Positions 1 to 64,000 of a DNA stretch of 64,000 bases are shown here, piece after piece. Made by a program: the position numbers and the translations under genes. The DNA is taken from sequence record NC_024794.1, one strand, 5' to 3'. Every line of letters begins with the position of its first letter. Position 1 is the first letter of the stretch. Source of the DNA: Escherichia phage vB_EcoM_PhAPEC2. A model generated the notes under the pieces. The model saw nothing but the letters and a program-made list of their open reading frames with translations. It was not told where the DNA came from and searched no databases.

Positions 1-943
1 TTTCACGAAGTTTAGAAATAGGGCCGTCATATTTCAGTTTACCAACGTTCAATTCAAATTCTGAAATGTAATCCAGAGAATAGGACGGTTGATTGGTAAA
101 AGAGAATTTTTTGTAAAGGTCAATGTAATCAAGAACAGAGATACCGAACAATGTAATGATTTCACGAGAACCATACATGTTTTCGATAACTTTAACACGA
201 GTTTTACGATGAGGTGATAAACGTTTCGCAGTAGATTCGCCAAAAATATTCTTGATTCGGTTATACACATATGGAATATCAAATGACTCAACGTTCCATC
301 CAGTCAAAATGACAGGAGTTTTCTGTTGCCAGAAGTTGAGATATTCCATCAATAATTCTTTTTCATTATCAAACGGCATATAAACGATTTTGTCGATAAT
401 TTCGGATGGAACTTCATCACCACCTTGTTCTTGAAGCTTAGCCGCAATTTCGATAGACCATTCTTCTACATTACCATATGGAGAATTCAATAGATCAAAT
501 ACGTAGAACCTGTCGTCAATTGAGTCATAATGGGTGATAGCATCAATAGGATGTTTTGCTTGTGACGGCTCAGGGAACCCGTCCGGAGATGTTACTTCGA
601 TGTCGAAGTTAGCCACACGAATTTTTGTATGGTCGTATTTGATTTCATAGTTATAAGTGTCAGACAAATACGCCAATTTAAAATCGTCCATGCCAAGTGC
701 TTCAAGTCCGATATCTTCCATGCGTTTAATCCATTGGGAGGCATCACGCATATTAGCGAACAACTTACGAGCACACGGTTTACCGTAGATATCGAAATAT
801 TTCGTAGCCTGACTTTCTGGACAATGAGCAAACAGTGATGGTTTATATTCTACTTCACGAGTACGTTCACGGCCATTAGAATCGATGTAACGTTCAAAAA
901 TTGAATCACCAATCTGTTCAACCGTTAAGTAAAATTCTTTCAT
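1..943 (-). CDS. 43: DNA polymerase gp43, N-terminal part (exonuclease region); gene continues beyond window start
   Basis: Open minus-strand frame running off position 1; ATG at 943 with AGGAAA SD; translation MKEFYLTVEQIGDSIFERYIDSNG... with exo motif FDIEV, as in T4-family B polymerases (RB69-like by recollection). Confidence 0.93.
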   Translation of the reverse strand, partial: MKEFYLTVEQIGDSIFERYIDSNGRERTREVEYKPSLFAHCPESQATKYFDIYGKPCARKLFANMRDASQWIKRMEDIGLEALGMDDFKLAYLSDTYNYEIKYDHTKIRVANFDIEVTSPDGFPEPSQAKHPIDAITHYDSIDDRFYVFDLLNSPYGNVEEWSIEIAAKLQEQGGDEVPSEIIDKIVYMPFDNEKELLMEYLNFWQQKTPVILTGWNVESFDIPYVYNRIKNIFGESTAKRLSPHRKTRVKVIENMYGSREIITLFGISVLDYIDLYKKFSFTNQPSYSLDYISEFELNVGKLKYDGPISKLRE

Positions 944-955
944 TTAATTTCCTTT

Positions 956-971
956 AGACGAGTTATTGTCT
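956..971 (-). promoter_or_regulatory. 5'UTR hairpin upstream of gene 43 SD (4-bp stem, 8-nt loop AAUAACUC); candidate gp43 autogenous translational operator
   Basis: Minus-strand AGAC-AATAACTC-GTCT immediately 5' of SD/ATG; T4 gp43 is known to bind a hairpin operator in its own mRNA. Confidence 0.35.
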
Positions 972-1004
972 TTTGTTTGTTGATGAACTTATTATACTCC
1001 AAAT

Positions 1005-1018
1005 GGGACCGAAGTCCC
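1005..1018 (-). terminator. GGGAC-UUCG-GUCCC tetraloop stem-loop between regA and gene 43
   Basis: Perfect 5-bp stem with UUCG loop on the minus transcript just 3' of the regA stop; no U-run, so more likely an RNA stability/processing hairpin than a strong terminator. Confidence 0.4.
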
Positions 1019-1024
1019 ATTGCT

Positions 1025-1393
1025 TTAATTACCAATTGTATATTTTGCTTTCAAAGTCCAGTCATCTTTCTGTTTAAAAGAGATAACTCGGAAGTTATTA
1101 GTCAGGCTAAATAGATCTTCACGAGCAGAGTCTTCAATAACAATCAATCCCCAGTCTTCAAGCAACTGAGCAATCGAATCACGCCGCTGATAGTCTTCAC
1201 CATCAATATCAACTTGTCGTCCGTCCATACGCAGCATTTCTTTAAAGTGGACGATATAGTACTTACCTTGCTTTTGGAGGATATGACAAGACTGGTAAAG
1301 GACTTTATCCTTGTTATTAGCGATGCCCATACGGGTCAGAGTCTCTTTGACTTTCAGAAAATCTTCAGGGTTCTTCAATTTAATTTCAATCAT
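1025..1393 (-). CDS. regA: RegA translational repressor
   Basis: 122 aa, MIEIKLKNPEDFLKVKETLTRMGIANNKDKVLYQSCHILQKQGKYYIVHF...; synteny 43-regA-62-44-45; start ATG 1393 chosen over upstream ATG 1402. Confidence 0.9.
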   Translation of the reverse strand: MIEIKLKNPEDFLKVKETLTRMGIANNKDKVLYQSCHILQKQGKYYIVHFKEMLRMDGRQVDIDGEDYQRRDSIAQLLEDWGLIVIEDSAREDLFSLTNNFRVISFKQKDDWTLKAKYTIGN

Positions 1394-1395
1394 TT

Positions 1396-1959
1396 TTACC
1401 ATTCCAATGCTAATTTTTTAAATTGTTTTTGTTCTTTCACATTTTTTGTAACTTCTTTGAGAAATTCATCAGTGACCATGGCCTTCAGTTCTTTAAGGAC
1501 TATTGGCAACTTGTTATTTTTTTCAAGGAGCCGCTTATACTCGGTAGCATCATTCATGTTGATTGTGTAACGTTTCATCAACAGTTTGATAACTAGTAAC
1601 TCTGAAGTGTCTTCGACTAGTTTAGCCCATTTAGAGAATCGACGACCACGCGGAATTGCCGCCATCATGTAGTTGAAGTGCGCTTCATCACTTAATTCAG
1701 AACCGACTAAGTTCATCATGTAAACAGCTGGCATACATTCTGGGAACTGGGATAATGAGTTCTCAACCATAAATTTTGAGTAGTCGACCTGAGCAATTGA
1801 CATAGATTTCTTTTCATTAATAGCATTAATGATTTTAAAGAATTCATTCTCAGGTTTTTCTTTAAACATATCAGCACATTTTTGAATCGCATCAGCGTCA
1901 TTAGACTTCCATGCAATTTGGTGCTCGTTAAGTTGGGCGTCATCATCAAATAAGTTCAT
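1396..1959 (-). CDS. 62: Clamp loader small subunit gp62
   Basis: 187 aa; position between regA and 44; stop overlaps regA start region. Confidence 0.88.
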
Positions 1960-1960
1960 A

Positions 1961-2923
1961 TTATTTCCAAGTCAGTTCGCAGGTCAGTTGAAGAAGCATA
2001 TACATAACATGTAATTCAATATTACTAGCTAGTCCATGAAACTTATTATTTTCGCCTGCAATTTCGTAAAGCGAAATAATACTTTTACCAGGTGCAACTT
2101 GGTCATAACATTCTGAAACTAATTTATCGATGAACCATGAATAATCTGCAGCATATTTTGGAGCTAATGCACGAAGCTGTTTGATATCTTTGTTCTTCAT
2201 TGCTTCGATAACATCAGAGACTGTGCCACGGTCATTAGTTACGATAGACAGAATACCTGCATCAAGAACACCTTTAGACGAGTACTGGTCTAATTGTCCA
2301 ATTGTACGACGAAAGTCCGGGAAGTTCTTTTTAACCAGAGCTGCAACAACTTTCATATCAGCGATTTCGATATTTTCATTCTTACAGATTTCAACCATAC
2401 GATGAATCATTTTCTTCATCATCGAGATTTTATCTTCTTCGGTTGGACGTCCGAATTCGATAACTCGACAACGACTACGTAATGGTTCAATAATTCCATC
2501 GATGTTGTTGGCAGTAATAATAATAGAACAGTTACTAGAGAATTCTTCCATAAACGTACGAAGGTGACGTTGTGATTCGGCGAGGCCACTACGGTCAAAT
2601 TCATCAATAACAATAACTTTCGGCTTGCCTTCCATTGAGACTGAACGAGCGAATGCAGTTAACGGACCACGCACAAAATCAATCTTACAATCAGAACCGT
2701 TGACGAACATCATTTCGGCATTGATATCATTACATAATGCTTTTGCTACAGTTGTTTTACCTGTGCCGGGAGAAGGAGAGTGCAAAATAATATGAGGAAG
2801 TTTTCCTTTAGATACTAAAGACTTGAATGTTTCATGGTCATACGCAGGCAGAATACATTCGTCAATGGAAGAAGGACGATATTTCTGTTCTAGAATGTGC
2901 TCTTTGGAATTGATAGTAATCAT
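1961..2923 (-). CDS. 44: Clamp loader ATPase subunit gp44
   Basis: 320 aa; Walker [11 protein letters not shown], Walker [12 protein letters not shown] motif (LRSRCRV) typical of RFC-like clamp loaders. Confidence 0.93.
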
Positions 2924-2998
2924 GTAATTTTCCTCATTATCATTAAACTGGAGGATTTCTCCTCCATAATCGTACTACATTAAACGTAAAGCTTTGAC

Positions 2999-3685
2999 TT
3001 AGAAGTCGTGAGTAGAATCGGCTTCCATCGCAATAACATAACTCACTTGAGAGCTTTCAAACTTGGCTGCAACTTTATCACCAGCTCCCCACAACATTAC
3101 TTTATAGTTACCTGGCTGAATTTTCATATTAGCCATATTGATTACGAAGTTAAAGTTGTTAGAACCATCATAATCGGTAAGAGTCAAAGAATACTTAGGA
3201 CGAGTCAAGCCAGAATCTTCAACTTTATTGTAACCGTTGATAACAATTTTACCATCTTTATTTGTAATAGCAATTGTATCAATCTGAAGGCCACGTGAAA
3301 CTCGAAGCAATTGTTGAAGGTCTTCAGCTTTAATTTCAGTAATCACAGAAGCCACTGGGAATTGAATTGGCTTATTAGGAAAAACAATGGTGCTCTTGTC
3401 AGCGGCAGGCCAATAAACTGTGGAACGTGTATCTGCAATTTTAATATTGCCATCAGTGTGCATTGAAATTTCAGCATCATCAGACACTAGACTCAAAATG
3501 CTTAAGAAGCTATTCAAATCATAAAGTGCTACGTCAAAATCAATTTCATCAGAGATATTTGCTTCCGCATAAGTGGTGCCATTAACTGCACGAGTCATAA
3601 TAAATTTACCTTGACTCAGCAGAATGCCGGAGTTAATAGAGGCAAAGTTTTTCAGAATAGCGATAGTATCTTTAGACAGTTTCAT
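2999..3685 (-). CDS. 45: Sliding clamp gp45
   Basis: 228 aa from ATG 3685 (SD AAAGGAAAT); MKLSKDTIAILKNFASINSG... ends ...EADSTHDF as in T4 gp45. Confidence 0.93.
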   Translation of the reverse strand: MKLSKDTIAILKNFASINSGILLSQGKFIMTRAVNGTTYAEANISDEIDFDVALYDLNSFLSILSLVSDDAEISMHTDGNIKIADTRSTVYWPAADKSTIVFPNKPIQFPVASVITEIKAEDLQQLLRVSRGLQIDTIAITNKDGKIVINGYNKVEDSGLTRPKYSLTLTDYDGSNNFNFVINMANMKIQPGNYKVMLWGAGDKVAAKFESSQVSYVIAMEADSTHDF

Positions 3686-3727
3686 TTTATTTCCTTTCAA
3701 GACAATTCAAAGTTTATAACAAATTTA

Positions 3728-4144
3728 TTATGCAGCAACCATCTGCTTTTTAATAGCTTCAGGCAGTGATTCAATATATTCTGGAATTTTAGAAGCAACA
3801 ATTTCGCCAGCTGCAATTAGTTGTTCGTCGGCATCAACACAATAGAAATCTTCCAGACGCTCAGAACCGTCTTTATCAAGAACGATTTTAGCACCTGCTT
3901 CAATAGAATCTTTATAGTGCTTACGCATCAGATGAATCCACATATCAGATACATCATTATCAATAAAACCATAAATCATAAAACGAGTTTCTTGTGGCAA
4001 AGATTGGAGTTTTTTAGCACTTGCGTCATCACAATGCAGGACCCATGCTTTACGAACACGATTATGGTTATGTGGGTTAGCGTCAGTACGGATAGAAGTA
4101 ACTTTCAGATCAGCAGCAGTGAAACCTTTAGCAGTAGTAAACAT
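3728..4144 (-). CDS. rpbA: RNA polymerase-binding protein RpbA-like (by synteny)
   Basis: 138-aa ORF directly downstream of gene 45 in T4 order 45-rpbA-45.2-46. Confidence 0.55.
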   Translation of the reverse strand: MFTTAKGFTAADLKVTSIRTDANPHNHNRVRKAWVLHCDDASAKKLQSLPQETRFMIYGFIDNDVSDMWIHLMRKHYKDSIEAGAKIVLDKDGSERLEDFYCVDADEQLIAAGEIVASKIPEYIESLPEAIKKQMVAA

Positions 4145-4156
4145 ATTATTTCTCTC

Positions 4157-4357
4157 TTATTCGTAGAAGTCGGTAACTGTCCATGCGGAATTGCGATTAG
4201 ACATTATTTTATTATACTCATCTTTAAAAGCAGATTTGAGCATTTGTTCAGTAACAATATGTTCTTCACCTGAAAACGTATTGGTCAAAACATATTTTTT
4301 AATTTCAGGGACAACAAGAAGATGTTGGCCGGTTGAATACTCCATGTTGTTCTCCAT
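4157..4357 (-). CDS. Hypothetical small protein (T4 45.2 position)
   Basis: 66-aa ORF between rpbA and 46. Confidence 0.45.
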   Translation of the reverse strand: MENNMEYSTGQHLLVVPEIKKYVLTNTFSGEEHIVTEQMLKSAFKDEYNKIMSNRNSAWTVTDFYE

Positions 4358-4399
4358 TTAATTTGATGTGGTCATTATAACCACATCATGTTAAAGCGT

Positions 4400-6088
4400 T
4401 TATGAAACAGTCATTACCGTAAATCGTCCAACTTTGCTCATCTGAAGATGTTGTCCATAACGTTGAGGGTCATGGTCTCGATGAGAGATAATGAACACGT
4501 TAGTATTTTGTAAACTTCCAAGAATGGTATCTATAGCCTTAACAGCTTCAGAATCTACAGCGCCGTCAAAAACCTCATCAAGAATCAACGTGTTGATTTT
4601 AACACCGGAGACCTTTTCAGCAATATCTCGCCATGTAAACAACAATGCGATATCGATACGTGCCTTTTCACCTTGACTAAATGAAGCATAACTAAAATCT
4701 TCACGACCACGTGATTTTATAGATTCATTGAATTCTTCGTCAATAGAAAACACGTAATCAGCTTCCATGATTTTAAGATAATAGTTAATCTGCTTGTTGA
4801 ACAGAGGCACGTATTTTTTAATGATAGCACCTTTAATACCAGAATCTTTTAACATATCTGTGATAATACCACGATGGTATTTTTCAAGAACGATATCTGA
4901 TTTTGTTTTAATGATTTTATCAAGTTCTTTTTGAAGCAAAGCTATTTCATCGGCATGGTCGATAAATTCCGCCGAGGCTTGTTCTATTGCAGCTTTAACT
5001 TTCTTAGCTTTATCAATAGTGGCAATCATTGCTTGTTTCTTGGTACGAATATCAGATGCAAGGTCCTGTTTAGTCTTAACATTAGCTCTATATTCGTCCA
5101 CTAGGACACTCAGATTATCTCTGTGACAGGTAAGTTGCTCGAATGAGTGATTACATTCATGAAGCTTATCGGTAATCTTAGAGACAATAGGATCACCCTG
5201 GTGCAACTGTGATGCACAAGTAGGACATGTACCGCCATCATGATACATCTTAATAACTTTGTTATATGAGTCAATTTTAGATTTAATCAAGAATGCTTCT
5301 TGTCCTATCTTGTTGAATGCCTCGGTAGGGTCTTCATCAAGAACGATATTAAGTAGTCGCTCATTAGCTTCTTCGATTTCTGCTTTTAATGAACGAGCTT
5401 CTTTGGCTAGGTCGTCATACATATTCTGTAGACGAGCTACATTATCACCAGATAATTTCTTTTGACGTTCGATATTCTCGTTATAAATCTTAATTTGTTG
5501 GATAACACCATCTTTCTTAGCATCGAGAACTTGTCCCTGGGAATTAAGTTCTCGAACTTGAGACTTATTGATTTTATCCATTTCAGCGAGTGTGCCGACT
5601 TCTAAAAGGTCTTCGACAAGTTTTCTACGAGCAGGGGTGCTAAGAGCCATGAAAGGGGTATACCCTGCCGTCCCAAGCACAACGATTTGTTTAAAAGACG
5701 CATATGACATTCCGATGCTACGTTCAAATTCTTCTTGGAAGTCACGACTGCTGGCAGATTCATCGAGACGAACACCGTCAACGGAGATTTCGAAAATATT
5801 GGGCTTTTGTCCACGTCTAATGAAGTATTTTTTATCATCGAATTCCATCCAAAGCTCAACTAAGAGCTCTTTCTTGTTCGTGCTATTAATGATTTGTCCT
5901 TTCTTAACATCACGAAATGGTTTACCGAAAAGTCCGAAAGTAATGGCTTCTAACATCGTAGATTTACCACCGCCATTTTTACCAGTGATTAATGTCTTTT
6001 GGACTTTATCTAATTGGATATCAATAGGATTCCCACCTACCGACATGATGTTTTGATAACGAACACGATTTAATTTAAATGATTTCAT
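4400..6088 (-). CDS. 46: Recombination endonuclease subunit gp46 (Rad50/SbcC-like ATPase)
   Basis: 562 aa; N-terminal Walker A GKNGGGKST, long coiled-coil middle, C-terminal signature/Walker B (LILDEVFDG). Confidence 0.93.
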   Translation of the reverse strand: MKSFKLNRVRYQNIMSVGGNPIDIQLDKVQKTLITGKNGGGKSTMLEAITFGLFGKPFRDVKKGQIINSTNKKELLVELWMEFDDKKYFIRRGQKPNIFEISVDGVRLDESASSRDFQEEFERSIGMSYASFKQIVVLGTAGYTPFMALSTPARRKLVEDLLEVGTLAEMDKINKSQVRELNSQGQVLDAKKDGVIQQIKIYNENIERQKKLSGDNVARLQNMYDDLAKEARSLKAEIEEANERLLNIVLDEDPTEAFNKIGQEAFLIKSKIDSYNKVIKMYHDGGTCPTCASQLHQGDPIVSKITDKLHECNHSFEQLTCHRDNLSVLVDEYRANVKTKQDLASDIRTKKQAMIATIDKAKKVKAAIEQASAEFIDHADEIALLQKELDKIIKTKSDIVLEKYHRGIITDMLKDSGIKGAIIKKYVPLFNKQINYYLKIMEADYVFSIDEEFNESIKSRGREDFSYASFSQGEKARIDIALLFTWRDIAEKVSGVKINTLILDEVFDGAVDSEAVKAIDTILGSLQNTNVFIISHRDHDPQRYGQHLQMSKVGRFTVMTVS

Positions 6089-6324
6089 ATGTATTCTCTT
6101 CGAATGAAGTCCTCTACATATTTTAACATGTCATCTCTATCAGCAAAATATTCATCCAGTTCTGCATACATAACAACACCTGGCGCGTACTCACAGGTAA
6201 CATACATTGTTCCAAAGAAACGAGGAGTTGATTCCTCGTAATTCTCGGTCCATTCAACGATACCAATATAACCGTCACCAATACTAAATTCATGACGATG
6301 GATTTCATAATCAGTCTTCGTCAT
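6085..6324 (-). CDS. Hypothetical protein (T4 46.1 position)
   Basis: ORF coupled to gene 46; start ATG 6324 has GAGGA SD (track start 6339 overlaps it). Confidence 0.5.
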   Translation of the reverse strand: MTKTDYEIHRHEFSIGDGYIGIVEWTENYEESTPRFFGTMYVTCEYAPGVVMYAELDEYFADRDDMLKYVEDFIRREYI

Positions 6325-6568
6325 TATATGCATCCTCAATACACGCTTCAGCCATTTTAAGAATAGAGCCAGGAGTATCGTTGTCCATTATATTAAAGCT
6401 AAATTCAATAGCCCAGTCGGTGCAGACATGAACTGCTTTAACTTCATTGCCTTCAACGCGTAATGGCTCAATCCAATACTTGATAGTGTTCTCGAATCCA
6501 TCATCATCTTTAACGTCCATTTCAACTTCAAGCCTGAGTCCAGCATTGTTAAATTCATCTAAAGTCAT
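6311..6568 (-). CDS. Hypothetical acidic protein (T4 46.2 position)
   Basis: 85-aa ORF, stop/start coupled to gene 47. Confidence 0.5.
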   Translation of the reverse strand: MTLDEFNNAGLRLEVEMDVKDDDGFENTIKYWIEPLRVEGNEVKAVHVCTDWAIEFSFNIMDNDTPGSILKMAEACIEDAYNDED

Positions 6569-7584
6569 TGTGTTGCCTCAATATAAAGTTCGTTGGAATA
6601 TTTGACCAGCGCTTCTCTGTCTTCGTCTGAGATATCTGGAATCGCGTCAATATATTCTTTAATGATATCTTGAAGTGATTTAATCTCGATTTCCTGGTCA
6701 TCATCAGATTCAACACTGTTATCAACTTTAGAAACCATACGAAGAGAGTGAACTACTTTTTCAAGTTCAGATTCAAACTTAGTCAACTCTGAATCAATTT
6801 CTGATACTATAACACGTACGGCTAGATTAGTATAATCAGAATAATTGATTTTGCCTTTAAACGGATAAGTGATTCGTCGATGCCATGTTGTTTCATTAGG
6901 AATAAATTCCATACGTTCAACATCAGTGTCAAATACCCAGAATCCGCGCGGGTCGTTCTCATCACCTGCAGTAAGGGTCCATGGTGTCCCAATATATTTG
7001 ACGTTAGCAGCTTCAGAGATTGTGTGGAAGTGGCCGGACCAGACTTGTTTATAGGTCTTTAAGAAATCAGGTTCAAGCCCATGAGACTTCATTCCTTTAT
7101 AGAAATAAAAACCATTCAGTTCCCAGTGCCCAACACAATACGCGGCAGAAGAAGTCTTGATGTGCTCTAAGATTTCACCTGTATTTTCTTCACACATCCA
7201 TGGAACGATATCAATCAGACATCCGTCAAAATCTACAGTAGTTGGATGCTCGTAAATAGTAAAGTTTTCAAATTGAGTTAACAATTCAGAAACAGTGTTA
7301 GGTGTTATTGTATTCTTAAACGCCATGTCATGGTTTCCTATCGTGACATGAACGTGAATGCCTGCTTTAGAAATCATATCAACGATTTCACGATTGAATT
7401 CCATTGTACGATGTGTTATTGCTTTACGGACGTCAAACCAATCACCGTACTGAATCCAAGTTTTAATCCCGTGTTTCTTAGAGTATTCAATTGCTTGACG
7501 AATACCATCACGTTGAATATCTTGAACCCACGGGTCGTCTTGTTTGACTCCGATATGGAAGTCGCCTAAGTGCAAAATTTTCAT
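6565..7584 (-). CDS. 47: Recombination endonuclease subunit gp47 (Mre11/SbcD-like phosphoesterase)
   Basis: 339 aa; calcineurin-like phosphoesterase motifs (HLGDFH, GNHD, GHWH). Confidence 0.93.
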   Translation of the reverse strand: MKILHLGDFHIGVKQDDPWVQDIQRDGIRQAIEYSKKHGIKTWIQYGDWFDVRKAITHRTMEFNREIVDMISKAGIHVHVTIGNHDMAFKNTITPNTVSELLTQFENFTIYEHPTTVDFDGCLIDIVPWMCEENTGEILEHIKTSSAAYCVGHWELNGFYFYKGMKSHGLEPDFLKTYKQVWSGHFHTISEAANVKYIGTPWTLTAGDENDPRGFWVFDTDVERMEFIPNETTWHRRITYPFKGKINYSDYTNLAVRVIVSEIDSELTKFESELEKVVHSLRMVSKVDNSVESDDDQEIEIKSLQDIIKEYIDAIPDISDEDREALVKYSNELYIEATQ

Positions 7585-7628
7585 ATTATTTCCTCATTAG
7601 TTAATTCATTCTATCATCCGTTTATAAA

Positions 7629-7656
7629 GCAAAAAAGGAACTCCGAAGAGTTCCTA
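7629..7656 (-). terminator. Rho-independent terminator (UUCG-loop hairpin + U-run) upstream of gene 47
   Basis: Minus transcript GGAACUC-UUCG-GAGUUCC followed by UUUUUUG. Confidence 0.6.
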
Positions 7657-7827
7657 TCCACATAGTACACCGTACAGAGGCTCATTTGAACTTTTAAATC
7701 GAATGGGCTTGTATGTAATAGTTCCTTCGGCTTTAGCTTTATCATAAGACTCTTTAAAACGTCTCATTCTTTCTGCTTTGCCTTTACGGATTTTATCGAA
7801 ATTTTCAGAGGTCAGGTCATTCGTCAT
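7654..7827 (-). CDS. Hypothetical small protein (57 aa)
   Basis: Hand-translated MTNDLTSENFDKIRKGKAERMRRFKESYDKAKAEGTITYKPIRFKSSNEPLYGVLCG; below ORF-track cutoff; stop overlaps terminator hairpin. Confidence 0.3.
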   Translation of the reverse strand: MTNDLTSENFDKIRKGKAERMRRFKESYDKAKAEGTITYKPIRFKSSNEPLYGVLCG

Positions 7828-7866
7828 GCATAATCACCTCTCAGAAAATACCTAAATCGATTTCTC

Positions 7867-8073
7867 TCATCGTTTCCACCATTTCTTAACTTGAAATGAA
7901 TCGACCCACACGAGTTGTTTTGGGTCTGCCTTTACAATAGGCGGACAAATTTCTGTAATAGAACTGTCGTGATATTCCTTTTCAGAAATTTTAACACAAA
8001 GAGGACCTCCCAATTTAAGGGTGAACCCTGCGTTCAGCTTCAGACGTTTAAACTTTGTTTGAACTAGCGCCAT
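7867..8073 (-). CDS. Hypothetical protein
   Basis: ORF with ATG at 8073 (MALVQTKFKRL...); overlaps end of upstream ORF, start uncertain. Confidence 0.3.
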   Translation of the reverse strand: MALVQTKFKRLKLNAGFTLKLGGPLCVKISEKEYHDSSITEICPPIVKADPKQLVWVDSFQVKKWWKR

Positions 8074-8371
8074 TAATGATGTCCTCAATAGCCTGACGAG
8101 TAGTAACCCACTGGATTTTAATTAACTTGTCATTATATGGTTGTCGTAGAATATCCCGAGATTTCTTAATAGCATATTCGTAAGCTTCGAAGTTGTTTTG
8201 AATTGCTGCTTCTTGAGCATGAGCATAAAGACGGTTTAGTTCAAAACGATTCTTTTTAAGAATCTTTTCGGATTTTTTACGTGCTTCAGCTTCATTTTTC
8301 TTTTGGATTTCTTGTAGCATTTTAGCTACTGCATCTTCTGCTTCTTTATTTTCAATAATCTCGGTAGTCAT
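8048..8371 (-). CDS. Hypothetical protein (107 aa)
   Basis: ORF between 47 and 55, in the interval where T4 carries a-gt. Confidence 0.45.
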   Translation of the reverse strand: MTTEIIENKEAEDAVAKMLQEIQKKNEAEARKKSEKILKKNRFELNRLYAHAQEAAIQNNFEAYEYAIKKSRDILRQPYNDKLIKIQWVTTRQAIEDIINGASSNKV

Positions 8372-8372
8372 A

Positions 8373-8588
8373 TTATCTCATTAAATTAAAATAAAAACGT
8401 CCATCCTCTTCAATACAGAACTCATACTCAACCGGAGTCCCATTTATCGAAAATGACACGTCATGTGGGTTCAAAGGGTCGATGTCAAAATTAATTTTAA
8501 ATTCACGACCCAACAGTTTTACCAAATAAGGGATTGCTTCGTCAAAAGGTTCTTCTAAGTAGTTAGAGATGTCAATTGTCATCCTCAT
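8373..8588 (-). CDS. Hypothetical protein (start uncertain)
   Basis: ORF overlapping 3' end of gene 55; plausible ATGs at 8588/8582. Confidence 0.4.
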
Positions 8589-9129
8589 ATAAAAAATCCA
8601 AACTAGGCGAATCGCTAACAACTTCCTTCTTTTCAGCCCCAGGAGCTTTATAAGCGGATTCTTCATAATGCGTCATTTTATCGTAGATGTCTTGAATAAA
8701 CGTTTCATCTACCAACGCTACCATATCATCGTCATGACTGTCGTAGACATTATGAACGAAGTAACTATATTTCTTTGCAACTTCCTTACGTTCTTTTTTG
8801 ATACGTTGGACAAAAGCATTAAAACAAGCTCGAGTTATGTATGCATGTGGGTTATTGTACTTAGTTTCGTCGAAATTATGAAGTCCCTTAATAGAGGCTT
8901 CAATCCCATCTGCAATCATCTCCTGCTTCCAAGACTGGGTATATCCTGAAAAGTTGAAACGTTTGGACAGGCCTTCGGCGATAAGCATAATTGCTAAACC
9001 GATGGTATCATTCTGACGAATAATTTTGTTTGGGTCTTTATTATTTAAGAGCTCCTTTTTCCACTCGATTATAGCGGCGAGAAGCTCTTTATTATTCACA
9101 TAGTTATTTTTAGGTTTTTGTTCGGTCAT
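8572..9129 (-). CDS. 55: Late-transcription sigma factor gp55
   Basis: 185 aa from ATG 9129: [27 protein letters not shown]...[35 protein letters not shown]... near-identical to T4 gp55 as recalled; track start 9147 is a TTG extension. Confidence 0.93.
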
Positions 9130-9284
9130 AAGTATCTCTTGGCTCAATTCATAGGTCTATTATATCATAATATTTAGAGACCTATCTTAAAGCACGAGAT
9201 ACTATCAAAGATACGTAACTTTTATAAAGTTGTCGACTTAAAATTCACCAAACTTTTCTTCGGATATAGTGATTCGAGATAGTT

Positions 9285-9512
9285 TCATTTTAGTTCCTTT
9301 GCTGCTTCAAGAGCAGCATCCAGCGAATCAAATTGGTCAACGAAATCAATATTCAACGCATCGTCAACCGTAGCATATAACCACCATTGTTTGAATTCAT
9401 ATTCTAGGATAAATCCAGGCCCTTCAATCTGAGGAAGACCTAGGCTATTTGTACCAACTTCGTAACCAGCTAGACGCAAGTCATTAATCAAAGTTTCTGT
9501 TAATACGCTCAT
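9285..9512 (-). CDS. Hypothetical acidic protein (T4 55.x position)
   Basis: 75-aa ORF, ATG verified at 9512, coupled (ATGA) to upstream gene. Confidence 0.5.
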   Translation of the reverse strand: MSVLTETLINDLRLAGYEVGTNSLGLPQIEGPGFILEYEFKQWWLYATVDDALNIDFVDQFDSLDAALEAAKELK

Positions 9513-9841
9513 TTTACCGCCTTAACAATTTTCAGGTCAACGAATTTTTTCTTACGTTGATTTTTCATACGACGGATAGTCTTTTCAGAGATTTCATGTT
9601 TCTGATAAGCTTTAGATTCAACACCAAATGCAGCAACGTCAAATTCAGAAAGAATATATTGTACTAGAATTTCACGAATAGAATTACGTCCAATTTTCTG
9701 GTCGTGTTTTTGCATGATTTCATAAAGACGGAATTCCCACGCGTCAAGAACTTGAGGAGTAACAATATTGCCGGATTCCAGAAGAGCAACAACTTTATCG
9801 AAAGCGAAAGAATTAACTACGTTTTTGATTTTAGTAGACAT
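9509..9841 (-). CDS. Hypothetical protein (T4 55.x position)
   Basis: 110 aa from ATG 9841 (MSTKIKN..., SD GAGGAAAA); first gene after the early promoter at 9879-9907. Confidence 0.55.
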   Translation of the reverse strand: MSTKIKNVVNSFAFDKVVALLESGNIVTPQVLDAWEFRLYEIMQKHDQKIGRNSIREILVQYILSEFDVAAFGVESKAYQKHEISEKTIRRMKNQRKKKFVDLKIVKAVK

Positions 9842-9878
9842 ATTATTTTCCTCGGTTATTTTATTATCCAATGAGAGC

Positions 9879-9907
9879 ATTATACTCTGCTCTCAAGAGT
9901 TTGTAAA
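9879..9907 (-). promoter_or_regulatory. T4-type early (sigma70) promoter, TTTACA-N17-TATAAT
   Basis: Minus strand TTTACAAACTCTTGAGAGCAGAGTATAAT; the 48-bp block is duplicated exactly at 38995-39042. Confidence 0.6.
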
Positions 9908-9910
9908 TCG

Positions 9911-10111
9911 TTATCCGAACTTTTTAGCGCCTTTCCAGCCTTCGTACATAACTGCACAAGTCAGTAGTACAGCGTGCTGGCATTCTTTGTATTTGTAAAT
10001 CCAGAACCAGCGTAAGAAGTCTTCGTCCTCAACACCGTTGAGTTTCATGTTCGCGAAGAATTCAGCTCGTTCTTCGCGAAGTTTTTGAGATAACATAGAT
10101 TCAGGATTCAT
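9911..10111 (-). CDS. Hypothetical protein
   Basis: 66-aa ORF, ATG verified at 10111. Confidence 0.45.
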   Translation of the reverse strand: MNPESMLSQKLREERAEFFANMKLNGVEDEDFLRWFWIYKYKECQHAVLLTCAVMYEGWKGAKKFG

Positions 10112-10242
10112 TTTATATTCCAGACCCCATTTTCATCGATGAACTTAATCCAGTCATTTACAGACCATTTAGTTGTATCACCCTTTGGATTAACATTTAA
10201 AGTATATAATCCCTGCTTAAAAAGCATTCGTTTGATATTCAT
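10108..10242 (-). CDS. Hypothetical small protein (44 aa)
   Basis: ATG 10242 with SD GAGGAAATT; ATGA-coupled to downstream ORF. Confidence 0.35.
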   Translation of the reverse strand: MNIKRMLFKQGLYTLNVNPKGDTTKWSVNDWIKFIDENGVWNIK

Positions 10243-10249
10243 AATTTCC

Positions 10250-10543
10250 TCAACTGTAACGATAACATTCGTTAGCTTTACGTTTGGCTTCAGTATGAGA
10301 AGTATTATAATCATACTCTTCTTTACTGTAAACATCCTTTTTCAACTTACGAACTTCTTTGCGGAGTTGTCGATTCATTTCATTCTTGACTTCAGAATCA
10401 ACGCCTTTCGTACGTTTCCATTTATCTGAGCGGAAAATGTTTTCAACCATGTCTTTGTGGCTAACACCGTCAGGAGCTTTACGCTTACCAAAATAGTCGT
10501 AATCACGAACTTTCAAATCTTTACGACGATATGTTTTACCCAT
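10250..10543 (-). CDS. Hypothetical highly basic protein
   Basis: 97 aa from ATG 10543 (MGKTYRRKDLKVRDYDYFGKRK...), K/R-rich. Confidence 0.45.
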   Translation of the reverse strand: MGKTYRRKDLKVRDYDYFGKRKAPDGVSHKDMVENIFRSDKWKRTKGVDSEVKNEMNRQLRKEVRKLKKDVYSKEEYDYNTSHTEAKRKANECYRYS

Positions 10544-10550
10544 AAGTACC

Positions 10551-10799
10551 TCAGAGGTTGATTGATACAACACGTTTGATAAAATTCACTTCACTTACTG
10601 AAAGGTCTTTAAGACCGATTGATTCTAAACGCTGAGTAAGCGTCAACATCGGGATATAATCCCATTGGGTTTTATTTGCTTGATAAGTACGAACGCCATT
10701 AGCAATTTCAACATGCAAATCGGAAATGGTAACGAATACCGGTCGCTCGTCATTAACTTTAAGGGTTAGAACAACTTTCTTTGAATCTAAACTAATCAT
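10551..10799 (-). CDS. Hypothetical protein
   Basis: 82-aa ORF, ATG verified 10799, ATGA-coupled. Confidence 0.5.
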   Translation of the reverse strand: MISLDSKKVVLTLKVNDERPVFVTISDLHVEIANGVRTYQANKTQWDYIPMLTLTQRLESIGLKDLSVSEVNFIKRVVSINL

Positions 10800-10978
10800 G
10801 GCTTAATTTCCTTCGCAATTGAACAGAAGATACCACGGTCACAAAGCATTTCGCCAATTTCTGGATATTTGATTGAACGGTACCAAACATCCAGGCTTGA
10901 AACTCTGGTTATCTGTACTGCATTACCGTTGACAGAATAGTACTGGTCAACCTTAATTTCTTTATCTTCAATTGTCAT
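10796..10978 (-). CDS. Hypothetical protein
   Basis: 60 aa from ATG 10978 (MTIEDKEIKVDQYYSVNG..., SD GAGGAAAA). Confidence 0.45.
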   Translation of the reverse strand: MTIEDKEIKVDQYYSVNGNAVQITRVSSLDVWYRSIKYPEIGEMLCDRGIFCSIAKEIKP

Positions 10979-11143
10979 TTTATTTTCCTCTATAGTAGAT
11001 GGTTTAATCTTAACACATCTATTGAGGATGTAAACTGTTTTATGAAAATATTTTCGATTTGAGAGGGGCACAAGGAGATAGTGAAGTGAAGATTCCAATG
11101 GATTATATTAGAAATGAGATAAAGAAGACCAGGCGGCACCTGG

Positions 11144-11437
11144 TCAATCTTCTATGATATCAGAGTCATATCCTAATGAAATCAAGGACTTTTTAAACTC
11201 TGCAATATTCTTTTGTTTCTTATCATTTAAAAATATGACAGGATAACGAATATTAAGTGAAGTGAATCCTGCACGTTTAGCAAGAGATACGATTAAAGGA
11301 CGGTCATATTCAATCTTACCATTATTAGTGAGGACTTTATAAAATGTATAAGGAGCATTGAGCTCCTTTAAAAGTTTTGTAACAGTATAACATCCTGGAC
11401 AACGTCCAACTTCTTCAGGGATGCCATAGATTTCAAT
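11144..11437 (-). CDS. Glutaredoxin/thioredoxin-like protein (CPGC motif); start codon unresolved
   Basis: Frame encodes ...IEIYGIPEEVGRCPGCYTVTKLLKEL... but has no in-frame ATG after the stop of the upstream ORF; possible ATT start, coupling or frameshift. Confidence 0.45.
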   Translation of the reverse strand: MEIYGIPEEVGRCPGCYTVTKLLKELNAPYTFYKVLTNNGKIEYDRPLIVSLAKRAGFTSLNIRYPVIFLNDKKQKNIAEFKKSLISLGYDSDIIED

Positions 11438-11750
11438 CTTGTTCTTTAAGTTCGAGTTTTGTTCCACGAGAAATAATTCCTTGGTAAGCCCAATAAGGAG
11501 GATTAACAGAATCCTCACCAGAGTTTTCTTCAGGAAAATAAACCTGGATAACGAAGCCGGATTCATCAAAGGTAAAATAAACCGTAGGCAGTTCACCTAA
11601 CAAATCGGCACGAGCGTTGATTTCTTCGAGGTCTTGTTCACGTCCAGCCCAGAAGCTTGGGTTCAGACTACATTCATAGAAATAATAGTCATTACCGAAC
11701 ATATCAAAACCATTCCAACTCTCTACTACATACCGCTCAAAACTAATCAT
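11433..11750 (-). CDS. Hypothetical acidic protein
   Basis: 105-aa ORF, ATG verified at 11750. Confidence 0.5.
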   Translation of the reverse strand: MISFERYVVESWNGFDMFGNDYYFYECSLNPSFWAGREQDLEEINARADLLGELPTVYFTFDESGFVIQVYFPEENSGEDSVNPPYWAYQGIISRGTKLELKEQD

Positions 11751-11752
11751 AA

Positions 11753-11968
11753 TTAAGCCTTTTTATCAAGAACAGAATTCAGTTTATTAGTAATTTTGTC
11801 CAAACGTTCATTGAATTCGCTGGAGGATAAACCCTTTTCTGGAGAAATTAAACTAATCACGAAAAATACACCAGTAAAAGGAATAAGAAAAATAGCTCCA
11901 ACTGCCATAAACAAAAAGAACGTTACAGTTGTAAGAAAATCAGCTAAACCTTTACGAAATTTGTACAT
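11753..11968 (-). CDS. Hypothetical small membrane protein
   Basis: 71 aa with central hydrophobic segment (FFLFMAVGAIFLIPFTGVFFVISLI). Confidence 0.5.
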   Translation of the reverse strand: MYKFRKGLADFLTTVTFFLFMAVGAIFLIPFTGVFFVISLISPEKGLSSSEFNERLDKITNKLNSVLDKKA

Positions 11969-12078
11969 ATTTACCCTTAATTAACTAAGCATTGATAATC
12001 ATTAAACTATATTGCGAATAAAATTCTGGACCAAAACGAAAAATCATATCATTTATAGTATCCATAATGTAATTCAAT

Positions 12079-12549
12079 TTAATCATGTTTCCACACCCCA
12101 TCGGTATTTGACCAAAGTCGCTGATTATCTGATCCTCGCCACAGTTTTTTGGTCGGAAGATTTTTCTCATACTTCCCATCAATAATAACATCAACATATT
12201 TAAGCATTTCTAGTTGTTTAATATCTTCAAACTTATATCCTGTCCACAACCAAATGCTTTTATTGGGATAAAGATTTTTTACTGTTTGAGCAATGCAATG
12301 AATAACATCTCGGTTATCAGGATAGAGAGGGTCACCTCCGGTTATAGTTAATCCTTCTATATAATCATTATTCAAACATTCAATTAATTGTTCTAGTGTT
12401 TCACCAGTGAATGGAGCACCATTTCTAGCATTCCATGTTGATTTATTATAACACCCTTCGCATTTATGCAAACAACCTGTAACGAAAAGAACGACCCTGC
12501 AACCAGGGCCATTCACAAAATCGCAAGGGTAAAATCTATCATAATTCAT
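12079..12549 (-). CDS. nrdG: Anaerobic ribonucleotide reductase activating protein NrdG (radical SAM)
   Basis: 156 aa; CxxxCxxC cluster motif (CLHKCEGC); coupled to nrdD. Confidence 0.9.
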   Translation of the reverse strand: MNYDRFYPCDFVNGPGCRVVLFVTGCLHKCEGCYNKSTWNARNGAPFTGETLEQLIECLNNDYIEGLTITGGDPLYPDNRDVIHCIAQTVKNLYPNKSIWLWTGYKFEDIKQLEMLKYVDVIIDGKYEKNLPTKKLWRGSDNQRLWSNTDGVWKHD

Positions 12550-14363
12550 TGGTGTTTAACCCTATGCATGATTTCTTTATTTTTACCGAGATTAAATCCG
12601 CGTTCGTTCGGATTTCCAAGATAACCGCATGTTCTTCTTATGGTGTTCATCTTTTTAGGATCAGTTTCTCCACAAACTGAACAAACAAATCCGTTTTCAG
12701 TAGGAGTCATTTCATGGGTACTTCCACATGTAAAACATTTATCTACTGGCATATTAACACCAAAATAATCTAAATGTTGTGCAGCATAATCCCACACGGC
12801 CTCAAGACCTTTTAAATTGTTTTTCATGTCAGGTAATTCAACATAAGAAATGTGACCACCTGTCGCAATGAAATGATATGGCGCTTCACGAGAAATCTTT
12901 TCAAACGGAGTAATATTTTCTTCTACTGAAACATGGAAACTGTTAGTGTACCAGCCTTTATCGGTAACATCTTTTACGCTTCCATATTTTTCTGTGTCGA
13001 GTTTACAGAAACGATAACACAAGTTTTCAGCAGGAGTAGAATATAAACTAAAAGCAAATCCAGTTCTTTCGGTCCACTGTTTAAGATGAGCATTCATTTT
13101 AGTTAAAATTTCTTGTCCAATATCACGGCCAACAAGAATATTCAATTCGTGAATACCAATGTATCCTAGGGACACTGAACTTCTACCGTTTTTAAATAAC
13201 TCAATTATATCGTCATCAGGTTTAAGACGAACCCCGAATGCACCTTCTTGGTAAAGAATAGGAGCAACAGTAGCTTTAACACCCTTTAAAGAACTAATTC
13301 TACACATCAAGGCTTCAAAACACAGATCCATTCGTTCATTAAATAGCTCAACAAATTTCTGTTCATTGAACTGTGTTCCAATATAAGAATCTAATGCGAT
13401 ACGAGGAAGATTCAGTGTTACAACGCCAAGATTATTACGACCGTCAAGAATTTCATTTCCAGTTGAATCTTTCCATACGCTCAAGAAACTACGACAACCC
13501 ATTGGAGAAACAGGAACAGATGAACCAGTGATAGCTTTATTATTCTTAACCGAAATAATGTCAGGATACATTCTTTTGCTTGCACATTCTAATGCAAGTT
13601 GTTTAATATCATAGTTCGGATCATCTTTATAAAGATTAACACCTTCTTCAACAAACATAACAAGTTTAGGAAAAATAGGAGTTATTCCATCACGACCAAG
13701 ACCTTTAATGCGGTTTTTAAGAATTGCCTTCTGAATCATTCGTTCAGTCCAGTCAGTTCCTGTACCAAATGTAATTGTCACAAAAGGCGTTTGTCCGTTT
13801 GAACTAAAGAGAGTATTTACTTCATACTCATAAGCTTGAAATGCGTCATAGACATCTTTTTCTGTTTTGGATTGAGCATAATTCAACGCATCAGCGATTT
13901 GCCATTTTTCTGCATCCTCAATATGTTTTGCATAGGTGCGTTTAACATAAGGAGAAAGAACTTTATCGACATTCGCAAATGTAGTTCCGCCATACTGGTG
14001 AGAAGCAACTTGTGCAGTAATTTGTGCCATAATTGCAGTAGCAACACCAATCGATTTAGGCGTTTCAATTTGAGCATTGCCTAATTTAAATCCATTCTCA
14101 AGCATCCCCTTTAAATCGACTAAACAACAATTGGTAAACGGAAGAGCAGGAGAATAATCAATATCATGCATGTGAATGATTCCGCTTTCATGCGCATGCA
14201 TAATAAAAGACGGGACCATATTTTTGGCAATGTGCTTAGACACAATACCAGCCATAAGGTCCCGTTGAGTTGGAAAAACACGAGAATCTTTATTAGCATT
14301 CTCGTTCAAAAGATCTTTATTAGTTTTATAAATTAATCCTTCAATTTCTTTTTCAATTTTCAT
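12546..14363 (-). CDS. nrdD: Anaerobic ribonucleoside-triphosphate reductase NrdD, uninterrupted
   Basis: 605 aa; C-terminal glycyl-radical motif RRTCGYLG and Zn-ribbon CFTCG...CSVCG; contiguous ORF, no intron. Confidence 0.93.
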   Translation of the reverse strand: MKIEKEIEGLIYKTNKDLLNENANKDSRVFPTQRDLMAGIVSKHIAKNMVPSFIMHAHESGIIHMHDIDYSPALPFTNCCLVDLKGMLENGFKLGNAQIETPKSIGVATAIMAQITAQVASHQYGGTTFANVDKVLSPYVKRTYAKHIEDAEKWQIADALNYAQSKTEKDVYDAFQAYEYEVNTLFSSNGQTPFVTITFGTGTDWTERMIQKAILKNRIKGLGRDGITPIFPKLVMFVEEGVNLYKDDPNYDIKQLALECASKRMYPDIISVKNNKAITGSSVPVSPMGCRSFLSVWKDSTGNEILDGRNNLGVVTLNLPRIALDSYIGTQFNEQKFVELFNERMDLCFEALMCRISSLKGVKATVAPILYQEGAFGVRLKPDDDIIELFKNGRSSVSLGYIGIHELNILVGRDIGQEILTKMNAHLKQWTERTGFAFSLYSTPAENLCYRFCKLDTEKYGSVKDVTDKGWYTNSFHVSVEENITPFEKISREAPYHFIATGGHISYVELPDMKNNLKGLEAVWDYAAQHLDYFGVNMPVDKCFTCGSTHEMTPTENGFVCSVCGETDPKKMNTIRRTCGYLGNPNERGFNLGKNKEIMHRVKHQ

Positions 14364-14833
14364 TTTAAACTCTTTCTAAGCTGCTTTTTGAATGAAGCTA
14401 TTAATTGTGTTTTAGTGTCAGATTCATTATATTTAAATCCTCTTTGAAGCATCTCAGTCATCATTTCCTCTTTACCTAGTCTTGAGAACTCTTTAGTTTT
14501 GTCTGGAACAAAATTAGGATGGATATTATTATCAGAATAATCTTGTTTCAAATAAGCAAGAAGAGCTTCAAGCCATTCTAGGTAGTCGACATCACGGCCT
14601 TTAAGACCAGAACGGTTGAACTTATGCTTCATTTGGCCTTCTGCTGCGTTGCACAGATTACAGAGTAATCCACGAACTCTACCTGCTTTTGGCCCGTTTA
14701 ATTCGTGGTCGTGGTCAAGATGGTTACCTTGAACATCAGGGTCTAATTCACGGTGGCAAATAGGACACTTACCGTTCTGTGCATCATAAAATTTTTGTTT
14801 TTCTTCTTTATATTTTGAGCCTGATAATAACAT
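14360..14833 (-). CDS. 49: Endonuclease VII (Holliday junction resolvase) gp49
   Basis: 157 aa; ...GKCPICHRELDPDVQGNHLDHDHELNGPKAGRVRGLLCNLCNAAEG... as in T4 endo VII. Confidence 0.92.
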   Translation of the reverse strand: MLLSGSKYKEEKQKFYDAQNGKCPICHRELDPDVQGNHLDHDHELNGPKAGRVRGLLCNLCNAAEGQMKHKFNRSGLKGRDVDYLEWLEALLAYLKQDYSDNNIHPNFVPDKTKEFSRLGKEEMMTEMLQRGFKYNESDTKTQLIASFKKQLRKSLK

Positions 14834-14838
14834 GATAA

Positions 14839-14871
14839 ACCCTTACCTTAAATAGATAAGGGTATTTATTA
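14839..14871 (-). promoter_or_regulatory. Gene 49 regulatory hairpin sequestering the SD, with late-promoter-like AATAAATA just upstream
   Basis: Minus ACCCTTA-(11 nt)-TAAGGGT stem covering the AAGGG SD; AATAAATA (7/8 to TATAAATA) at 14864-14871; T4 gene 49 is known to use this early-hairpin/late-promoter arrangement. Confidence 0.4.
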
Positions 14872-15282
14872 ACTTAAACGTCTTTCTAAATATTCAATGT
14901 ATTCTGCGGCTGCTTGCATCAGGTTACCTTCATAGCCGTCGTTATTTTCTTGTCCGGCTAATTTAGCTAATGCATAAGAAATTCGTTCACCTTCGAATTC
15001 ACCAAGTCCACCATCACAAACTACTTGGTCAATTTCTTCGAGTTCATCTATTGAATGGGATTCCCAGAAGCACCAAAGAGAAGTATCACGGTCATAGATG
15101 CAAAGTTTCTCACCTGTGTTCAACATCACTTCGATAATGCCATGGCCGCCATAACCATCTTCAGTAGTAGTACCAATTACCTTGATGATCGTATCTTTCT
15201 TTAATTCAGGAAACTTGAATTGTAGTTCTTCATCTTCTTTAACAATCTTGAACCATTTACCGCGAGTTTCAGAAATATTCAT
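14869..15282 (-). CDS. Hypothetical protein (T4 pin/49.x position)
   Basis: 138 aa from ATG 15282 (MNISETRGKWFKIVKEDEELQ...). Confidence 0.45.
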   Translation of the reverse strand: MNISETRGKWFKIVKEDEELQFKFPELKKDTIIKVIGTTTEDGYGGHGIIEVMLNTGEKLCIYDRDTSLWCFWESHSIDELEEIDQVVCDGGLGEFEGERISYALAKLAGQENNDGYEGNLMQAAAEYIEYLERRLS

Positions 15283-15283
15283 A

Positions 15284-15454
15284 TCAATATTCTCTATAAA
15301 AGTTACGATGAGAACGTTTAGCTTTGCGAAGCTGTCGTTTAGTAGGACGAACTGTAAATGGTTGTCCGGAGAAAAAATTCGGATCGGTTTTAATAAGCAA
15401 ATACCAATCATGTTTGCCGTTTTTTAATAAACGGTACAATAATTTAACTTGCAT
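15284..15454 (-). CDS. Hypothetical small basic protein
   Basis: 56 aa from ATG 15454 (MQVKLLYRLLKNGKHDWYLL...). Confidence 0.35.
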   Translation of the reverse strand: MQVKLLYRLLKNGKHDWYLLIKTDPNFFSGQPFTVRPTKRQLRKAKRSHRNFYREY

Positions 15455-15503
15455 AATAATCTCTTCCCATTTCCATATCAATTAATTCATTTATTGAAGG
15501 TTC

Positions 15504-15533
15504 ATCATAACATGGTTCTTCGTCGTTGTAAAC
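15504..15533 (-). promoter_or_regulatory. Candidate early promoter TTTACA-N17-TATGAT
   Basis: Minus GTTTACAACGACGAAGAACCATGTTATGAT. Confidence 0.35.
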
Positions 15534-15582
15534 TGTTTCGACGTCTGGCTCGACAGTCTCCCATCGAGCAGAATACCACGGT

Positions 15583-15918
15583 TTAACCCCGGAGTTTATT
15601 GAGCTCTTCATAATCAATCCAGGATTCTAGCCCTGACGGCAGGTCACATTCAATGTTCCACAGAAGCTCTTCAATGGCTTGCAGGCGATTATATTCTTCA
15701 ACAGTAATAGTAACCATTGTTTCAGGCTTTTTAACCATCATGTCATTCATCAGAATGTACAGGTCTTCACAAACAGCCGGGTCGTCCCATGTCCATATTT
15801 CAGCATCTCGAACCAATGAAGTCGGAATCGAATTTAAAACTTCAAGCTTAGTAGGAGCGTCAGGACCGAGAAGAGTTGCTACAAATTTATATGCTTTGGT
15901 GAAATCAATATTGTTCAT
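15583..15918 (-). CDS. Hypothetical acidic protein
   Basis: 111-aa ORF, ATG verified at 15918. Confidence 0.5.
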   Translation of the reverse strand: MNNIDFTKAYKFVATLLGPDAPTKLEVLNSIPTSLVRDAEIWTWDDPAVCEDLYILMNDMMVKKPETMVTITVEEYNRLQAIEELLWNIECDLPSGLESWIDYEELNKLRG

Positions 15919-16178
15919 TTAAAATATTCTCGCAGTTGGTCAAATCCACCAATGTGACTTCCGTCAGGAGCAAACACTTGAGGCATAGTCAATCCGACTT
16001 GTGATTCACGTCCAAGCTTAACCAGAAGCTCAGCAATTTTCTCATCATCAAACACACCTTTTTCTGGCATAACATTAATGAATTCAAATGGCTGTTTCTT
16101 AACAGTCAGCAATCGTTTTGCATTATCACAATAAATGCATTTATGAATAGTAGAGTCATACCCGTACACTTTAAACAT
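15915..16178 (-). CDS. nrdC: Thioredoxin/glutaredoxin NrdC
   Basis: 87 aa; MFKVYGYDSTIHKCIYCDNAKRLL... with CxYC redox motif, near-identical to T4 NrdC as recalled. Confidence 0.9.
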   Translation of the reverse strand: MFKVYGYDSTIHKCIYCDNAKRLLTVKKQPFEFINVMPEKGVFDDEKIAELLVKLGRESQVGLTMPQVFAPDGSHIGGFDQLREYFK

Positions 16179-16585
16179 TATTTTTTCCTTTCATCGATTA
16201 AATACGCAACACCAAATACAATACATGTAATAAAACCTGTGATACCGATAGAGAACATCAACACTGTACCAAAGAACCAAATCAGATTATCTTTAGTAGT
16301 TTGTTTGATATCCATCTCACGAATTTCTATAGCTATCGTATCACCTTTATTCAGAAGCGTATAAAACGACGGTGATACATGCCTGTCAAAAACTCGACCT
16401 TGTTCATCTTTATAAACTGCAATAAATTCCAATTTAGAATATTTTCCTGTAGATTGGCCTGAGATTAATTCTACTACCTCCACAGGAATTACTTTAGTTT
16501 CCATGTAAGTATTCTGGCTGTTCCAAATGAATGGAATAATGGCAAAAACTAAAGCTGCGATAAAACAACGAAGGCTATATCTCAT
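16178..16585 (-). CDS. Hypothetical membrane protein
   Basis: 135 aa with N- and C-terminal hydrophobic segments. Confidence 0.5.
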   Translation of the reverse strand: MRYSLRCFIAALVFAIIPFIWNSQNTYMETKVIPVEVVELISGQSTGKYSKLEFIAVYKDEQGRVFDRHVSPSFYTLLNKGDTIAIEIREMDIKQTTKDNLIWFFGTVLMFSIGITGFITCIVFGVAYLIDERKK

Positions 16586-16890
16586 TATAATGTTCTCTCA
16601 AATTTGTGGAAGCATTTACGGCATTTCAATTTCAAGTTATCAGTGGTCCAGTTAACCAGTTGGACTTGGATAGTTCCACATTCCGGGCATGGATGTTTTG
16701 CTGCCGATTTGGCAGCATTTTCACGTCGTTCAACCATTTTCATTATTTCGTTCCATGCCGGAGGAACGAACTCTTCTTCACCGTGGATTTTATCTCGCTG
16801 AACAAATTCAATCTTTGAACTATCGTCAATAAACTTAACCAAGCCATGACTAGTGCTCATATCAATATCCTCTAAAAGACGTAGTTTCAT
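16585..16890 (-). CDS. Hypothetical zinc-ribbon protein
   Basis: 101 aa with CPEC...CRKC pair. Confidence 0.5.
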   Translation of the reverse strand: MKLRLLEDIDMSTSHGLVKFIDDSSKIEFVQRDKIHGEEEFVPPAWNEIMKMVERRENAAKSAAKHPCPECGTIQVQLVNWTTDNLKLKCRKCFHKFERTL

Positions 16891-17840
16891 TATAACACCT
16901 CAATGGCATTTCGTAAACCGTCCGCTTTCGCATTCAGAGCTTTTAACGATTTAGTTTGTTCTTTAATCTGGGCTTCGACTTCTTTCAGACGAGATTTGAG
17001 GTACTCACGTTCTTCGCTCAAGTTGTCAACTTTTTCTACTTTAGGTTCTTTAATAGTCTTAAGTTTATACTCGTTAGGGTTCTTCAGCTTAATTCGGGTA
17101 CGAGAACTGAATAACATTGAACCGTTATCTTCGGATTCGTCGAACGTTTCAACAACATCCATAGTCTCTAACAATGTAATAAGTTTATAAGACAACGAAC
17201 GAATAGTTTTGTTGTGCTTATTAATTTCTTCGGCTTTCATAGTACCGAGATTACGTGAGTAGTAATAAGGAACCTGGATATCAATTGACAATGATGCGTT
17301 ACCATTACCAGTTGGTTTGAATACTGCAGTAACCCAATCTTTAACATGAACTTTATTTGTACGGCCATCACCGCCAGTGAATAATTTACGAGAATGTTTA
17401 AAAAGCATATTCACTTGTTTATTGAATTCACAAGCAAATTTATCAGCAAATTTAGTTTCAGGAATGGTAGATAACCAATCAGCCAAATGAGTCTTTTTAA
17501 CATCATTAACAATAGTGAATTCAACCAAATCGGTTTTAGATGTCACAGATTTAATAAAGCTCGGTTTCATAAAGTTTTTAATGTTATCGCGAGCTACAGT
17601 AGAAGATAATAAACGAGAACGTTTGAACCATTGAAGCAGCGTCCCTAGTGAATGAGAATATGCATTTTGAGTATCTTTACAGATATGATTTTCTTGGCCT
17701 GTGTATGTACCAAAATCGCGAAGAATACCACTTACTACATCTCGGTGTGGAACATCAAATCCTAGTGCACCAACAGCGCGCTGGGCACGAACGTTAGCGA
17801 TAAGACCGGCAAAGTATTCAATGTAATGTGAACGTGTCAT
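16890..17840 (-). CDS. Hypothetical protein (316 aa) with C-terminal coiled-coil-like tail
   Basis: Long ORF, first gene after the early promoter at 17869-17897; SD AGAGGAAAA. Confidence 0.6.
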   Translation of the reverse strand: MTRSHYIEYFAGLIANVRAQRAVGALGFDVPHRDVVSGILRDFGTYTGQENHICKDTQNAYSHSLGTLLQWFKRSRLLSSTVARDNIKNFMKPSFIKSVTSKTDLVEFTIVNDVKKTHLADWLSTIPETKFADKFACEFNKQVNMLFKHSRKLFTGGDGRTNKVHVKDWVTAVFKPTGNGNASLSIDIQVPYYYSRNLGTMKAEEINKHNKTIRSLSYKLITLLETMDVVETFDESEDNGSMLFSSRTRIKLKNPNEYKLKTIKEPKVEKVDNLSEEREYLKSRLKEVEAQIKEQTKSLKALNAKADGLRNAIEVL

Positions 17841-17868
17841 AATATTTTCCTCTCGTTAAGATAGATTC

Positions 17869-17897
17869 ATTATACTCCAACCATCCTTGGTTGTAAA
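17869..17897 (-). promoter_or_regulatory. T4-type early promoter TTTACA-N17-TATAAT
   Basis: Minus GGTTTACAACCAAGGATGGTTGGAGTATAAT; 25-bp core identical to the promoter at 18889-18917. Confidence 0.6.
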
Positions 17898-17902
17898 CCG
17901 TT

Positions 17903-18862
17903 TTATGATTTTAATGCATTCATTGCGTTAAAAAGTTTAGAATACTGCAACTGGAGATTCGTTACAACACTTTGAGCATCACGAAGCTTAGCTTGTGCTT
18001 TGTCAAGTTCAACGGACAGTTGGTCTACAGTAGCCTTGATTTGGTTGTAATGATAATCTTCGGCCGGAAGAAGGTCATTAGAAACATTTAGTTTTACTGC
18101 CGACAGTTTGCACACATTTGGCAAACATTTAAACATATCGGGTTGTGCCGGAGAATATGCGCTTAGAACCTCTGCATTACCGACTGGTGTTGCTGTGATA
18201 TTGCCTTCGAACGTTGCATTTTCCTTTTTAAGATTTTGATAGTATTCAGAGTCTTTGTGCCACCATGGCGCAGGAACCTTTTTACCAATAGATACACGAG
18301 CCTGGATAGCGATATGGCCCTTATTCTTGATAATGTCGATAATATTAAGCTCACGAGAATAAATCGCTTTAATCTGGTGGATATTATCACCTAAAACTTC
18401 CAACGCTTGGTGGAATACACGAGCAACGTTATCATTCTTAGGTTTATACGTGAGAGTGAACTCGTTCTCACTGATAACCATGATTTCCAACTTATCGTAA
18501 GTATATTTCAAATGTTTCATGTTAATTGCTTGAGGACGAATACGAGAAGCAATGGCCATCAAATTGTTAAGGTTATTTCTGAACTGTTTAGCAAAATATT
18601 GTCCATAACCGCCAATACAAAAATTACGAAGTTTCTGTTTGGCTAATAAACGGCTGAACTCACCATTTTTAATGAACTCTTTAACGGGTGTGTTAGTAAC
18701 GCATTCAAATTGAGTAAACTTACGAGAAGTAATCCCGTAATATGAACAGATTTCCTCAATCTCTTCAGGAGTCTTTACAGGCATACGGATAGGATTAGGT
18801 CCTGTGGTATATGCGTTCGAGGTAAATTCTTTGATAAGTTCTCTACGTGTAATAGAAGCCAT
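17903..18862 (-). CDS. Hypothetical protein (319 aa) with C-terminal coiled-coil-like tail
   Basis: Long ORF, first gene after the early promoter at 18889-18917. Confidence 0.6.
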   Translation of the reverse strand: MASITRRELIKEFTSNAYTTGPNPIRMPVKTPEEIEEICSYYGITSRKFTQFECVTNTPVKEFIKNGEFSRLLAKQKLRNFCIGGYGQYFAKQFRNNLNNLMAIASRIRPQAINMKHLKYTYDKLEIMVISENEFTLTYKPKNDNVARVFHQALEVLGDNIHQIKAIYSRELNIIDIIKNKGHIAIQARVSIGKKVPAPWWHKDSEYYQNLKKENATFEGNITATPVGNAEVLSAYSPAQPDMFKCLPNVCKLSAVKLNVSNDLLPAEDYHYNQIKATVDQLSVELDKAQAKLRDAQSVVTNLQLQYSKLFNAMNALKS

Positions 18863-18888
18863 TTTATATTCCTCATGTTGAAAAATTT

Positions 18889-18917
18889 ATTATACTCCAA
18901 CCATCCTTGGTTGTACA
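18889..18917 (-). promoter_or_regulatory. T4-type early promoter TGTACA-N17-TATAAT
   Basis: Minus TGTACAACCAAGGATGGTTGGAGTATAAT. Confidence 0.55.
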
Positions 18918-19916
18918 TCATTCCTTAAGAAGTTTTACTACTTGAATAAGATTAGCTCGTTCTGTTTTATTTTTACCGTTTAAGCCTGCTAATCGTGAGA
19001 TCTCATCGTCAGTCTGTTGAATAGTTACATTAAGTTCGTTAATCAAAGCTTCAAAGTATTTGATTTGCTCAGCATGTTTTGATTCAAATTTCTGAACCGG
19101 AATAACGTCTTGGTTTAGTTCATCAATAAGGTCTTTAAGAGCATCTTCTTGGTTGATATCATATTCAACTTCTTTTATTTCTTCAACGAGCTCGTCTTTA
19201 TATCTAACGTCTTTTAGTCCTGGAGCTGGTCCTGAAATCTCTTCTTTAAGAGTACAAACATACCCAATACGGTATCCAATACCCAGGAACGGCTTGATAT
19301 CAACTTCGTCGATAAATCCACAATGTTTAAGACCAGAGCCGATTAGGTCAAAATATCCTTGACGTCGTCCTTCAAACGTTACACGAACTACTAAGACGGT
19401 TTTACCTGCAACCTTTTGAAGCTCACATTTATAAAAGTCAGTTGAACCTGAATAACGTGGATGAGTTTTAAAGTTCATCTGACGATCTAGGCCCATTTGT
19501 AAACGTGCTGTTACGGCCATAAAACGTGTTTGGTTCTCGTTAAGATGAGCAACAATCCATTTCAAAGGCATTTTACCCTGTTCACGTCCGAACAAATCAG
19601 TACGTCCTAGATTACGCAGGATGTTGTTAGAGTTAATCATCGACAGAACGTTAAGTTTATTCAGCGCGCTGAAGATTCCATCAGCCATTGATTTTCCATA
19701 ACCTTTACACGCTTTAATAAGTGCTCGCGGCAGATTAGTATAGATTTCAGACGGCATATGAAAATCAAATTTTCTAACCAATAATTGATGAACTTGGATA
19801 GCAATTTGCTCATAATTAAGTGCTCTGCGATCGTTATGGTCTTTAAACCACACTTTAATCTGTGAAGCACATAAACCGTTAATTTCATGTTTTATCGCAT
19901 CAGATGTAATGCTCAT
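18918..19916 (-). CDS. Hypothetical protein (332 aa) with C-terminal coiled-coil-like tail
   Basis: Long ORF, ATG verified at 19916. Confidence 0.6.
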   Translation of the reverse strand: MSITSDAIKHEINGLCASQIKVWFKDHNDRRALNYEQIAIQVHQLLVRKFDFHMPSEIYTNLPRALIKACKGYGKSMADGIFSALNKLNVLSMINSNNILRNLGRTDLFGREQGKMPLKWIVAHLNENQTRFMAVTARLQMGLDRQMNFKTHPRYSGSTDFYKCELQKVAGKTVLVVRVTFEGRRQGYFDLIGSGLKHCGFIDEVDIKPFLGIGYRIGYVCTLKEEISGPAPGLKDVRYKDELVEEIKEVEYDINQEDALKDLIDELNQDVIPVQKFESKHAEQIKYFEALINELNVTIQQTDDEISRLAGLNGKNKTERANLIQVVKLLKE

Positions 19917-19950
19917 AACTATTTCCTCAGATTGAATTGGAACTCAAAAC

Positions 19951-19976
19951 CATTATAACCCGTCCTTGGGTAAAGC
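19951..19976 (-). promoter_or_regulatory. Candidate MotA-type middle promoter (CGCTTTA box, 13-nt spacer, TATAAT)
   Basis: Minus ACGCTTTACCCAAGGACGGGTTATAAT upstream of 18918..19916. Confidence 0.3.
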
Positions 19977-19978
19977 GT

Positions 19979-20506
19979 TTATGCGTGAACCGTCTTTAAA
20001 CGTTCTTCAAATTTCCGAAGAGTACTAATACGTTCTGCTTTCTGTTTTGTATAGTTTGCAATACGTTCTGAAGTGAGAGCGTATCGTTCGTTTACTGTTT
20101 CTTTCATGAAGTCAGGGATTTCACGAGAAGCTTTAATTTCATCAAACTTATCGAGTACTGCCTGGTCTTCAGCGATTAAATTTTCGTACATCTCGATATC
20201 TTTCTTGATAAACTCGATATCTTCCTGGGTTACTTTGGATAAACGAGATGCTTTATCCTTTTTGTACTGCTCGTTAGTTTCACGAGACCAGAATAATGTA
20301 CGTTTTTTGTTGGTGTTTTTGTAGACTTCCACAATTCCAACTGAATCGATGATAACAATCCAATTCCAGCGAGATTTGAAAATCTGACCTCCGTCCACGG
20401 TAATCTCGTTACCATAAGCAACGTCATTAAAGAACTTGCTTTGTGCTTCAGATTTAAATTTACCGTCGTTATAATTTACCAGGTTGAAAATATCTTTAGC
20501 GTTCAT
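19979..20506 (-). CDS. Hypothetical protein (175 aa)
   Basis: ORF directly downstream of the promoter cassette at 20523-20562. Confidence 0.55.
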   Translation of the reverse strand: MNAKDIFNLVNYNDGKFKSEAQSKFFNDVAYGNEITVDGGQIFKSRWNWIVIIDSVGIVEVYKNTNKKRTLFWSRETNEQYKKDKASRLSKVTQEDIEFIKKDIEMYENLIAEDQAVLDKFDEIKASREIPDFMKETVNERYALTSERIANYTKQKAERISTLRKFEERLKTVHA

Positions 20507-20522
20507 GTTTTACCTCCAGTAG

Positions 20523-20562
20523 TTGATAGGTCTATAATAACATAACCATAGACCTTGTAAAC
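20523..20562 (-). promoter_or_regulatory. PeSL-like early promoter cassette (GTTTAC -35, TATTAT/ATTATA -10, conserved CCTATCAA tail)
   Basis: Minus GTTTACAAGGTCTATGGTTATGTTATTATAGACCTATCAAC; one of a repeated family. Confidence 0.4.
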
Positions 20563-20564
20563 AA

Positions 20565-20852
20565 CTAAAAGAAACTTTTTTCGGTATTTTTTCCACTGAA
20601 CCAAACAGACTTCGGGATTTTTTGTAATTTTTCAGATTTAAGTTTCTCTTCCCGTTCTTTCTTATATACACCCTTGTCGTACTGGAGCATCTCTATGGCA
20701 TTCTTTTGCAAACGATCTAAGGTAATTAAGGCTTTAGTTTTTCCTTTCAAGGAAGAGTCCTGGCGAACTTCCTCGCTATATTGCATCGTAGAACTAACCA
20801 TACGATGAGCATACAGTTCTACTGCGGCTTTAATTTTTTGCATAAAATCCAT
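20565..20852 (-). CDS. Hypothetical protein (95 aa)
   Basis: ORF; lysine-rich C-terminus. Confidence 0.45.
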   Translation of the reverse strand: MDFMQKIKAAVELYAHRMVSSTMQYSEEVRQDSSLKGKTKALITLDRLQKNAIEMLQYDKGVYKKEREEKLKSEKLQKIPKSVWFSGKNTEKSFF

Positions 20853-20990
20853 AACATATCCTCTTCGATTTGTACATCATTATTTTTAAATATTTCTATG
20901 CCCTCAGTAAGTTCCTGGTGTCCTTCTTTGAGGTAAGCCATATGATTATTCATCTTTATGGCTTTTGTTACCTCAGAACTTCCTGTAAGC

Positions 20991-21992
20991 TTATTTCAGT
21001 AAAGTTACTTCAGAGATTTCCTCCCAACCATCCTTATCAGTTGAAATAAAATCTGCTACATAAAGAGCCGTACGTAATGATACATTGCGAAGACGAGATA
21101 CGTTAGCCTTCATCCAGGACAATGCTTTGTACGTTTCAGCATCAGTCAAGCCACGTTTCTGCATCATGTCAGTAGATAATATTACATCTTCAACTCGAAC
21201 CATAATCTCTTCATTAGAGTGTACTCCAAGGTCGAGATACACTGAACGAGATACTAAAGCTTGAAGGTGTGGAGCAAGTTTCGAACCGCGTTCTAACTCT
21301 TTATCGATATCAACGTTTGTAATGAAAACGATAGTACCTTCAAACTCAAATTCTTTATCAATACCCTTATCATCGAGATAAGATGACGCAGTGCTCCAAC
21401 AAACTTTGCGTTTATCTCCGGTATCTAATGCTGCTTTAAGAAGGTTCAAGATGTCCATATCTGAGAATACGTCAACGTCGTCGATTAAGAGAACGCTGTC
21501 TGCATCACGGTTGAGCCAAAGTTGTTCGTAAAGGCCAATACCAGAGATTTTACCATTAATGCTTTTGTATTTGATGAAACCGTTATCATTAGCGTTATTA
21601 AGTGCTTTATCCAGAGAATACGTCTTACCAATACCAGCTGCACCTGAAATAATGAGTGAACGAATTTTGCCATCGATAATGCCATTCGTCATCATGTTCA
21701 TTACTTTAAAGCGTTTGTTGATACGAGTTTTCATATCTTCAGTGCTTTCAACAACTGCAACTGGTGACGTCTCAACTCCTTCCATTACGATGTCTGATTT
21801 GAAGACCCATACTCCACGTTCAGAACCATCGATCATAACGAAAATTTTACCATCACCTAAGTGGGAACATTCAGGATTAAGCTTTGCCGGGAACCATGTC
21901 TTTGTGGCAACATAAGAACCAGAGATTTCGTTATTACGATAGATACCTTTTTTGATTTGAACGTTGAACATTTTATTCTCCAATTTACTCAT
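20991..21992 (-). CDS. P-loop NTPase of unknown function
   Basis: 333 aa; Walker A GAAGIGKT and Walker B-like VLLIDDVD; own promoter cassette upstream. Confidence 0.6.
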   Translation of the reverse strand: MSKLENKMFNVQIKKGIYRNNEISGSYVATKTWFPAKLNPECSHLGDGKIFVMIDGSERGVWVFKSDIVMEGVETSPVAVVESTEDMKTRINKRFKVMNMMTNGIIDGKIRSLIISGAAGIGKTYSLDKALNNANDNGFIKYKSINGKISGIGLYEQLWLNRDADSVLLIDDVDVFSDMDILNLLKAALDTGDKRKVCWSTASSYLDDKGIDKEFEFEGTIVFITNVDIDKELERGSKLAPHLQALVSRSVYLDLGVHSNEEIMVRVEDVILSTDMMQKRGLTDAETYKALSWMKANVSRLRNVSLRTALYVADFISTDKDGWEEISEVTLLK

Positions 21993-22000
21993 TTTGTTTC

Positions 22001-22038
22001 GATAGGTCTATAATAACATGTTTAAAGCAAAAGTAAAC
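22001..22038 (-). promoter_or_regulatory. PeSL-like early promoter cassette (GTTTAC-N17-TATTAT; also contains TTTGCTTTA MotA-box-like motif)
   Basis: Minus GTTTACTTTTGCTTTAAACATGTTATTATAGACCTATC. Confidence 0.4.
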
Positions 22039-22040
22039 AA

Positions 22041-22259
22041 TTATTTGCGACGAGATTTTTTGGTAAGAGGTTTAAAGAACACTGCTTTACCGGCTGGGGT
22101 TAAGGTGACTCGTAATGCATTACCGATTCCTAAGGATGCTTTAACCAAACCTTTAGCTTTCAGTTCACCGAATGCTTGACGTTGGTCTGCATCACGAGTG
22201 TTAACCATAAGACCTTTATCACCTGCTTCACGAATCATTTCTAACATTTTGGTTTTCAT
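22041..22259 (-). CDS. Hypothetical small basic protein (72 aa)
   Basis: ATG 22259 with SD AGAGGAGAA (MKTKMLEMIREAGDKG...); track start 22316 is an upstream extension. Confidence 0.45.
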   Translation of the reverse strand: MKTKMLEMIREAGDKGLMVNTRDADQRQAFGELKAKGLVKASLGIGNALRVTLTPAGKAVFFKPLTKKSRRK

Positions 22260-22278
22260 TTTGTTCTCCTCTTGTTTT

Positions 22279-22316
22279 GATAGGTCTATAATAACATATC
22301 CTAAAAACATGTACAC
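22279..22316 (-). promoter_or_regulatory. PeSL-like early promoter cassette
   Basis: Minus GTGTACATGTTTTTAGGATATGTTATTATAGACCTATCAAAAC. Confidence 0.35.
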
Positions 22317-22344
22317 TACTTTTTAAAAATATTTTTACCCCCTA

Positions 22345-22362
22345 AAGGGCCCGAAGGCCCTT
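22345..22362 (-). terminator. UUCG-tetraloop stem-loop after the nucleotidyltransferase gene
   Basis: Minus AGGGCC-UUCG-GGCCCU immediately 3' of the 22364 stop; weak U-tract. Confidence 0.4.
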
Positions 22363-22363
22363 A

Positions 22364-23353
22364 TCATTTATAGTATGAATTGTGGTTTTCTAAATAGACT
22401 TGCTCAAGGAAATCATCCCAGAAACTCATATCTACTTTTTGTTGCATACCGTTCTTAGCGGCTTGTTCCGATGCTTGTTCAACTTGGCCAACGATATCTT
22501 CTAGGAATTCTTGTACAGTTTTAAACGTATGTTTACCAAGCTTAACATCGAGAATAAATGGAGCATCCTGAAGTGGGTAAACAAGGTCACCGGTTTTGTA
22601 AATTTCCAATAGTTGAAGTCCACCACGACATGCATGACTCAATGCTTTCCAGTCAATACCTTCGTTGGCTTCGGCCTTACGAGCACGTTCACCATAGTTC
22701 TCTTCCAGTTTAACCAGGATGGCATTGAACTCTTTATTGGTTAACGTGTCTTGGAATTTACGGTCCAACAGATTATAGAACGTTTGCTTACCCGTTTTCT
22801 CGTTTTCGGTTTCAACCCACGAAGCAAATTCACCTACAGGCAGAACATTCTTCATATGTGATAAACGAATTACTGCACCATTATCAAAGTATTGTCCCCA
22901 TTCATTAGAACGTTTAAGGGCTTGACGAAGAGCAGCCAGTCGAGAACCCTTGACGCCGTATTTAGAAGCTTGCTTACGGACATACCCTAAATAAGATTTC
23001 ATGTTAGTGGTATAGAAACGAGACCTGTTGTCTTGAATATACTTCCACACGTCAGGCAAATCAGATTTAATTACTAGACTTTGTGGAGTGTGAAGCATAT
23101 CTAATGCGACAGTTTCACCATCCGCAGCTAGTTTAAAGAAATATTTGAGACTATATAACTCATGGTCCACGTCGTCTTTTGTGTTCTTAGAAGATGTGTT
23201 ATTCGTGTTCTTGCTCATATGTTCTTTAACGTTACCGGTCAAGATATCACGAGCATGAGGGACATAAATTTCTTTAAAATCGACGTCAGATTCAGGAGTA
23301 GACGTTCCATAAAGGTGGCTACCAAAGTAGCCTTTCATAATTGTTTTCATCAT
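22364..23353 (-). CDS. Pol-beta-superfamily nucleotidyltransferase-like protein
   Basis: 329 aa; N-terminal GS-x10-DVD motif (YFGSHLYGTSTPESDVDF) with downstream hDh (VALDML); helical C-terminal half; SD AAGG. Confidence 0.6.
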   Translation of the reverse strand: MMKTIMKGYFGSHLYGTSTPESDVDFKEIYVPHARDILTGNVKEHMSKNTNNTSSKNTKDDVDHELYSLKYFFKLAADGETVALDMLHTPQSLVIKSDLPDVWKYIQDNRSRFYTTNMKSYLGYVRKQASKYGVKGSRLAALRQALKRSNEWGQYFDNGAVIRLSHMKNVLPVGEFASWVETENEKTGKQTFYNLLDRKFQDTLTNKEFNAILVKLEENYGERARKAEANEGIDWKALSHACRGGLQLLEIYKTGDLVYPLQDAPFILDVKLGKHTFKTVQEFLEDIVGQVEQASEQAAKNGMQQKVDMSFWDDFLEQVYLENHNSYYK

Positions 23354-23823
23354 TTAGCCTTATATTCAAGAGTAGGACAGACTTTTTCTTTACGAGCTTT
23401 AAGGTATTCACCTATTAATGATTTCTTACGTTCAATAGGCTCAAGTCCATTTTTAATTCGTTCTTGGTTTTGTGCAATGAGCTCAACTTCTTTATAATAC
23501 TTCCGCTCTCTGTATAAGTCGATTAGCCACGGTATGCCTAATACTAAAACTATAGAAATACCAACACATAATGCAATGAATAAAACACCTACACCAATTG
23601 AGGCCGGAACTAATGTCCATAAACTACTAAAGACAAAGAATTTAGTTAAAATTTCCTGGCCAACGATTGTGGCCGCTGCTAAAATCGCAAATCCAATAAT
23701 CGAAACAAACAATACCGGGAGAAACGTTTTCCAAAAATAAGCACACAACGTTTTCGGTCGATTCCATGTACTATTAAACGCGGCATAAATTTTAAAGTGC
23801 CAAGAGTTTTCATTGATAATCAT
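23350..23823 (-). CDS. Hypothetical multi-pass membrane protein
   Basis: 157 aa with about 3 hydrophobic segments; ATGA-coupled to the nucleotidyltransferase gene. Confidence 0.55.
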   Translation of the reverse strand: MIINENSWHFKIYAAFNSTWNRPKTLCAYFWKTFLPVLFVSIIGFAILAAATIVGQEILTKFFVFSSLWTLVPASIGVGVLFIALCVGISIVLVLGIPWLIDLYRERKYYKEVELIAQNQERIKNGLEPIERKKSLIGEYLKARKEKVCPTLEYKAK

Positions 23824-23832
23824 AATAATTCC

Positions 23833-24366
23833 TTATTTCAAAGTTGGTATAATAGAATCAAGATAAGCTTTAAGAGCAACTGCTTCATCTTTGTCTAATG
23901 TAATGATATGTTGACGAAGGTCATCAATTTGACGAATAACTACGACATCACCATCTTCATAAGAAGGATTAACTCCTAGGACTGTTGTATAGTCAGGGCG
24001 GTCCTGATTTGTAATAAAAGCATTACGGCATTTAGCCCATTGAAGTTTGGCCTTTTTGGCTGTTTCAGATTCCATTAATTCTTTCACCTTAGTGACGAAT
24101 GTTTTCCAATTATTAATAGAAAAACATTCATCTTCGGTTTCGATATTGGCCGCATTGTAAAGACCAGGATAAAAACGAACTTGGAGGTCTTCACCAATGT
24201 TAATTACCTCTCGACGACGTCCAGACTGATTGAGTTTCAAAATCTTGTCCAGTTCCATAGGAAGAATAGTAGCAGCATCATCTTCTTGTGTCAGAACGTA
24301 CACATAACCACGTTTTTCAATACATAAATCACCGAACAGCTCGGTTGTTTCAATTACGGTTTTCAT
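23833..24366 (-). CDS. Hypothetical protein (about 177 aa)
   Basis: ORF; likely start MKTVIETTEL... at 24366. Confidence 0.5.
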   Translation of the reverse strand: MKTVIETTELFGDLCIEKRGYVYVLTQEDDAATILPMELDKILKLNQSGRRREVINIGEDLQVRFYPGLYNAANIETEDECFSINNWKTFVTKVKELMESETAKKAKLQWAKCRNAFITNQDRPDYTTVLGVNPSYEDGDVVVIRQIDDLRQHIITLDKDEAVALKAYLDSIIPTLK

Positions 24367-24472
24367 ATTATTCACCAATTAAAGTTTCAACAAAATTCAC
24401 CAAAGCATTCTGGCAAGCGTCAACCTGATTTCTATAAAAATTAAATAATATCCATCAATTTATTAGCTTGTT

Positions 24473-24589
24473 CACGGGTCATTTTACCATACTCGTTTCA
24501 ATAAGATTCACTATGCCGTTTACCATGTTATAAGTAAACATCGGATAATTGTATTGTACTACAACATAAGCGATAAGCAAAAGTTTCAT
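24473..24589 (-). CDS. Hypothetical small hydrophobic protein (38 aa)
   Basis: Hand-found ORF MKLLLIAYVVVQYNYPMF... with SD GGAGAA, directly downstream of the promoter cassette at 24608-24646. Confidence 0.3.
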
Positions 24590-24607
24590 TTTGTTCTCCA
24601 TTTGTTT

Positions 24608-24646
24608 TGGTAGGATTACTATATCATAGTCCTACCAAGACGTAAA
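24608..24646 (-). promoter_or_regulatory. PeSL-like early promoter cassette (GTTTAC-N18-TATAGT with dyad GGTAGGACT/AGTCCTACC)
   Basis: Minus GTTTACGTCTTGGTAGGACTATGATATAGTAATCCTACCAAAAC. Confidence 0.4.
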
Positions 24647-24862
24647 CTACCGATTATGTTTTAAAATACTATAAAGAGCTTCTACTTGGCTTGCATCCAG
24701 GTAAATAACATCATCATCTTGCTCAATGGAAATTCCGCCAGTATTACCTTCAACGAAATTACATTCGCATACTTCAACAGTGCGATATACATCACCAACT
24801 GGATGCTCAGGCTCCAGAACAATCACACCATCTTCAGAACAACCGCTTGGGTCATATAACAT
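24647..24862 (-). CDS. Hypothetical small Cys-containing protein (paralog B of MLYD pair)
   Basis: 71 aa from ATG 24862 (MLYDPSGCSEDGVIVLEPE...CECNF...), SD GAGGAAA. Confidence 0.45.
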   Translation of the reverse strand: MLYDPSGCSEDGVIVLEPEHPVGDVYRTVEVCECNFVEGNTGGISIEQDDDVIYLDASQVEALYSILKHNR

Positions 24863-24974
24863 TACAGTTTCCTCGCTAACCATGAAAAGAATAAACCAAT
24901 TAAAACAGGTCCTACAGCCATTGTTAACCAAGCCCAAGGTTCAAGATAATAAATCATCTCATGCTCCTGTGCCA

Positions 24975-25118
24975 TCAGTTTCTTGGTTCACGTTTAAAAA
25001 TTTCATCATGCATTGATTGACAACCAACACAATATATCACCACCATATCATCTTCAGCGCTTTCAGGTAAAAGTTCAAGTACGCCGTCTTCAGATTTTCC
25101 AGTATAATCGTAAAGCAT
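24975..25118 (-). CDS. Hypothetical small Cys-containing protein (paralog A of MLYD pair)
   Basis: 47 aa hand-translated (MLYDYTGKSEDGVLELLPE...CVGCQ...), SD GAGGA; below ORF-track cutoff. Confidence 0.4.
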   Translation of the reverse strand: MLYDYTGKSEDGVLELLPESAEDDMVVIYCVGCQSMHDEIFKREPRN

Positions 25119-25125
25119 AATATCC

Positions 25126-25305
25126 TCACATAATCTCGTTAACATACATTTGCAATTCGGTGTGAGCTTCGGCCATCTTTTTCATAGCTCTGTTAATGTC
25201 GATGTCTCCATCTTCGCAACCATGAGCATTTTCCCAATCAGATACCGCATTAGCGTACTCTTCAATCAAAAACATTAACTTAGAAATTTTTTCTTTACGT
25301 GACAT
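25126..25305 (-). CDS. Hypothetical protein (59 aa)
   Basis: ATG 25305 with SD GAGGAG (MSRKEKISKLMFLIEEYANAVSD...). Confidence 0.45.
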   Translation of the reverse strand: MSRKEKISKLMFLIEEYANAVSDWENAHGCEDGDIDINRAMKKMAEAHTELQMYVNEIM

Positions 25306-25327
25306 AACGTTCTCCTCTAGTAAGTAA

Positions 25328-25361
25328 AGACTACTATAACACAACCTGTGGAGAAGTAAAC
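25328..25361 (-). promoter_or_regulatory. PeSL-like early promoter cassette (GTTTAC-N17-TATAGT)
   Basis: Minus GTTTACTTCTCCACAGGTTGTGTTATAGTAGTC. Confidence 0.45.
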
Positions 25362-25371
25362 TGCTAAATGC

Positions 25372-25399
25372 AAAAAAGCCCCAACCTTTCGGAAGGGGC
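25372..25399 (-). terminator. Rho-independent terminator after rI (GAAA-loop hairpin + U-run)
   Basis: Minus GCCCCUUCCGAAAGGUUGGGGC followed by UUUUUU; same hairpin recurs at 40795 and 41342. Confidence 0.6.
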
Positions 25400-25406
25400 T
25401 AGTAAA

Positions 25407-25709
25407 TTAGATAGATGTAGGCTCTAATTTTATTTTCATGAACTCGGCAAATTGTCTGGCAGTTTTTATGCCTTGTTCCTGGCATTCAAATGCATCATCA
25501 CAGGGGCTATTTTTGTAATGCTTTGCCATATAGTTATAAAATTTTTCAGAATTCTCAACATTTTGAATTTCGAACAAAGTATATACGTTTTTAATCCCTG
25601 ATTCCATAAAGTTATCAAAGTACGGGTCAACATATGCAGTGCCAACAATAGGAGTCGTTGCTGCAAAAAACCCCAGCATCGCCACAATGGCTATCGCTCT
25701 TAAGGCCAT
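25407..25709 (-). CDS. rI: Lysis inhibition regulator RI (antiholin)
   Basis: 100 aa; signal-anchor N-terminus and ...YVDPYFDNFMESGIKNVYTLFE...SPCDDAFECQEQG... resembling T4 RI. Confidence 0.85.
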   Translation of the reverse strand: MALRAIAIVAMLGFFAATTPIVGTAYVDPYFDNFMESGIKNVYTLFEIQNVENSEKFYNYMAKHYKNSPCDDAFECQEQGIKTARQFAEFMKIKLEPTSI

Positions 25710-25721
25710 ATAGGCCTCCTG

Positions 25722-25934
25722 TTAATTTTGGCCAGTATTTATTTTTCGCCTTTGGACGGCCTTAACATCTGCGAGGTATTTTTCCAGCTTGCGCTTGCGT
25801 GTATAATCAGCTTTAGAACCAGTTTGACGGATATCCTCGTTTAAATGAGAAATAGAATGTCCTAATTCTCTTCGGATTTCATCCAATTGGGTTACAGTAA
25901 GATTACGAAGTTGTCTTTCGTTTAATTGCTGCAT
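25722..25934 (-). CDS. Hypothetical protein between tk and rI
   Basis: 70-aa ORF. Confidence 0.5.
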
Positions 25935-25961
25935 ATATACCTCTTGGTTAGATATTAGTAT

Positions 25962-26543
25962 TTATAACAACCCTGTCAAATCATTCCAATGCTTCCGGCA
26001 TAATGACACATATCTATCGGTATCACCAATTTCAATTTGACTGCCATCTGTAATTGGAAGTCCGTCTTCCGTGACTCTAGCTACCATTGTGGCCTTTTTA
26101 CCACAATGACAGACACCTTTAAGTTCAACAAGCTTATCGGCAATAGCCATTAATGCTTGAGAACCTTCAAATAGATTACCTTTAAAATCTGTTCGTAGAC
26201 CATATGCCATTACCGGCACATTGTATACGTCAACAATACGACTAAGTTGATACACCTTTTCAGTAGTTAAGAACTGAGCTTCGTCAACAAATACACAGTG
26301 AATATCCTTTTGCGCTGCAGCCCATTTATAGAATTCAAAGATATCCATGTCTTTTGTAATTATATTGGCATCCTGACGAATACCAATACGAGAGACTATT
26401 TCACCTTTTGAATCACGAGTATCAATAGCCGGTTTAAGAACTAATACACCCATGCCACGTTCTTTATAGTTGTGTGCGGCAGTAAGTAATGAAGCAGACT
26501 TACCAGCGTTCATAGCGGCATATGTAAAAATTAAACTAGCCAT
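25962..26543 (-). CDS. tk: Thymidine kinase
   Basis: 193 aa; P-loop MNAGKS, VFVDEAQF, C-terminal Zn motif CHCG...CRKH. Confidence 0.92.
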   Translation of the reverse strand: MASLIFTYAAMNAGKSASLLTAAHNYKERGMGVLVLKPAIDTRDSKGEIVSRIGIRQDANIITKDMDIFEFYKWAAAQKDIHCVFVDEAQFLTTEKVYQLSRIVDVYNVPVMAYGLRTDFKGNLFEGSQALMAIADKLVELKGVCHCGKKATMVARVTEDGLPITDGSQIEIGDTDRYVSLCRKHWNDLTGLL

Positions 26544-26552
26544 AAGAGTCCC

Positions 26553-26735
26553 TTATAGTGAATTCACGTAGTCAATGAGTTCTTGTTCTTTCCTGTCAAA
26601 TGATTCCATCAATGCTTGATATTCTTCATCTGTTAAAGGAGCATATTCATCGTACGCATTGGTGGCTGCTTGCTCATCCAATAGGTCATGGATAAGTTCG
26701 AACAGTTTAGTTTTCTCTTCTTTAGTCAATTTCAT
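26553..26735 (-). CDS. Hypothetical acidic protein
   Basis: 60-aa ORF coupled to downstream gene. Confidence 0.45.
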   Translation of the reverse strand: MKLTKEEKTKLFELIHDLLDEQAATNAYDEYAPLTDEEYQALMESFDRKEQELIDYVNSL

Positions 26736-27226
26736 TTAGGTTCCCAATCGACAATCACAATTTCTAGTTTAGTGGAATACGTATCTAAAATCTCTTCAAT
26801 GACATCCCAGTTTCCACCACCAATACCTGCACCAATTCTTGGCATATAAATTACAGGCTTTGTTATCTTATTCTTTCCGAATTCATTTAATTCTATTATA
26901 CAATTCATTAAAGCAGAGTACTCAAAATTAGGTCCAGGCTCAAACTGTGTATAAAGATTAAAGCAATAAGCTTTATGGGTCTTAAAATATTTTTCATAAA
27001 CCGAATAAGTCCCGAGTTTAGACTCGTCTCCGAATTCGGTTTGAAGTTTATCGGCTTCTAAAATTTTTGGATAAGCCTTTGCTAATTGTCCTGCCACACC
27101 AGCGCCCATTGTATGAAAACAATTACACCCATGAGCAATATTATTACCTTTAGAAAACAGGGCGACAATATCGCCCTTGATATAGTTTTTAATCACTTGC
27201 TGCAAGTCCTCTAGTATAAGAGTCAA
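26732..27226 (-). CDS. Macro-domain-like protein (putative ADP-ribose binding/processing)
   Basis: 164 aa; glycine-rich motifs HGCNCFHTMGAGVAGQL and RIGAGIGGG resembling macro-domain phosphate-binding loops. Confidence 0.5.
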   Translation of the reverse strand: MTLILEDLQQVIKNYIKGDIVALFSKGNNIAHGCNCFHTMGAGVAGQLAKAYPKILEADKLQTEFGDESKLGTYSVYEKYFKTHKAYCFNLYTQFEPGPNFEYSALMNCIIELNEFGKNKITKPVIYMPRIGAGIGGGNWDVIEEILDTYSTKLEIVIVDWEPK

Positions 27227-27536
27227 CTAGGCGGTCTACCATAGAATTGCATGCTGCCTTATCTTTAGGTTCCGCCACCGAGCATTCTAATATTTGCCAT
27301 TTTTTATGATATCGTTTAATTAAGGTAGACGCCTTGAACCTACTAGACGCCCCATCTTTTTCTCCGTCTTTATACGCATATAATAATTTTTGTGAAAAAT
27401 CTACTTTACACTCTTGACTTTTACCACAATAATCAGACGCCGTTCTGTTTGTATACTCCGTTACATCAGTATATGTAGTATTAGCAAAAGCGTTAAATGA
27501 AACCAAGCCAACTATTAAAGCCAACATTTTGGTCAT
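27189..27536 (-). CDS. Secreted Cys-rich protein (signal peptide)
   Basis: 115 aa; N-terminal MTKMLALIVGLVSFNAFA signal-peptide-like segment, 4 Cys. Confidence 0.5.
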   Translation of the reverse strand: MTKMLALIVGLVSFNAFANTTYTDVTEYTNRTASDYCGKSQECKVDFSQKLLYAYKDGEKDGASSRFKASTLIKRYHKKWQILECSVAEPKDKAACNSMVDRLVDSYTRGLAASD

Positions 27537-28075
27537 TCTTTTATTTCCAGTAGTTTATTTGATTTAAGGTAATTAGCCTTTTCTAGGACTTCAGAAGCAT
27601 ATTTACTTCCAGCACTTGTCTTCCATCCTGCATTATATGAGGATATAGCTTTTCTTATATCCCCATTATGTATATTTAACCAATAAGAAAATTCGATATA
27701 AGCCCATCTGGCTGAATTAGACCGCTTAGATAGCATTTTCTTAATTTGGGCATCAGTCATATTATAACCAAGCTGGTTAATTCTTGCCCTCATTGTTGGT
27801 AGATAATTTTGGAACATTCCATACGCATGGTGACCTTTCTTATCTTTAAGATTAATACCGGCAGATGATTCCTGCCATAGTATTGCGGCCATTATGTATC
27901 CAAGTCCTTTCTTATGCATATTTTCATGCGTTTTAAATTTTCCGTCCTTAGAAAACTGTTCCCCAAACTGATAAGCATAATTCAAGTTATCGAGTTGGAC
28001 ATTACTAAAAGTATGCTCGGAGCTATGTGCTGATAATGAAAGAGCAAATAGACCAGCGAGTAGTGCTTTTCTCAT
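27533..28075 (-). CDS. Secreted lytic transglycosylase (SLT)-like protein
   Basis: 180 aa; signal peptide MRKALLAGLFALSLSAHS; SLT-like motifs WQESS, GMFQ, YNAG. Confidence 0.5.
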   Translation of the reverse strand: MRKALLAGLFALSLSAHSSEHTFSNVQLDNLNYAYQFGEQFSKDGKFKTHENMHKKGLGYIMAAILWQESSAGINLKDKKGHHAYGMFQNYLPTMRARINQLGYNMTDAQIKKMLSKRSNSARWAYIEFSYWLNIHNGDIRKAISSYNAGWKTSAGSKYASEVLEKANYLKSNKLLEIKE

Positions 28076-28083
28076 GTTTACCT

Positions 28084-28542
28084 CTAGATTTTAATCACTG
28101 CTTTAGAAGCTTTTCCTGGTAGTCGTTTATTGTTAATAATAGCCATTCTGCATTGAAGAGTCTTCATTTTGAATGCTGGATTTTCGCGACAAACTGTAAG
28201 TCCTAACCAAAGATTTCCATCAGTTATTTCTAAACGGCCTGGGCGATATTCGACACCTTCGACAAAATCTTCATCAACATCTGGACGTGCCGGCATTGAT
28301 AAAAATTCTGTAACTTCTTTAACATGATTTTTTACTTTACGAAATAATTCAAAAACGTAATTCTCATCTATTTCTCTTTGGATGGCACGATCTAAGAGAT
28401 GTTGAGAATACTTGATATGAAAGCCTGGTAGTCCAAGAGACTTTGCAGCATCTTTTATACCGGCATTGATTTGACGAAACTCCGTTTCAAAGATTCGACG
28501 GAGTTTATTGCGGCGGATAAAAACGTCTGAATTGATAGTCAT
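28084..28542 (-). CDS. regB: RegB site-specific endoribonuclease
   Basis: 152 aa; MTINSDVFIRRNKLRR...YSQHLLDRAIQREIDE...CRMAIINNKRLPGKASKAVIK matches T4 RegB as recalled. Confidence 0.9.
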   Translation of the reverse strand: MTINSDVFIRRNKLRRIFETEFRQINAGIKDAAKSLGLPGFHIKYSQHLLDRAIQREIDENYVFELFRKVKNHVKEVTEFLSMPARPDVDEDFVEGVEYRPGRLEITDGNLWLGLTVCRENPAFKMKTLQCRMAIINNKRLPGKASKAVIKI

Positions 28543-28561
28543 TTTGATTTCTCCTCTAGTT

Positions 28562-28599
28562 GACAGGTCTATAGTAACACAACTAGAGGAGAAGTAAAC
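28562..28599 (-). promoter_or_regulatory. PeSL-like early promoter cassette with 12-bp dyad (CTCCTCTAGTTG/CAACTAGAGGAG) covering the regB SD
   Basis: Minus GTTTACTTCTCCTCTAGTTGTGTTACTATAGACCTGTCAACTAGAGGAG. Confidence 0.45.
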
Positions 28600-28603
28600 T
28601 ACT

Positions 28604-28819
28604 TTATTGATAAAATGGAGTTAAAGCCCAAGATTCTTTAGATACCATATTGGCGAAATGCCTCATCTCTTCGATTTGGCGACGACGCTGGTCAGCATAG
28701 TCTTCTTCGCCTTCTTCCTTACAATCTTCAAGGTCTTCTTCAAGATACTTTAAGTATTCACTACAAATTTTGTTGACCTTTTCTTGAAAGTCCAATAACC
28801 CAGTAATACTAGAAGCCAT
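28604..28819 (-). CDS. Hypothetical acidic protein
   Basis: 71-aa ORF (T4 vs.x interval). Confidence 0.5.
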   Translation of the reverse strand: MASSITGLLDFQEKVNKICSEYLKYLEEDLEDCKEEGEEDYADQRRRQIEEMRHFANMVSKESWALTPFYQ

Positions 28820-29064
28820 TAGTATTTTTCCTCAGGTCGAAATACCGCGCGACAAGCCCACATACTAGCTTCCTTTAGACGCTCTTTAGCGCAGTTAAGT
28901 TGGGACAAAGCCGTCAGAGCTTCAGGAGTATTTGCTGATAATGCTTCTTCTGCCAGGGCGTCCAGAATAAGTCCTAAACGAACTTCGGCATCTTTAATAG
29001 CGTTCACTTTACCGATTTTATCATCGGTATGTGGCTTGTAGCCTTTGATGTCTTCAATCGACAT
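28819..29064 (-). CDS. Hypothetical small all-helical protein
   Basis: 81 aa from ATG 29064 (MSIEDIKGYKPHTDDKIGKVNAIKDAEVRLGLILDALAEEAL...), SD GAGGAAA. Confidence 0.45.
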   Translation of the reverse strand: MSIEDIKGYKPHTDDKIGKVNAIKDAEVRLGLILDALAEEALSANTPEALTALSQLNCAKERLKEASMWACRAVFRPEEKY

Positions 29065-29278
29065 AAGGAATTTCCTCATCGGTGGCAAGGTCATATTCGA
29101 CCAATTGGATAGGCTCATTAATACCATATCCACGTACAGTGATATCGGTTGTCGGATATTTTCCAGTAATATCACCCGTTCTAAATGCTTCAATGAATGA
29201 TTGCTCGCCTGAGCAACTAAACCAGGCGGCAAAACATTTTAAAACATCTTCAGACCCTTCTATAACCAATTTAGCCAT
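29054..29278 (-). CDS. Hypothetical protein
   Basis: 74-aa ORF, ATG verified at 29278. Confidence 0.45.
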   Translation of the reverse strand: MAKLVIEGSEDVLKCFAAWFSCSGEQSFIEAFRTGDITGKYPTTDITVRGYGINEPIQLVEYDLATDEEIPYVD

Positions 29279-29640
29279 TATAGACTCTCAGTAAAGGTAC
29301 GAGCGATAACGTCGCGCTGTTGTTCCGGAGTCAGAGAGTTAAAGCGAACTGCATATCCGGATACACGGATGGTCAGCTGCGGATATTTTTCCGGATGCTT
29401 AACTGCATCTTCCAGAGTTTCACGACGCAGAACGTTAACGTTCAGGTGTTGACCACCTTCAATTTTAACTTTAGGTTGATGTTCAATTTCAATTTCACGA
29501 GCATGCAAACCGTAGAAAATTTCTGGGTCTACAATAGCGTCTTCTTTAAAAGTCTTAGAGACAATAATCCGGGCTTGAGTACCGTCTTCAAAATAAATAG
29601 TGCCTTTATGTGCACCTTCAAGAATTTGATATGCTTTCAT
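29278..29640 (-). CDS. Hypothetical protein (120 aa)
   Basis: ORF in tk-regB-denV interval. Confidence 0.5.
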
Positions 29641-29646
29641 ATAACC

Positions 29647-29955
29647 TCAATTAGAAAATAAATTTATCCAAGATTTTTCTTTAATCAAAAATGGGTCGGA
29701 ATTAAACGCCATTAAACTTTGAGTGATTAATCCCTTAAATGGCCCATCAATAAATTCCATTTTGAAATGCGGAATACTAGTCATCATCCGTGCATTAGGA
29801 GCAGTACAAAGAACCTGCTGCCCGGCGAACGGACCTTTAGTCAAACGATATCGTTTAGGTTTAAAATGGTAAATCTCGTAATTTTCTACAAGAGCCCTTT
29901 TATTGCATACTGGGCTGTTATAACAATACTCAAAAACTTCAATAGTGGTCATCAT
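29647..29955 (-). CDS. Hypothetical protein (102 aa)
   Basis: ORF. Confidence 0.5.
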   Translation of the reverse strand: MMTTIEVFEYCYNSPVCNKRALVENYEIYHFKPKRYRLTKGPFAGQQVLCTAPNARMMTSIPHFKMEFIDGPFKGLITQSLMAFNSDPFLIKEKSWINLFSN

Positions 29956-30491
29956 TGCATTCCAATCACAAAAAATTGAGGACGAGCATTACCGCCGATG
30001 CAATATTTGCTTTTGCAGCAGTGCTGTACTGTTTTAATGTGGACATTGTAAATCTTATCCATATCGGGAGCTTTAATAGGCTCGTCAATTATATACAGAA
30101 TACGAGAAAGCGTTAATCCACGGAATTTAGAACCTTCATTGCCAATAAAACTACGAACAGAATCAGTAAATAAACGGAATCGAATATCATCGCTAGAATA
30201 ACGAGAAAATTCTTTTTCAATGTTGCCAGCAGAAATTTTAGCATAAGCTGAAGTATTAGAAAGAACAATAACTGTTCCACCGTCGTGCAGCCAATTAACA
30301 GCAAAATTAGTTACTGCGGTCGATTTACCTGATTGTCTGCCGCCGTCTAAACGAAGTGTACAGTACTGCTTGAGTACGTCTTCAAATGGTGGGACATAAC
30401 CATTCTTACAAATTTCTTCTACTCTAGCATCAGAATGGTGTGTAAAAGCATTCATCAGGGATAGATAAGGTCCGGTTAAAAATGTTCTCAT
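29952..30491 (-). CDS. P-loop NTPase-like protein
   Basis: 179 aa; Walker A GGRQSGKST. Confidence 0.5.
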   Translation of the reverse strand: MRTFLTGPYLSLMNAFTHHSDARVEEICKNGYVPPFEDVLKQYCTLRLDGGRQSGKSTAVTNFAVNWLHDGGTVIVLSNTSAYAKISAGNIEKEFSRYSSDDIRFRLFTDSVRSFIGNEGSKFRGLTLSRILYIIDEPIKAPDMDKIYNVHIKTVQHCCKSKYCIGGNARPQFFVIGMQ

Positions 30492-30670
30492 TTAGTTTCT
30501 CTTTTAGATTGGGGCCATTCCGTGGCGCATGAATTGTCCATTTCTGTATTTACCCATTACCGCACTTGGGCTCGACCTTATTACAGGTTGGCGGGAATCC
30601 CTCATAGAATCATGAGGTCCAGGTTGTTCCCATATTATTTAAATGTAAATAGGTCTAAGTATTAGCTTTA

Positions 30671-31249
30671 TTAATTACCACGGGCCGCATTAGCAACGGC
30701 GTAAGCATACTGAACATTAGCGTCCTTAAACGTACCTTTAGAGGTATCTATTTCTGCCTTAAAGCCGCCTTTAGCCATAACATCGGCAAATTCTTTACGG
30801 AAAGCCATTGCATCAAGACCTTTCCATGATGATTTATGCTTGGCAAATTCAAGACCGGCGTAGTTGACAGCTTTAGCCAATTTATTATCAATGACCCATT
30901 TACCGGCTTTAGGCACAAACTTCGGGCCTTTTTGTTTAGAGAACAGTTTTAAATTCCAGCGACGAAGATCACTATCGGCTTTAACAAAAGCTGCGTCTAA
31001 GTTACTAGCAACAACATCTTCAATATGAGCAAATTTAAGTCCGTCAACTTCAATATTTAGATCGTTACGCCAACGTAGTCCTTCCCAAGCGAAGGCTTTA
31101 AAATCAGAAGCTTTTGTGGCTAGATATCGTTCAAGTGGAGCAGTTTTAGGGTCAAAGCCGTTTCCGCCACGATAATTCCACTCGTCCTTATTAATGCCTT
31201 GAGCTTTTCCTGCAAAGGCCTCGGCGATAAATTCTTTATACGTTTTCAT
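30671..31249 (-). CDS. ipIII: Internal head protein, IPIII-like
   Basis: 192 aa; N-terminal capsid-targeting sequence MKTYKEFIAE; basic, Ala/Lys-rich. Confidence 0.7.
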   Translation of the reverse strand: MKTYKEFIAEAFAGKAQGINKDEWNYRGGNGFDPKTAPLERYLATKASDFKAFAWEGLRWRNDLNIEVDGLKFAHIEDVVASNLDAAFVKADSDLRRWNLKLFSKQKGPKFVPKAGKWVIDNKLAKAVNYAGLEFAKHKSSWKGLDAMAFRKEFADVMAKGGFKAEIDTSKGTFKDANVQYAYAVANAARGN

Positions 31250-31279
31250 TTTTGTTTCCTTGTTTGTTTTGATAGAGTA

Positions 31280-31309
31280 ATTATACCATATTAATACTTA
31301 AGCGTAAAC
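31280..31309 (-). promoter_or_regulatory. Early promoter TTTACG-N17-TATAAT upstream of ipIII
   Basis: Minus GTTTACGCTTAAGTATTAATATGGTATAAT. Confidence 0.45.
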
Positions 31310-31312
31310 AAT

Positions 31313-31429
31313 TTAAGCTTTATCGCCAGAAATAATTCCGAAGTTGTTAAAATCGTATCCAATATCGTCAACATCTACTTTAGGACCTTTGGCATCTGCT
31401 TCAATGATAAATTCTTGATACATTTTCAT
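31313..31429 (-). CDS. Candidate mini internal peptide (38 aa) with capsid-targeting-like N-terminus
   Basis: Hand-translated MKMYQEFIIEADAKGPKVDVDDIGYDFNNFGIISGDKA; strong SD AAGGAAAAA; below ORF-track cutoff. Confidence 0.4.
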   Translation of the reverse strand: MKMYQEFIIEADAKGPKVDVDDIGYDFNNFGIISGDKA

Positions 31430-31435
31430 TTTTCC

Positions 31436-31849
31436 TTAGTAAATTGATTTACCATAGTATTTGTACCAAGTCGGACGTTGAGCAATTTTTTCATCTAAGC
31501 GTGCTTGACTTATCGCAATGGACGCTTCGGACGGGACATAATTATTACGAAATTCGGCAGGGATGTCGGAAATATCCTGGACTGTCGTGTCCTTGATTTT
31601 GAAACCACGTTTCAAACATTCAGCGATTAGCTCGATTTGTCGTAAACGTAAAAATTCGAGTTTGTCGTAAAAGAATGTTACGTGACCTGTGCCTAAGATA
31701 AATGTTGGAGAGATTTTAAAATCCTTTACACGTTTACCATTTTGAACATGTTTACGGACTGCACCGAATACACGAGGTAATTCGCGATACTCAGCCATAA
31801 GATGTTGGTCGGCCAGTTCAGAAACAAGTGTTAAATTGATACGAGTCAT
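31436..31849 (-). CDS. denV: Endonuclease V (pyrimidine-dimer DNA glycosylase)
   Basis: 137 aa from ATG 31849; [35 protein letters not shown]... matches T4 DenV as recalled. Confidence 0.92.
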
Positions 31850-31864
31850 AATTTCCTCCAAGTA

Positions 31865-31906
31865 GTTGATGAATGTATAGTATCAAAACTCTTGGAGGAA
31901 GTAAAC
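31865..31906 (-). promoter_or_regulatory. PeSL-like early promoter cassette upstream of denV
   Basis: Minus GTTTACTTCCTCCAAGAGTTTTGATACTATACATTCATCAACTACTTGGAGGA; dyad CTCCAAG/CTTGGAG covers the SD. Confidence 0.45.
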
Positions 31907-31907
31907 A

Positions 31908-32189
31908 CTATTTTTCTGAAGCGCCTGAAATATATTTTTCAAGACGTTGTTTCATTAGCGAGCCGTTCTTAGCGATTTCTTCTGGCTTATCGCACATACG
32001 CAACAAGGCTTCAAGCTTAACGATATCGCTGGTACGTTCAAATTTGCGAGTATCTATCTTACTAGCAAGTTCAGAAATACGTGCTAATAGACTTTCAGCT
32101 TCAACCAAAGCTGCACCTAGCTTAGTCGCAAATGTGTCAGTAGCTTCGCTAAGAATAGATTCTGATAAAAATTCACTATATGTTTTCAT
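31908..32189 (-). CDS. ipII: Internal head protein, IPII-like
   Basis: 93 aa from ATG 32189; capsid-targeting-like N-terminus [10 protein letters not shown]; ATGA-coupled to e. Confidence 0.7.
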
Positions 32190-32674
32190 ATATACGCTTT
32201 CCAAGTTCCTGTTTTAAATGTTGAGATTACGCGTTTCGCGCGATTAGGTGTCTGACGATACCATTTAGATTTGGCTAGATTTACTGCCGCTTCGTCCCAA
32301 CGTTTCTGTTGAAGCATACGAAGAGAATTAGTAAAACCAGCGACGCCTGCTACACCCATTTGGAAGACCATATTGATCAATGCACATCGACGAACCGCAT
32401 CTAAAGAATCATATACCGGTTTAAGTTTAGCATTACCTAAGATTCCGCGAACGGCTTTATCAACGTCTTCATTAAATAGCTTTTCAGCCTCATCAAGGGT
32501 AATTGTACCGTTGCATTTACGACCGATCATTCTGTCAAGTTCAGCTTTAGCTACGGCTAAAGACGGGTTCTTTGTTACTAAATGGCCTATGCCAATCGTC
32601 CAAAAGCCTTCAGTGTCTTTGTATAAAGTCAGTCTAAGACCTTCGTCGTTACGAAGCATTTCAAATATATTCAT
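32186..32674 (-). CDS. e: Lysozyme (endolysin) e
   Basis: 162 aa from ATG 32674; [32 protein letters not shown]... with catalytic E11/D20/T26 context. Confidence 0.93.
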
Positions 32675-32678
32675 AATA

Positions 32679-32707
32679 CCTCCCACGTTTATAGGAGGTA
32701 TTTATTA
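32679..32707 (-). promoter_or_regulatory. Gene e SD-sequestering hairpin (CCUCC/GGAGG) with late-promoter-like AATAAATA upstream
   Basis: Minus TAATAAATACCTCCTATAAACGTGGGAGGTATTATG; matches the known T4 gene e early-hairpin/late-promoter arrangement. Confidence 0.45.
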
Positions 32708-32708
32708 C

Positions 32709-33167
32709 TTATAGGAGGGTAGTGAGCACCTTATATAATGATTTGCCCATTACATATTCCCATTGAGAAGGTTTAATTAAAGCGAATGCATCAAATTCAG
32801 GAATCTGACGTCCATCTGGGAATGTATGATAGGAATTACAAATACTGTTTCTGAATTGCTCGTGCTCTACAGGGATGGTATATAGGAACAGATGAATATT
32901 CTTATTGTCTGAGTAATGATGTTCGCCTAGGTCTTTCAGGAAGGCAGGGTCATATTGTGTAAACCCAGTTTCTTCTTCGCATTCACGAATAGCGGCTTCG
33001 ATAGGAGATTCGCCAGGTTCGACACGGCCTTTAGGAATATCCCACCGATGAGCTAATGCACCTTTAGGACGAGAACCAGTTACACGGCCCATGAATAACT
33101 CTTTATCTTTTGTCATGAAGATAATACCGGCTGATAGTTCTTTCACTTTATTTTTCTTACTCATCAT
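32709..33167 (-). CDS. nudE: Nudix hydrolase NudE
   Basis: 152 aa; Nudix box GRVEPGESPIEAAIRECEEETG. Confidence 0.85.
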   Translation of the reverse strand: MMSKKNKVKELSAGIIFMTKDKELFMGRVTGSRPKGALAHRWDIPKGRVEPGESPIEAAIRECEEETGFTQYDPAFLKDLGEHHYSDNKNIHLFLYTIPVEHEQFRNSICNSYHTFPDGRQIPEFDAFALIKPSQWEYVMGKSLYKVLTTLL

Positions 33168-33393
33168 CTCGGTCCCATGATTTGGCCATTAATTCGGACA
33201 TAAATTCTTCAATGCGCGTTTCTTTAGACGGACTTTCACTATTAGAGACCGCAAGTTTGTAATCTGCAATAGGACGGAACAAATCAAGGTCCATATTAAG
33301 ATCGTCTTTGATTTTTTCTTCTGACACATCTTTATCGTATGTGTACAGATAACTATCACATGATTCTGATTTAATGTAAATTGCTATACTCAT
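33157..33393 (-). CDS. Hypothetical acidic protein
   Basis: 78 aa from ATG 33393 (MSIAIYIKS...), ATGA-coupled. Confidence 0.4.
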   Translation of the reverse strand: MSIAIYIKSESCDSYLYTYDKDVSEEKIKDDLNMDLDLFRPIADYKLAVSNSESPSKETRIEEFMSELMAKSWDRDDE

Positions 33394-33881
33394 CTCAAAT
33401 TCCTGCATTCGGTAATAAAACGTTCAACTTCATTATTCTTGGCTTTTATCTTGTCTTTATGTTCTTGTAAACTACTTTTAATAAGATTAATAATGATGGC
33501 AGCGGTACCACCGCCAATGATGCCACCAACAACACTTATGATACTAGATGCTAATAAGATAGCAATAATATCAACAAAACCGAAAGAACTCACCTTAGTA
33601 CTAAAAAACCACACTGACGGTACAAATATAATCCATCCTGTTATCCATTGGCACTTATTGAAAAACTTTTCAAGCTCAGCTTGAGTTGTTCGTATTACTT
33701 CATCGATAGGTTGATATCCGTTAATGTATCTGTTCACAATAATACCTGCTGGCTGGTCGATTTTAAATTCTTGGCAAATATGTTTCACTAAGTAGGATGG
33801 ACATCCTGTCCAATCTACTGAATAGTATGAAATACCTTCATTGCCATCGTCTATATTAGACCAATATGTTTTGTTAATCAT
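33390..33881 (-). CDS. Membrane protein, FIKECR-tail family member
   Basis: 163 aa; hydrophobic core, Gly-rich segment, C-terminal ...ERFITECRNLR. Confidence 0.5.
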   Translation of the reverse strand: MINKTYWSNIDDGNEGISYYSVDWTGCPSYLVKHICQEFKIDQPAGIIVNRYINGYQPIDEVIRTTQAELEKFFNKCQWITGWIIFVPSVWFFSTKVSSFGFVDIIAILLASSIISVVGGIIGGGTAAIIINLIKSSLQEHKDKIKAKNNEVERFITECRNLR

Positions 33882-34567
33882 TACCAGCCTTCCATAGGGA
33901 ATTCCAGATAAACTTGAGCATTGACACGAATTTCATTGGTAATCTTTTTAACTCGATCTGTATTACGAGATACACGTCCGAACCAACGCCATCCGTTACT
34001 AATTGCACGAGAACCAGTGTGCCATGTTTGCCAATCAAACTGAAGAAGAGTACGGTCTGGAGCTTCCCATTTCTCTAGTTCGCCTTTTTCGATTTTTTCG
34101 AGGACTTCTTTGTGCCACTGACGATAGATAAGTTCGCCATCAGGAATCTGACTGAACTCTGCAGTTCCTGTTGCAAAATGAGTAGGACACACACCAGCGT
34201 TAACAAGACCAAGAATATGTTCAGAATGGTAACGAGGGTTGTCATAGTCAGGTTGTCCTGCAGTAATAAAGTGTTGACCAACTGGAATATCAGGGCGTGG
34301 TACGTCATCATGGTGATAGCCTGGGATTGCAGGATACCAACCAGGCATCAGCATGTGGACTCGTGAATCAAATACAACCTGGTCGGTGTTCCAATCATCA
34401 GGCAAGTTCATAATGAAAGAGCGAGTAATAGGACCGCCGTTATTATAAGCAAATTCTAAACTACAGTTGAAGAACATAGGCTCGTTCTTGATTTTATCAT
34501 TAGAAATGCTACCGGCAAAACCACCTACTGCACGAGCTTGACTATTAAACACTTTAGAACTATTCAT
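33881..34567 (-). CDS. Hypothetical protein (228 aa), His/Asp-rich putative enzyme
   Basis: ORF with SD GAGGAAA; segments YHHDDVP and HSEH. Confidence 0.55.
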   Translation of the reverse strand: MNSSKVFNSQARAVGGFAGSISNDKIKNEPMFFNCSLEFAYNNGGPITRSFIMNLPDDWNTDQVVFDSRVHMLMPGWYPAIPGYHHDDVPRPDIPVGQHFITAGQPDYDNPRYHSEHILGLVNAGVCPTHFATGTAEFSQIPDGELIYRQWHKEVLEKIEKGELEKWEAPDRTLLQFDWQTWHTGSRAISNGWRWFGRVSRNTDRVKKITNEIRVNAQVYLEFPMEGW

Positions 34568-34568
34568 A

Positions 34569-34874
34569 TTATTTTCCTCGACATTCTTTAATGAAATTTT
34601 CTAGATTGGTAGATTCAATAGCTTTTTTACGAGCTTCTGCGTGTTCTTCTTCAGACAATTTACGTTTATAATTGACCCAGACATTATGGTCTAAACCAGT
34701 TGTGGCATATAATATCAAAGCTCCGACGAATAATAAAAACGGTGATAAAAATATACAACCAGGAACACCATCCATACTGTAAGCCTTTTGTAATACGGCA
34801 ACAGAAAGAGCTGCGTAAAAAAGCGATGCAAATATTGTAAAAAGACCGATTCGGTTGGTTTCGCCTAATTTCAT
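34569..34874 (-). CDS. Membrane protein, FIKECR-tail family member
   Basis: 101 aa; two hydrophobic segments; C-terminal ...LENFIKECRGK. Confidence 0.55.
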   Translation of the reverse strand: MKLGETNRIGLFTIFASLFYAALSVAVLQKAYSMDGVPGCIFLSPFLLFVGALILYATTGLDHNVWVNYKRKLSEEEHAEARKKAIESTNLENFIKECRGK

Positions 34875-34893
34875 AATATTCTCCTCATGTTTT

Positions 34894-34932
34894 AATAGGA
34901 CTACTATAACATAGTCCTATAATTGTGTAAAC
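34894..34932 (-). promoter_or_regulatory. PeSL-like early promoter cassette (TTTACA-N17-TATAGT with 8-bp dyad ATAGGACT/AGTCCTAT)
   Basis: Minus GTTTACACAATTATAGGACTATGTTATAGTAGTCCTATTAAAAC. Confidence 0.5.
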
Positions 34933-34944
34933 AGTTTTGTGAAG

Positions 34945-35901
34945 TTATTTGAAAGGTTTTACCATATGGAAATTTTGTTTGAAACGTTTTACGTAATCGT
35001 CGTGTCCTAAGCTTTGGTACATACTTACAACTTTGCTGTAGTTTTCCCAGGCGTATTCACGGAACCAACCGGAGGTGATGCTTGTGCAGACTTTTTCTAA
35101 TGCCATCATGAAACTGGCTTCAGGGTTAATTTTAAAGTCATTAGGAATCTGAGAACGTTCTAACGCTAGTACACATGATTCTTCGTATACACCGGCCAAT
35201 TTGACCATTTCTGGTAACGATTCGAACTTCTCGCGTGAGGTCATGACTTCAGAACCGTCTTTCATGTAAAACGTATAAGCCGGACGGTCTGTTAGTGCAA
35301 TGGCTTCATGAATAGTATCATGGTCATATGTATAGATGTCATCTTTAAAGAACGCACTTTTAGAAGTGTCAAGAACTGGGTGAGCATAGTTCAAAGTTTC
35401 TTTCTGGCGTTTCAGCATAATTTCAGTAAGTTCATCGTTCAGTGTAACACCTTTACCACGAAGATACTGGATATGGTTCATAGTCTTTAAAAAGAATGGA
35501 TTATTTTTCTTGAAACGATGAGACATTTTAATTGCAAGACATATCTCAGGAGTTGCCCAGTAAAACCCGGTCAAACGATCTTTAGTCAAATTTTTCTTGG
35601 CGTATTTTAAAAGGTCATAAGAAGACGTGAAATCTTCAGGAGTGAGTTCGCCGATTAATTCACGGACATTAGTGATTGCCGGAACAATATACGCTTCAAA
35701 ATGAGTTTCGCGTCCGTTATGGAAGCATTTGAAAACTTGGACATCAGGGTTATCTTGGTGAACATATACACCCATCATTTGATTTTTGAATGCATTCCAA
35801 GAACATTGGTCTGCAATAAAGTCCCAGTCACTATTTTTGATAGCGTTAGAATCAATAAGACCATGATAGTGAAGTGCACGAGAACCAATAACTAACATCA
35901 T
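34945..35901 (-). CDS. Hypothetical protein (318 aa)
   Basis: Long ORF; no motif recognised by eye. Confidence 0.55.
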   Translation of the reverse strand: MMLVIGSRALHYHGLIDSNAIKNSDWDFIADQCSWNAFKNQMMGVYVHQDNPDVQVFKCFHNGRETHFEAYIVPAITNVRELIGELTPEDFTSSYDLLKYAKKNLTKDRLTGFYWATPEICLAIKMSHRFKKNNPFFLKTMNHIQYLRGKGVTLNDELTEIMLKRQKETLNYAHPVLDTSKSAFFKDDIYTYDHDTIHEAIALTDRPAYTFYMKDGSEVMTSREKFESLPEMVKLAGVYEESCVLALERSQIPNDFKINPEASFMMALEKVCTSITSGWFREYAWENYSKVVSMYQSLGHDDYVKRFKQNFHMVKPFK

Positions 35902-35929
35902 AATATTTTCCTCGGATTAATTCATTAAC

Positions 35930-36169
35930 TTAAATTTCACGACATGCGATATTATATTCATCCCAGAGGTCATCATGTGAAGCCTCTACCAATGGAACGA
36001 TTGTACCGTTTATGTCTTCATTATAAGGGCAAATTGTACAGTGCGCGTCTTCGAATCGGATGCCTTTGTGTTCAGATTTTTTATAACGCATATCGAATAT
36101 CTTTGCAAACTTTTCACGAGTAATGGTTTTAGCAACCACTTTGGTTCCAATACTTTCGTAATAAATCAT
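35930..36169 (-). CDS. Hypothetical small Cys-containing protein
   Basis: 79-aa ORF, ATG verified at 36169. Confidence 0.5.
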   Translation of the reverse strand: MIYYESIGTKVVAKTITREKFAKIFDMRYKKSEHKGIRFEDAHCTICPYNEDINGTIVPLVEASHDDLWDEYNIACREI

Positions 36170-36188
36170 TGTGGACTCCGTTTAATTT

Positions 36189-36227
36189 GATAGGACTACT
36201 ATAACATAGCCCTATCTTGTTGTAAAC
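36189..36227 (-). promoter_or_regulatory. PeSL-like early promoter cassette (TTTACA-N17-TATAGT)
   Basis: Minus GTTTACAACAAGATAGGGCTATGTTATAGTAGTCCTATCAAATTAAAC. Confidence 0.5.
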
Positions 36228-36231
36228 TGTT

Positions 36232-36429
36232 TTAGCAAGAATAACTAGATGATACCCAGCCTTGAACAGTGATACTATTGTGGGATAATGAGATCGCGTC
36301 CTGGAGATTCAGACCTGCGTTATCTTCAATCCATAATGTAACTTCTTCGCGTTCTTCTGTTGCAATTTGGAACAGGTTTTCCAGGGCAGCTACTGCCGTA
36401 CGTACAGCACAATCTAATTCACGAGACAT
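36232..36429 (-). CDS. Small protein, WVSSSxxC-tail family member
   Basis: 65 aa ending ...QGWVSSSYSC. Confidence 0.5.
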   Translation of the reverse strand: MSRELDCAVRTAVAALENLFQIATEEREEVTLWIEDNAGLNLQDAISLSHNSITVQGWVSSSYSC

Positions 36430-36438
36430 ATGATTTCC

Positions 36439-36711
36439 TTAACAAGTGTGAGAAGATGCAACCCAACCACCAGTTTCGAGGCTCAGGTTGTAGTCGTATT
36501 GGTAAACGTCGGCCCATTCAGCATAGCCGTTTTTTGTACAACGTTCAAGATCGGCTTTAAGATGTCCTGGTGAATGATAGGTTCCACCCATACCATAAGC
36601 TGGGTACAAGTCGAATGTTGTGTTTTGTTTATCAGCAATTTCTTTGGCAGCCTCAATAGCTGCATAGATTTTTGCTACGGCTTCAGCCAGTTCGGTTTGT
36701 TCTTTAGACAT
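36439..36711 (-). CDS. Small protein, WVSSSxxC-tail family member
   Basis: 90 aa ending ...GGWVASSHTC; shares GGTYHSPG-like motif with next paralog. Confidence 0.5.
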   Translation of the reverse strand: MSKEQTELAEAVAKIYAAIEAAKEIADKQNTTFDLYPAYGMGGTYHSPGHLKADLERCTKNGYAEWADVYQYDYNLSLETGGWVASSHTC

Positions 36712-36720
36712 AATGATTCC

Positions 36721-37026
36721 TTAGCACAACGCAGAAGACGAAACCCAAGCACCTTCAGTAATAACGTAACCATTACCTTCACGCTTAACATCGCCACCAT
36801 TATTTTCAATTTCATCTTTCATCCACTGGGATACGATTTCACCCTTAGGATAATAAGTACGACCGCTACCATAATCACCTACAGAAAATGATACGGCATA
36901 TTGGTCTGCGATCTTTGTTGCTTCTTCTTCGATACGTTCAGCTTGATTCAGAAGTTTATAAATTGCATCTGAAGCGGATTTGGCATCATTAAACTCTGGT
37001 ACTTTAATTTCAATAATCTTACTCAT
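36721..37026 (-). CDS. Small protein, WVSSSxxC-tail family member
   Basis: 101 aa ending ...GAWVSSSALC. Confidence 0.5.
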   Translation of the reverse strand: MSKIIEIKVPEFNDAKSASDAIYKLLNQAERIEEEATKIADQYAVSFSVGDYGSGRTYYPKGEIVSQWMKDEIENNGGDVKREGNGYVITEGAWVSSSALC

Positions 37027-37382
37027 TTTCTACATTCCTTAATAAAGTTTTCAATTGTTTCATTTTCACGTCTAGCTAGGAGTTCATTATAACTAATCAT
37101 TTGAGAAGCGTAAACCTTTTTATTTTTCTTGTTATGGTTTATAAAATCGTAGTAAAAATAGACTACAGTACAAAATGATGCGATGGATGCAAAGGCTTGG
37201 GTGTATCTTAGGTCCTGCCATTGGTCTGTGAATCCACCGGTATTCCCTATAAATCCTAACACAACTCCGTCAATAAGAAATCCAACTAATCCAAAGGCAA
37301 ATCCCATGCCAATACTCATAATAAAAATTAGAATGTTCTCACCAAGAGACGGCCATACGGTTAAGAGTTGAGGCTTTTGCAT
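37023..37382 (-). CDS. Membrane protein, FIKECR-tail family member
   Basis: 119 aa; two TM-like segments; C-terminal ...ENFIKECRK. Confidence 0.5.
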   Translation of the reverse strand: MQKPQLLTVWPSLGENILIFIMSIGMGFAFGLVGFLIDGVVLGFIGNTGGFTDQWQDLRYTQAFASIASFCTVVYFYYDFINHNKKNKKVYASQMISYNELLARRENETIENFIKECRK

Positions 37383-37756
37383 CTTATTTCCTTAACGAAT
37401 TCCATAGCTTCTTCATATTCATATTTTTTAACAGCTTCATCATACTGAGCTTGGGCTTTTGCGCACTGAACTTTCCACTCGCGAACTCGAGCTCTGTGAT
37501 GACGGCCTTGGTGCCAATATCCTGCCCAATTAATAGGCATTAATAAAAACGGTACAATAAGTGGTGCGACGAACATTAATGAAAACGCTGCATCAGACGA
37601 TATAACTTTATTGGAATCTAAAATAGCTCCTATAATCATAAAGATTAAAAATGCTAAAGCTAAAATAGGGCCAAATAGTACTTCGTTTGGGATTAATTTA
37701 CGTTTGTATTCGTATGCCCATGGCTTAATTGGCATGTACAGGGTTGGCTTTGACAT
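37361..37756 (-). CDS. Membrane protein, FIKECR-tail family (divergent; start uncertain)
   Basis: ORF with hydrophobic segments; C-terminal ...EFVKEIRCKSLNS; alternative ATGs at 37786/37756/37735. Confidence 0.45.
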   Translation of the reverse strand: MSKPTLYMPIKPWAYEYKRKLIPNEVLFGPILALAFLIFMIIGAILDSNKVISSDAAFSLMFVAPLIVPFLLMPINWAGYWHQGRHHRARVREWKVQCAKAQAQYDEAVKKYEYEEAMEFVKEIRCKSLNS

Positions 37757-38327
37757 ATTCTCTACATTCCATAATAAATTGCTCAAGGATTAAATTGTTA
37801 GTGAAATTAGGACTAACAACCATAGTTTCATAAAGCGCATCAATAGCACTTAAAGCATCAACTCTTTTAAGCAAAGGCTTGCCTTCATACATAGTTTCAG
37901 AATCGACGATTAACGTAAAGTAATATTTTTTATTATCGACTAGAACTTCTGTGTCGATATAAAACATATTAGACCTCAGAAGCTTATCTCTAAAACCATA
38001 ATAATCTTCTGAACGTTCGCTGATATATTCCAATTCAGTGTTTAAACAACAAACAGACCACGTAGGAGCAACGAAATCAGTGAATCTAATATCATGGTCT
38101 GCAACTAGTTTAGCAATAGCTCCGATATCATGAATCATAATACCTGGGGCTAATAAAGATTTTCTGCTATGGCTAGCAGTTTTCTCAGTGGTCTCATAAG
38201 AAGCTGACCAGTACCATTTACGTCCGGTTGCAACATATCGTAATGAATCAACTAAAGACGTAGGTGGATTTACCTTATCTCGGAACTCTTCGAACATTGA
38301 GTCAATATCATTATTTTGGTTTCGCAT
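37725..38327 (-). CDS. Hypothetical protein (200 aa) with FIMECR-containing C-terminus
   Basis: ATG 38327 with SD AAAGGAG directly after the terminator at 38346-38368. Confidence 0.5.
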   Translation of the reverse strand: MRNQNNDIDSMFEEFRDKVNPPTSLVDSLRYVATGRKWYWSASYETTEKTASHSRKSLLAPGIMIHDIGAIAKLVADHDIRFTDFVAPTWSVCCLNTELEYISERSEDYYGFRDKLLRSNMFYIDTEVLVDNKKYYFTLIVDSETMYEGKPLLKRVDALSAIDALYETMVVSPNFTNNLILEQFIMECREYVKANPVHAN

Positions 38328-38345
38328 GTTAACTCCTTTATTATC

Positions 38346-38368
38346 CAAAAGGAGGACCGGAGTCCTCC
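38346..38368 (-). terminator. Rho-independent terminator (GGAGGAC-N4-GTCCTCC + U-run)
   Basis: Minus GGAGGACUCCGGUCCUCC followed by UUUUGG. Confidence 0.55.
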
Positions 38369-38376
38369 GCATTATT

Positions 38377-38970
38377 TTATTTCAAAGAGTTAATATATTC
38401 TTGTACATCAGCAGAAGTGGTTTCGACACCGGCTGGAGTGCCATTGAACGTTTCAACACGAGTCAGAGTGTCTTCGATATCAACCTTAGTCAGTGCAGCG
38501 ATTTCAATTACATCATCGGCTGTAGAGATACCAAGGGCATTGGCTGCTCGAGTTTCACGAATGTATTCGAGTTTAATTGCCAGGTTCTGACGAGCATCGT
38601 CAAGTTCAACCACCTTACGAGCAATTTCAATTCGCATAGCGGCATACCCGTCGGCTTTTGTATTAAGTTGTTCGGCAGTTCGACGATACAGAAGACCAAG
38701 TTTAGCATGCATAGTAACATCTTGTCCTTCAGCCAGGAGCTTGCGAATTTCACGTTCCTTAGAAGCGGCTTGCTTGTTCTTTTCATTAACAAGTTCGCGA
38801 ATACGTTTTTCTTCATTAATAGATTTAACAGAAGCCGTTTTTAGTTCTTTGATTTGGGTAATCAACTTATCTGCAGCTGCGTTATACTGTTCTTCGACAG
38901 TCAGATTTTTAGCCATAGCAGTACCCAGTTTAGTGCGGATGAATTCAACAAGTTTCTTCAGTGTGTTCAT
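38377..38970 (-). CDS. Hypothetical coiled-coil protein (197 aa)
   Basis: ATG 38970 ([10 protein letters not shown]...); heptad-like charged helical sequence; flanked by strong early promoter and terminator. Confidence 0.55.
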
Positions 38971-39011
38971 ATTATTACCTTTCAATTGGTGGTTTATTAT
39001 CCAATGAGAGC

Positions 39012-39040
39012 ATTATACTCTGCTCTCAAGAGTTTGTAAA
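39012..39040 (-). promoter_or_regulatory. T4-type early promoter TTTACA-N17-TATAAT (exact duplicate of the one at 9879-9907)
   Basis: Minus TTTACAAACTCTTGAGAGCAGAGTATAAT within a 48-bp block identical to 9863-9910. Confidence 0.6.
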
Positions 39041-39268
39041 TTATTTTTTAATCAAATTGACATAAAACTTGGCGTCTTCCGGGTGCATGCCTTCACAGTA
39101 TTCTTCAACCATGAACTTCTTAACAGCTTCATAAGGACCACTCAGATTAAGCTCAGTTGTCCAGAACTTGGAATCTTGGGCTGAATCGATACGAACTTCA
39201 GGGTGACGGTTGCGAATAACTTCTTCGGTATATTCATAATCAACGACATCAATACTAACTTTAGCCAT
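39041..39268 (-). CDS. Hypothetical protein (75 aa)
   Basis: ORF, start MAKVSID at 39268. Confidence 0.5.
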   Translation of the reverse strand: MAKVSIDVVDYEYTEEVIRNRHPEVRIDSAQDSKFWTTELNLSGPYEAVKKFMVEEYCEGMHPEDAKFYVNLIKK

Positions 39269-39283
39269 TTTGTTTCTCCTCTG

Positions 39284-39326
39284 TAGTTGATAAGTCTATA
39301 GTATCACCATCCTTGGTGCTTGTACA
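39284..39326 (-). promoter_or_regulatory. PeSL-like early promoter cassette (TGTACA-N17-TACTAT)
   Basis: Minus TGTACAAGCACCAAGGATGGTGATACTATAGACTTATCAACTAC. Confidence 0.4.
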
Positions 39327-39334
39327 TCATTATT

Positions 39335-39667
39335 TTATTTTTTCCAACTTAACAACTTGTAGTGTCCTTCATTCGTACGAGGTTTATCCCAAGAAACACT
39401 AATATATGATTCGCTGTCAATAGAAGTCGCCGGGTTTTTCTCTACCGTAAGACCTTCACTTTCCAACCATTCAATAGTATTTGCACATAAATCAGAAGAA
39501 CACCTAATCGGGAACCGGCAAGATTTTTCACCTTTAGCTGCAGTGTTATACATCTTTTCTAAAATACGCTTTTGCACGTTTTTAAAAATAGTTTCAGCAG
39601 ATTCTTCAGATTTTTTATTCAGTTCAGTATAAAGACTCATAACATTCTTCTCATTAATAGGGCTCAT
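39335..39667 (-). CDS. Hypothetical protein (110 aa)
   Basis: ORF; start may be internal (MSLYTELNKK...). Confidence 0.5.
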   Translation of the reverse strand: MSPINEKNVMSLYTELNKKSEESAETIFKNVQKRILEKMYNTAAKGEKSCRFPIRCSSDLCANTIEWLESEGLTVEKNPATSIDSESYISVSWDKPRTNEGHYKLLSWKK

Positions 39668-39697
39668 AATATCTTAATCATGAGCCCATGTACACAT

Positions 39698-39961
39698 TTA
39701 TTTCATATTATTGAAATAATCTTCCGCATCAAAATCGTTATCATGGTAAACTTTGGTAGACGATTTGGCGTAGCCTTCGGCCGAGAACATATTAATCACA
39801 ACTTTAATTGTATACCACTGTCCGTCTTCATTACCCATTACTGCGTAAGTTTCAAACATCGGATGGTCAGGTCCAATAACTTTAATATCATTCACCGTAC
39901 GTCCGAAATCTTCTGGAACACATTTCATAAAGAAGTTGAACAGTTCACCGTAATTATCCAT
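39698..39961 (-). CDS. Hypothetical acidic protein (87 aa)
   Basis: ATG 39961 with SD GGAG (MDNYGELFNFF...). Confidence 0.5.
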   Translation of the reverse strand: MDNYGELFNFFMKCVPEDFGRTVNDIKVIGPDHPMFETYAVMGNEDGQWYTIKVVINMFSAEGYAKSSTKVYHDNDFDAEDYFNNMK

Positions 39962-39989
39962 TTCATTCTCCAAGTTTTTTCTGTATCGG

Positions 39990-40033
39990 TAGTTGATAGT
40001 TGTATAGTACCACGGAAGAACAGGGATGTAAAC
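39990..40033 (-). promoter_or_regulatory. PeSL-like early promoter cassette (TTTACA-N17-TACTAT)
   Basis: Minus GTTTACATCCCTGTTCTTCCGTGGTACTATACAACTATCAACTAC. Confidence 0.45.
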
Positions 40034-40101
40034 AGTTTTGTGAAAAAATTTTTAAAAAGTTCTGGGGAATTCTAGGGCAGGGAGAGGAAAGGCCTAGATA
40101 C

Positions 40102-40130
40102 CAAAAAGCCCTATCATTTAGATAGGGCTT
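40102..40130 (-). terminator. Rho-independent terminator (9-bp stem AGCCCUAUC + U-run) after IP-like gene
   Basis: Minus AGCCCUAUC-UAAAU-GAUAGGGCU followed by UUUUUGG. Confidence 0.55.
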
Positions 40131-40135
40131 TAAAA

Positions 40136-40699
40136 TTATTTACCTAGTTTAGTTATTATAGCTTCGGCAGCAGCTTTTAGCTTAGATGCAGTGTTAATAC
40201 GATTTTTAATTTCAGTATACGCATCGCCAAGAACATCAAGGCTATCAGAATAAACACTTACACTATTGCGTTCGCTATTTGAAATAGAACCTTTAGTTTT
40301 ACGATCAAAATCAGTGTACACGTCTTGAAGATCACGGGCTGCCTTCTTTGCATCATCCAATGCGTCAAGAGCTTTATTCAAAGCATTGACATATTTTTTA
40401 GTGTCAAACATATTCTTAGAAATTTTAACAGGTGCACGTTCAGGAGTAGCTAAGGCGGATTTAGGAACCTGCGTGCCAGATGCCAGTTTCTTAGAAATTT
40501 TGAAAAACGCTTTATTGAAACTATTTTCTTGACTCATCGTAAAAGAACTAGTATCGATGTTATACATTTCAATAGCTTTAGCTTTCCACTTAAGAAAATC
40601 GCCACGGTCTTTTGGATCCAAGTGGAAGAATACTTTAGTAAGATCTGCTTCAGATGGTAATTTTGCTGCTTCGGTTAAAAATTCGGCATAGGTTTTCAT
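40136..40699 (-). CDS. Internal-protein-like head protein (additional IP family member)
   Basis: 187 aa; capsid-targeting-like N-terminus MKTYAEFLTE; own late-promoter-like TAATAAATA about 40 nt upstream and own terminator. Confidence 0.6.
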   Translation of the reverse strand: MKTYAEFLTEAAKLPSEADLTKVFFHLDPKDRGDFLKWKAKAIEMYNIDTSSFTMSQENSFNKAFFKISKKLASGTQVPKSALATPERAPVKISKNMFDTKKYVNALNKALDALDDAKKAARDLQDVYTDFDRKTKGSISNSERNSVSVYSDSLDVLGDAYTEIKNRINTASKLKAAAEAIITKLGK

Positions 40700-40788
40700 T
40701 TAAAATCCTTGAAATAATTTATCGGTTTGTTATTAATTATTTATTACTTTGGTATTATCAGTAACAGCATTCTCCGAGTGAGTCAAAC

Positions 40789-40816
40789 TAAAAAGCCCCA
40801 ACCTTTCGGAAGGGGC
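40789..40816 (-). terminator. Rho-independent terminator (GAAA-loop hairpin + U-run)
   Basis: Minus GCCCCUUCCGAAAGGUUGGGGC + UUUUU; repeat of the 25378 and 41342 hairpin. Confidence 0.6.
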
Positions 40817-40822
40817 ATTCTA

Positions 40823-41287
40823 TTATTTAATTTGTTTAGCAGACCAGATACGGTCTTTAATAAGTTTTTGGATATCTTCAACATACTCAAGGCTATGAGC
40901 GTGAGGATTATCTTTGAAGCTATGTGCTCGTGCCAGTTTCTGGCCTTCTGTTTTGATTACTAAAAGCTCTTTAAGAATTGCTTCATACTTAGAAATAATT
41001 CCTTTGGCGATATTTTTTTCTTGAGCGGCTTTAGGGTCCGCTTTTGGCACAGGTGCTTTACCTGTAGCTTTCTGGAACAATTCACCTGATGCAGCTAGGC
41101 TTTTAAAAACTCGGCTAACAGTATTAGCATTAGTAAAACCTTCGGCTTTAAAATCTCTAATAAAACGGAAACGTTCTTCATCAGAGGCGTCTTTGTAAGA
41201 ATATTTACCTGCTTGAATTGCTGCAATCGCAGCGGCTTTTACATCTGAACTAGATTGTTCAGTCAAAAATTCAGCGTATGATTTCAT
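40823..41287 (-). CDS. Internal-protein-like head protein (additional IP family member)
   Basis: 154 aa; capsid-targeting-like N-terminus MKSYAEFLTE; late-promoter-like TAATAAATA at 41307-41315. Confidence 0.6.
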   Translation of the reverse strand: MKSYAEFLTEQSSSDVKAAAIAAIQAGKYSYKDASDEERFRFIRDFKAEGFTNANTVSRVFKSLAASGELFQKATGKAPVPKADPKAAQEKNIAKGIISKYEAILKELLVIKTEGQKLARAHSFKDNPHAHSLEYVEDIQKLIKDRIWSAKQIK

Positions 41288-41332
41288 GTTGCTTTTCCTA
41301 AGTTAATTAACTTATCTATTTATTATTATGCC

Positions 41333-41363
41333 AAAAAAAAAGCCCCAACCTTTCGGAAGGGGC
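41333..41363 (-). terminator. Rho-independent terminator (GAAA-loop hairpin + 9-U run) ending the tRNA/stable-RNA transcription unit
   Basis: Minus GCCCCUUCCGAAAGGUUGGGGC + UUUUUUUUU. Confidence 0.65.
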
Positions 41364-41365
41364 TA

Positions 41366-41660
41366 TGCCTTGCGGCAACCTTGTCGGGGTTCCACCTGCT
41401 AAGGCAAGTGTTTGTACGAAACGCCGGGATTCGAACCCGGTTATTAAGTAGTTGACGCTACTCAATATTTTTAAAAGGCCATATCTCGACCATATCCGAA
41501 CGTTCCGTCAAAAACGCTACTCGGCTTACGGCAAAGATATTTCCTCGAATCGATAATTCGGTGCGCCGTTTCTGCTGTGATGTAAGGGGATATTAACAAA
41601 TCGTAAAGATTTATTAAGACCAGTCCTTACTCAGGGAACATCAGTCCGACGACTTACCGG
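41366..41660 (-). ncRNA. Candidate small stable RNA(s) (position of T4 rnaC/rnaD species 1/2 RNAs)
   Basis: About 300 nt with no credible ORF, between an ORF and a strong terminator at the 3' end of the tRNA operon; contains tRNA T-arm-like CCGGGTTCGAATCCCGG. Confidence 0.3.
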
Positions 41661-41675
41661 TAGCGACCCGGCTTC

Positions 41676-42020
41676 TTATTTTGACATATCATCAATTTGC
41701 TCTCGACGCCGACGCCATAGATTAATCACTTCATTACCACATTCGGCGTTTGGTATATGACGGCAATAATATAATGATTCGCGTTTCTGGAACCGATGTT
41801 GCAATGGGATTTCGTTTAAAAGGTCTTTACGGTCAAAGTATTCAAAACTAGTTAACCCAGAACGATTTTTAATGAACTTCCAATGTCCAAATTCATTTTG
41901 AACATAGATGTAATCGGCATGCTGATACAACGAATTAATCAATCGGTCTGAAATAACTGTATCATGTTCGTTAAAATAAAACGTTAAATCATGAACTACT
42001 AAGTAAACATTACCTTTCAT
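41676..42020 (-). CDS. Hypothetical protein (114 aa) embedded in tRNA operon
   Basis: ORF between tRNA-Arg and the stable-RNA region; basic C-terminus (WRRRREQ). Confidence 0.45.
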   Translation of the reverse strand: MKGNVYLVVHDLTFYFNEHDTVISDRLINSLYQHADYIYVQNEFGHWKFIKNRSGLTSFEYFDRKDLLNEIPLQHRFQKRESLYYCRHIPNAECGNEVINLWRRRREQIDDMSK

Positions 42021-42039
42021 ATTTTCCTCACTTATTAAA

Positions 42040-42115
42040 TGGTCGAGACAGTAGGGATCGAACCTACGACCTAGGACTTAGAAGGTCCTTGCTCTTCCTT
42101 CTGAGCTATGCCTCG
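42040..42115 (-). tRNA. tRNA-Arg (anticodon UCU)
   Basis: Hand-folded 76-nt cloverleaf incl. encoded CCA: acceptor CGAGGCA/TGTCTCG, D-arm GCTC/GAGC, anticodon loop CTTCTAA, T-arm GTAGG-TTCGATC-CCTAC. Confidence 0.85.
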
Positions 42116-42119
42116 TATT

Positions 42120-42194
42120 TGGCGGACGTGCATGGATTCGAACCATGGGCCAATTGATTAACAGTCAACTGCTCTACCACTGAGCTACACATCC
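42120..42194 (-). tRNA. tRNA-Asn (anticodon GUU)
   Basis: 75-nt cloverleaf GGATGTGTAGCTCAGTGGTAGAGC...CTGTTAA...GGTTCGAATCC...CCA; 4-nt spacer to neighbours. Confidence 0.85.
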
Positions 42195-42198
42195 AAAT

Positions 42199-42273
42199 TG
42201 GTGGCCCTGGCTGGTTTCGATCCAGCTACCTATCAGTTATGAGCTGACAGCTCTCCCATTGAGCTACAGGGCC
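42199..42273 (-). tRNA. tRNA with CAU anticodon (elongator Met or lysidine-type Ile2)
   Basis: 75-nt cloverleaf GGCCCTGTAGCTCAATGGGAGAGC...CTCATAA...GCTGG-ATCGAAA-CCAGC...CCA; G1-C72 pair argues against initiator. Confidence 0.8.
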
Positions 42274-42352
42274 TAAATAACTTTCTATTATGAAAGGCAC
42301 TTTAGAGCACCTTTGGTAATAGAGGGTATGAATTAATAATAACACATAATTC

Positions 42353-42868
42353 TTAAAGCAAATCAATCATTTTAACAGTCGGCAAAACGATTTCTTCTTC
42401 AATATAAGCAAATTCGACACGTTCAACTACACGCAAGAAATCATAATCATAATATTCAGAAGCATGGCCAAGAATATCAGTGAGACCTTCTGATACCAAA
42501 TATCCGTTCTCACGGAACAGGTCAAATACACGTGATTCGTCTTCTTCAGATTTATTGCCGAGGTCGACTTCAATATCAAAGACCTTTTTAATGAATTCTG
42601 GATAAAGCTGGTCTGAGAACAGTCCTTCAACCAAGTATTCATAGATTAAAAGCGAGCAATCACTGAATAGTGTATTACCACAGTAACGTTCAGCTTTAGT
42701 GCTGGAATGACGACTCTTAAATTTCTTCAAGAGATATTTAAACTGCTGGAGCTCATGCTCTTCCACACCAAATAATGTTTTGGTTTTATAGTTGTCACCA
42801 TCATTTTCGTAGGTAGTGACATCAATTACGTAGCCCTTAGGAATTGTACTGCCTAAACAAATATTCAT
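42353..42868 (-). CDS. Hypothetical acidic protein (171 aa)
   Basis: ORF, ATG verified at 42868, SD GGTGAG. Confidence 0.5.
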   Translation of the reverse strand: MNICLGSTIPKGYVIDVTTYENDGDNYKTKTLFGVEEHELQQFKYLLKKFKSRHSSTKAERYCGNTLFSDCSLLIYEYLVEGLFSDQLYPEFIKKVFDIEVDLGNKSEEDESRVFDLFRENGYLVSEGLTDILGHASEYYDYDFLRVVERVEFAYIEEEIVLPTVKMIDLL

Positions 42869-42872
42869 TTAC

Positions 42873-43163
42873 TCACCGTACCATATTAATGTAATTATAT
42901 TCAATGCAACGTAATTTCAAAGGATTCTTGAAAATATCATATTCAAGAGGGCCTTTTTCTGTTTCAATAAAGAAATCAAAGTTAACTGTGTTAAATTTAT
43001 CATCTTCACAGAGTAATTTAACTTGCGAAGATGAACGGTCGATATAAACCTTTTCAACCTCAAAGTTAGTCAGAATACCATAGTCATTAACTAGTGCTTT
43101 AGCTGCACGTTGATCGCTTTCATATCCATTCTCGACAGATTTTACTTTAGCATAAAGAATCAT
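42873..43163 (-). CDS. Hypothetical protein (96 aa)
   Basis: ORF, ATGA-coupled. Confidence 0.5.
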   Translation of the reverse strand: MILYAKVKSVENGYESDQRAAKALVNDYGILTNFEVEKVYIDRSSSQVKLLCEDDKFNTVNFDFFIETEKGPLEYDIFKNPLKLRCIEYNYINMVR

Positions 43164-43522
43164 GAGTGTTCCACCACTTCAAAGGTATGAGCATCAACAA
43201 TATGATACCAGTCAAAATTTTCTTCTGCGTTTTTATAAATTTCGCGAAGAGCCTCAACAGTTTTTCCTGTAGCAACAAGGTCGTCAATACCACCAAGAGG
43301 ATAACAGTCATAACCAGCAAACAGAAGGAAATTAATAGTTTCTGTAGGTTCTGGATGCAGAACTCCGTTATCGTCTACCACTTCAAAGAAAGTGTAAGAA
43401 GGAGTACAAGTTTTAATCCAGGCCCATGCTTGAGCCGCTGAATCAAATGGTCTGCGTATCAAACGACAATCAGGGTCTTTAGAAGGATTTGCTTCAAAAT
43501 CCGCATATACATGATATTTCAT
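43160..43522 (-). CDS. Hypothetical protein (120 aa)
   Basis: ATG 43522 with SD AAAGGTGAG (MKYHVYADFEANPSKDP...). Confidence 0.5.
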   Translation of the reverse strand: MKYHVYADFEANPSKDPDCRLIRRPFDSAAQAWAWIKTCTPSYTFFEVVDDNGVLHPEPTETINFLLFAGYDCYPLGGIDDLVATGKTVEALREIYKNAEENFDWYHIVDAHTFEVVEHS

Positions 43523-43523
43523 T

Positions 43524-43709
43524 TTACTCACCTTTTGCAATTTTATCCATAACGATAGCGATTAAGCCGATTAGAAATGCTACTACCAATGAGATAGAGT
43601 TTTCAGTTGTTGTCAGTAGTCCACAAATGAATCCTACAAACATCGAAAAACTAAAAGCCATTGAAGCAATTACTACAGCAACATTACGAATCAGTTCAGC
43701 GCGTTTCAT
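43524..43709 (-). CDS. Hypothetical small membrane protein
   Basis: 61 aa from ATG 43709 (SD TGGAGAAA); two hydrophobic segments. Confidence 0.45.
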   Translation of the reverse strand: MKRAELIRNVAVVIASMAFSFSMFVGFICGLLTTTENSISLVVAFLIGLIAIVMDKIAKGE

Positions 43710-43737
43710 TTTATTTCTCCATTTACTCATTTGTTTT

Positions 43738-43776
43738 GATAGGACTACTATAACATAGTCCTATCGTGTTGTAAAC
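43738..43776 (-). promoter_or_regulatory. PeSL-like early promoter cassette (TTTACA-N17-TATAGT)
   Basis: Minus GTTTACAACACGATAGGACTATGTTATAGTAGTCCTATCAAAAC. Confidence 0.5.
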
Positions 43777-43779
43777 TAC

Positions 43780-44067
43780 TTACAGAAGAGTTTTTGCAAT
43801 AATTTTAAGCTGAGCTACAGAAATATGCTTAGCTTTAAACAGTGCGGTCTCTTCAGCCGGAGAGATAACAATAGTAGCGCCGTCTTTCTTAGCAGACCAT
43901 CCGTCCCCTAAGTAAACAGTACCTTTTACTTCTTCACCGTCAACCAGACTAATCATTGGTTTACCCTCACGTCCTTTATTTGTTTTAATAACTTCAGAAG
44001 TAAGGGATGCTTCGGTCAGAGTAGAAACGTTAGCAACAGGTGATATAAATTCTTTATAGGTTTTCAT
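43780..44067 (-). CDS. ipI: Internal head protein IPI-like
   Basis: 95 aa (same length as T4 IPI); capsid-targeting-like N-terminus MKTYKEFIS...TLTE; SD AAGGAAAT. Confidence 0.7.
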   Translation of the reverse strand: MKTYKEFISPVANVSTLTEASLTSEVIKTNKGREGKPMISLVDGEEVKGTVYLGDGWSAKKDGATIVISPAEETALFKAKHISVAQLKIIAKTLL

Positions 44068-44092
44068 TTTATTTCCTTGAGGCTGTTTATTT

Positions 44093-44133
44093 GATAGGAT
44101 GATAGTATCACACCATCATCCTTATGTAAACTG
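44093..44133 (-). promoter_or_regulatory. PeSL-like early promoter cassette (TTTACA-N17-TACTAT)
   Basis: Minus GTTTACATAAGGATGATGGTGTGATACTATCATCCTATCAAATAAAC. Confidence 0.45.
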
Positions 44134-44144
44134 TTTTGTGAAAA

Positions 44145-44830
<686 letters not shown>

Positions 44831-44834
44831 TTTA

Positions 44835-45569
44835 TTACCTTAAGATTTTTTCAATTTTAGAATAAAGCTCTTCTAAAGAGCCGTCGTTTGTAATAACTAA
44901 ATCGCCTTCTTCAATAGGCAACCCAGCTTCTGTAATATGTTTATCAGTGGATTCCGTACCAGAGCGAACCACATGAATAACTGTAGCACCCATCGCTCTA
45001 GCGGTTTCCATTTCATGGACTTGGCGTGTATCGGTCACAACGTAGTAATCGAAATCACTTCCAATATAATCCATATAGTTTAATGCAAAAAGCTTAACCC
45101 AATACATACGGTCAAATAAATTAACGACAACATCCGTACCGAGGGCTTGCATAAGACGGCGGATTGACCATGTGTCGTTGATATTATTTATAGCTTCACG
45201 CAGGGCTTCGTACGGTTTAATATCTAGATATGAATATCCACCTTCTAGTGATGATAATACGTTAACACCGTTAATTGGCAGGTATTGTCGTTGTAAATAA
45301 ATTAGCGTTTCTTCCATTAATTCAATAACATCCAATTTATTGAGATTTAATGGTGTTTCACGGTCGTATCCAATGCCTTCAAAGTATTCATATTTCAACT
45401 CGGTGAATACATCCGGGTTTTCGGCATGTTTACGCTCCCAAGCTATTGCTAGAGCGTCTTTAATTGGATATGCTAATTGATATTTTATGGATTTAAAGTT
45501 TGAATTGATGTAATCAGCAGTAGTGTCTTTACCACTACGTTTGATGCCGCTTAAAAAGATTAGCTCCAT
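44835..45569 (-). CDS. 1: Deoxynucleoside monophosphate kinase gp1
   Basis: 244 aa; P-loop FLSGIKRSGKDT; ...FDRMYWVKLFALNY...VTDTRQVHEMETARAMGATVIHVVR... as in T4 gp1. Confidence 0.9.
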   Translation of the reverse strand: MELIFLSGIKRSGKDTTADYINSNFKSIKYQLAYPIKDALAIAWERKHAENPDVFTELKYEYFEGIGYDRETPLNLNKLDVIELMEETLIYLQRQYLPINGVNVLSSLEGGYSYLDIKPYEALREAINNINDTWSIRRLMQALGTDVVVNLFDRMYWVKLFALNYMDYIGSDFDYYVVTDTRQVHEMETARAMGATVIHVVRSGTESTDKHITEAGLPIEEGDLVITNDGSLEELYSKIEKILR

Positions 45570-45623
45570 AGGTTTTTCCTCATATAATTTATGAACGATT
45601 ATAACATATGGAGCTAGAAGCGA

Positions 45624-46208
45624 TTAGCGCAAGGAAGGGTGTCTAGAAATGGATTTAGATTCGACTGCTTGACGTGGTTGTTGAGATACAATGACTTCGC
45701 CATCTTTTTCTATCGTCATATACGCGTAGTGAATAGTTGCTACGCACGTAACGGCAGGGTCAGAGTCTTCAGTGTAACTAAATTCAATTTCACTCAAATC
45801 AGAAATCCATGGTTTATAGAAATTTGCCGTCAAAACTACTTCTGTCTTATTGTTGTTTAAAATGTGCAAAGTAACAAACTCAGGACCATCGGAGTGGGCC
45901 GTATTATGTCCGGTTATATAGTTATTAGTGCTGAGCATCCATTTATACATGTTCATCCAGGACGTCATGTCTTCATCAACTATAAATCGTACAACAAAAG
46001 GGTCATATTCAAATGTGGTGCCTGCACGCATTGCACGTCCTAACCCCATTGTGCCTGTCACAGTTTCAACAACAGGAATTCTCACACCTGGCAATGGTGC
46101 CGTTTGGGCATTGAGCACAAAACCTGAAGTTCGTGTACTATCCGGGATATCCACAACAAAGTTTGTTATATTTGTTTGGTTAAAAATCTGTCTCGTTGGA
46201 CGAGTCAT
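45624..46208 (-). CDS. 3: Tail completion / sheath stabiliser gp3 (by synteny)
   Basis: 194 aa from ATG 46208; order 1-3-2-4 as in T4. Confidence 0.7.
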   Translation of the reverse strand: MTRPTRQIFNQTNITNFVVDIPDSTRTSGFVLNAQTAPLPGVRIPVVETVTGTMGLGRAMRAGTTFEYDPFVVRFIVDEDMTSWMNMYKWMLSTNNYITGHNTAHSDGPEFVTLHILNNNKTEVVLTANFYKPWISDLSEIEFSYTEDSDPAVTCVATIHYAYMTIEKDGEVIVSQQPRQAVESKSISRHPSLR

Positions 46209-46318
46209 AAGCACCTCAAAAACGCTTTAATAAAAATGCAGTATAATGGTTTTAGGTCTCTTCCATTAATCCGGTTCAACAGAATATCAGAATATCAGAC
46301 GAACGGAAGAGAATAGAA

Positions 46319-47140
46319 TTAAGATTTCCAAACAGTATTCGCAGAGAAACGTTTTCCTTTTGACATAAATTGCTGAGTAGGTAACATGATTATGTTAGCC
46401 CAGTCTTTAGGAGCTATTTCTGTTATTGTTCCTCTAATGTGGCCTGGCAGGTATGCTTTAATCATTTTGTCAGCACCTTGAAATCCTTTCACCTTGCTCC
46501 AGTCTATCTTCAACTTTGTGTTATTAGTAATAGTAGTTGTGCTAGCATATTGCTTCAGCAATTCTTCAAGAAACTGTTGACGTGCTTTAGGTGGGATATA
46601 GTGCAAGTTTAGCCCATACATCAAATTATGTTTACCTAATCCTAAATAAATAATCAAAGGATATCGGTCCCAATATGGCAGAGTATCTTTATGTTTAGCA
46701 TCATACACGTAAGTATAAATTTTGCCTGGCGTAGGCTTAACTACTTTATGACCTTTTACACTTTTCTTAATTGTTTCAACAAACCACTTAGATGATTTGT
46801 TGTTTACTGCTGCGCCTTCATTTCTAATCTTTTCTCGTATTGAACTGCGAAACGAGTTTATCATCAGAAGTTGACGTTCTTGCTTATTGAGTTTATTTTT
46901 AGGTTTAGATTCAAGCGTTTCAATTTTCTGTGCAGTCTTAATAGATGATGCATATCTAGACATTGCAGATGTAAACGATGAGTATTTTATTCCTTTTGAT
47001 TCTGCAAATGCTTTTGCAGTGATTCCTTTCTCTTTAGCTTTCTTGTATTCTAATCCTATCTCAATCCATTTTCTTTCATTTATAGACTGAGCAATCTTAG
47101 GGGCTTGTACGCCTTCAGATATAATTTGGAATATGCTCAT
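46319..47140 (-). CDS. 2: DNA end-protector protein gp2
   Basis: 273 aa, basic; position between 4 and 3. Confidence 0.85.
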
Positions 47141-47142
47141 AA

Positions 47143-47592
47143 TTACCCCTTGTATCCGAGTTTCCTAAGTCCGTCTTCGGTTAGAACTCGAAATTTTATA
47201 TTTCTCTTTTCAGCAACAGCTGAGGCAGCTTTCCATTTGTCACAGTTCACAGACCAGGTATATATTTCATTCATATAACGTTTCTTTGCTGCAGTCGTAA
47301 GATTTGCAGGCTTAATAGGCGGCTGAGTTTCTTTCTTTGGTTTTATTTCTACAAAGAACTCTTGACCTGATGCATCTTTCATCCATATATCCATAAAGTA
47401 TCTACGTTTTTTACCTTCTGCGTTACAGAAATATGGAATTACTGCTGTTTCGCTGCCCCATGCAATAATTTCTGGATTTTTATCTAACCATTCGAAAAAG
47501 AATTTTTCCCAGTTTGAACGATACGTTATTTTGGTATGGTCTCCACGGTATTTTTTTAAATTTTTTGGGACCCATTTACCAGAGTAGGCCAT
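47143..47592 (-). CDS. 4: Head completion protein gp4
   Basis: 149 aa from ATG 47592 (SD AAGGAGG); [54 protein letters not shown]... as in T4 gp4; track start 47736 is an upstream extension. Confidence 0.88.
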
Positions 47593-47603
47593 GTTGTCCT
47601 CCT

Positions 47604-47611
47604 TATAAATA
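47604..47611 (+). promoter_or_regulatory. Late promoter TATAAATA for gene 53 and downstream baseplate genes
   Basis: Exact T4 late consensus TATAAATA on plus strand about 43 nt upstream of the gene 53 ATG. Confidence 0.6.
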
Positions 47612-47618
47612 GTATTAT

Positions 47619-47626
47619 TATTTATA
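47619..47626 (-). promoter_or_regulatory. Divergent late promoter TATAAATA for genes 4-2-3
   Basis: Exact TATAAATA on minus strand 27 nt upstream of the gene 4 ATG. Confidence 0.55.
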
Positions 47627-47653
47627 CCAATTTCATATTGGAAGGAGACTATC

Positions 47654-48229
47654 TTGTTATTTACATTCTTCGACCCAATAGGATATAGTGCTAAAACCAT
47701 TAATAAGAATGCACCTACTATTCCTATGACAGACATATTTCGTAACTATAAAGAGTACTTTAAGCGTGTTGCTGCCAATTATAGATTACGTTCTTATTAT
47801 ATTAAAGGCTCTCCGCGTCCTGAAGAACTAGCAAACATAATTTATGGAAACCCTCAATTATACTGGGTCCTTTTGATGTGTAATGATAACTATGATCCGT
47901 ATTATGGTTGGATTACATCTCAGGAAGCAGCATATCAAGCTTCTATTCAGAAATATGCAAATGCCGGCGGAGACCAAATTCTTTATCATATTAACGAAAA
48001 ACGCGAGAAATTTTATAACTTAGTTTCATATCCAGATGAGCCATTAGTATGGTATGATAAAGGCGATAAAGCTCGTAAGTATCCACAATATAAAGGACCT
48101 TTAGCTGCAGTAGATACTTATGAAGCGGCAGTATTAGATAATGAAAAACTTCGTAAAATAAAAATTGTTGCAAAAGAAGATATAAACTCGTTTATCACAG
48201 ATTTGATTCGTGAGATGGAGATTGCATAA
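47654..48229 (+). CDS. 53: Baseplate protein gp53
   Basis: 191 aa; MLFTFFDPIGYSAKTINKNAPTIPMTDIFRNYKEYFKR... closely matches T4 gp53 as recalled. Confidence 0.9.
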   Translation: MLFTFFDPIGYSAKTINKNAPTIPMTDIFRNYKEYFKRVAANYRLRSYYIKGSPRPEELANIIYGNPQLYWVLLMCNDNYDPYYGWITSQEAAYQASIQKYANAGGDQILYHINEKREKFYNLVSYPDEPLVWYDKGDKARKYPQYKGPLAAVDTYEAAVLDNEKLRKIKIVAKEDINSFITDLIREMEIA

Positions 48230-49962
48230 TGGAAATGATTAGCAGTAGCCTTAATTGGTTCGTGGGTGTTGTCGAGGACAGAATGGACCCATTAAAACAA
48301 GGGCGAGTTCGAGTGCGAGTAGTTGGTCTTCATCCGGCACAGAGAGCACAAGGTGATGTACAAGGTATTCCTACAGAAAAACTTCCATGGATGACTGTTA
48401 TTCAACCTATTACGTCTGCATCAATGTCTGGTATTGGCGGATCTGTTACAGGCCCTGTCGAAGGAACTCGAGTATATGGTCATTTCTTAGACAAATGGAA
48501 AACAAACGGTATTGTACTTGGTACATATGGTGGAATTGTACGTGAAAAGCCTAATAGACTCGAAGGTTTTTCCGACCCTACAGGTCAATATCCGCGACGT
48601 TTAGGTAATGATACGAACGTATTAAACCAAGGTGGTGAAGCTGGTTATTATTCGAACTCTAACGTAATTCAAGATAACAACTTAGATTATGGTATAAACC
48701 CGGACGATACAGATTTAGCAAATATTCCAGAAGATGATGACCCTAATTTTACAATAACAGAAATGTTACGTCGTGACGAAGGTCTTCGTGATAAAGTGTA
48801 TTGGGACCATCTCGGATATCCTACCGTAGGTATTGGACACCTTATCGTAATGGAAAAGACCCGAGATATGTCTCGAATTAATAAATTGCTATCCGATCAA
48901 GTAGGGCGTGAAGTAACAGGAAATCCCGGGACTATTACATTAGAAGAAGCAACAGCTCTATTTGAGAAGGACCTTGCTAAGATGCAGAAAGACATTCGTT
49001 CTAATTCTAAAGTAGGTCCTGTTTATGCTAAAATGAACAGATCTCGCCAAATGGCATTAGAAAACATGTGCTTCCAAATGGGCGTTGGTGGTGTAGCAAA
49101 ATTCAATACTATGCTTAAAGCAATGGCCTCAGGCGATTGGAAAACTGCATACAAATCTGGACGCGATTCGTTATGGTTCCAACAGACTAAAGGACGCGCT
49201 TCACGTGTAACAACAATTATTTTAACCGGTAACATGGAATCATACGGTGTTCCTGTTAAAACACCACCTTCACCAGGAGTTGGTGCCGATTTAGTTACTA
49301 GAAATACCGATTCAGAAGACCCGGCTGGTCCTCCTGTTCCATTAGATTCACGCATCCTTTTTAAAGAACCGGAATCAAGTTATCGTGGTGAATACCCGTA
49401 TGTTCATGCTATGGAAACAGAAAGTGGTCATATCCAAGAATTTGACGATACTCCAGGTAATGAACGTTATCGCTTAGTTCATCCAACAGGGTCATATGAG
49501 GAAGTTTCTCCGTCAGGGCGTCGTACTCGTAAAACTGTAGAAGACCTTTTTGACATCACTAATGGTGATGGGAACTTCTTGATTTCTGGCGATAAGCTTG
49601 TTAACGTTGGTGCTAATGAAATATATTATAACATGGCAGACCGCCTCCATCAAATAGACGGCAATGACACAATCTTTATTCGCGGTAACCAATCTAAAAC
49701 TGTTGAAGGCGATGGAACTCTTTACGTTAAGGGTAATATCAAAATAGTTGTTGACGGAAATGCAGATATTCTTGTTAAAGGTGATGCCAAAACTCAGGTC
49801 GAAGGGAATCATGATTACACCGTCAACGGAAACGTTAAATGGACTGTTAATGGTAATGTTGATATGACTGTTGCTGGCAATTGGTCGGAGTCAATGTCTA
49901 CAATGAGCTCAATAGCTTCAGGACAATATACTGTTGACGGATCTCGTATTGATATTGGGTAA
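48229..49962 (+). CDS. 5: Baseplate central spike / tail lysozyme gp5
   Basis: 577 aa; N-terminal OB domain, central lysozyme domain (RRDEGLRDKVYWDHLGYPTVGIGHL), C-terminal VxGxxxxx beta-helix repeats. Confidence 0.93.
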   Translation: MEMISSSLNWFVGVVEDRMDPLKQGRVRVRVVGLHPAQRAQGDVQGIPTEKLPWMTVIQPITSASMSGIGGSVTGPVEGTRVYGHFLDKWKTNGIVLGTYGGIVREKPNRLEGFSDPTGQYPRRLGNDTNVLNQGGEAGYYSNSNVIQDNNLDYGINPDDTDLANIPEDDDPNFTITEMLRRDEGLRDKVYWDHLGYPTVGIGHLIVMEKTRDMSRINKLLSDQVGREVTGNPGTITLEEATALFEKDLAKMQKDIRSNSKVGPVYAKMNRSRQMALENMCFQMGVGGVAKFNTMLKAMASGDWKTAYKSGRDSLWFQQTKGRASRVTTIILTGNMESYGVPVKTPPSPGVGADLVTRNTDSEDPAGPPVPLDSRILFKEPESSYRGEYPYVHAMETESGHIQEFDDTPGNERYRLVHPTGSYEEVSPSGRRTRKTVEDLFDITNGDGNFLISGDKLVNVGANEIYYNMADRLHQIDGNDTIFIRGNQSKTVEGDGTLYVKGNIKIVVDGNADILVKGDAKTQVEGNHDYTVNGNVKWTVNGNVDMTVAGNWSESMSTMSSIASGQYTVDGSRIDIG

Positions 49963-49965
49963 TAT

Positions 49966-50481
49966 ATGGCACAAATACTTCCTTTAAACACCGACTTAGG
50001 AGAAGACATGGAAGGGGCGTCTATTGACGTCCTTTTTACTCCACAGTTAGAAACAACCGAAACTTTAGTGTCAATAAATATAACAGATTATGAACCAACA
50101 CAAGGCATTACGGTAGATGGTAATCGTTTATATGGAACATATGAAAGTGTGTTTAGCTTTTCTTCGGATGCATTGAAATACCGATTAAATGATGATTTTG
50201 AAACCGCATCTTCATGGGACGATTTACCAAAAGATGAATCCACACAGTTATATTTGTGGAGAGCTCCTCAGAATCTTCGTAAAGTGTTTAGTTATACGGT
50301 TGAAATGATTTATAACTACCAAGAAGAAAGTTCATCAGGCGGTTCTAGAAGTGACTCTGGTACAGAACCTCCACCGGCTCCAGTACAAAAAACTCTTACT
50401 AAGGTTTATACAAAAACTATAGTAGGAAATTGGAGCAAATGGGCTCAACAATTACGAAACTATGTTTATGTGAGGCCGTGA
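49966..50481 (+). CDS. Hypothetical protein (T4 5.1 position)
   Basis: 171-aa ORF between 5 and 5.4. Confidence 0.6.
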
Positions 50482-50483
50482 AA

Positions 50484-50777
50484 ATGTCTGGCTTAAGTTA
50501 CGACAAGTGCATTACAACAGGCCATGAAGCATGGCCTCCTACTGTAATAAATGCTTCCCAATCTAAAGTATTCACCGGCGGTATTCCTGTTCTTGTGGCA
50601 GGAGACCAAATAACACCTCATACAGAAATTAAAAAACCATACGAGACTCATGGAGGTGTTACTGAACCTCGTACATCTAAAGTATATGTCACCGGTAAAA
50701 AGGCCGTTCAAATGGCTGACCCAATTTCATGCGGGGATACTGTTTCTCAGGCCTCGTCAAAAGTCTTTATAAAATAG
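50484..50777 (+). CDS. 5.4: PAAR-repeat spike tip protein gp5.4
   Basis: 97 aa from ATG 50484; [41 protein letters not shown]... as in T4 gp5.4. Confidence 0.8.
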
Positions 50778-50785
50778 GAATTAAA

Positions 50786-52756
50786 ATGGCAAACACTCCT
50801 GTAAATTATCAATTAACCCGAACAGCGAATGCTATTCCCGAGATTTTTATCGGGGGCACATTTGCCGAAATCAAACAGAACATTATTGAATGGCTCAATG
50901 GACAGAATGAATTTCTTGATTATGATTTTGAAGGTTCACGCTTAAACGTATTGTGCGACCTTTTAGCATATAACACTCTTTACATCCAACAGTTCAGTAA
51001 TAGTGCAGTGTATGAAAGTTTTATGCGTACTGCAAACTTGCGTAGTTCTGTTGTACAAGCGGCTCAAGATAACGGATATCTGCCTTCATCTAAATCAGCA
51101 GCACAAACAGAAATTATGCTCACGTGTACGGATGCATTAAATAGAAACTATATCACCATTCCACGCGGCACTCGTTTCTTAGCATACGCTAAAGATACTT
51201 CTGTTAACCCGTATAACTTTGTTTCTACTGAAGATGACATTGTAGTTAAAGACAAAAATAACCAATATTTTCCACGTCTTCGATTAGCTCAAGGACGCAT
51301 TGTTCGCACTGAATTAACATTTGATAGATTAAAACCTATCATTATTCGTGATAAGAATATTGACCGTAATTTGGTTAAGTTGTATGTTGACGGAGCAGAA
51401 TGGATTAATTGGACTCGCAAATCAATGGTTCATGCTGGTTCTACTTCAACCATTTATTATATGCGAGAAACTGTTGACGGGAACACTGAATTTTATTTTG
51501 GTGAAGGTGAAATCTCTATTAGCACATCAGAAGGTGCTTTAACATCCAACTACATTGGTGGCCTTAAACCTGTCCAGGGTTCTAAAATCGTAATTGAATA
51601 TATTTCTACTAATGGTGCTGAAGCAAACGGTGCAGTAGGATTCTCTTATGCTGATACATTAGCTAATATCACAGTTATTGGAATTAATGAAAACCCAAGT
51701 AATAACCCTGACTTCGTTGGTGCGGATGGCGGCGGCGACCCTGAAGATATTGAACGTATCCGTGAATTAGGTACAATTAAACGCGAAACTCAACAACGAT
51801 GTGTGACTGCGACTGATTACGACACATTCGTCTCTGAACGATTTGGTTCTATTATTCAAGCGGTTCAGACATTTACGGATTCATCTAAGCCTGGGTACGC
51901 ATTTATTGCTGCTAAACCTAAGTCCGGGTTATATTTGACTTCAGTCCAACGAGATGATATTAAAAATTATCTTAATGAGTATAACTTAGGGACGATAACT
52001 CCTGTTGTTATTTCTCCTGATTATTTGTTTATTAAAATGAATATTCGCGTTACGTACGCATTGAACAAATTACAAGAATCTGAACAATGGTTAGAAGGCC
52101 AAATTATTAATAAAATCGACCGTTATTATATTGAAGACGTGGAAATTTTTAACTCGTCATTCGCAAAATCTAAAATGTTAACGTATGTCGATGACGCAGA
52201 TATTTCTATCATTGGTTCGTCTGCGACTATTCAAATGGTTCGCGAGGTACAGAACTTCTACAAAACACCTGAAACAGGTATTAAATACAATAACCAGATT
52301 AAAGATAGAACATTAGAATCTAACGTGTTTTCATTTGATAGTTTACGCGTTGACCCTGAAACGGAAGCTACTATTAAATACGACGTTCGCATTGTAGGTT
52401 CAGATAGAAATGACCGCGGCATTGGACAAGTTATTATTGGCCCGTTTGCAGATGGCGACGTTATAGAAAACGCTTATATTCAACCATATACTGGTGACGA
52501 TTTTAATAAACTTCATGTTACGGACGGAAGAAACAAATATTACTCTATAGGTGAAGTAAATTATCCGGCTGATTCAATTTATTGGAATATAGCTAAAATT
52601 GATTTAACTTCTGATAGGTTTGAAGTTCAAACTATTGAACTCTATTCAGACCCAGCTGATGATGTTATCTTTACTAAAGACGGGTCGTTAATTGTATTTG
52701 AAAATGACTTACGTCCGCAATATTTAACCATAGATTTGGAGCCTATTTCACAATGA
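50786..52756 (+). CDS. 6: Baseplate wedge protein gp6
   Basis: 656 aa from ATG 50786 (SD AGGAA); MANTPVNYQLTRTANAIPEIF... as in T4 gp6; track start 50729 is an upstream extension. Confidence 0.92.
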   Translation: MANTPVNYQLTRTANAIPEIFIGGTFAEIKQNIIEWLNGQNEFLDYDFEGSRLNVLCDLLAYNTLYIQQFSNSAVYESFMRTANLRSSVVQAAQDNGYLPSSKSAAQTEIMLTCTDALNRNYITIPRGTRFLAYAKDTSVNPYNFVSTEDDIVVKDKNNQYFPRLRLAQGRIVRTELTFDRLKPIIIRDKNIDRNLVKLYVDGAEWINWTRKSMVHAGSTSTIYYMRETVDGNTEFYFGEGEISISTSEGALTSNYIGGLKPVQGSKIVIEYISTNGAEANGAVGFSYADTLANITVIGINENPSNNPDFVGADGGGDPEDIERIRELGTIKRETQQRCVTATDYDTFVSERFGSIIQAVQTFTDSSKPGYAFIAAKPKSGLYLTSVQRDDIKNYLNEYNLGTITPVVISPDYLFIKMNIRVTYALNKLQESEQWLEGQIINKIDRYYIEDVEIFNSSFAKSKMLTYVDDADISIIGSSATIQMVREVQNFYKTPETGIKYNNQIKDRTLESNVFSFDSLRVDPETEATIKYDVRIVGSDRNDRGIGQVIIGPFADGDVIENAYIQPYTGDDFNKLHVTDGRNKYYSIGEVNYPADSIYWNIAKIDLTSDRFEVQTIELYSDPADDVIFTKDGSLIVFENDLRPQYLTIDLEPISQ

Positions 52757-55700
52757 CAGTAAAAGCGCCAGCAGTCACGAGTCTCAGATTATCTAAATTG
52801 TCCGCAAACCAAGTTCAAATTCGCTGGGATGAGGTTGGCGCTAATTTCTACTATTTTGTGGAAATAGCTGAGACCAAAACAGCTAATGGGGAAGAAATTC
52901 CCCGTAATAGTTATAGATGGACTAATTTAGGATATACCGCTGATAACAATTTCTTTGAGTCTGGTTTAAATTCATTAACAACATATATGATGCGTGTGGC
53001 TACAGCAGCGGAGGGATTTGAGCAGTCTGATTGGAGATACACCGAAGAGTTTGAAACATTTGAAATAAACGCTTATACATTCCAACATATGATTGAAATG
53101 CAATTAGCTAACGAGTTTATTTCTGAAAAATTTACAAAAAATAATACAAACTACGTCGATTTTAATAATGACACGATCATGGCAGCACTGATGAGCGAGT
53201 CGTTCCAATTTAGTCCTGCGTACACCGATGTGTCATCGATTAGAAATTTTATAATTGGTGAAAATCAGTATCATGAAATCCAGGGGCATATCCAGGACGT
53301 ATGTAAAGATATAAATCGAGTATATCTAATGGAATCTGAAGGAATTCTTTACCTTTTTGAAAGATTCCAACCTATTGTAAAAGTGTCTAATGATAAAGGC
53401 CAAACATGGAAAGCGGTTAAATTGCTTAATGACCGTGTAGGATATCCACTTTCACGAACTGTATATTACCAATCAGAATATACGACGTATTTGCTCGGCT
53501 ATGATAAGATTTTTTACGGGCGTAAATCATCCGATATTCGTTGGTCTGCTGATGATGTTCGTTTCAGTTCACAAGATGTAACATTTGCTAAAATCGGGGA
53601 CCGATTAAATTTAGGTTTTGATGTAGAGATTTTCGGTACATACGCGTCATTACCAGGAAACGTATCACGTATTGCAGAAGCTATTACTTGTAATGACGAC
53701 TATGTTTATATTGCGGCCAGAGATAAAGTTCGCTTCGTTAAAACCAGTAACGCTCCTATTGATTCAGATCCATTATCTCCGACCTATTCCGAACGGTTGT
53801 TTGAACCTGAGACGTTTACAATAACAGGCAACCCTAAAGCAGTTTGTTATAAAATGGATTCTGTTGGTGGAAGAATATTCGCTCTTATTATTGGTGAAGT
53901 CGAAAATGTTAATGACGACCCAAGAACAAAGCCTATTTTGGATTCCGTTGATAAAGGTGTATACGTTTTAGACCATGACGCTGGAACATTTAAAAGGATA
54001 TTTGGTAATACCGAAGAAGAACGCCGTCGTATAGAACCGGCTTTCACTAATATGTCTACTGATGGTGTTGAGCTTTATATCTCTTCTAGTAATTTTAAAT
54101 TTTTAGAATCTGATATTGTTGACGACCCAGAAACGCAATCTAAGTATGGACTTTTAAGAGCAGTTAAGTATGAATATCCTAGAGAATGGCTCGCAGATAA
54201 ACATTACCATATGATGATTTTCGCATCAAACGAAGAAAGTAATTGGGAAACTTTTTCACCAACTCCTATGCAGTATTATGCAGAACCTTTCTTTAGTTAT
54301 TCTAGAAAATCAGGCACACGTTCTTGGATTAATAACTCTGATAGAGCGGTAGTGATTTATTCTGATTTGCTTTACACAAAGGTAGTGGAAAGCCACCCTA
54401 GCACTTCACCTGATCGTAAAGTTCATGAATACTGGAATGATGGCGATTGTAAGATTGTTATGCCGAATATAGAATTCACTGGATTTAAAAAATACGCATC
54501 TGGTATGTTGTTTTATAAATCATCAGGTGAAATAATTTCATATTACGATTTTAGTTATCGTGTTAGAGATAACGTTTCTATAATTTGGAAGCCCACTAAC
54601 GTATTCTTGACCGCCTCATTACAAAACCAAGAAAAAGAAACTTCTTGGGTTCCTGTTGAAGAGACAGGTCTAGCTGACCCGGATTTACGCCCATTACTCA
54701 CTACAATGATGCCAGAGTCTTATCTGTTGGATAATACAAACTTTGAAGCATTTTGTGAAGCGTATATTCAATATCTTTCTGATGGATACGGGACTCATTA
54801 TAATAACTTATTGAATTTGATTAAAAATAAATACCCACGAGAAGAACACGCATGGGAATATCTTTGGTCCGAAATTTATAAACGGAACATTTATTTGAAT
54901 GCTGAGAAACGTGATTTAGTTTCTAGGTTCTTTGAGTCCAGAAGTTATGATTTTTATTCTACTAAAGGAACTGAAGCGTCGTATAAGTTTTTGTTTAAAG
55001 TTCTTTATAACGAAGACGTTGAAGTGGAAATTGAGTCATCTGCTGGAACAGAGTACGATATCATAATTCAATCTGATTCTATAAGTGAAGATTTGGTTGG
55101 ACAAACTATATATACCGCTACAGGTAGATGTAATGTTACATATTTAGAAAGAAGCTATTCTAAAGGTAGATTACAATGGACTGTGACTATTCATAACCTT
55201 TTAGGTAGGCTTTTAGTCGGTCAAGAAGTAAAAGCCGAAAGACTAGCAGATTTTGAAGGTGAAATAGTTCGCGGTATTAAAGGTAAAGAACTTGCCCAAA
55301 ACACTATTGATTATTTTAATCGTGGTAGAGCTTATTACGTCATGAAAATAAAGTCAAATCTTCCGTCCTCTCGTTGGAAATCTGACGTACTACGTTTTGT
55401 ACATCCGGTAGGATTTGGATTTATTGCAATAACCTTATTAACAATGTTTATTAATACAGGATTAACGCTTAAACATGTTGAAACTATTATTAATAAATAT
55501 AAAAATTATAAATGGGATTCCGGACTGCCTACGGAATATGCAGACCGCGTCGCTCGTTTAGACCCTCAAGGTAATGTAGAATTCAATCCTGTTACAGGTG
55601 AAGTAATTTATGATGCTGGACCTTATGCCGGTATCGAATACCCTTTACCTGCAAATTATAACGAAGAAAATGATAACTCTATTTTCCAAGGACAATTACC

Positions 55701-55851
55701 GTCTGAACGACGCAAGCCAATGAGCCCATTATTTGATGCATCAGGTACAACGTTCTCTAGATTTAGAGAGCTTGTTAATGAAAGATTGTTAGATAACGTG
55801 GGAAATCCTAGAGACCCGATTAATCCACCACAGGTTAAATTAGATGAATGA
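52753..55851 (+). CDS. 7: Baseplate wedge protein gp7
   Basis: 1032 aa; MTVKAPAVTSLRLSKLSANQVQIRWDEVGANFYYFVEIAE... as in T4 gp7. Confidence 0.93.
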   Translation: MTVKAPAVTSLRLSKLSANQVQIRWDEVGANFYYFVEIAETKTANGEEIPRNSYRWTNLGYTADNNFFESGLNSLTTYMMRVATAAEGFEQSDWRYTEEFETFEINAYTFQHMIEMQLANEFISEKFTKNNTNYVDFNNDTIMAALMSESFQFSPAYTDVSSIRNFIIGENQYHEIQGHIQDVCKDINRVYLMESEGILYLFERFQPIVKVSNDKGQTWKAVKLLNDRVGYPLSRTVYYQSEYTTYLLGYDKIFYGRKSSDIRWSADDVRFSSQDVTFAKIGDRLNLGFDVEIFGTYASLPGNVSRIAEAITCNDDYVYIAARDKVRFVKTSNAPIDSDPLSPTYSERLFEPETFTITGNPKAVCYKMDSVGGRIFALIIGEVENVNDDPRTKPILDSVDKGVYVLDHDAGTFKRIFGNTEEERRRIEPAFTNMSTDGVELYISSSNFKFLESDIVDDPETQSKYGLLRAVKYEYPREWLADKHYHMMIFASNEESNWETFSPTPMQYYAEPFFSYSRKSGTRSWINNSDRAVVIYSDLLYTKVVESHPSTSPDRKVHEYWNDGDCKIVMPNIEFTGFKKYASGMLFYKSSGEIISYYDFSYRVRDNVSIIWKPTNVFLTASLQNQEKETSWVPVEETGLADPDLRPLLTTMMPESYLLDNTNFEAFCEAYIQYLSDGYGTHYNNLLNLIKNKYPREEHAWEYLWSEIYKRNIYLNAEKRDLVSRFFESRSYDFYSTKGTEASYKFLFKVLYNEDVEVEIESSAGTEYDIIIQSDSISEDLVGQTIYTATGRCNVTYLERSYSKGRLQWTVTIHNLLGRLLVGQEVKAERLADFEGEIVRGIKGKELAQNTIDYFNRGRAYYVMKIKSNLPSSRWKSDVLRFVHPVGFGFIAITLLTMFINTGLTLKHVETIINKYKNYKWDSGLPTEYADRVARLDPQGNVEFNPVTGEVIYDAGPYAGIEYPLPANYNEENDNSIFQGQLPSERRKPMSPLFDASGTTFSRFRELVNERLLDNVGNPRDPINPPQVKLDE

Positions 55852-56848
55852 TTCAAGTGTTGTCTATCGTGCGATAGTTACTTCAAAATTTAGAACTGAA
55901 AAAATGTTGAATTTCTACAATTCAATAGGTGATGGTGATAATAAAAACACCATCTTTATAACGTTTGGTCGGTCTGAACCATGGGCTGCTAATGAAAATG
56001 AGGTGGGCTTCGCCCCACCGTATCCAACAGACTCGGTTTTAGGTGTAACAGATATGTGGACTAACATGATGGGTTTAGTTAAAGTTATCCCATCTATGTT
56101 AGACTCGGTTATTCCTAGACGTGACTGGGGAGATATTCGTTATCCAGACCCTTATACATTCAAAATAAATGATATAGTCGTATGTAATACAGCCCCTTAT
56201 AATGCTACTGAAGTCGGGGCCGGATGGTTAGTATATCGTTGCGTAGATGTTCCTGATGTTGGGATGTGTTCTATTGAGTCTCTCGACAACAAAGAAGAAT
56301 GTCTTAAATTAGGTGGTAAATGGACTCCATCTGTTAGGTCTTTAACCCCTCCTGAAGGCCGTGGAGATGCTGAAGGGATTATCGAAGTTGGTGATGGATA
56401 TATATGGGAGTATCTTTATGAGATTCCACCTGATGTGTCTATAAACCGATGTACTAATGAATATATAGTCGTTCCATGGCCTGAAGAAGTTAAAGAAGAC
56501 CCTGCTCGTTGGGGATATGAAAACAATCTAACCTGGCAACAAGATGATTTTGGCCTTGTGTATAGAGTTAAAGCAAACATAATTCGTTTTAAAGCCTATT
56601 TAGACTCAGTTTATTTCCCTAATGCAGCACTGCCTGGTAATAAAGGATTTAGACAAATTTCTATTATCACAAACCCCTTGGAAGCTAAACTCCGTCCTAA
56701 TGACCCTAATATAAAGGCTGAAAAGGATTATTATGACCCTAGAGATTTACAGCGTCATTCTGGTGAAATGATTTATATGGAAAACCGTCCACCTATTATT
56801 ATGGCAATGGACCAAACCGAAGAGATCAATATTTTGTTTATGTTCTAA
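55844..56848 (+). CDS. 8: Baseplate wedge protein gp8
   Basis: 334 aa; MNDSSVVYRAIVTSKFRTEKMLNFYNSIG... as in T4 gp8. Confidence 0.93.
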   Translation: MNDSSVVYRAIVTSKFRTEKMLNFYNSIGDGDNKNTIFITFGRSEPWAANENEVGFAPPYPTDSVLGVTDMWTNMMGLVKVIPSMLDSVIPRRDWGDIRYPDPYTFKINDIVVCNTAPYNATEVGAGWLVYRCVDVPDVGMCSIESLDNKEECLKLGGKWTPSVRSLTPPEGRGDAEGIIEVGDGYIWEYLYEIPPDVSINRCTNEYIVVPWPEEVKEDPARWGYENNLTWQQDDFGLVYRVKANIIRFKAYLDSVYFPNAALPGNKGFRQISIITNPLEAKLRPNDPNIKAEKDYYDPRDLQRHSGEMIYMENRPPIIMAMDQTEEINILFMF

Positions 56849-56852
56849 TTTA

Positions 56853-56870
56853 GGGAGACTTCGGTCTCCC
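56853..56870 (+). terminator. UUCG-tetraloop stem-loop after gene 8
   Basis: GGGAGAC-UUCG-GUCUCCC followed by UUUCG; precedes the gene 9 late promoter. Confidence 0.5.
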
Positions 56871-56877
56871 TTTCGTG

Positions 56878-56885
56878 TATAAATA
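56878..56885 (+). promoter_or_regulatory. Late promoter TATAAATA for gene 9
   Basis: Exact TATAAATA 26 nt upstream of the gene 9 ATG. Confidence 0.6.
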
Positions 56886-56910
56886 GTATAAACTATTAAG
56901 GATTAGCCAC

Positions 56911-57774
56911 ATGTATATTCAAACTCCAAAACAATTGATTGACGTTGGCGAAATTGGTAACGCTTCTACAGGCGATATCCTTTTTGACGGCGGTGTTAAA
57001 ATAAACAATGATATAAATGCTATTTACAATGCGTTTGGTGACCAACGAAAAATGGCAACTGCTAATGGGACAGGACCAAATGGACAAATAATCCATGCCA
57101 CTGGATACTACCAAAAAGGAGGCCCTACTGATTATTTCACCCCTGTTCCAGTAGGAAGTAGACACGACATAGATGCTTCTACCGGTGGTGTTATTGTTAC
57201 TGTTGCTAGAGGTGAACTCGGCGATTCCGTGGAATTTATAAATTCAAACGGATCAATTTCGGTAAACAACCCATTAAGTATCCAAGCATTAGATTCTATT
57301 AAAGGTGTTGCAGGTAATTTAGTTATAACCACACCTTATACTAAAGTTACTCTTCGTTGTATTTCTTCTGGTGCAGGCGGTTCAATATGGGATTATTCTA
57401 CAGAAAGTATGTTTAGTCATACCGAAATTCCTGTAGACGGGACATGGAATATTATTTCAGACTATGTCAATATTCCTCTATTTTATAAAACTGAATATAA
57501 CGCTGCTAAACTTTTGGTTACATGCCAATCTGCCAACGGTAGAAAAATTAAATCATGTGAAATAAATATTCTAATAGATACAATTAATTCAAGAGTTATT
57601 TCAACCGAATACGCAGTGATGCGCGTTGGTAATGATAACGAAGAAGATGAAATTGCGAATATTAGTTTTTCAATAATTAACAATTTTGCCACTATGACAG
57701 TTTCTTCACATATAAATGGTCTTCGAGTGGCAGCTAAAGTTATTTCAACTCAGAAAATTAGGGTCGCTCAATAA
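56911..57774 (+). CDS. 9: Baseplate wedge / long-tail-fibre socket protein gp9
   Basis: 287 aa; MYIQTPKQLIDVGEIGNASTGDILFDGGVKINNDINAIYNAFGDQRKMA... as in T4 gp9. Confidence 0.92.
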   Translation: MYIQTPKQLIDVGEIGNASTGDILFDGGVKINNDINAIYNAFGDQRKMATANGTGPNGQIIHATGYYQKGGPTDYFTPVPVGSRHDIDASTGGVIVTVARGELGDSVEFINSNGSISVNNPLSIQALDSIKGVAGNLVITTPYTKVTLRCISSGAGGSIWDYSTESMFSHTEIPVDGTWNIISDYVNIPLFYKTEYNAAKLLVTCQSANGRKIKSCEINILIDTINSRVISTEYAVMRVGNDNEEDEIANISFSIINNFATMTVSSHINGLRVAAKVISTQKIRVAQ

Positions 57775-59588
57775 TGAAACAAAATATTAAAATTGGGAAC
57801 GTCGTTGATGACGGACAAGGCGATTACCTTCGTCGTGGTGGTGCAAAAATTAATGAAAACTTTGATGAGTTGTATTATGAATTAGGCGATGGCGAAGTTC
57901 CGTATTCCGCTGGTGCCTGGAAAACATACCATTCTTCAGATGGACTTAATTTAGCTGCTGAATGGGGTAAATCATACGCAATTGATACTTCAACAGGGCG
58001 TGTTTCTATAAATTTACCTAAAGGAACAGTGGAAGATTATAATAAAGTAATTAGAGCCCGTGATGTATTCGCCACATGGAATATTAACCCTGTAACATTA
58101 ATTGCTGCCAGCGGTGATACTATTAAAGGTTCTTCTAACCCAGTAGAAATCAATGTGCAGTTTTCAGACTTAGAATTAGTTTACTGTTCTCCTGGGCGCT
58201 GGGAATACGTTAAAAATAAACAAATAGACAAAATTACTAGTTCTGATATTAGTAGTGTAGCTCGTAAAGAATTTTTAGTCGAAGTTCAAGGTCAAACTGA
58301 TTTTCTTGATGTATTTGGGCCTGTTTCTTATAATGTGAATAATATCCGTGTAAAACATCGTGGTAACGAATTATACTACGGTGACGTGTTCAGTGACAAT
58401 AGTGACTTTGGTTCTCCAGGAGCTAATCCTGGTGAAATCGTTGCATTAGATGGTAAAAACATCCGTTTAAGACAACCATGTAATATCGGCGACACCGTAC
58501 AAATTGAAACCTTTTTAGATGGGATTACACAATTACGTAGTTCTTATTCTCGCCGCCAAATACGTATTTTAGATTCGAAATTAACAACCCGTCCTTCCTT
58601 AGAAGGAAGTGTATATGTCGCGGATTTGTCAACTTTGAAATCTATTCCTTTTTCGGCATTTGGAGTTAATCCTTCAGAACCGGTCAATACCAATTCTTTA
58701 GAAGTTCGTTTTAACGGTATTCTTCAAGAATTAGCTGGTACTGTTGGTTTACCTATGTTCAGATGTGAAGGTGCTGATGCAGAAACTTCTACCGAGTGTT
58801 CAGCTTTAGGTGGGACTTGGGTTACATCTAACACCGATTATTCTATTGAATATGATGATAACGATGCAACTATTGCACGTGCTTTAGTCTTTGACCGTAA
58901 GTTTGAAGACCAAGACATTATTGATATTACATGGTTTAATAACGATTTAGGCACTTTATTAAGTATCGATGACATTTTAGATACAACTGATGAAAGGTAT
59001 GTCGCACAAGGTGCAACCGTAAATGTGACCGGCGATGTGGCTTTGACAGATTTCAATAATATCGGATGGCCTAATGTAGAATCTGTTCCTGCATATAGCA
59101 GGGAATTCTCGTCTATTGCAAATATTTTTAACACCATTTACCCTGTCGGTACTATTTACGAAAATGCAGTGAACCCTAATAACCCAGCCACGTATTTAGG
59201 ATTTGGCTCTTGGAAATTATGGGGACAAGGAAAAGTATTAGTTGGATGGAACGACGATATTAGCGATCCTAATTTTGCATTAAATAATAACGACCTTGAT
59301 TCTAGCGGGAATCCTACACATACCGCTGGTGGAACAGTCGGAACAACGTCTAACACACTAACTAATTCTGATTTACCTCCTACTCAAACTGACGAGAAAG
59401 TTCTTATTTCCGATGAGAACGGTACAATTATTATTGGTGGTTGTCAATACGACCCTGATGCAGAAGGTCCTATATACACCAAATACCGTGAAGGCCACGC
59501 CACAACGAATAGTACACACATACCGCCTCAAGCCGTAAATAATATTCAACCGTCAATTACCGTATATCGTTGGGTAAGGATTGCATAA
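57774..59588 (+). CDS. 10: Baseplate wedge protein gp10
   Basis: 604 aa; synteny 9-10-11-12. Confidence 0.92.
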
Positions 59589-60247
59589 TGACCATACTTA
59601 ATACTAAAGCGGGAGTAATATCCCGCGAAGCAGATTTTTTAGGATTTAGAAAAAATCCTACTCAAATTGATATTTTAAACAACCAAGGCGTAGGTTCTGT
59701 AACCATTTCTCAATTGGCAAAAGGATTCTATGATGATAACGTAGAATCTGCAATAAACGATGTTCATAATATTGCTAGAGCAGATGTAGGAACAGTTACA
59801 ATTAACACCTCAGGTGTATCTCCTGAAGGAACTTCACAGGTAGATTATTGGTCCTTTAGTGGAAGTGTAACTGACCCTAGTTTGCCCGATGGAAGCCCTG
59901 TTATTGTAAAAGTTTACGGGCTTCCTGTTAATGCTACTGTAGGTATGACAGCCGACGAATTTGTTGTACAATTACGTACTACTCTCCGGAATGCGATTTC
60001 CGACCAATTGGCTATTGCAGAGTATAAAGATGACCCTAATGTTGGGACTAGATTACAAATAACATATTTAGATAACCAAAGACACGTACTCCCAACGTAT
60101 TCCTCTTATGGTATCACGGTTTCTCAAGAAATAGTGTCTCAGGCTAAGTCCGGGTACGGCACTTGGAATTTACTAGGTGCGCAAACCATTACTCTTGACA
60201 ACCATACTTCACCTACAACCTTTTATTATTTTGTGAGAACCGCATGA
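59588..60247 (+). CDS. 11: Baseplate wedge / short-tail-fibre connector gp11
   Basis: 219 aa from ATG 59588 (ATGA-coupled to gene 10); [22 protein letters not shown]... as in T4 gp11. Confidence 0.9.
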
Positions 60248-61794
60248 GTAACAATACATATCAACACGTTTCGAACGAATCGGTATATGTTGAATTTGAC
60301 CCGGTAGGGTCAAATTTTGATAGTTCAATAACCAATGTCCAGGCAGCCTTAGCCTCAATTAGCGCATATGGTGTTAAAGGTGTTCCAGACGCAAGCGAAG
60401 CAGAAAAAGGTGTAATTCAATTAGCGACAGAACAAGAAGTTCTTGATGGATTTAATAGTACTAAAGCCGTTACTCCCGCCACATTAAATGCAAGACTTCA
60501 GTATCCTAACGCGTCAGAAACACAGTACGGCGTAACTAAATATGCAACACAAGAGGAGGCCATTGCTGGCACTTTAGACACTGTTTCTATTACTCCGCTT
60601 AAATTAAACCAAACTATTGATAACACGTTCTCTACTCGTTATTCAACAGAAACAACTAACGGTGTTATTAAAATTGCAACTCAAACCGCTGCACTTGCCG
60701 GGTCTGATGACACCACAGCAATGACTCCGCTTAAAACGCAGCAATTAGCAATAAAATTAATTTCTCAAATAGCTCCTAATAACGACCCGGCTTCAGAATC
60801 TATTACCGGTGTTGTGCGTTTAGCTACAGTGGCTCAAACACGTCAAGGAACTCTTCGCGAAGGATATGCAATTTCCCCATATACCTTTATGAATTCTGTT
60901 GCAACACAAGAATATAAAGGTGTTATACGTCTAGGAACACAAACGGAAATTAATAGTAATTTGGGAGATGTTGCTGTAACAGGTGAAACGCTAAATGGTA
61001 GAGGAGCTACCGGTTCTATGCGTGGAGTCGTAAAATTAACGACGCAGGCCGGTGTTGCACCCGAAGGCGATAGCTCTGGAGCATTAGCATGGAACGCAGA
61101 TGTAATTAATACACGCGGTGGGCAAACTATTAATGGTTCTTTAAATTTAGATCACCTCACAGCAAATGGAATTTGGTCGCGTGGCGGAATGTGGAAAAAC
61201 GGTGACCAGCCAGTTGCAACAGAGAGATATGCATCTGAACGTGTTCCTGTTGGAACAATTCAAATGTTCGCAGGTGATAGTGCTCCTCCAGGTTGGGTTT
61301 TATGTCATGGTGGGACCATTTCTGGAGACCAATTTCCGGACTATCGAAATGTGGTTGGAACGAGATTTGGCGGTGATTGGAATAATCCTGGAATTCCAGA
61401 CATGCGAGGTCTTTTTGTTAGAGGAGCTGGCACAGGCAGCCATATTTTAAATAATCGCGGTCAAGACGGCTATGGAAAGGATAGATTAGGCGTAGGATGT
61501 GACGGCATGCATGTTGGCGGTGTCCAAGCACAGCAAATGTCATATCATAAACACGCTGGTGGATGGGGCGAATATCAACGTCATGAGGCACCATTCGGAG
61601 CATCCGTATATCAAGGTTATTTGGGTACTAGAAAATACTCTGATTGGGATAATGCGTCATATTTCACAAATGACGGCTTCGAATTAGGTGGTCACCGTGA
61701 CGCAACAGGCACTCTTAACCGTGAAGGACTTATCGGATATGAGACTCGTCCATGGAATATATCTTTAAATTATATTATTAAAGTCCATTACTAA
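60244..61794 (+). CDS. 12: Short tail fibre protein gp12
   Basis: 516 aa; repeated GVxxLATxxE motifs and C-terminal receptor-binding region with HxH Zn site ([15 protein letters not shown]). Confidence 0.92.
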
Positions 61795-61803
61795 GGGTAA
61801 AAA

Positions 61804-63246
61804 ATGATCGAATTAAAAAGTCTACCATACGTTGATGGCCCTCCTGATGAGGGTCAAAAACGTTTAAACTGGATTAAAAATTCAGAAGAAATAACTGGCG
61901 CTGATACGTTATACGGTTCTGAAGGAGTAATGAACCGTCCAATAACAGAAGTTCAACGAAATGTAGAAACAATTAACGATAACGTTAAGACTATCGCAGA
62001 ATCTTTAGATACCGCTAATGCTGATATTGTCACAATTAAAAGTATCTTGGATGTTTCTGGTGACGTAGATGCTTTAGCACAAATTGGACATAACACTGAT
62101 GATATTGAAGTATTAAAACACACTGTAAATTCACACGGTGTTGATATTTTAAACACTGAAGAAAAACTAGATGATACTATTGCTAATATCGGAGTAGTTA
62201 ATCCAGAAACAGATTCGGTGTATCGTACGGTGCGTAACGACCTTCTTTGGATTAAAACCGAATTAGGGCAATATACTGGACAAGATATTAATGGTGTCCC
62301 AACCGAAGGTAATGAAAGCACCGGGATGAAACGACGTATTATTACTAACAGTTCAGTGTTGGTCGACCAAGGCGTTCGTTTAACCGAGTTAGAAAATAAA
62401 TTTGCCGATTCTGACGTTGGGGCTCTGACAACCGAAGTTGAAAACCTCCGTCAAGAAATAGGTCCTAGACCATCGTTAACAGTACCGATTTACACTCGTT
62501 TATCCGGTATTGATTCATCCATTTCTATCCAAACTAGAGATATTGCGGCATTAAAAGATTTTGTTGGATATCCTAATTCAACCGCTAGTAAAACTCAAGT
62601 CGAGGCCAATCGTCTTTCTATATCAACAATAAATTCAGACATTAACTCGCCTGGCGGTATTAAACCACGTTTGACAACGTTAGAAACTACTATAGGCTCT
62701 CCAGATTTACCAACTACTCTTCAGGGTAAGATCAAATTAAATACTGATTCTATTTCAGGTATTAACACAGTTTTAGGTGTTGATTCTTCTAGTGGTTTAC
62801 GTTTTAACGTAGCATGGCTCAATCAGGTGGTTGGCGTTGATTCAAATGGTGGACAACCTGAACCGGCTGGTTCACTTTTATATAGGACTCGTATTCTTGA
62901 AACTGGTGTTACTGACCTAGGCAATAACATTCAAAACGTTCAAACCGAATTGGGAACTAATTCGTCCGGTATTAAAGGACAAGTGACTAGTTTAAATAAA
63001 CTTATAAGCGGCACTAACCCAAACGGTCAAACCATAGAAGAACGTGGTATATTGCCAACAGTTAAAAACCATGACACAACAATTATGGCTTTAACTACGC
63101 GTGTTACCACTTTAGAAACAGACCTTGCTGCAGCAGAAGCAGAAATTCAGGCCCTTAAAGAGGCTGGATATATCGAAGATGCTCCTTCAGACGGTAAATT
63201 CTATGTTCGCAAAGATGGTGCATGGGTTGAACTTCCTACAGCTTAA
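61804..63246 (+). CDS. wac: Fibritin (whisker antigen control) Wac
   Basis: 480 aa coiled-coil with C-terminal foldon-like GYIEDAPSDGKFYVRKDGAWVELPTA. Confidence 0.9.
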   Translation: MIELKSLPYVDGPPDEGQKRLNWIKNSEEITGADTLYGSEGVMNRPITEVQRNVETINDNVKTIAESLDTANADIVTIKSILDVSGDVDALAQIGHNTDDIEVLKHTVNSHGVDILNTEEKLDDTIANIGVVNPETDSVYRTVRNDLLWIKTELGQYTGQDINGVPTEGNESTGMKRRIITNSSVLVDQGVRLTELENKFADSDVGALTTEVENLRQEIGPRPSLTVPIYTRLSGIDSSISIQTRDIAALKDFVGYPNSTASKTQVEANRLSISTINSDINSPGGIKPRLTTLETTIGSPDLPTTLQGKIKLNTDSISGINTVLGVDSSSGLRFNVAWLNQVVGVDSNGGQPEPAGSLLYRTRILETGVTDLGNNIQNVQTELGTNSSGIKGQVTSLNKLISGTNPNGQTIEERGILPTVKNHDTTIMALTTRVTTLETDLAAAEAEIQALKEAGYIEDAPSDGKFYVRKDGAWVELPTA

Positions 63247-63251
63247 TGAAA

Positions 63252-63267
63252 AGGGCCTTCGGGCCCT
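63252..63267 (+). terminator. UUCG-tetraloop stem-loop after wac
   Basis: AGGGCC-UUCG-GGCCCU 6 nt after the wac stop; no U-run. Confidence 0.45.
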
Positions 63268-63278
63268 AAAGGATTTAT

Positions 63279-64000
63279 ATGTCAGGTTATAATGCACAAA
63301 ACCCTAAAGAATTAAAGGATGTAATATTACGTCGTTTAGGCGCTCCTATTGTAAATGTTGAATTAACTACAGACCAAATTTATGATTGTATTTCACGAGC
63401 GTTAGAACTTTATGGTGAATACCATTTTGACGGGTTGAATAAAGGTTTCCATGTATTTTTTGTTGATGACGAAGAAAAATACCGTCACGGCGTATTTGAT
63501 ATGCGTGGTTCTAACGTATTTGCTGTAACAAGAATTATAAGAACAAATGTTGGCTCTATTACTTCAATGGATGGTAATGCAACTTATCCGTGGTTCACTG
63601 ATTTCCTTTTAGGAATGGCTGGTGTTTCAGGTGGTATGGGTAGTAATTGTGGTAAATTCTACGGTCCGAACGCTTTTGGCGCTGATCTAGGGTATTATTC
63701 TCAATTAGTATCTTATATGGGTATGCTTCAAGATATGATTGCTCCTCTTCCAGATTTTTGGTTTAACTCTGCAAACGAGCAATTAAAAGTAATGGGTAAC
63801 TTTAGACAGAAAGATGTCATTATCGTTGAATCATATGTTCGCTCTTATATCGAGACCCATAAGATGGTAGGAAATACAGTAGGTTATGGGCAGGTCGGTC
63901 CTCGTGATTCATGGTCTATTTCTGAGCGGTATGACAACCCGGACCATAATTTGGTCGGACGACGAGTTGGTGAAGATCCTGCAACCAAACAAGGCGCATA
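63279..64000 (+). CDS. 13: Neck protein gp13, N-terminal part (continues beyond window end)
   Basis: Open frame to window end; [60 protein letters not shown]... as in T4 gp13; SD AAAGGA. Confidence 0.9.

Follow-up and report, generated by a model that had tools for sequence, protein, structure and literature searches.

A C-terminal F-I-x-x-C-R tail shared by unrelated early proteins of T4-like phages and its possible role as a docking helix

Why would five different genes of a T4-type phage end in almost the same few residues, and has the peptide or the underlying DNA been kept? The question is raised by a stretch of 64,000 nucleotides from Escherichia phage vB_EcoM_PhAPEC2 (NC_024794.1), the whole of which we call the window, and whose source is a Mosigvirus, i.e., an RB69-like T4-type phage. 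The five genes, g1 to g5, are homologs of T4 e.2, e.3, e.4, and e.5 together with one Mosigvirus gene. All five ORFs correspond to annotated CDSs of the related phage mogra, and their coordinates, minus-strand orientation, and C-terminal ends were reproduced as given in the initial annotation. The genes, their tails, and two adjoining features are as follows.

33390..33881, minus strand: g1, T4 e.2 homolog, phrog_2203; tail codons 33402-33428, minus strand, C-terminus reading ...EVERFITECRNLR
34569..34874, minus strand: g2, 101 amino acids with two hydrophobic segments, phrog_9798; tail codons 34578-34604, minus strand, C-terminus reading ...NLENFIKECRGK
37023..37382, minus strand: g3, T4 e.3 homolog, predicted membrane protein; tail codons 37029-37055, minus strand, C-terminus reading ...TIENFIKECRK
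37361..37756, minus strand: g4, T4 e.4 homolog, predicted membrane protein with two hydrophobic segments; tail codons 37382-37408, minus strand, C-terminus reading ...AMEFVKEIRCKSLNS
37725..38327, minus strand: g5, T4 e.5 homolog, predicted soluble protein of 200 amino acids; tail codons 37761-37787, minus strand, C-terminus reading ...LILEQFIMECREYVKANPVHAN
38351..38368, minus strand: hairpin rich in GC with a T run after it, resembling a terminator and situated between e.6 and g5
38377..38970, minus strand: e.6 homolog, 197 amino acids, all-helical, candidate common partner of the tails

At the level of sequence, homology and gene order place these genes in the T4 e.2, e.3, e.4, and e.5 families. 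Searches with tblastn and direct comparison gave 37-48% identity of g3 and g5 with their T4 counterparts; the match of g1 to T4 e.2 is limited to the N-terminal ~45-60 residues (37-46% identity), and g4 is equated with T4 e.4 from its length, its tail, and its place among the genes. The order is that of T4 (e.6-e.5-e.4-e.3...e.2-nudE-e), and comparison with the T4 genes gave no counterpart for g2. The g5 protein is also homologous to e.5-like proteins of other genera (hhalign probability 97%). None of the five proteins has a Pfam match at or above the gathering threshold, and precomputed matches on near-identical proteins assign PF26873 (Phage_T4_Y06O) to g4 and PF26876 (Phage_T4_Y06P) to g5. 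The proposal that four of the five are membrane proteins agrees with a topology check, in which g1 to g4 carry hydrophobic transmembrane-like segments followed by a charged C-terminal stretch of 40-84 residues (40-56 in g1, g2, and g4), preceded in g1 by a soluble N-terminal domain, while g5 has no such segment. A low-confidence model of g5 (pLDDT 51.6) places the tail inside a helix at residues 173-194, and the tail of g4 is a variant in which the Cys is shifted two positions later.

The shared tail is real. In a six-frame translation of the entire window, the pattern F[IV]x[ED][CIS]R has exactly five matches, as does the looser pattern F[IVLM]xE[CIVLM]R, and all five are the ends of g1 to g5, 1-11 residues ahead of the stop. 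With the residues of the 580 stop-to-stop segments shuffled as the null model, the mean was 0.35 matches, of which 0.06 were C-terminal, and the maximum was 1. Within 126 kb of T4, coding-strand matches to the core motif close to a C-terminus are confined to the e.2'-e.5 cluster.

The search of related phages that had been suggested for this tail yielded 40 instances of hydrophobic-x-x-[F/W]-[I/V/L]-x-x-C-[R/K] across 11 T4-like phages, which represent Mosig-, Tequatro-, Dhaka-, Gapriver-, Kanagawa-, Marfa-, Mosuguk-, Jiaoda-, and Karamvirus and include the Aeromonas phages 65 and avDM2. The consensus, computed on 31 non-redundant tails from 8 of the 11 phages, has a hydrophobic residue at -3 (27 tails), F (29) or W (2) at position 0, I (22), V (7), or L (2) at +1, C at +4 (26), and R (30) or K (1) at +5, usually with basic residues after it; the e.4 family has I, S, or V in place of the Cys at +4. 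The Arg is followed by 1 to 13 further residues in the 31 tails and by 27 in gp395 of Aeromonas phage 65. Enterobacterial phages have three to six tail-bearing genes each and the two Aeromonas phages one or two, all in the early-gene region and on the early-gene strand, and the carriers are mostly small membrane proteins, together with the soluble e.5 family.

Stripped of the tail, these carriers comprise ~15 protein bodies among which no homology is detectable. The genes g1 to g5 belong to five different PHROGs, and BLAST sorted the bodies into 18 clusters, of which one was a spurious match and two were later shown to be homologous. Most family pairs compared with hhalign are alike only in their last 13-19 columns (43 for e.3/e.4), and their probabilities of 80-90% drop to <25% when the tail is taken away; two within-phage paralog pairs in PM2 are the exceptions. 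The profile alignments are shallow, and very remote homology of the bodies is possible. On these three grounds a single paralogous family was rejected, and the description of the set as an ORFan family has to be abandoned, because the bodies are unrelated and most of the genes are the known T4 e.2-e.5.

What has been kept is best seen by setting residues against codons. Across genera the tail is the best-conserved part of the protein, with identities of 0.46-0.70 versus 0.20-0.35 for the remainder, and in the e.5-like family, in which overall identity is 17-22%, F, C, and R are among only seven invariant columns. All six Arg codons (AGA, AGG, CGA, CGT, CGC, and CGG) occur in the tails, as do TGT and TGC for Cys and TTT and TTC for Phe. 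Where two copies have the same residue, their codons agree 129 times within phages versus 122 expected from codon usage, and 1256 times between phages versus 1241 expected. Because every Arg codon is used and codon sharing equals the codon-usage expectation, these sequences indicate that selection targets the peptide, not the DNA, and the tail is probably a functional peptide motif. The earlier suggestion of a functional C-terminal module is thus borne out, with tail identity above that of the rest and its residues kept through synonymous change, while the DNA-level similarity noted alongside it exists but does not exceed that produced by the shared amino acids: alignment of the 3' ends shows a conserved protein tail without nucleotide conservation beyond coding.

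The same comparison bears on the second suggestion of the initial annotation, that the tail is a recombination or cassette-boundary site driving modular gene shuffling, analogous to the PeSL elements. The latter are nucleotide-conserved intergenic promoter/hairpin/Shine-Dalgarno DNA elements of T4-like hyperplastic regions (PMC2839356, PMC4122927), and the tails are like them in being repeated short elements at gene boundaries of the same genome regions. This hyperplastic region has undergone real rearrangements around g3, which is largely deleted in phiC120, FL31, and LF82-5 with the last ~90 nt kept, and around which OLB35 has a duplication; in addition, two PeSL-like promoter cassettes lie within the span, with promoter-like sites at 36226-36198 and 34931-34903, separate from the motif. 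However, the junctions of both the deletion and the duplication fall off the motif, the copies share no nucleotide identity beyond coding need, the common stretch is only ~27 nt and degenerate, and the five tail sites have no shared RNA or DNA structure (folding z-scores -1.25 to +1.52). Unlike a PeSL, the tail is conserved in amino acids and lacks both promoter and stem-loop. PeSL cassette identity was therefore rejected, the tail lying inside coding sequence, as was PeSL-type nucleotide conservation, same-codon use being only as expected, and we regard a role as a recombination site as extremely improbable.

A different nucleotide-level explanation is that the tail is a by-product of RNA selection where translation of the next gene is initiated, with the peptide incidental. 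A downstream start was identified for 33 tails, and in 26 of these the distance from the Arg codon to the next ATG is -1 to +10 nt; this ATG is 8 nt away in g1, it overlaps the Arg codon in g4, and in g2 it lies 10 nt past the Arg codon, where CGA GGA provides the GAGGA Shine-Dalgarno of the following gene. More generally, a Shine-Dalgarno is supplied by K/E-E codons (AAGGAA, GAGGAA) or by an AGG or AGA Arg codon, and AGA/AGG encodes the Arg in 21 of 38 tails versus a background of 28%. Tail DNA also outlasts the body, as seen with T4 e.2' and the deletion alleles of g3, and therefore the DNA matters for downstream gene expression as well. Yet the residues F, I/V, C, and R persist whichever synonymous codon encodes them, even CGT and CGC, which do not resemble a Shine-Dalgarno; codon sharing is at the expected frequency, and there is no common RNA structure. 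The motif also occurs in genes whose next start is 16-61 nt distant or for which a scan of ~70 nt gave none, and many other overlapping genes of the same operons lack it. An incidental peptide thus appears very improbable. Tail codons often supply the next gene's Shine-Dalgarno because the genes are tightly packed, and this overlap is a secondary nucleotide-level constraint on the tails.

Taking the tail as a peptide motif, we propose that it is a short linear motif that completes an amphipathic helix and is carried at the cytoplasmic C-terminus by many early accessory proteins of T4-like phages that are unrelated and evolve fast. The cytoplasmic location is suggested by the positive-inside rule. 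In such a helix F, I/V, C, and the residue at -3 would form one hydrophobic face (i, i+3, i+4, i+7) flanked by the invariant Arg, and through this face the different proteins may dock onto one common partner, the tail serving as an address tag. We hold the chances for and against docking to a shared partner to be about equal.

The best candidate for such a partner is e.6. In 10 of the 11 phages surveyed, all except VR7, its gene is the one just upstream of the e.5-like gene with the tail, and this adjacency holds in the Aeromonas phages, where the remaining neighborhood differs. Its conservation is 53-88% identity. A model from the single sequence is a helical hairpin with pLDDT >90 for residues 30-130, for which Foldseek ranks Vipp1 in all of the first 10 places, ahead of CHMP1B and PspA (E-values 4e-4 to 1e-2); profile matches to Vipp1 are collinear, below threshold, and not significant (E 3.3 and 7.6), and Pfam PspA_IM30 was not matched. 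The fold is thus predicted to be Vipp1/PspA-like (ESCRT-III superfamily), within the terms of a simple helical hairpin. In the 18 kb of VR7 that cover the region there is no e.6 and no e.5, and e.4, e.3, and e.2 retain their tails; therefore e.6 is not needed for short-term tail retention. The genes g1 and g2 lie 4-5 kb away from e.6. That e.6 is the shared partner is accordingly put forward as a tentative identification, possible rather than probable, and the reading as a whole, in which the tail is a cytoplasmic helix that docks onto a shared partner and e.6 is the candidate, could equally well prove right or wrong.

The tails might instead bind one another, forming homo- or hetero-oligomers, for example of e.5 with e.4 and e.3, with no separate hub. 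Heptad-like spacing of the hydrophobic positions with charged flanks would suit such binding, as would the presence of several tail-bearing genes per phage, the overlap of the e.5, e.4, and e.3 genes with one another, which are probably co-translated, and the tails of VR7, which persist without e.6 or e.5 in the 18 kb covered. However, the ~9 conserved residues span about two and a half turns of a helix, too few to expect a stable zipper, avDM2 has a single tail-bearing gene next to e.6, and an invariant single Cys and Arg suit specific recognition over generic coiled-coil packing. Tail-tail binding is in our judgment rather doubtful.

Less likely again is that the tail is a regulatory or turnover tag, read by a protease, an adaptor, or an Arg- or Cys-modifying enzyme (e.g., the T4 ADP-ribosyltransferases), that sets the level or activity of early proteins. 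The invariant Cys-Arg in an exposed C-terminal segment with basic residues after it and the early-gene location and strand of every carrier would fit a tag of this kind, but its varying distance from the C-terminus, up to the 27 residues of the phage 65 protein, would not. Classical C-terminal degrons need a fixed end, and ssrA-like and ClpX C-motif degrons were rejected for this reason. We found no known degron or modification site that the tail resembles, and the linkage to e.6 would be left unexplained.

Among known short peptides, the T4 capsid targeting sequence, MKTYQEF(I/L)xE, is N-terminal, is cleaved by the gp21 protease, and is found on packaged late internal proteins. The tail is like it in being a short conserved address peptide on hypervariable cargo of the same hyperplastic regions, and T4 IPII reads ...EFIAEAR, which resembles F-I-x-E-C-R. 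In contrast, the tail is C-terminal, mostly on membrane proteins, and has Cys where IPII has Ala; because four other internal F[IV]x[ED]xR matches occur in T4 genes, the IPII resemblance fits chance. Identity with the targeting sequence was rejected, all 40 tails lying 1-27 residues from the C-terminus and not after the initiator Met. As for the gp21 site, (L/I)-x-E at the end of the signal, I/V/L-x-E is present in 13 of 31 tails, the others having D, G, S, Q, N, Y, and further residues in place of the E. The membrane-targeting sequences of MinD and FtsA and the ESCRT-III MIM motifs are short C-terminal helices, and the tail would share with them an amphipathic C-terminal helix with basic residues and the character of a portable targeting module. 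It matches the consensus of none of them, has an invariant Cys-Arg and acidic residues, and is mostly carried by proteins that are already membrane-integral.

Closer to the proposed docking helix are PspA-family proteins, which have small membrane partners (PspB/PspC for PspA in E. coli, LiaI for LiaH in B. subtilis). The phage arrangement may resemble those systems, in that e.6, PspA/Vipp1-like by predicted fold, adjoins genes for small membrane proteins whose C-terminal helix is probably cytoplasmic, and by analogy the logic may be one of membrane anchors that recruit a soluble ESCRT-III-type protein. The proteins g1 to g5 have no sequence similarity to PspB or PspC, and membership in the PspB/PspC family was rejected as no Pfam match reached the gathering threshold. 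Also unlike the PspA partners, the phage system uses a 9-residue motif that is present on soluble e.5 and on ~15 unrelated bodies as well, and it is phage-encoded and early-expressed. We consider it a speculative and rather unlikely extension that e.6 and a varying repertoire of small proteins of the membrane together with soluble ones, all plugging in by a C-terminal F-I-x-x-C-R helix, form a phage-encoded system for membrane remodeling or protection. If this were true, T4-like phages would carry their own ESCRT-III-type (PspA/Vipp1-like) protein, and the adaptors would be swapped between phages while the plug remained constant.

Translation of g1–g5, the five minus-strand genes numbered in coordinate order, reproduces the shared C-termini quoted in the initial annotation, and the pattern F[IV]x[ED][CIS]R occurs exactly five times in a six-frame translation of the full 64 kb, as does a looser version of it; with either pattern all five matches fall in g1–g5, 1–11 residues upstream of the stop. 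Shuffling of residues within the 580 stop-to-stop segments gave a mean of 0.35 matches (0.06 C-terminal) and never more than one. The original observation is confirmed, including, at the level of prediction, the statement that four of the five are membrane proteins: g1–g4 carry hydrophobic, transmembrane-like segments followed by a Lys/Arg-rich stretch, and g5 has no such segments. By the positive-inside rule, the tails would be cytoplasmic.

Features of the g1–g5 region, with gene identities from comparison with T4
38377-38970, minus strand, e.6 homolog, directly upstream of g5
38351-38368, terminator-like GC-rich hairpin followed by a T run, between e.6 and g5
37725-38327, minus strand, g5, corresponding to e.5
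37361-37756, minus strand, g4, corresponding to e.4
37023-37382, minus strand, g3, corresponding to e.3
about 36198-36231, minus strand, PeSL-like cassette (early promoter plus hairpin)
about 34903-34945, minus strand, PeSL-like cassette, near-identical to the preceding copy
34569-34874, minus strand, g2, without T4 counterpart
33390-33881, minus strand, g1, corresponding to e.2

These genes and e.6, all on the minus strand, are flanked by the tRNA cluster on one side and by nudE and the lysozyme gene e on the other, and the 5.5 kb around them is 96–98% identical to Mosigvirus genomes such as ST2, JS09, and APCEc01, Mosigvirus being the RB69-like T4-type coliphages. The sequence of T4 e.2–e.6 has been available for decades, and we know of no function assigned to any of them. 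The five proteins belong to five different PHROGs, all of unknown function; Pfam gave nothing at or above threshold for g1–g5 and was uninformative for e.6 and every tail carrier, the PDB has no significant sequence match to g5 or e.6, near-identical database proteins fall only in the name-only families Phage_T4_Y06O and Phage_T4_Y06P, and a related-locus search seeded with g5 returned only two loci.

Other genes of the region have features of their own. The 228-residue protein encoded at 33881-34567 (minus strand) has no Pfam match and is unusually conserved: its coliphage and Aeromonas phage versions are about 80% identical, and proteins from phages of Mycobacterium, Gordonia, and Bacillus share about 30% identity with it (465 phage records). 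Small acidic paralogs, three in tandem (36232-36429, 36439-36711, and 36721-37026, minus strand), end in W-(V/I)-(S/A)-S-S-x-x-C right at the stop codon, a second Cys-containing C-terminal signature in the operon of the tail genes, of which JS98, VR7, IME523, and Pet-CM3-4 each have 3–6 copies. A small protein at 31908-32189 (minus strand) starts with the kind of capsid targeting sequence that is typical for internal head proteins of T4-type phages.

In T4 itself the tail ends e.3 (...EFVIDCRKIK), e.4 (...KFVKESRCKSQS), and e.5 (...KFVKECREYVKAITIPSK), and it also ends an unannotated frame of 34 residues between e.2 and nudE, here called e.2' (MFIEMPW...NNFITECRKLK). T4 e.2 is apparently split: its tail and a second hydrophobic segment (MDRIGDWILLTILVNIFTAAVL...) lie in other frames downstream of the annotated stop, which reflects either the decay of a once full-length e.2 or a small ORF missing from the annotation.

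Apparently split e.2 region in T4
T4 record 67469-67719 (locus L002, 3470-3720), between e.2 and nudE

Within the 126 kb of T4 examined, which take in every early region, coding-strand copies of the core motif close to a C-terminus are confined to the e.2'–e.5 cluster. Comparison with the equivalent regions of another ten phages, of which nine belong to other genera, showed that the tail recurs in JS98 and ABTNLS3 (Dhakavirus), VR7 (Gaprivervirus), IME523 (Kanagawavirus), Potts1 (Marfavirus), PM2 (Mosugukvirus), Mineola (Jiaodavirus), Pet-CM3-4 (Karamvirus), and Aeromonas phages 65 and avDM2; the codon survey counts 40 instances in its 11 phages. The consensus, built from 31 non-redundant tails of 8 phages, is hydrophobic(-3)-x-x-[F/W](0)-[I/V/L](+1)-x-x-C(+4)-[R/K](+5): position 0 is F in 29 tails and W in 2, position +1 is I in 22, V in 7, and L in 2, position +5 is R in 30 and K in 1, and 27 tails have a hydrophobic residue at -3 and 26 a Cys at +4, which the e.4 family lacks. 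The Arg is followed by 1–13 residues, often basic. The motif is too short for new carriers to be found by HMMER profile search: an exhaustive search of 1.84 billion representatives gave nine matches at E ≤ 1e-3, eight of them known families and the ninth a protein of 2691 residues with six matched stretches (P0049), presumed spurious, and a profile search of 5.8 billion proteins with 47-residue tails returned only fragments of tail families already known.

The carriers had been described as one family, a description that does not survive comparison of their bodies, as the similarity among the five PHROGs is mostly confined to the tail. BLAST of tail-trimmed carriers gave 18 clusters, one of which was a spurious match and two of which, e.5-like proteins from different genera, proved homologous by hhalign (97% probability). 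The membrane-protein families reached hhalign probabilities of 80–90%, for most pairs only over the last 13–19 columns, and removal of the tail brought probabilities below 25% in all pairs but two, both made up of recent PM2 paralogs. Because of these clusters and this collapse, we place the tail on about 15 bodies without detectable relationship, though the family alignments are shallow and leave room for a very old common ancestry of the bodies.

Conservation, synonymous codon change, and codon sharing all point to selection on the peptide. Between genera the nine tail columns are 46–70% identical versus 20–35% for the remainder of each protein, and in the e.5-like family (17–22% identity) only seven columns are invariant, three of them the F, C, and R of the motif. 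The tail Arg is encoded by AGA, CGT, AGG, CGA, CGC, and CGG, the Cys by TGT and TGC equally often, and the Phe by both TTT and TTC. The similarity of the 3' ends at DNA level noted earlier is real, but it does not exceed what the coding requirement produces, as identical residues share a codon 129 times within phages against 122 expected from codon usage, and 1256 times between phages against 1241. An explanation by RNA structure was rejected, no shared structure being found at the five window sites (z -1.25 to +1.52). As to selection, then, the earlier suggestion of a functional C-terminal module is supported.

The companion suggestion, that the motif is a recombination site driving gene shuffling, draws on a region that does rearrange. 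The e.3 homolog g3 is mostly deleted in phiC120, FL31, and LF82-5, with its first few codons and last ~90 nt left, and is partially duplicated in OLB35.

Rearrangements of g3 in related phages
phiC120 (locus L005) 5990-6090, also in loci L006 and L007, deletion of most of g3 in several Mosigviruses
OLB35 (locus L018) 2440-2780, partial duplication of g3 giving a g3/g4 chimeric ORF

On this evidence g3 is dispensable and the spot prone to rearrangement, and tblastn matches to the last 30 residues of g3 that had been considered as a tail on a new body are in fact remnants of the g3 deletions. The junctions of the deletions and of the OLB35 duplication nevertheless lie outside the motif and, because the codon test shows no excess sharing either, a role as a recombination site is without support and appears extremely improbable. 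Genuine shuffling elements of T4-like hyperplastic regions are the PeSL promoter/hairpin cassettes (PMC2839356, PMC4122927), and these papers make no mention of a coding tail. The two PeSL-like copies in the window (TTTACA-17-TATAGT with TG upstream, overlapping a perfect hairpin ATAGGACTA...TAGTCCTAT) are elements distinct from the tails.

A further consideration is that the tail overlaps the ribosome-binding site of the next gene, and could be a pure by-product of it. The next ATG mostly lies -1 to +10 nt from the tail Arg codon, and for such a close gene the Shine-Dalgarno is supplied by K/E-E codons (AAGGAA, GAGGAA) or by an AGG or AGA Arg codon; AGA/AGG is used in 21 of 38 tails against a background of 28%, a bias concentrated, by our own count, at tails with a nearby next start. 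Tail DNA also outlasts the protein body, both upstream of nudE in T4 and in the g3-deleted phages. However, the motif occurs just as much with a next start 16–61 nt away, or with none found, and many overlapping genes of the same operons do not have it; for these reasons the dual coding is real but does not explain the motif, and an origin purely as a by-product is very unlikely.

The one structural model of a tail carrier, an AlphaFold2 prediction for g5 from 17 sequences, is poor (pLDDT 51.6) and has the tail in a helix of residues 173–194. On such a helix the conserved positions -3, 0, +1, and +4 would share one face, with the Arg at +5, and an invariant short helix face on many unrelated cytoplasmic C-termini is what docking on one shared partner would be expected to produce. 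The tail may be such a docking motif, a mechanism we offer as a testable hypothesis. The same face could instead let the tails oligomerise with one another, which we regard as somewhat unlikely. That the tail is a turnover or modification tag seems less probable, and unlikely outright: the motif stands at a variable 1–27 residues from the C-terminus, which is hard to reconcile with a degron of the classical kind, dependent on the chain end. A relationship to the capsid targeting sequence that T4 internal proteins carry was set aside, as the resembling ...EFIAEAR of IPII is at the opposite protein end and the likeness is within chance, T4 genes holding four other internal F[IV]x[ED]xR matches.

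If the tails dock on a common partner, e.6 is a candidate, and binding of the tails to it is something that we infer in its entirety. An e.5-like tail gene lies directly downstream of e.6 in 10 of 11 phages, and this adjacency is kept in Aeromonas phages 65 and avDM2 despite different surrounding genes; e.6 is 53–88% identical from coliphages to Aeromonas phages, and its e.5-like neighbor is hypervariable except for the tail. The exception is VR7, where the 18 kb examined hold no e.6 or e.5 and keep e.4, e.3, and e.2 with their tails. In the window g1 and g2 are 4–5 kb from e.6, and e.6 and the g5-type gene, although adjacent, are split by the terminator-like hairpin. A single-sequence AlphaFold2 model of e.6 is a long helical hairpin (pLDDT >90 at residues 30–130). 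Compared with the PDB by Foldseek, this simple hairpin has Vipp1 in each of the first ten places, with CHMP1B and PspA next (E 4e-4 to 1e-2). The e.6 family profile is collinear from residue 1 with two Vipp1 sequences at non-significant scores (E 3.3 and 7.6), and Pfam PspA_IM30 does not match e.6. Judging from the model, the phages may encode an ESCRT-III/PspA-type protein of their own in e.6. The typical recruiters of PspA-family proteins in bacteria are small membrane proteins from adjacent genes (PspB/PspC, LiaI), and the phage order of a PspA-like gene, a soluble protein, and several small membrane proteins with a common cytoplasmic helix motif fits this logic.

Literature searches on the T4 e.x genes, a conserved C-terminal motif, and phage PspA gave nothing relevant, and the searchable literature holds no description of the tail motif or of e.6 as PspA/Vipp1-like; because coverage was incomplete, this silence amounts to a lack of evidence and not to evidence of absence. 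Conserved address peptides carried by variable cargo are known in kind; what appears to be new is the tail motif itself, the range of unrelated early proteins that bear it, and its link with e.6. A tag under strong selection and common to about 15 unrelated accessory proteins provides an experimental handle, as a peptide bait and through mutable F, C, and R residues, and ties its carriers to a conserved neighbor with a predicted Vipp1/PspA membrane-remodelling fold. If the link to e.6 is false, the tails would still clearly exemplify dual coding, one stretch of nucleotides serving both as peptide motif and as ribosome-binding site of the following gene; if it is true, it would reveal how a phage manages the host inner membrane early in infection and how its hypervariable accessory genes stay tied to a conserved core.

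Follow-up and report, generated by a model that had tools for sequence, protein, structure and literature searches.

Three neighbouring small genes of Escherichia phage vB_EcoM_PhAPEC2 encode proteins that differ through most of their length, yet all three end on the same pattern of a tryptophan, a serine and a final cysteine. What keeps this ending constant, and what might it serve? We addressed the question in a 64,000-nucleotide stretch of the phage genome (NC_024794.1), referred to below as the window, and in the phage, metagenome and protein collections in which relatives of its genes were found.

Three co-oriented small genes lie in an accessory block

This region of the window shares 98% identity with Mosigvirus phages, which are T4-type phages of the RB69/JS09 kind and include Shigella phage JK36 and Escherichia phage SA79RD. 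The three-gene array lies between gene e/nudE and the tRNA cluster, in an accessory region (Table 1). In T4, genes e.2 and e.3 overlap directly and the block is absent from their junction, whereas in PhAPEC2 a block of ~2.1 kb (34945-37026) sits immediately downstream of e.3. A preliminary description of this DNA had given the three reading frames their exact coordinates and had called them adjacent and co-oriented, which they are, though it left unmentioned that they lie on the minus strand. Read along that strand, the order is the e.3-like gene, the 101-, 90- and 65-aa genes, a 79-aa ORF and a 318-aa gene. The genes are tightly packed: the 101-aa gene starts at an ATG that shares nucleotides with the stop codon of the e.3-like gene ahead of it, the small genes are 9 nt apart, and the AAGGAA Shine-Dalgarno in each spacer overlaps the TAA stop. 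Between the end of the array and the 318-aa gene lie 330 nt holding the 79-aa ORF, which is accessory, lacks the tail and was found only in some T4-like loci (L005, L006, L011-L014 and L021).

Two promoter-like sites were recognised by consensus match. The middle-type site upstream of the array is one that the annotation of phage SA79RD also lists, as a T4-type middle promoter. The early-type site precedes the 79-aa and 318-aa genes, parting the array from the latter, and shares sequence with a weak hairpin, a terminator according to the SA79RD annotation.

Table 1 Features of the locus, in positions of the window
Feature	Position	Strand	Remarks
T4 middle-promoter-like site within the e.3-like gene, upstream of the array	37086..37114	minus	TTTACG-17-TATAAT, GCTT 14 nt before TATAAT; consensus match
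e.3-like gene	37023-37382	minus	First in reading order, before the array
Tail protein 1, 101 aa, RB69ORF139c orthologue	36721..37026	minus	ORF; phrog_899 E=1.3e-22
W-x-x-S-S-x-x-C tail codons of protein 1 (W94-C101)	36724..36747	minus	Read from sequence
Tail protein 2, 90 aa	36439..36711	minus	ORF; phrog_899 E=3.5e-19
Equivalent tail of protein 2	36442-36465	minus	
Tail protein 3, 65 aa, RB69ORF136c orthologue	36232..36429	minus	ORF; phrog_4882 E=7.7e-37
Equivalent tail of protein 3	36235-36258	minus	
Early-type promoter-like site after the 65-aa stop	36198..36226	minus	TTTACA-17-TATAGT; consensus match
79-aa ORF between array and enzyme gene	35930..36169	minus	phrog_3723 E=7e-37
318-aa partner enzyme, N-terminal NTase domain DUF7277 plus helical DUF7275	34945..35901	minus	
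tRNA cluster	42040-42273		

The three genes are old paralogues

Translation confirmed the endings GAWVSSSALC, GGWVASSHTC and GWVSSSYSC that had drawn attention to the locus, as well as the GGTYHSPG / GSGRTYYPKG motif. The 101-aa protein combines a long N-terminal helix with a DYGSGRTYY hairpin and, as its tail, AWVSSSALC (C-terminus ...EGAWVSSSALC). The 90-aa protein (...TGGWVASSHTC) is of the AYGMGGTY type that dominates the family, and an exhaustive profile search returned a near-identical representative of it (P0183). The 65-aa protein (...VQGWVSSSYSC) has no YG.GG loop. Among the 415 six-frame ORFs of at least 35 aa in the window, these three alone end in W..S.{1,4}C against 0.05 expected, which excludes chance.

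The likeness extends beyond the last nine residues, a point on which the preliminary description had staked its claim of a gene family. BLASTP aligned the 90- and 101-aa proteins over 73 residues (E=3e-6) and the 65-aa protein with each of them (E=4e-4 to the 90-aa, E=1e-3 to the 101-aa protein), and a single profile aligns all three through the N-terminal helix, the beta region and the tail. Pairwise identity is only ~22-31%. Orthologues of each paralogue span Tevenvirinae genera, and in similarity clustering the 90- and 101-aa types fall in cluster 0, while the 65-aa type forms its own cluster across T4-like loci (cluster 2). Compared with two ~98%-identical phages, the codon differences are 8 synonymous to 1 non-synonymous and 9 to 1. 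The three genes are true but old paralogues under purifying selection. The paralogy proposed earlier stands, but the expansion is not a local, lineage-specific one: each paralogue has deep orthologues, for which reason we rejected a recent local duplication, and comparable arrays occur in unrelated lineages.

A large phage family shares an invariant C-terminus

Homologues in other phages, which the preliminary description had called for, proved abundant. A tblastn search with the 101-aa protein found them in 390 phage records, with alignments reaching the terminal Cys. From loci around the 318-aa gene we extracted 91 distinct tail-bearing proteins of 41-173 aa. We define the superfamily by a C-terminus W-x-x-S-[S]-x(0-3)-C directly before the stop, a rule to which the three window proteins conform. 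The 91 proteins form several similarity clusters and are nevertheless alignable as one superfamily with a common layout: an N-terminal amphipathic helix ending ...A-D-x-x-G-x-x-F, a short beta region that often includes a YG[MS]GGTYY loop, a variable stretch rich in acidic residues and, at the end, G-x-W-x-x-S-S-x-x-C. Trp, Ser(W+3) and the terminal Cys are invariant in this loci-derived set. Of the Cys positions, W+7 is the commonest (67 cases), followed by W+5 (23) and W+8 (7); in one further member the W+7 Cys is the penultimate residue. In one subfamily the motif occurs a second time inside the protein (DW-x-x-S-S-C-Y-G-E), and there are hybrids as well.

The tail regex gathered part of the family, and separate profile-based sets confirm the invariance of the tail independently. 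An exhaustive HMMER search of 1.84 billion representative proteins yielded 263 clusters (50% identity) at E<=1e-3. The best 150 of the 263 are all small (58-144 aa), with no fusion to other domains, and 142 of the 144 new top profile matches have the tail at the very C-terminus. Within the W+7 class of this search, W, S(+3) and C(+7) are present in 129 of 129 and S(+4) in 128 of 129. The Ser(+3) is encoded by both codon classes (TCN in 66, AGY in 32), and the tail is thus conserved at the protein level; Cys likewise uses both TGT and TGC. The conserved Cys-terminated tail noted at the outset is accordingly invariant across the family and kept by protein-level selection. The three window genes belong to a large phage family whose proteins are small (~60-145 aa), acidic (median pI 4.4) and folded, each made up of a divergent body and the invariant tail W-x-x-S-S-x-x-C-COOH, or a short form W-x-x-S-x-C. 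Comparable arrays, with 1-7 genes, are also found in phage lineages that are not related and in contigs from metagenomes.

Several other accounts of the tail or of the family names were tried and rejected. The mixed Ser codon classes rule against a DNA-level motif, and the dominance of TAA stops (86 of 104 stop codons after the tail) against selenocysteine or read-through. The labels 'sulfurtransferase', 'major capsid protein' and 'prohead scaffold' on family or neighbour genes are isolated automatic GenBank labels with no profile support. The small proteins gave no significant match in Pfam (HEPN included) or NCBIfam, nor among the PADLOC defence profiles, where the best score was 0.01 to PDC-S49 over 36 residues; searches of PDB sequences, single and profile, matched only generic helical or designed proteins.

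The structure prediction suggested earlier was run with AlphaFold2 on the 101-aa protein (41-sequence alignment) and gave a confident model (pLDDT 90.3, pTM 0.78). The model contains helices at 15-43 (29 residues) and 67-75 and strands at 47-49 and 56-59, which flank the YG.G loop, and at 79-83, 86-91 and 93-96. The N-terminal helix is the best-conserved part of the protein after the tail. The last strand contains W94 and is followed by the terminal turn S97-L100, so that S(+3) and C(+7) become i/i+4 neighbours. On this model, the Trp would be a structural anchor and Ser(+3) would stand beside Cys(+7), next to the free carboxylate. A fold search with the model returned no solved-structure relative, and a search of BFVD returned uncharacterised family members only. 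An assignment to ubiquitin-like or ThiS-MoaD carriers was rejected, as the fold is not a beta-grasp and there is no C-terminal Gly-Gly.

The last gene of the block encodes a nucleotidyltransferase-like enzyme

Pfam assigns residues 2-101 of the 318-aa protein to DUF7277 (96.5 bits) and residues 120-305 to DUF7275 (265.1 bits), the gathering cutoff being 27. Across 69 homologues, G6, S7, D25, D27 and E69 are invariant and make up the hG[GS]/DxD/acidic signature of pol-beta-type nucleotidyltransferases. The helical C-terminal half likewise contains many polar residues that never vary. The protein thus shows every element by which we recognised a pol-beta-type NTase, namely hG[GS], [DE]x[DE], a third acidic residue and the fold. 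Since GS, DxD and E are invariant in all 69 sequences, the enzyme looks active. Its very confident AlphaFold2 model (pLDDT 93.6) finds its best PDB fold match in the MenT toxin family, with ANT(2'') and LnuA also among the nearest folds; all are nucleotidyltransferases, and their targets are tRNA 3' ends (MenT) or antibiotic hydroxyl groups (ANT(2''), LnuA), not proteins. At the sequence level, none of the 69 homologues matched the PF08843/DUF1814 (MenT/AbiEii) profile at E<=5, a PDB sequence-profile search with the enzyme did not find MenT, and membership in known NTase Pfam families was not found. The enzyme is present in 732 of ~50,700 deposited phage genomes from several phage lineages, and its family comprises 2,211 protein clusters at E<=1e-3 in a metagenome-scale database.

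Tail genes and enzyme gene are linked in both directions

We examined linkage within +/-5-6 kb around each anchor. With the enzyme as anchor, the 3 kb upstream of its gene contain 1-6 tail ORFs on the gene's own strand in 29 of 30 viral loci (41-97% identity). Of the 97 plus-strand ORFs with the motif in these loci, 96 fall in that stretch. In the reverse direction, loci anchored on the small proteins by the YGMGG peptide pattern only have the enzyme within 6 kb in 46 of 48 cases (E<=1e-77); one of the two exceptions is cut by a contig end, giving 46 of 47 informative loci with the enzyme. The gene contexts of two divergent members (P0130 and P0132) agree with the linkage, one of them showing a seven-gene array. 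The same linkage is seen in phAPEC8 (Stephanstirmvirinae), Otagovirus phiPsa397, Acinetobacter phage AC4, Pseudomonas phage PsgM04F and Yersinia phage fHe-Yen9-01, as well as in five MAG contigs binned with Saccharibacteria and Bacteriovoracales MAGs. Stenotrophomonas phage YB07 has the inverted order, with the tail genes downstream of the enzyme.

Departures are few. One complete-looking locus (L017) keeps the enzyme and has no tail gene within 5 kb, another (L052) keeps a tail gene and has no enzyme within 6 kb, and unrelated small genes are sometimes interposed between array and enzyme. DUF7275-only homologues from Streptomyces, Gordonia and Vibrio phages, which are without the NTase half, have no tail genes nearby. 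The flanking genes differ among lineages, indicating that the enzyme and the tail genes travel together as a cassette. Tail genes and enzyme gene are in near-obligate two-way genomic association, a pattern that points to a previously undescribed enzyme-plus-partner module.

The preliminary description had missed this key context: the array is half of a cassette, and the NTase-like gene (Table 1) is the other half.

The tail as a possible docking or acceptor site

What could an enzyme of this kind do with a constant tail on a variable body? Our preferred answer, which we hold tentatively and with a little less than even confidence, is that the tail is a docking or acceptor site for the adjacent NTase. 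The small proteins would work together with the DUF7277+DUF7275 protein, with the Trp anchoring the last beta-strand within the fold and the exposed terminal turn offering a conserved Ser hydroxyl beside the Cys thiol and the free carboxylate. The constant tail would be the handle by which a single enzyme recognises every paralogue, and most likely also the acceptor, with nucleotidyl (or phosphoryl) transfer onto the Ser. The whole would amount to a 'one enzyme, several tagged small proteins' module of the early/middle phase of infection. What we infer, then, is a physical interaction between enzyme and small proteins, an acceptor role for the Ser and any biological target. In favour of the proposal stand the two-way linkage, which persists while the flanks change and is lacking around DUF7275-only homologues, the active look of an enzyme whose nearest folds nucleotidylylate hydroxyls or tRNA 3' ends, the invariance of the tail with its mixed Ser codons, and the placing of Ser(+3) and Cys(+7) in the modelled terminal turn.

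There is precedent for such chemistry. In HepT-MntA (a type VII toxin-antitoxin system) and GlnD-PII, NTase-fold enzymes nucleotidylylate a small partner on a side-chain hydroxyl, the acceptor being a Tyr in HEPN (Rx4-6H) or in the PII T-loop. The phage pair resembles these systems in having a pol-beta-type NTase beside a small protein, and the chemistry we propose is the same; it differs in that the candidate acceptor is a Ser in a C-terminal tail and the fold of the small protein has no known relative. A second parallel is provided by the holo-ACP synthases CitX/MdcG (nucleotidyltransferases, EC 2.7.7.61), which place a phosphodiester-linked thiol-bearing group onto a Ser of the small acidic carrier CitD/MdcC. 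The phage proteins are likewise small and acidic (pI ~4.4) and combine a Ser with a thiol, which in their case is the encoded terminal Cys. They show no sequence (Pfam) or fold relationship to these systems, and citrate-lyase and malonate-decarboxylase genes are absent.

Several observations count against the tail as acceptor. If the tail were an acceptor and nothing more, the invariance of the terminal Cys would have no obvious explanation, and a W-to-C spacing of 5, 7 or 8 is unusual for a strict enzyme site. The two loci in which one partner stands without the other, the promoter-like site between array and enzyme gene and the interposed small genes also weigh on this side, as does the fact that the enzyme's structural relatives use tRNA or small molecules and not proteins. 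A bolder version, which we consider doubtful yet give an appreciable chance, is a new phage protein-tagging system in which the MenT/ANT-like NTase would load (nucleotidylylate or phosphorylate) the invariant Ser beside the C-terminal Cys on diversifying small effectors or carriers, and the resulting Ser-O-nucleotide/Cys-SH terminus would modify or inhibit host targets (tRNA, defence-system components).

Alternative roles of the small proteins

The small proteins might instead regulate the enzyme, as antitoxin-like inhibitors or specificity adaptors, and not be its substrates. We regard this as nearly as likely as the acceptor reading, though we would sooner bet against it. The helix, the tail or both would bind the NTase, and the tail would either plug the active site, either by chelation of the catalytic metals through the thiolate and carboxylate of the terminal Cys or with the Ser as a pseudo-substrate, or tether the enzyme to the target of the body; small proteins made in the middle phase would switch off or redirect an early-expressed enzyme. 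The linkage of tail genes and enzyme fits regulation just as it fits the acceptor reading, and the promoter-like sites, middle-type before the array and early-type before the enzyme gene, suit the proposed timing. Adaptors, too, classically pair a constant tail with bodies that vary. The comparison with MenAT/AbiE speaks for regulation too: the best structural match of the enzyme is a toxin family, the enzymes share GS and DxD motifs, and the small genes usually stand just ahead of the enzyme gene, as in toxin-antitoxin (TA) operons. MenT1 is contacted by its cognate antitoxin MenA1, which acts by way of one extended alpha-helix, and the MenA antitoxins belong to families that are not related to each other (PMC11375011). 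The 29-residue N-terminal helix of the phage proteins, second only to the tail in conservation, resembles that long helix.

The same comparison also shows the limits of regulation. By sequence the phage enzyme falls outside PF08843/DUF1814 (AbiEii), so that the likeness is one of fold only and the enzyme is at most a putative toxin. It carries a large extra DUF7275 domain, and the module resides in lytic phages, where TA logic means little. The invariant W-x-x-S-S-x-x-C terminus, which the phage module has on 1-7 paralogous partners, is not known from MenA or AbiEi. A single inhibitor would suffice, yet up to 7 divergent paralogues are maintained, and in L017 the enzyme persists without any partner nearby.

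It is improbable, in our estimate, that the small proteins act alone on host targets and that the enzyme is only a co-inherited, co-regulated neighbour in the same island. Examples of such action would be a terminal Cys inserted in a host metallo- or sulfur-transfer enzyme, or a YGMGG loop serving as a ligand sponge. The proteins have the profile of many host-takeover and anti-defence proteins, being acidic, small, fast-diverging and, from the promoter-like sites, probably expressed early or in the middle phase, and their genes lie in accessory regions rich in genes of that sort (ART-PolyVal, Sir2, NAMPT, RNA ligase). The tail gene without enzyme in L052, and the promoter-like site that divides two units in the window, fit this account as well. 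What it leaves unexplained is an adjacency that survives phage families, differing flanks and inverted order, far above what co-location in an island would give in either direction of search, together with the joint loss of tail genes and NTase half around DUF7275-only homologues.

We consider it very improbable that the array is a RiPP-like or scaffold-peptide-like one, in which the tandem genes would be several precursors of one maturase and the tail would be chemically transformed, by Ser dehydration and Cys addition, by cyclisation onto the C-terminus, or by processing of the terminal Cys to a small molecule as in pearlins. Pearlin scaffold peptides such as TglA do carry a C-terminal Cys. 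The phage locus is similar in having tandem arrays of up to 7 small genes beside a single, here proposed, modifying enzyme, conserved Ser/Cys chemistry exactly at the C-terminus and, in some members, internal motif repeats (DWxxSSCYGE...). However, a conserved tail takes the place of the conserved leader and the body varies, which inverts the leader/core scheme; the structure prediction is that of well-folded proteins; ring size would vary among the W+5, W+7 and W+8 classes; and Pfam reveals no YcaO, radical-SAM, LanB/M/KC, protease or transporter family among the neighbours.

Finally, the idea that the common ending is a DNA-level signal (a terminator, ribosome-binding site or recombination site), or that the ORFs are not genes, could draw on the overlap of stop codons with the Shine-Dalgarno of the next gene, but is effectively excluded by the mixed Ser and Cys codons, the ~9:1 synonymous differences from close relatives, the AlphaFold2 pLDDT of 90 and the 263 protein clusters recovered by profile search.

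Because the enzyme is MenT/AbiEii-like in fold only, and its partners match no antitoxin, HEPN, carrier-protein or RiPP family, we place the module in the general kind 'NTase plus cognate small partner protein(s)'.

Significance

The module is carried by well-used model phages, including RB69, JS98 and relatives of phAPEC8, yet every one of its members is annotated 'hypothetical'. By profile score, the window proteins belong to phrog_899, phrog_4882, DUF7277 and DUF7275, all bins of 'unknown function' in which the tail goes unmentioned, the two PHROGs stand apart although they form one superfamily, and no link is drawn from the small proteins to the enzyme. A literature search for the domain names, the RB69 ORF names, the PHROG and Pfam identifiers, and a C-terminal Cys in connection with a phage NTase returned no mention. 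A simple annotation rule, the tail regex plus a DUF7277/7275 neighbour, unifies phrog_899, phrog_4882 and other bins.

A conserved eight-residue C-terminus on fast-evolving small proteins that are tied to one enzyme makes for a sharply defined and cheaply testable hypothesis. The outcome may be a new protein modification, a new control of MenT-like nucleotidyltransferases, or new host-takeover or anti-defence effectors. If the tagging reading were true, it would mean a new logic of post-translational modification, widespread in large lytic phages.

Organization of the array and its linkage to the enzyme

In Stenotrophomonas phage YB07, both tail genes lie downstream of the gene for the nucleotidyltransferase-like enzyme, rather than in the usual upstream position, which shows that the linkage between tail genes and enzyme outlasts altered gene order. 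Array size differs as well, with a seven-gene tandem array in another of the collected loci (L050); one of its members has a degenerate ending, GGWNASDM, without the Cys, and another carries one additional residue past the Cys. RB69ORF139c (P0002), the RB69 orthologue of the 101-aa tail protein, is truncated to 71 aa as deposited and lacks the tail, and a two-motif paralogue is frameshifted in one Enterobacter-type locus. These two cases reflect either sequencing or annotation errors or the natural decay of single array members.

The 79-aa ORF contains a CTICP motif, ends in ...NIACREI and is kept in only some T4-like loci. In T4 itself, e.2 and e.3 overlap, so that this junction lacks the entire block made up of the enzyme gene, the 79-aa gene and the three tail genes.

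Coordinates of the features discussed (L-numbers denote collected phage or contig loci, with coordinates within each locus)
Feature	Locus	Coordinates	Strand	Remarks
79-aa ORF, phrog_3723	window	35930-36169	minus	between array and enzyme gene
Enzyme gene	window	34945-35901
Five cassette-flanking genes	window	33390-33881, 34569-34874, 37023-37382, 37361-37786, 37725-38372	minus (all)	e.2/e.3/e.4/e.5-like
Tail genes	L043	5207-5452, 5425-5745		Stenotrophomonas phage YB07; ...GWLASSQSC, ...LWMPSSQEGC
Seven-gene tail-protein array	L050	2395-4099		upstream of enzyme gene
e.2/e.3 junction	L051	7653-8320		T4
Frameshifted paralogue	L016	4353-4598
Proteins after DUF7275-only gene	L044	4630-5328		Streptomyces phage
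Proteins after DUF7275-only gene	L045	4600-5420		Gordonia phage
Proteins after DUF7275-only gene	L046	4991-5356		Vibrio phage

Other C-terminal motifs

The five genes flanking the cassette, several of which encode predicted membrane proteins, share a tail of their own, (E)xF[IV]xEC/IR.., distinct from W-x-x-S-S-x-x-C. Their endings read ERFITECRNLR, ENFIKECRGK, ENFIKECRK, EFVKEIRCKSLNS and EQFIMECREY..., and neighbour genes in other T4-like loci also bear this tail. Part of it is overlapped by the AAGGAA Shine-Dalgarno sequence and start codon of the following gene.

Within the 318-aa enzyme, residues 272-279 form an invariant C-T-S-I-T-S-G-W, which read in reverse (W-G-S-T-I-S-T-C) is similar to the tail pattern W-x-S-S-x-x-x-C; this likeness is probably a coincidence.

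Possible DUF7275 partners, and neighbours of the cassette

A DUF7275-only protein of ~255 aa, without the NTase half, is encoded in the Streptomyces, Gordonia and Vibrio phage loci, followed in each by one or two paralogous proteins of 105-153 aa. These paralogues share the ending ...[WY]xxSxDGSxxDGxxxEVxPxxKTVxxY and may represent a separate partner family of the DUF7275 domain.

Across unrelated contigs (L047, L050, L044, L043, L046, L040 and L004), accessory genes recur beside the cassette, encoding an ART-PolyVal ADP-ribosyltransferase; an RNA ligase; a GatB/YqeY-domain protein; NAMPT and PRPP synthetase; Sir2; and a DprA-like protein with NinI phosphatase and DNA methyltransferase. The surroundings of the cassette look like a context of RNA repair, NAD metabolism or counter-defence.
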